Assembly: GCA_964610875.1 (NCBI GenBank)
Contig: CAZSWP010000002.1
Location: forward strand, 142,593 to 159,104
DNA: 16,512 nucleotides
Source: an uncultured archaeon
Lineage (GTDB): Archaea > Asgardarchaeota > Thorarchaeia > Thorarchaeales > Thorarchaeaceae
Reading direction: 5' to 3'
Each line of letters begins with the position of its first letter. Within the stretch, counting starts at the first letter, position 1. The notes beneath the pieces were generated by a model, which had not been told where the DNA came from, searched no databases, and saw only the letters and a program-made list of their open reading frames with translations. Shown here in pieces: positions 1 through 16,512 of this stretch. Position numbers and translations under genes: made by a program.

Positions 1-614
1 TCTTTCACTTCTTTCACTTCTTTCTTCTTCCCGATTTTCAATGCATCGACTTCTGCTGCAGATTGAATCCAGAAGGCGACACGTACTAGAACTTCTTCAA
101 GAAACCGCTCTCTGTCGTCGGGTTTTGCATCTTCAGGCCATTTGTTCTTCCTATAATCCTGGAAGTTCTTGAAGACACGTCCATACTTTGTCGTCATGGG
201 AATCTCTACAATCTTATCACAGATAGTAGAGAGTGAGCGGATGAGTAGCACATAATCGAGATCCAACCGAATCAGCCACTTTGCTATGGCTTTGAAGAAT
301 GCGCGAGAGTCAGTGCCTTCCCATCCAATGGTCTTCAGACCCTCGCGGTCTTTTCCTTCCACTCGCTCACTATAGAATTCACAGTCCTTGTCATAGGTAC
401 ATTTGGCTCTGGCGTATATCTTCTTCTTTGCATGCCAGACAATTACCTCATGTTCACCTTTGGTCTGCATCATCACTTTATGTTTCCCTGCTGGAAAAGA
501 CACCTCTACCACACCGGGTTCTTTCCCACTCTTCGTGTTTCTGAAATAGAGTTCGAGTGCCCATGCGATTCCAGGGATGGTGTTGACTGGGTATAGCTCA
601 TCAGTATCAGGCAT
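1..614 (-). CDS. Hypothetical protein, 3'-truncated by the window edge (at least 204 aa), not in the ORF track
   Basis: Manual translation from ATG at 614: MPDTDELYPVNTIPGIAWALELYFRNTKSGKEPGVVEVSFPAGKHKVMMQTKGEHEVIVWHAKKKIYARAKCTYDKDCEFYSERVEGKDREGLKTIGWEGTDSRAFFKAIAKWLIRLDLDYVLLIRSLSTICDKIVEIPMTTKYGRVFKNFQDYRKNKWPEDAKPDDRERFLEEVLVRVAFWIQSAAEVDALKIGKKKEVKEVK. No stop before the edge, protein-like composition, co-oriented downstream of the GTPase. Confidence 0.85.
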   Translation of the reverse strand, partial: MPDTDELYPVNTIPGIAWALELYFRNTKSGKEPGVVEVSFPAGKHKVMMQTKGEHEVIVWHAKKKIYARAKCTYDKDCEFYSERVEGKDREGLKTIGWEGTDSRAFFKAIAKWLIRLDLDYVLLIRSLSTICDKIVEIPMTTKYGRVFKNFQDYRKNKWPEDAKPDDRERFLEEVLVRVAFWIQSAAEVDALKIGKKKEVKEVK

Positions 615-690
615 TGTGTGTTACTACAAGACAGACCTAGTTTTCACTCTTATGCATGATGAAAATACATTAGAAATGAACTAGATTGGG

Positions 691-1233
691 CTATTCTTTG
701 CGTCGGTTCTCGACTAGAACAGTACCGAGCTCCTCAAAGATGTCTACTATTCCTTCACCAGTCTTTGCTGATGACTCCATGTAGGGCATTTCGTGACTAT
801 CTGCAAATGCTTTGCCTTCTGCGGGTTCCACGACACGGTCTGGCAAATCGGTCTTGTTGGCTACTAAGACGAGGGGGATCTTTCTACCAACCGCCTTCTC
901 TAATTCTTCCAACCATTCTTCAAGCACAATGAAGGTACGACGTCGGGTCACATCAAAGACGATTATTCCACCACTGGAACCACGATAGTACATGGGTCGT
1001 AGGATTTGAAATCGGCTTTGGCCAGCCACATCCCATATCTGCAGTTTTACAGTGTTGCGTGAACCATCATCATTCTGAATATCGATGTTCTTGACTGCGA
1101 ATTGACTCCCAATCGTGGTCTTGTAGTCTGTACGGAAAAAGCCATGCGAGAAACGCGTAACAATAGCAGTCTTCCCCACTGCACCTTCGCCTAAAACCAC
1201 GATTTTGAAAAGATAGTCGTATTGGCTACTCAA
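691..1233 (-). CDS. Rab-like small GTPase (Ras superfamily)
   Basis: G1 GEGAVGKT, G2 TTIG, G3 WDVAGQ, G4 NKTD, G5 SAK. Rab-family motifs YDYLFK, KLQIW and YYRG. TTG start preceded by GGAGGA. Confidence 0.95.
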   Translation of the reverse strand: MSSQYDYLFKIVVLGEGAVGKTAIVTRFSHGFFRTDYKTTIGSQFAVKNIDIQNDDGSRNTVKLQIWDVAGQSRFQILRPMYYRGSSGGIIVFDVTRRRTFIVLEEWLEELEKAVGRKIPLVLVANKTDLPDRVVEPAEGKAFADSHEMPYMESSAKTGEGIVDIFEELGTVLVENRRKE

Positions 1234-1240
1234 AGTAATA

Positions 1241-1246
1241 TCCTCC
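1241..1246 (-). promoter_or_regulatory. Shine-Dalgarno site GGAGGA for the Rab-like GTPase
   Basis: + strand tcctcc at 1241-1246, 7 nt from the TTG start at 1233. Confidence 0.65.
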
Positions 1247-1557
1247 AGTGAATATCGTCATGTTCCTCTAGTCAATTTGCATATCGCAACACGGGTTTAT
1301 CCTTTTTCATTCTATGAATCATGAAGTGTTGGATAATGTTCAGAGCGATTAGGTTCTACCGCACTAATAAGGTTTCGTTCGACTTAAGCAGATGACCACT
1401 CCGAGCCTTACCGATATAATGTGAGTAGAAAAATGAAGAACACGATTCGCAGTACAGGCCATTTTGGAATCAGTGAATTCTTGCTCAGTATAAAAAAGGA
1501 AGCAAATTCCTGGAAAACCGCTTCCACGTTCTTCGCTGTACCATATTATGCTTTAGA

Positions 1558-1695
1558 GTGAATTTACTAGGTGTGATATTGATAACTTTCTCATTTGTTT
1601 CTTGTATGGGATTAGGTGTGGTCGGTGTCTACATACTCCTGCTTTTGATAGCTGTAGGAGCTATATGTGTGACTCAGAAAACTGACATTCCATAG
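1558..1695 (+). CDS. Possible small hydrophobic membrane protein (about 38-45 aa) or gene remnant
   Basis: GTG-started frame (V)NLLGVILITFSFVSCMGLGVVGVYILLLLIAVGAICVTQKTDIP*, almost entirely hydrophobic. Alternative TTG start at 1579 after aggtgtga. No recognised homology. Confidence 0.25.
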   Translation: MNLLGVILITFSFVSCMGLGVVGVYILLLLIAVGAICVTQKTDIP

Positions 1696-1748
1696 CACGA
1701 CCCGATATATTGGCAGGCCAGAAATTCAACTTGGATAAAAATTGCAAT

Positions 1749-2540
1749 CTAGTTTGACCTTTCCACCCAATCAACAAATTTGGCGAGTATTGCATTGAAA
1801 GTGTCCGATTCCTCAACCATAGGTGAATGGTCAGCGCCTTTTACCATGGCATATTCAGCGCGGGGTAATGCCAGCTCCAATTGCAAAGCAACCTCAGGGG
1901 TTATGACATCATCATCTTCTCCTACTATTACTAGTGCCGGGGCAGTGATCTCACTCAATCTGTCAGTTATTTCAAACGAATCACAGGCTTTCAAATCGCT
2001 GAGTATTGTTCGCCCTTGGAATTTTGTGACTCCTTCTTTGAAGTCGGCTAGTGAGAAGGTCTTGAAGTCCTCATCTAGCTCGTCAATCTCATACTTTGGC
2101 TCATGGTTTTCAAATGCTTCAATTATCAGACCGCTGATCAGTTTGGAGAGGTCGAGGTCAGAAGAAGTGTCAGCAAGGACTAAAGCGGTCGGCGTGGGAG
2201 CATCATCCATCAAGCAATAACACATTACTACACCACCACCCATTGAATGCCCTGCCAGAATGAATTCATCAAGACCAAGATTTTCAATCAGCGATTTTAG
2301 TTCTAGTGCAAACCTTTTGATACTTGGCTCTTGATCGCAACTCTCGGATCTCCCATGACCTGATAGATCGATAGCAATGACTCTATTCCTCTTTTTGAAT
2401 TTGATTATCTGTAGAGTCCATATAATATGTGATGATCCTGCACCATGAACAAAGACTATTGGAAGTCCTTTGGTTTTATCAACCCTATCATCATAATCTA
2501 CATAGTGGATTTGTTGACCACCGTATTGAAAGAAGGGCAT
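1749..2540 (-). CDS. Alpha/beta fold hydrolase
   Basis: FVHGAG oxyanion loop, DLSGHGRS, nucleophile elbow GHSMGG, acid in GEDD, catalytic His in GADHSPMVE. Confidence 0.93.
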   Translation of the reverse strand: MPFFQYGGQQIHYVDYDDRVDKTKGLPIVFVHGAGSSHIIWTLQIIKFKKRNRVIAIDLSGHGRSESCDQEPSIKRFALELKSLIENLGLDEFILAGHSMGGGVVMCYCLMDDAPTPTALVLADTSSDLDLSKLISGLIIEAFENHEPKYEIDELDEDFKTFSLADFKEGVTKFQGRTILSDLKACDSFEITDRLSEITAPALVIVGEDDDVITPEVALQLELALPRAEYAMVKGADHSPMVEESDTFNAILAKFVDWVERSN

Positions 2541-2656
2541 CTTACTTCAACCTCGTAATGATTGGCTCTCTACAATCGCACATATATCAGTATTCTAAGT
2601 ATCTTTGTAGTAGTTACCTTTTTGTTGCCCCCATATATGATTCGGATGTGAAACAC

Positions 2657-4036
2657 ATGACAAGTGGTCTCTTTGGAACAACAGGAGTTCGAAAAGTCTA
2701 CGGGACTGAATTTGATATAGAGATGGCTATGCGCTTGGGAAAGGCATTTGGTACGTATCTGGGTGATGGAAAGATAATCATCGCAAGAGACGCTCGAACT
2801 ACTGGGGAAATGGTAGTGGATGCATTGACTTCAGGACTGCTCTCAACTGGGATTGATGTTGTAAAAGCAGGAATCATTCCCACTCCAACCCTAGCTTTCC
2901 TGACAAAAAAAATAGGTTTTGACGCCGGTCTGATGGTCACAGCGTCCCATAATCCTCCCGAATATACTGGAGTCAAGTTCTGGAATAAAGACTCAATGGG
3001 ATTCACACAAGACATAGAAAAGAAACTTGAAGAAACCTACTTTGCTAATGAGTTCAAAAATGCTCCATGGGACAAGCTGGGTTCAGTAAGTGAACTAAGC
3101 AATCCTGCTGAAATACACATAGATTCACTTCTTGCACACTGTGATGCGGAATCTATCAAGGAGAAGAAATTCAAAGTTATCATTGATCCGGGTAATGGAG
3201 CAGCATGTGTCCTCACCCCATATTTGGCACAGAAACTTGGTTGTTCAGTCATTACCATCAATGGTCAACTTGATGGTCACTTTCCAGGGAGACCATCTGA
3301 GCCTGAAGAAACTACATTAGGTGACCTAATTAGAATGGTCAAAGAAATTGGTGCAGATCTGGGTGTTGCTCATGATGGAGATGCAGACAGAGTCGTCTTT
3401 GTGACAAAATCTGGTGAAGTTATCCGTGGGGATAGAACAATCGCACTTCTTGCGATACATGCCATGGCTCAATCTGAAAACAAGGTTGTTGTCACCACTG
3501 TGGACAGTTCAAGAGCATTGGATGAGAGCATAGAGAAACATGGAGGTAAAACAGAAAGAACACCAGTTGGAGATATTCAGGTCGCTGTTAAGGTGAAGGA
3601 ACTAGGTGCGATACATGGGGGAGAGGCATGTGGTGTTTTCATCTTTCCTGAGTATCATCTTGCACCAGACCCATTCCTTGCCTTTTGCCGCGTACTGGAA
3701 ATAATGGCAAAAACAGGCAAGTCATTTGATGAATTGATATCCAATATCCCAATATATCCTCTAAAGAAGTCCAAGATCAAAGTTCCAAACGAGTATAAAC
3801 AATCAGTGATGGAAAAACTTGCAGAGGAGCTTCCAAAATCACTCACTGGTGTAAAAGAGGTTCTCACTGTGGACGGTATCGGTCTATTCTTAGAGAACGG
3901 ATGGGTTTTAGTCCGCCCATCAGGAACAGAACCAGTCATTAGAATCACCTGTGAGGGACAATCAGAAAATGAGGTGATTGGCATCCTAGAGAGCACTCAG
4001 ACTATAGTGGAAAGAGTTGTAGAAACGTTGCGATAG
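2657..4036 (+). CDS. glmM: Phosphohexomutase (phosphoglucosamine mutase / phosphomannomutase family)
   Basis: LFGTTGVR N-terminus, phosphoserine loop TASHNP, metal loop DGDADR, GGEACG, RPSGTEP. The true start is ATG 2657; the ORF-track extension to 2429 overlaps the opposite gene. GlmM versus PMM specificity cannot be resolved from motifs. Confidence 0.88.
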   Translation: MTSGLFGTTGVRKVYGTEFDIEMAMRLGKAFGTYLGDGKIIIARDARTTGEMVVDALTSGLLSTGIDVVKAGIIPTPTLAFLTKKIGFDAGLMVTASHNPPEYTGVKFWNKDSMGFTQDIEKKLEETYFANEFKNAPWDKLGSVSELSNPAEIHIDSLLAHCDAESIKEKKFKVIIDPGNGAACVLTPYLAQKLGCSVITINGQLDGHFPGRPSEPEETTLGDLIRMVKEIGADLGVAHDGDADRVVFVTKSGEVIRGDRTIALLAIHAMAQSENKVVVTTVDSSRALDESIEKHGGKTERTPVGDIQVAVKVKELGAIHGGEACGVFIFPEYHLAPDPFLAFCRVLEIMAKTGKSFDELISNIPIYPLKKSKIKVPNEYKQSVMEKLAEELPKSLTGVKEVLTVDGIGLFLENGWVLVRPSGTEPVIRITCEGQSENEVIGILESTQTIVERVVETLR

Positions 4037-4067
4037 GAAAATGTCTACCATTACGATGCAAGCAATG

Positions 4068-4073
4068 TTTATA
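4068..4073 (+). promoter_or_regulatory. Putative archaeal TATA box (TTTATA) for the 4114 gene
   Basis: TTTATA about 40 nt upstream of ATG 4114 in a 77-nt intergenic gap. Confidence 0.4.
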
Positions 4074-4113
4074 GCAGTATTACGAGAAATCCAATCTATA
4101 AGAGGCCTCTCTA

Positions 4114-4536
4114 ATGAATGACAAAGATGATGAACTAGGTATCATGGCTGATTTCAAATGGGCACTGAAAGACCCCACTGAAGAAAAGCTGAGAGAGCTT
4201 GGTGAAGTTGTTAGTATAATCACAACCAAGCTGATAGATGCCTTTGGAAAACTGGAGAGGAGATTAGATGAATTCGAATCCAGTTTAGGTGGTTTGGAAA
4301 CGAAGGTCAGTAGTCTTGATTCTAAGGTTGCAAGAGGCGTTTCACCAGCGCCAGGAGATGCAGATCCATCACCAGCTGCAGCCGCAGCAGGAACCGGTAT
4401 GGCTTCGGCACCAATGGCTTCAGCACCGAAACCAAAACCTGCAGGTGCAGGTGGCGGTATGAGCATGATGGGTGAATTGAAAGCGTTGTTAGCCGCAAGA
4501 AGGGTAAAATCAGAAACACCAAGCGAGTCGGAATAG
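4114..4536 (+). CDS. Coiled-coil / Pro-Ala-rich protein with a C-terminal amphipathic helix; candidate actin-binding or cytoskeleton-regulatory protein
   Basis: Heptad region at about aa 23-75, low-complexity P/A/G linker at aa 76-112, helix GGGMSMMGELKALLAARRVK, short acidic tail ETPSESE. The CDS is well supported; the function is inference. Confidence 0.8.
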   Translation: MNDKDDELGIMADFKWALKDPTEEKLRELGEVVSIITTKLIDAFGKLERRLDEFESSLGGLETKVSSLDSKVARGVSPAPGDADPSPAAAAAGTGMASAPMASAPKPKPAGAGGGMSMMGELKALLAARRVKSETPSESE

Positions 4537-4541
4537 TCTAT

Positions 4542-5210
4542 TCAGATTAGCCGTTGAACACTGTTTTCAGGATAAAAGGGTCCTGCATGTTCAGGATATT
4601 TTATAGTAAAAGCTTCTGCACGTTCACAATTAGCTTGTACACCACGTAGTTTGGTTCTGGCATCATAGAGCCGAAAATAGAACCCTTCTGCTTTCCCCGT
4701 CTGAGAATGATGTGCTTTTAGGGCGTCATTAGCAGTTTTGTAGGTCTTGGATATGTCAACCATTATTTGTGGATAGGAATGTAGAGAATTGACTTCCATA
4801 TGATAAATTCGCTCAACACGATGAGCATTATCATAGATTGTAACATGTGATGCCCATTCAACTGCTTCGTCAACCAAACGAGAACAAGTAACATGATTCC
4901 GATTGTAATCGAGGGGGGAATGCGTGATTACTATGATCGGTCTCGCCTTTAGAATGACCTCAGTGATATCCTTGATGAGTGATTCACCCACCTCAAAATC
5001 ACCCCTCTCGAACCAGTAGACATTGCGTACACCTAGAATACTACATGCTTTTTCAAGCTCGACGCTTCTTCGAGAGCTAGAAGTGAGACTAAGTACATCA
5101 ACAGGAATTCCAAATTCTACATGTTTTCTTATTGTTCCTCCAGCACCCAAGCACTCATCATCAGGATGAGCTCCAATCACAAGTATTGATGATTCTTCGT
5201 TTCGAGGCAT
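4542..5210 (-). CDS. bshB: PIG-L/LmbE family Zn-dependent N-deacetylase, BshB-like
   Basis: ILVIGAHPDDE motif, RxxExxxAxxILG, VDIS...ALKAHHSQ, RG...AEAF. Divergent from bshA. Likely start ATG 5210. Confidence 0.8.
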   Translation of the reverse strand: MPRNEESSILVIGAHPDDECLGAGGTIRKHVEFGIPVDVLSLTSSSRRSVELEKACSILGVRNVYWFERGDFEVGESLIKDITEVILKARPIIVITHSPLDYNRNHVTCSRLVDEAVEWASHVTIYDNAHRVERIYHMEVNSLHSYPQIMVDISKTYKTANDALKAHHSQTGKAEGFYFRLYDARTKLRGVQANCERAEAFTIKYPEHAGPFYPENSVQRLI

Positions 5211-5318
5211 ACAAATCCTTAGACCTCGGTTTCTAATCAAGCTTTGGCGCACTCACGATTGTTCAGACCAGTTGCCTTAAAGGTCAAAAATACACTTAAT
5301 TTTGCAAGGTTGACCAGC

Positions 5319-6479
5319 TTGAGAATCGGAGTAAATCTCTACCCTTCAGTAGGTGGATCTGGACACTTAGCCACAAGACTTGGACAGAAACTTGCATCAA
5401 AAGGTCATATCATTCATTTCATCAGTTACGAAAGACCGTTTTCCTTAATGTGGGAACAGACAAGAGGTGTCTACGTTGACCTCGTAGACAGATTTGACTA
5501 TCCTTTATTCAAAGCAACGGGACCACCATACACAATGGCTCTAGCATCTAAGATAATCAAAGTCATTCATGATTCCAAACTGGATCTCATTCACGCACAC
5601 TACGCAATTCCACATGCAATGTCAGCTTATATGGCAAGAGAAATTACAAAGACACCATATGTCGTTACACTTCATGGTTCAGATGTACATACTTTGGGAT
5701 TGGACCCAGCATATGAACCAATTGTGAGACACACTGTTGAGAAAGCTGATGCAGTCACCGCAGTATCTGAGTTCCTTAAGAGGAAAGCACAGGATGAACT
5801 GGGGATTGAAAGAGAGATTCATGTAATTCCCAATTTCATTGATGTCGAAAAATTCACCGAGCTTAAAGGAGTGCGACTGACCGTAGAAAGTGGATGTGTG
5901 TCATTACGTAGTACTGCAGAGGCAAAAGAGCTTCATCCTAAAGAAAAGATACTCCTCCATGCATCAAACTTCCGTAAGGTCAAGCGTGTAGTAGAACTAG
6001 TTGAGATAATGAGAATTGTTGCTGATCATCATCCAGAAACAAGACTGATCATAGCAGGTGATGGACCTACAAGGATAGAGGTGGAGAGAAAAATCGAAGA
6101 ACTTGACCTCTGTAACAACATCCACCTGTTAGGTATCAAGAGTAATATGCAGGAGATTATGTGCTCTGCAGATATCTTTCTATTGAATTCCACACTGGAA
6201 GGAATGCCACTAGTACTACTAGAAGCAATGTCCTGCAAATTGCCCGTCATAACAACACCAGCTGGAGGAATACCAGAACTAGTGCGTCCCGGAATCGATG
6301 GGTTTGTAACTAAGGGATTTGAACAGGAGGAGTTTGCTCAAGCTGTGATAGATCTTCTTTCGGATGAATCAATGCGAAAGAAATATGGAATTGCTGGTCG
6401 AAAACGAGTGGAAGAATCATTCTCAGCGGATATGATCGTTCAGAAGTATGAGAAGGTATTCGAAGAGGCCCTGAAATAG
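5319..6479 (+). CDS. bshA: N-acetyl-alpha-D-glucosaminyl L-malate synthase BshA (GT4 glycosyltransferase)
   Basis: BshA signatures RIGxxxYPSVGGSG, PPYxxALASKI, HAHYAIPHA, TLHGSD, NFID, HASNFRKVKRV, GDGP, LVLLEAM, GGIPE. Likely TTG start at 5319. Confidence 0.92.
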   Translation: MRIGVNLYPSVGGSGHLATRLGQKLASKGHIIHFISYERPFSLMWEQTRGVYVDLVDRFDYPLFKATGPPYTMALASKIIKVIHDSKLDLIHAHYAIPHAMSAYMAREITKTPYVVTLHGSDVHTLGLDPAYEPIVRHTVEKADAVTAVSEFLKRKAQDELGIEREIHVIPNFIDVEKFTELKGVRLTVESGCVSLRSTAEAKELHPKEKILLHASNFRKVKRVVELVEIMRIVADHHPETRLIIAGDGPTRIEVERKIEELDLCNNIHLLGIKSNMQEIMCSADIFLLNSTLEGMPLVLLEAMSCKLPVITTPAGGIPELVRPGIDGFVTKGFEQEEFAQAVIDLLSDESMRKKYGIAGRKRVEESFSADMIVQKYEKVFEEALK

Positions 6480-6496
6480 AAGGTGAGTGAATTTCA

Positions 6497-8212
6497 TTGA
6501 ATCCAAGTATCTTGGAAGTCTATAATCAATTCATTTGGGAAAATAAGTATTCACAACTTGCACACGAACTCTACAATAGTCCTCCTGTCATGTTCAATGA
6601 CCTAAGAGGAAGAGTTCCAGATGTGATGGACGCTTACAGGAAAACAGGATGGTTTGATGATTCACATACAAAAAAGATGAGGGATATTCTTCGAAGGATC
6701 AACCGTGAGATAGGTTGCTTGACACCAGAAGTAAGCAAAAACATTGAGAAACTGCATAACGGAGCTGTTGAGGCAGCTCACCAGAGTGTTGTGTTAGGTG
6801 GACCATGTTATATCCTTAACAAAGCAGCAACTGCAGAGAGGTTTGCTACTTTAAATTCGACAGAGGAAAATCCACTTGCCCCCTTCTTCTGTGTAGCAGA
6901 TTATGATATTGTACAAAATGAACTCACTCATATGAGAACTCCAAATATGGGATCGGGAGGCAATCTTGTCAGTATACCAATACCACAAGGGTATGAACAT
7001 TCACCAGTGAGTTTTCTTCCCCTACCTGACTATTCATGGTATGAAAGTGCAGAAGAGAGTATTCGTAATGAATATCGCCCGTTGTTCAAAGTACTTGATG
7101 GAACAGCAAGGACGCTGATGGAGGAACGTCTGGAATCCATATTATCAATTATCCGATCAGCATACATAACAACTGGTACTCTTGGTGACTGGGCGATACG
7201 CATTCTTGGGCATCTCTTCAATGTCATAGGACATCTAGGACTACCTATCCTACCAGCCTCGAATTTAGAAGTGAGAGAAATCTGGTGTAAAGGTATGGAG
7301 ATGTTGTTGGCTGAAGAAAACAGAGATGCATTCTTACAAGCTCATAACAAAGCAACTCAGACAATCCTCGATAACGGATTTTCAACTGGGACTGGAGCTC
7401 GAGATGATAGTCATGTGCCATTCTTCTACGAGTGTTCCAAAGATGCATGCAAACGAGCGAGAATAGAACTCAGATACGAAAAGATAGCTAGCAAAGCAGT
7501 ACTCAGAGGAAAATGTCCTAACTGTAATGAAGAGATAGAAATCGAAGTGGATGCACGGTCTCCAGACCTTTCAGAGCATGCCGTGTTTCTCTCTCCAAGA
7601 GTCGATACAAGACAGATGGTAATTGACACATCACTTCCTATCATCACACATGTAGGTGGACCTGGTGAGACTGCGTACTATGCACAGGTGATTCCTGTTG
7701 CTAGAGCTATGAAACATCCTTTCCCACTTTTTGTTAGATATCCAAGAGTCTTTTTCAATACACCATGGAATGAAGACCTAGCCAACACTCTGAAAGAACA
7801 AGACCTACTTGTACTACACAGGTCTGAGATGTTTAAACTCATAGGTAAGGTTTCAAAATTCAGAAGGAAGTCTCGTTTTGATAAGATGAATGACGCAATG
7901 GCAGATTTAGAACAGTTCATTCACACTTCTAGAATTCAACTCAATGAGAGACTTTCTGATATATCCAAATCAATTGAGGCTTCAGAAGGAAAAGTTGACG
8001 ATGACACTCTAGAACTCAAGTTCGATCTAGAAACATACCTTTCATGGGTATATGGACAATATGCTGAAGAAAAACACGCACAGGAATCATCTTGGGCATG
8101 GATTGAGTGGGCATTGAATGCAGGACTTGGAGACCTCTTTGGCCCCTATGAGAGAGCATATGTTCCAGAGATGAAGAATGGTGGCACCATGTTTGTGAAT
8201 TTTGTACTTTGA
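6497..8212 (+). CDS. bshC: Bacillithiol biosynthesis protein BshC (putative cysteine ligase), divergent
   Basis: HQxxxLGGPxYxLNK, SPRVxxR...LP...GGPGETAYYAQ and PR motifs, C-terminal coiled coil, about 570 aa, 17 nt downstream of bshA, AGGTGA SD before the TTG start. Confidence 0.85.
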   Translation: MNPSILEVYNQFIWENKYSQLAHELYNSPPVMFNDLRGRVPDVMDAYRKTGWFDDSHTKKMRDILRRINREIGCLTPEVSKNIEKLHNGAVEAAHQSVVLGGPCYILNKAATAERFATLNSTEENPLAPFFCVADYDIVQNELTHMRTPNMGSGGNLVSIPIPQGYEHSPVSFLPLPDYSWYESAEESIRNEYRPLFKVLDGTARTLMEERLESILSIIRSAYITTGTLGDWAIRILGHLFNVIGHLGLPILPASNLEVREIWCKGMEMLLAEENRDAFLQAHNKATQTILDNGFSTGTGARDDSHVPFFYECSKDACKRARIELRYEKIASKAVLRGKCPNCNEEIEIEVDARSPDLSEHAVFLSPRVDTRQMVIDTSLPIITHVGGPGETAYYAQVIPVARAMKHPFPLFVRYPRVFFNTPWNEDLANTLKEQDLLVLHRSEMFKLIGKVSKFRRKSRFDKMNDAMADLEQFIHTSRIQLNERLSDISKSIEASEGKVDDDTLELKFDLETYLSWVYGQYAEEKHAQESSWAWIEWALNAGLGDLFGPYERAYVPEMKNGGTMFVNFVL

Positions 8213-16210: not shown

Positions 16211-16512
16211 ATGAAGGATACAACACTTGTTCCTCTAAAGTATTGCGGAATCGATGTTTCCAAGTCAACTCTGGTGTGTGCAGCCATTGGTGACCTGGAC
16301 GAACACAATCGTCACTTTCTCCCTGGTCAGGCCAACGACCTTGGCCTGGTGGGAGCAGAACCTGTGATGAAGAAGACCTTCTCCAACTCATGGTCCGGTC
16401 TCGACAAGATGACCGAGTGGCTGCGGTCCATCGGGGTCTCTGTGGTGGTGATGGAGTCCACCGGGATCTACTGGTGTGCAGCCTACAGCTTTCTTGAAAA
16501 GGAAGGGGTCAG
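16211..16512 (+). CDS. IS110-family transposase/recombinase, N-terminal DEDD RuvC-like domain (truncated by the edge; not in the ORF track)
   Basis: Manual translation MKDTTLVPLKYCGIDVSKSTLVCAA...KKTFSNSWSGLDKMTEWLRSIGVSVVVMESTGIYWCAAYSFLEKEGV. GIDVSK and MESTGIYW carry the first two catalytic acidic residues. Confidence 0.93.
   Translation, partial: MKDTTLVPLKYCGIDVSKSTLVCAAIGDLDEHNRHFLPGQANDLGLVGAEPVMKKTFSNSWSGLDKMTEWLRSIGVSVVVMESTGIYWCAAYSFLEKEGV

What the first reader, a model, noticed from the sequence alone, without database searches (positions are those of the whole stretch)
4114..4536. Minimal WASH/WAVE/Ena-VASP-like protein: coiled coil, Pro-rich linker, actin-binding-type helix
Seen: coiled coil, P/A/G linker, then GGGMSMMGELKALLAARRVK (4450-4509) and a short acidic tail. 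From memory, human VASP F-actin-binding motif [18 protein letters not shown] and WASH1 central helix GGDLMSDLFNKLVMRRK share the pattern GG-x-(L/M)M-x-(E/D)-phi-xxx-L-xx-RR. Residues 28-75 also align without gaps to the recalled BRK1/HSPC300 helix (9/48 identities, ending KVARG versus RVTKG), although generic heptads could give this. Established: Asgard archaea encode actin, profilin and gelsolins. Inference: an oligomerising actin-filament binder or nucleation-promoting-factor precursor that annotation would call hypothetical. It has no acidic-Trp motif, canonical LKKV or true polyproline run.
Basis: partly seen in the sequence, partly recalled or inferred. Interest (0 to 1): 0.78.

Follow-up and report, generated by a model that had tools for sequence, protein, structure and literature searches.

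The report
Asgard coiled-coil tether with frozen tail helix
This small Thorarchaeota gene is a real member of an undescribed, single-copy protein family found across much of the Asgard archaea: a coiled-coil stalk, a floppy spacer and an almost unchanging end helix that looks like a docking peg. Actin is the best single guess for what it docks onto, but that is unproven, and the likeness to animal VASP holds only in some lineages.

Summary
ORF 4114-4536 (+) encodes a 140-aa protein with a helix at residues 3-19, a long heptad helix at 23-73, a disordered Pro/Ala/Gly linker at 74-115, a basic helix at 116-134 and a short acidic tail.

It belongs to an undescribed family present in 282 of 400 Asgard genomes: Thor, Loki, Borr, a likely Odin genome and part of the Heimdall group. 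It is absent from Heimdallarchaeaceae (0/31). There is one strong tail match in each of six genomes scanned. No Pfam, NCBIfam or PDB relative exists beyond coiled-coil noise.

About 15 tail positions are at least 95% invariant within the Thor and non-Thor (mostly Loki-type) groups. Only ELKx(L/A)(F/L) plus basic residues is shared family-wide. Non-Thor members carry true polyproline runs (116/125); Thor members have none (0/169).

The published VASP FAB motif ranks this tail first of 1.14 million proteome windows. That likeness falls to marginal in Loki and to chance level in the likely Odin, Borr and Heimdall-group members, so it is not ancestral. WH2, EVH1, VASP tetramerisation domain, BRK1 and MIM1 tests all fail.

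Best reading: an oligomeric tether presenting a docking helix to a highly conserved partner, with actin as the leading named candidate (about 0.3). The scan has met this family before on other DNA.

The parts
4068..4073 (+). TATA box (TTTATA) with a BRE-like caatg flank, 41 nt upstream of the ATG; the gene's own promoter
   Evidence: The motif caat[c/g]TTTATAgc lies 41-46 nt upstream of the start codon in most of the 13 Thor loci inspected. Some database entries start at an upstream ATG and translate this motif as 'MFIA...'.
4102..4105 (+). GAGG ribosome-binding-type motif, 8 nt before the ATG
   Evidence: Read directly from the sequence. Most Thor loci have GAGG or GGGG at the same place.
4114..4536 (+). 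Whole coding sequence, 140 aa plus stop (P0001)
   Evidence: A single copy in this genome. 327 homologues at E<=0.01.
4141..4233 (+). Conserved N-terminal block (residues 10-40: IMADFKWALKDPTEEKLRELGEVVSIITTKL): helix 3-19, a DP kink, then the start of the long helix
   Evidence: Invariant I10, F14, A17, L18, D20, P21, G30, V32, T37 and K39 in 27 Thor members. The Loki-type counterpart is MAEEFxxxMxxxxExPLKERVEGLADVIEKIM.
4180..4332 (+). Heptad coiled coil, residues 23-73: the presumed oligomerisation stalk
   Evidence: AlphaFold2 helix 23-73 with pLDDT above 90. 3-4 hydrophobic spacing from L26 to V72 (direct reading). All PDB and Pfam matches run through this segment, and the PDB ones are mostly trimeric coiled coils.
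4333..4458 (+). Disordered Pro/Ala/Gly linker, residues 74-115, ending in the Thor-specific GGG
   Evidence: pLDDT 48-60 and no secondary structure. Variable in length and sequence. No PPPP in 0/169 Thor members against 116/125 non-Thor members.
4459..4515 (+). Terminal basic helix, residues 116-134 (MSMMGELKALLAARRVKSE): the frozen docking helix
   Evidence: M119, G120, E121, L122, K123, L125, L126, A128, R129 and R130 are at least 98% invariant in 169 Thor members. The family PSSM scores it 56.4 bits against 8.5 for the next window in the genome. A PSSM built from non-Thor rows only still ranks it first, 22.9 against 11.9.
4510..4533 (+). Short Ser/Glu-rich acidic tail (SETPSESE)
   Evidence: Direct reading. 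Variable across members. Some Loki-type members end in DDDDDD and f11 members in GW(A/D)EED.
2429..4036 (+). Upstream neighbour on the same strand (473 aa in L012; 535 aa by the longest ORF call in the window). Synteny is conserved in Thor and its sister family; it is not part of the feature
   Evidence: Cluster 1 directly precedes the gene in all 12 Thor loci and in L030. An earlier first-reader note (e1-5544142) calls it a GlmM-like phosphohexomutase; I ran no family search on it. The 77-nt gap holds the gene's own promoter. Neighbours differ in other lineages.

Best explanation
P0001 is the Thorarchaeota version of an undescribed, single-copy, cytosolic protein family that occurs in about half of the Asgard family-level groups sampled. 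Shown: an N-terminal helix plus a roughly 50-residue heptad helix, a disordered spacer of 40 to 110 residues, and an 18-residue basic helix whose sequence is almost frozen. Inferred mechanism: the heptad segment oligomerises, so each particle displays two to four flexible arms, each ending in the same docking helix. The helix binds a specific groove on a very highly conserved partner, and the multivalent particle therefore clusters or cross-links that partner. The single most likely named partner is actin (filament side or barbed-end cleft), which would make the protein a bundler or filament-end helper working like the FAB-plus-oligomerisation half of Ena/VASP. In Loki-type members the APPPPPG runs could additionally recruit profilin-actin. 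The generic part (oligomeric tether with a specific protein-docking helix) I hold at about 0.75. The actin assignment, which is what the confidence figure refers to, I hold at about 0.3. If correct, this is functional analogy, not descent from or to the eukaryotic proteins.
For: Architecture.

Frozen tail: about 15 consecutive positions are at least 95% invariant in 169 Thor and in 125 non-Thor representatives, while the rest of the protein drifts to about 45% identity. Invariant polar E121 and K123, with only weak amphipathicity (muH 0.11-0.42), point to a specific protein contact and not generic membrane insertion.

One helix per genome: there is exactly one strong tail match in this genome and in five complete or near-complete genomes of other lineages.

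Partner must be highly conserved: Asgard actins are 70-91% identical across the phylum.

FAB likeness: the published VASP FAB 20-mer ranks this tail first of 1.14 million windows (42 against 35 for the next). The 14-mer core ranks second. In Loki and f17 tails the core is still reached by only 1-13 background windows.

Distribution: all named relatives are Asgard. At least one sampled genome of every tail-positive family sampled except f31 (0/1) has actin; f2, f11, f17-f21 and f23 were not sampled.

Polyproline of the profilin-ligand type occurs in 93% of non-Thor members.

The field currently knows only profilins and gelsolins as Asgard actin regulators, so the role is vacant (PMC13716822; PMC12050087).
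Against: No member matches any actin-binding domain model; WH2, EVH1 and VASP_tetra are absent at E<=10 in all 31 members scanned. The PDB profile search gives only coiled coils.

FAB likeness is lineage-specific. It is at chance level (10^3 to 2x10^4 background windows) in the likely Odin, Borr, f28, f31 and Heimdall-bin6 members, whose tails share only ELKx(L/A)F plus basic residues. Much of the Thor score comes from a Thor-only Gly run.

The Lokiactin Co-IP in Lokiarchaeum ossiferum names one profilin, five gelsolins and an ARF GTPase as enriched, and no protein of this kind (PMC13716822). The full table was not available, so I cannot tell whether the orthologue was even detected.

Polyproline and profilin data run the wrong way. 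Loki profilins did not bind a VASP polyproline peptide, while a Thor profilin did weakly (PMC8410842); yet Thor members are the ones that lost the polyproline. The linker's variability (A/P/G, PPPPPG, S/T/P, 40-110 residues) fits a mere spacer.

No cytoskeletal gene is a conserved neighbour.

Heimdallarchaeaceae (0/31) and three further families (0/12, 0/12, 0/7) lack it; sampled genomes of three of these four have actin, and f13 was not sampled.
Confidence: 0.3

Rival explanations
1. Same tethered-docking mechanism, but the helix binds a conserved partner other than actin. Candidates include the Vps4 MIT domain or another ESCRT part, a small GTPase, a tubulin/FtsZ-type filament or a chaperone. 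The protein would be an adaptor or clustering hub for that machinery.
For: Everything that supports a specific docking helix is neutral about the partner. No actin-binding domain model matches. The protein is not named among Lokiactin Co-IP interactors. FAB likeness is at chance in half the lineages. A small Ras/Roc-type GTPase sits next to the gene in one Loki-type locus (L015).
Against: No named alternative has positive evidence. The MIM1 consensus (D/E)xxLxxRLxxL(K/R), recalled from the ESCRT literature, is not met by the Thor or Loki tails on direct reading. The tail PSSM finds no similar helix on any other protein of this genome, ESCRT-III tails included. Gene neighbours are housekeeping genes and change between lineages. 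Each single alternative partner is less likely than actin; the figure given is for all of them together.
Confidence: 0.38
2. The basic terminal helix is a membrane-targeting sequence. The coiled-coil oligomer would be anchored to anionic archaeal lipids by several weak amphipathic helices, as with MinD or FtsA tails, and the conserved N-terminal block would be the working end.
For: The tail has net charge +2 to +4 and a hydrophobic stripe. The HeliQuest-type discriminant is 0.94-1.60, in the 'possible to likely lipid-binding' range. The N-terminal block is as conserved as the tail. Multivalency would compensate for weak single-helix affinity.
Against: The hydrophobic moment is low (0.11-0.42) and mean hydrophobicity modest (0.20-0.35). 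Membrane anchors usually conserve amphipathicity, not sequence, whereas here Gly, Glu and Lys are invariant over hundreds of sequences. An Arg sits in the middle of the hydrophobic arc.
Confidence: 0.12
3. The tail helix docks onto the conserved N-terminal block of the same family, in cis as autoinhibition or in trans as head-to-tail networks or condensates. The protein would be a self-assembling scaffold like PopZ.
For: The two most conserved parts are the N-terminal block and the tail, and both switch together between the Thor type and the Loki type. A long disordered linker between an oligomerisation domain and a short binding helix is the PopZ-type layout (from knowledge of that family).
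Against: There is no direct evidence. The AlphaFold2 monomer output reports no contact data, and pTM is only 0.33. Joint change between two lineages is a single event and proves nothing.
Confidence: 0.08
4. One reading: the protein is a true evolutionary relative or precursor of eukaryotic WASH/WAVE/Ena-VASP modules.
For: Rank-1 FAB likeness in Thor. Polyproline followed by a helix in Loki-type members. The family is present in one Heimdall-group family (f11, including CP070695).
Against: Every membership test fails. The module order is reversed. The member from the Heimdall group, which is nearest to eukaryotes, is among the least FAB-like. The family is absent from Heimdallarchaeaceae. A 14- to 20-residue amphipathic basic helix is easily reached by convergence.
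Confidence: 0.04

Closest known systems
Ena/VASP EVH2 module (human VASP: GAB 223-239, FAB 259-278, tetramerising coiled coil 343-380; PMC10340426)
   Same: An oligomerising coiled coil combined with a short basic helix that in VASP binds F-actin. Together these bundle filaments in VASP. Loki-type members also have (G/A)PPPPP runs like the VASP proline-rich region. The Thor tail aligns without gaps to the FAB core: 7 of 14 identical and about 10 of 14 similar by hand count, and rank 1-2 in this proteome.
   Different: No EVH1 domain and no GAB/WH2-like motif. The coiled coil is N-terminal, of ordinary heptad type and unrelated to VASP_tetra. The order of parts is reversed. Thor members have no polyproline. 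FAB likeness vanishes in half the family. No detectable homology.
WH2 domains and the C (connector) helix of WASP/WAVE/WASH VCA regions (Pfam PF02205 for WH2)
   Same: A short amphipathic helix followed by basic residues and then often an acidic stretch, placed after a proline-rich region. f11 members even end in KKGW(A/D)EED.
   Different: No LKKV-type motif is conserved: in Thor the helix is followed by AARR, then a variable residue, then K. The WH2 model hits none of 31 members at E<=10. This protein has no Trp in its acidic tail. No Arp2/3 link was examined.
Tethered docking peptides on self-assembling prokaryotic scaffolds: the FtsZ C-terminal peptide on its disordered linker, PopZ, and CdvA's ESCRT-III-binding tail (from knowledge of those families)
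   Same: An oligomerising or polymerising core, a variable disordered linker rich in Pro/Ala, and a short highly conserved terminal helix that recruits a partner. This is the closest match in logic.
   Different: No sequence relationship. The partner is unknown here. The family is restricted to Asgard archaea in all searches run.
Baculovirus P10 (Pfam PF05531, NPV_P10)
   Same: A roughly 10-kDa protein with an N-terminal coiled coil, a proline-rich middle and a basic C-terminus that associates with the host cytoskeleton (from memory). Eight of 31 members give weak hits, best E 0.0074.
   Different: The hits lie in the heptads only and are far below the family threshold; this is an analogy of layout, not membership.

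Membership tests
Ena/VASP | N-terminal EVH1 (WH1) domain | tested here: not met
   No such Pfam hit for P0001 at E<=10, nor among the 25 most-hit families across 31 members. The protein is only 140 aa.
Ena/VASP | Proline-rich region with profilin-binding (G/A)PPPPP runs | tested here: not met
   P0001 and all 169 Thor-type members lack PPPP. 116 of 125 non-Thor members have it. Binding itself was not tested.
Ena/VASP | G-actin-binding WH2-like motif with KLRK (GAB 223-239, PMC10340426) | tested here: not met
   A GAB 17-mer scan of the proteome puts P0001 at rank 155, with its best window in the Ala-rich linker. No WH2 Pfam hit.
Ena/VASP | F-actin-binding motif (FAB 259-278) | tested here: inconclusive
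   Rank 1 of 1.14 million windows for the 20-mer and rank 2 for the 14-mer core. The likeness is marginal in Loki and at chance in the likely Odin, Borr, f11, f28 and f31 members. No curated model of FAB exists, and no binding data.
Ena/VASP | C-terminal right-handed tetramerisation coiled coil (VASP_tetra) | tested here: not met
   No hit. The coiled coil here is N-terminal with a canonical 3-4 heptad spacing (direct reading).
WH2 domain (PF02205) | Amphipathic helix, short linker, then an LKKV-type motif | tested here: not met
   No hit in any of 31 members at E<=10. The positions after the helix read AARR, a variable residue (R 51%, K 19%, A 15%, Q 11%), then K in Thor, and A/S-K-R-x in Loki; there is no conserved Leu-basic-basic-Val.
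WASP/WAVE/WASH VCA | WH2 (V), connector helix (C) and an acidic tail with a conserved Trp (A) | tested here: not met
   No V motif (above). The acidic tail SETPSESE has no Trp. Only f11 members have GW(A/D)EED. The C-helix likeness rests on memory and was not tested.
BRK1/HSPC300 | Recognisable homology of the roughly 75-aa helix | tested here: not met
   P0001 hits only DUF7310 (E 0.022) and COG6_N (E 0.23) in Pfam at E<=10. No WAVE-complex chain is among the best 60 PDB profile matches. Nine of 48 identities is the level that heptad repeats give. The recalled BRK1 sequence itself was not available to align.
ESCRT-III MIM1 tail (Vps4 MIT ligand) | Consensus (D/E)xxLxxRLxxL(K/R) at the C-terminus (recalled from the literature) | tested here: not met
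   Direct reading: from E121 the residues at +3, +6, +7 and +10 are A, A, A and V, not L, R, L and L. The Loki tails fail in the same way. Binding was not tested.
Undescribed Asgard family (this report) | N-terminal acidic helix block, heptad coiled coil, disordered Pro-rich linker, terminal ...ELKx(L/A)(F/L)xx(K/R)... helix, 125-200 aa, single copy | tested here: met

The most novel reading that the evidence does not exclude
The family is the missing third class of Asgard actin regulators after profilins and gelsolins. It would be a multivalent coiled-coil particle whose frozen tail helices bind Lokiactin-type filaments or barbed ends. In Loki-type lineages its native polyproline arms would feed profilin-actin to the filament. 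That would make it a convergent archaeal counterpart of Ena/VASP, driving the bundling or elongation behind the actin-based protrusions and crawling recently seen in cultured Asgard archaea.
Probability: 0.25. Interest if true: 0.88.

Novelty: new variant of a known kind. Interest (0 to 1): 0.55.

Why it matters
Cultured Asgard archaea build dynamic, actin-filled protrusions and crawl, yet the only actin regulators known in them are profilins and gelsolins (PMC13716822). No nucleator, elongator or dedicated bundler has been described. This family is small, single-copy and has its own conserved promoter. It is present in most Thor, Loki, Borr and likely Odin genomes, and it has one of the most rigidly conserved short helices I have seen on a disordered tether. 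Something important and highly conserved binds that helix.

If the partner is actin, the family gives a concrete handle on how a pre-eukaryotic actin cytoskeleton was organised, and an example of convergent invention of the VASP design. If it is something else, the family is still a cheap route (a peptide pull-down) to an unknown Asgard-specific interaction hub.

This report also reconciles earlier conflicting notes in the scan. The VASP likeness is better than chance in Thor, marginal in Loki and absent in deeper members, so it cannot be used as evidence of ancestry.

Tried and rejected
- **Complex prediction.** I submitted an intact Thor actin alignment (A4) with residues 96-140 of the family alignment (A3). 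The tool did not fold the pair, because it treats the actin chain as eukaryote-like and will not pair it with a microbial chain. The job was counted and gives no evidence either way. I did not attempt the pairing by any other tool.
- **This genome's own actin** could not be used because its reading frame is interrupted.
- **Whole-protein profile searches of the large protein collection** were saturated by Thor and Loki members. They could not show the family's outer limit. No non-Asgard name appeared in the rows listed.
Weak whole-profile hits in small genomes G009, G037 and G285 lack the tail and are coiled-coil noise, and G285 and G009 have actin.
- **The search for related loci with alignment A5** failed for lack of a conserved stretch.
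- **ESM Atlas feature search:** no usable hit.
- **NCBIfam:** nothing for P0001.
- **Genome search with the FAB 20-mer:** the first-look filter produced no candidates, so the result is uninformative. I replaced it with the direct scoring.
- **Supplementary Co-IP table of PMC13716822:** not held. An exact-sequence look-up of the Lokiarchaeum orthologue found no accession.
- **Modular-peptide idea** (the same helix on other scaffolds, prompted by note e1-5454799): rejected for this helix. There is one strong match per genome in six genomes.
- **Gene-neighbourhood inference:** neighbours differ by lineage. Thor has the upstream cluster-1 gene; Loki f21 has an Elf1-type zinc ribbon; f22 has Pelota/eRF1-like, radical SAM and two unknowns. 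None is cytoskeletal.
- **Fold search of the model** was not run, because a single long helix plus disorder would only return generic coiled coils.
Full report
**1. Observation.** The quoted helix GGGMSMMGELKALLAARRVK is residues 113-132 and maps exactly to 4450-4509.

AlphaFold2 with a 31-sequence family alignment gives helix 3-19, a long helix 23-73 at pLDDT above 90, no structure at 74-115 (pLDDT about 50-60) and a terminal helix 116-134 at pLDDT about 85. Hydrophobic residues from L26 to V72 follow an uninterrupted 3-4-3-4 spacing, which is a canonical heptad coiled coil of about 6.5 heptads (direct reading).

The overlapping antisense ORF 4080-4466 is a shadow of this gene. The gene has its own promoter. 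A TTTATA box at 4068-4073 with a caatg flank, and a GAGG at 4102-4105, recur at the same distances in most of the 13 Thor loci inspected. Some database entries with longer N-termini ('MFIA...') are read-throughs of that promoter.

**2. The family.** A word-indexed search found 327 homologues of 125-170 aa, and every named one is Thorarchaeota or Promethearchaeota. An exhaustive HMMER pass over 1.84 billion representatives found only about eleven true clusters at 50% identity, plus giant repetitive coiled-coil proteins that match through heptads. No fused forms appeared.

In 27 Thor members the tail MGELKxLLxAR(R)xK and an N-terminal block (I10, F14, A17, L18, D20, P21, G30, V32, T37, K39) are invariant, while the linker varies.

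A profile scan of 400 genomes of the phylum then showed same-sized matches in many other families. Fetching twenty of them revealed clear orthologues. They have MAEEFxxxMxxxxExPLKERVEGLADVIEKIM, a coiled coil, true polyproline runs (APPPPPGxPPPPPG, or GPPGGPPGG) and the tail NPVSLRG(A/S)IM(G/D)ELKxLFxKR(K/R).

Over all representatives collected, 0 of 169 Thor-type members have a PPPP run (6.6% Pro), against 116 of 125 non-Thor members (15.2% Pro). In each group about 15 consecutive tail positions are at least 95% invariant.

A PSSM built only from non-Thor tails still ranks the Thor tail first among 1.8 million six-frame windows of this genome (22.9 against 11.9 bits). The all-family PSSM gives 56.4 bits against 8.5 for the runner-up. 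So the tails are homologous, and the helix occurs on no other protein here.

**3. Distribution.** A tail-only profile (A6) removes coiled-coil noise. It finds exactly one strong match (35-50 bits) in each of five complete or near-complete genomes of other lineages, with everything else at E>=0.1.

Across 400 genomes it is positive in 282, and in 74 of the 90 high-quality ones.

| Group | Positive / scanned |
|---|---|
| f1 (Thor) | 78/85 |
| f2 | 1/1 |
| f11 | 17/22 |
| f14 | 18/19 |
| f15 | 5/5 |
| f16 | 5/6 |
| f17-f20 | all |
| f21 (Loki; includes single-contig 6.0-Mb and 4.3-Mb genomes) | 13/14 |
| f22 | 120/135 |
| f23 | 3/4 |
| f28 | 3/3 |
| f29 | 4/4 |
| f30 | 5/5 |
| f31 | 1/1 |
| f3-f10 (f8 0/31, f10 0/12) | 0/56 |
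| f12 | 0/2 |
| f13 | 0/12 |
| f24-f27 | 0/14 |

Naming by identity to GTDB records:
- f8 is Heimdallarchaeaceae. It includes the closed Ca. Heimdallarchaeum aukensis and endolithica chromosomes.
- G067 of f11 is CP070695.1, 'Ca. Heimdallarchaeota archaeon bin6' (identical sequence and length).
- f30 contains Ca. Borrarchaeum yapensis.
- f29 contains a closed 1,418,269-bp genome. From memory that is the size of Ca. Odinarchaeum yellowstonii, so I call it 'likely Odin'.

The f29, f31 and f11 members keep the layout, with linkers up to about 110 residues. Their tails are ...NVRQALNTELKQLFTKMR...GLRMALQQELKDAFKKLK and ...SLKAQMNMELKEAFARIKKGWAEEDQ. Only ELKx(L/A)(F/L) and the flanking basic residues are shared family-wide.

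In a 61-genome sample, actin was found in every sampled family except f31 (0/1). So absence of this gene does not track absence of actin.

**4. Tests against known families.** hmmscan of all 31 aligned members against Pfam at E<=10 yields only coiled-coil families: Baculo_PEP_C, DUF7310, YwqH-like, BLOC1_2, NPV_P10, FlaC_arch, LPP and others. WH2, EVH1/WH1 and VASP_tetra never appear among the families listed.

A family profile against all PDB sequences matches only through the heptads. The matches are mostly trimeric coiled coils: adhesin stalks, reovirus sigma-1, HA2, P22 gp26 and coronavirus HR1. That is a weak hint about oligomer state and nothing more. NCBIfam and the ESM Atlas give nothing.

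The FAB and GAB sequences were taken from a paper (PMC10340426), not from memory. In a gapless BLOSUM62 scan of this organism's 4,249 ORFs of at least 100 aa (1.14 million windows), the FAB 20-mer ranks this tail first (42, next 35; background mean -18.7, sd 9.1). The 14-mer core without the Gly run ranks it second (33 against 34). The GAB/WH2-like 17-mer finds nothing in the protein (rank 155).

Scoring the same motif against tails of other lineages, on the same background, gives the following numbers of background windows at least as good.

| Tail | FAB 20-mer | 14-mer core |
|---|---|---|
| Thor (this protein) | 0 | 1 |
| Loki-type | 22-26 | 4-13 |
| f17 | 35,561 | 1 |
| f15/f16 | 659-1,493 | 76-112 |
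| f29 (likely Odin), Borr, f28, f31, Heimdall-bin6 | 1,493-23,351 | 1,047-10,057 |

So the VASP likeness is better than chance in Thor, marginal in Loki and absent elsewhere. It is a derived feature and not an ancestral one. That reconciles earlier scan notes, which called it both 'far better than chance' and 'no better than chance'. It also argues against descent from, or to, the eukaryotic motif.

**5. What the helix is for.** The tail is frozen over hundreds of sequences, including polar Gly120, Glu121 and Lys123, while the rest of the protein drifts. Its hydrophobic moment is only 0.11-0.42 with mean hydrophobicity 0.20-0.35, and an Arg lies inside the hydrophobic arc. This pattern is typical of a peptide that fits a specific groove on a very conserved protein, and atypical of a generic membrane anchor.

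The linker varies freely in length and composition (A/P/G, PPPPPG, S/T/P), as expected of a spacer. The heptad stalk should make the particle multivalent.

I therefore read the protein as an oligomeric tether that clusters or cross-links a conserved partner (about 0.75). Among named partners, actin is the most likely (about 0.3), for four reasons:
- Asgard actins are 70-91% identical across the phylum.
- The family is Asgard-restricted in all searches.
- Thor and Loki tails resemble a known F-actin-binding helix.
- The literature knows no bundler or elongator in these organisms.

Four points count against it:
- No domain-level match exists.
- Gene neighbours give no cytoskeletal link. They are the cluster-1 gene in Thor; an Elf1-type zinc ribbon, Pelota/eRF1-like, radical SAM and unknowns in Loki lineages.
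- A Lokiactin Co-IP names a profilin, five gelsolins and an ARF GTPase, but no such protein. I could not see the full table.
- Profilin data run opposite to the polyproline distribution. Loki profilins did not bind a VASP peptide and a Thor profilin did weakly (PMC8410842), although native Asgard ligands were never tested.

**6. Limits.** The decisive in-silico test, tail with actin, was submitted once and not folded by the tool. I did not pursue it by other means. Oligomer state, partner and localisation are all untested.

**7. Verdict.** This is a real, conserved, undescribed Asgard protein family. Its homology claims (WASH/WAVE/VASP/BRK1) are not supported. The scan has found this family before in other genomes, and those notes supplied two of the papers used here.

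Noticed in passing
Own genome G000:C13, locus L001 about 1555-1584 (- strand): This genome's only actin gene (423 bits to Pfam Actin) carries a clean in-frame 30-nt insertion (GCGGCACCGATTTCCGTTGCTGCGTGGTAA, encoding AAPISVAAW plus a stop) between ...LKTFQK and MWVSRKEFEEAGPEVIHRCI. The ORF therefore ends 20 residues early, and the normal C-terminus follows in frame starting at an ATG. Intact orthologues (L061, L056) are 91% identical. This could be an assembly or strain artefact, a pseudogene or something stranger.
   Followed up: partly
I only confirmed that the first two ORFs are conserved neighbours in Thor loci (clusters 2 and 3). I ran no family search on any of them.
   Followed up: no
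Loci L007, L010, L014; proteins such as P0033 and P0110: Several database entries for this family begin 15-25 residues too early at an ATG inside the promoter. The conserved caATGTTTATAGC is translated as 'MFIA...', giving spurious N-terminal extensions.
   Followed up: yes
L019 (G124:C202), 85-471 and 599-973, - strand: One f17 genome has two tandem paralogues of the family (129 and 125 aa) with near-identical tails. Most genomes have a single copy.
   Followed up: no
L166 (G067 = CP070695.1) and L167 (G075): The Heimdall-group (f11) members are about 194 aa with a Ser/Thr/Pro linker of about 110 residues. They end in a basic-Trp-acidic motif (ARIKKGWAEEDQ or ARIKKGWDEDG), superficially like the acidic-Trp end of VCA regions.
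   Followed up: no
L024 2196-2813 (+), and the same position in L017, L022 and L023: In Loki f21 genomes the gene directly upstream is an Elf1-type zinc ribbon (PF05129, E 1.5e-16) carrying a C-terminal extension of about 130 residues rich in Glu/Asp/Lys. The Thor genome has only the 75-residue ribbon part, located elsewhere.
   Followed up: partly
L020 2257-2874 (+) and 3689-5461 (+), and equivalents in f22 loci: Two conserved flanking genes of the Loki f22 orthologues have no Pfam or NCBIfam match and no counterpart in this Thor genome. One is a helical protein of about 206 aa upstream on the same strand. The other is a Lys-rich protein of about 590 aa downstream.
   Followed up: partly
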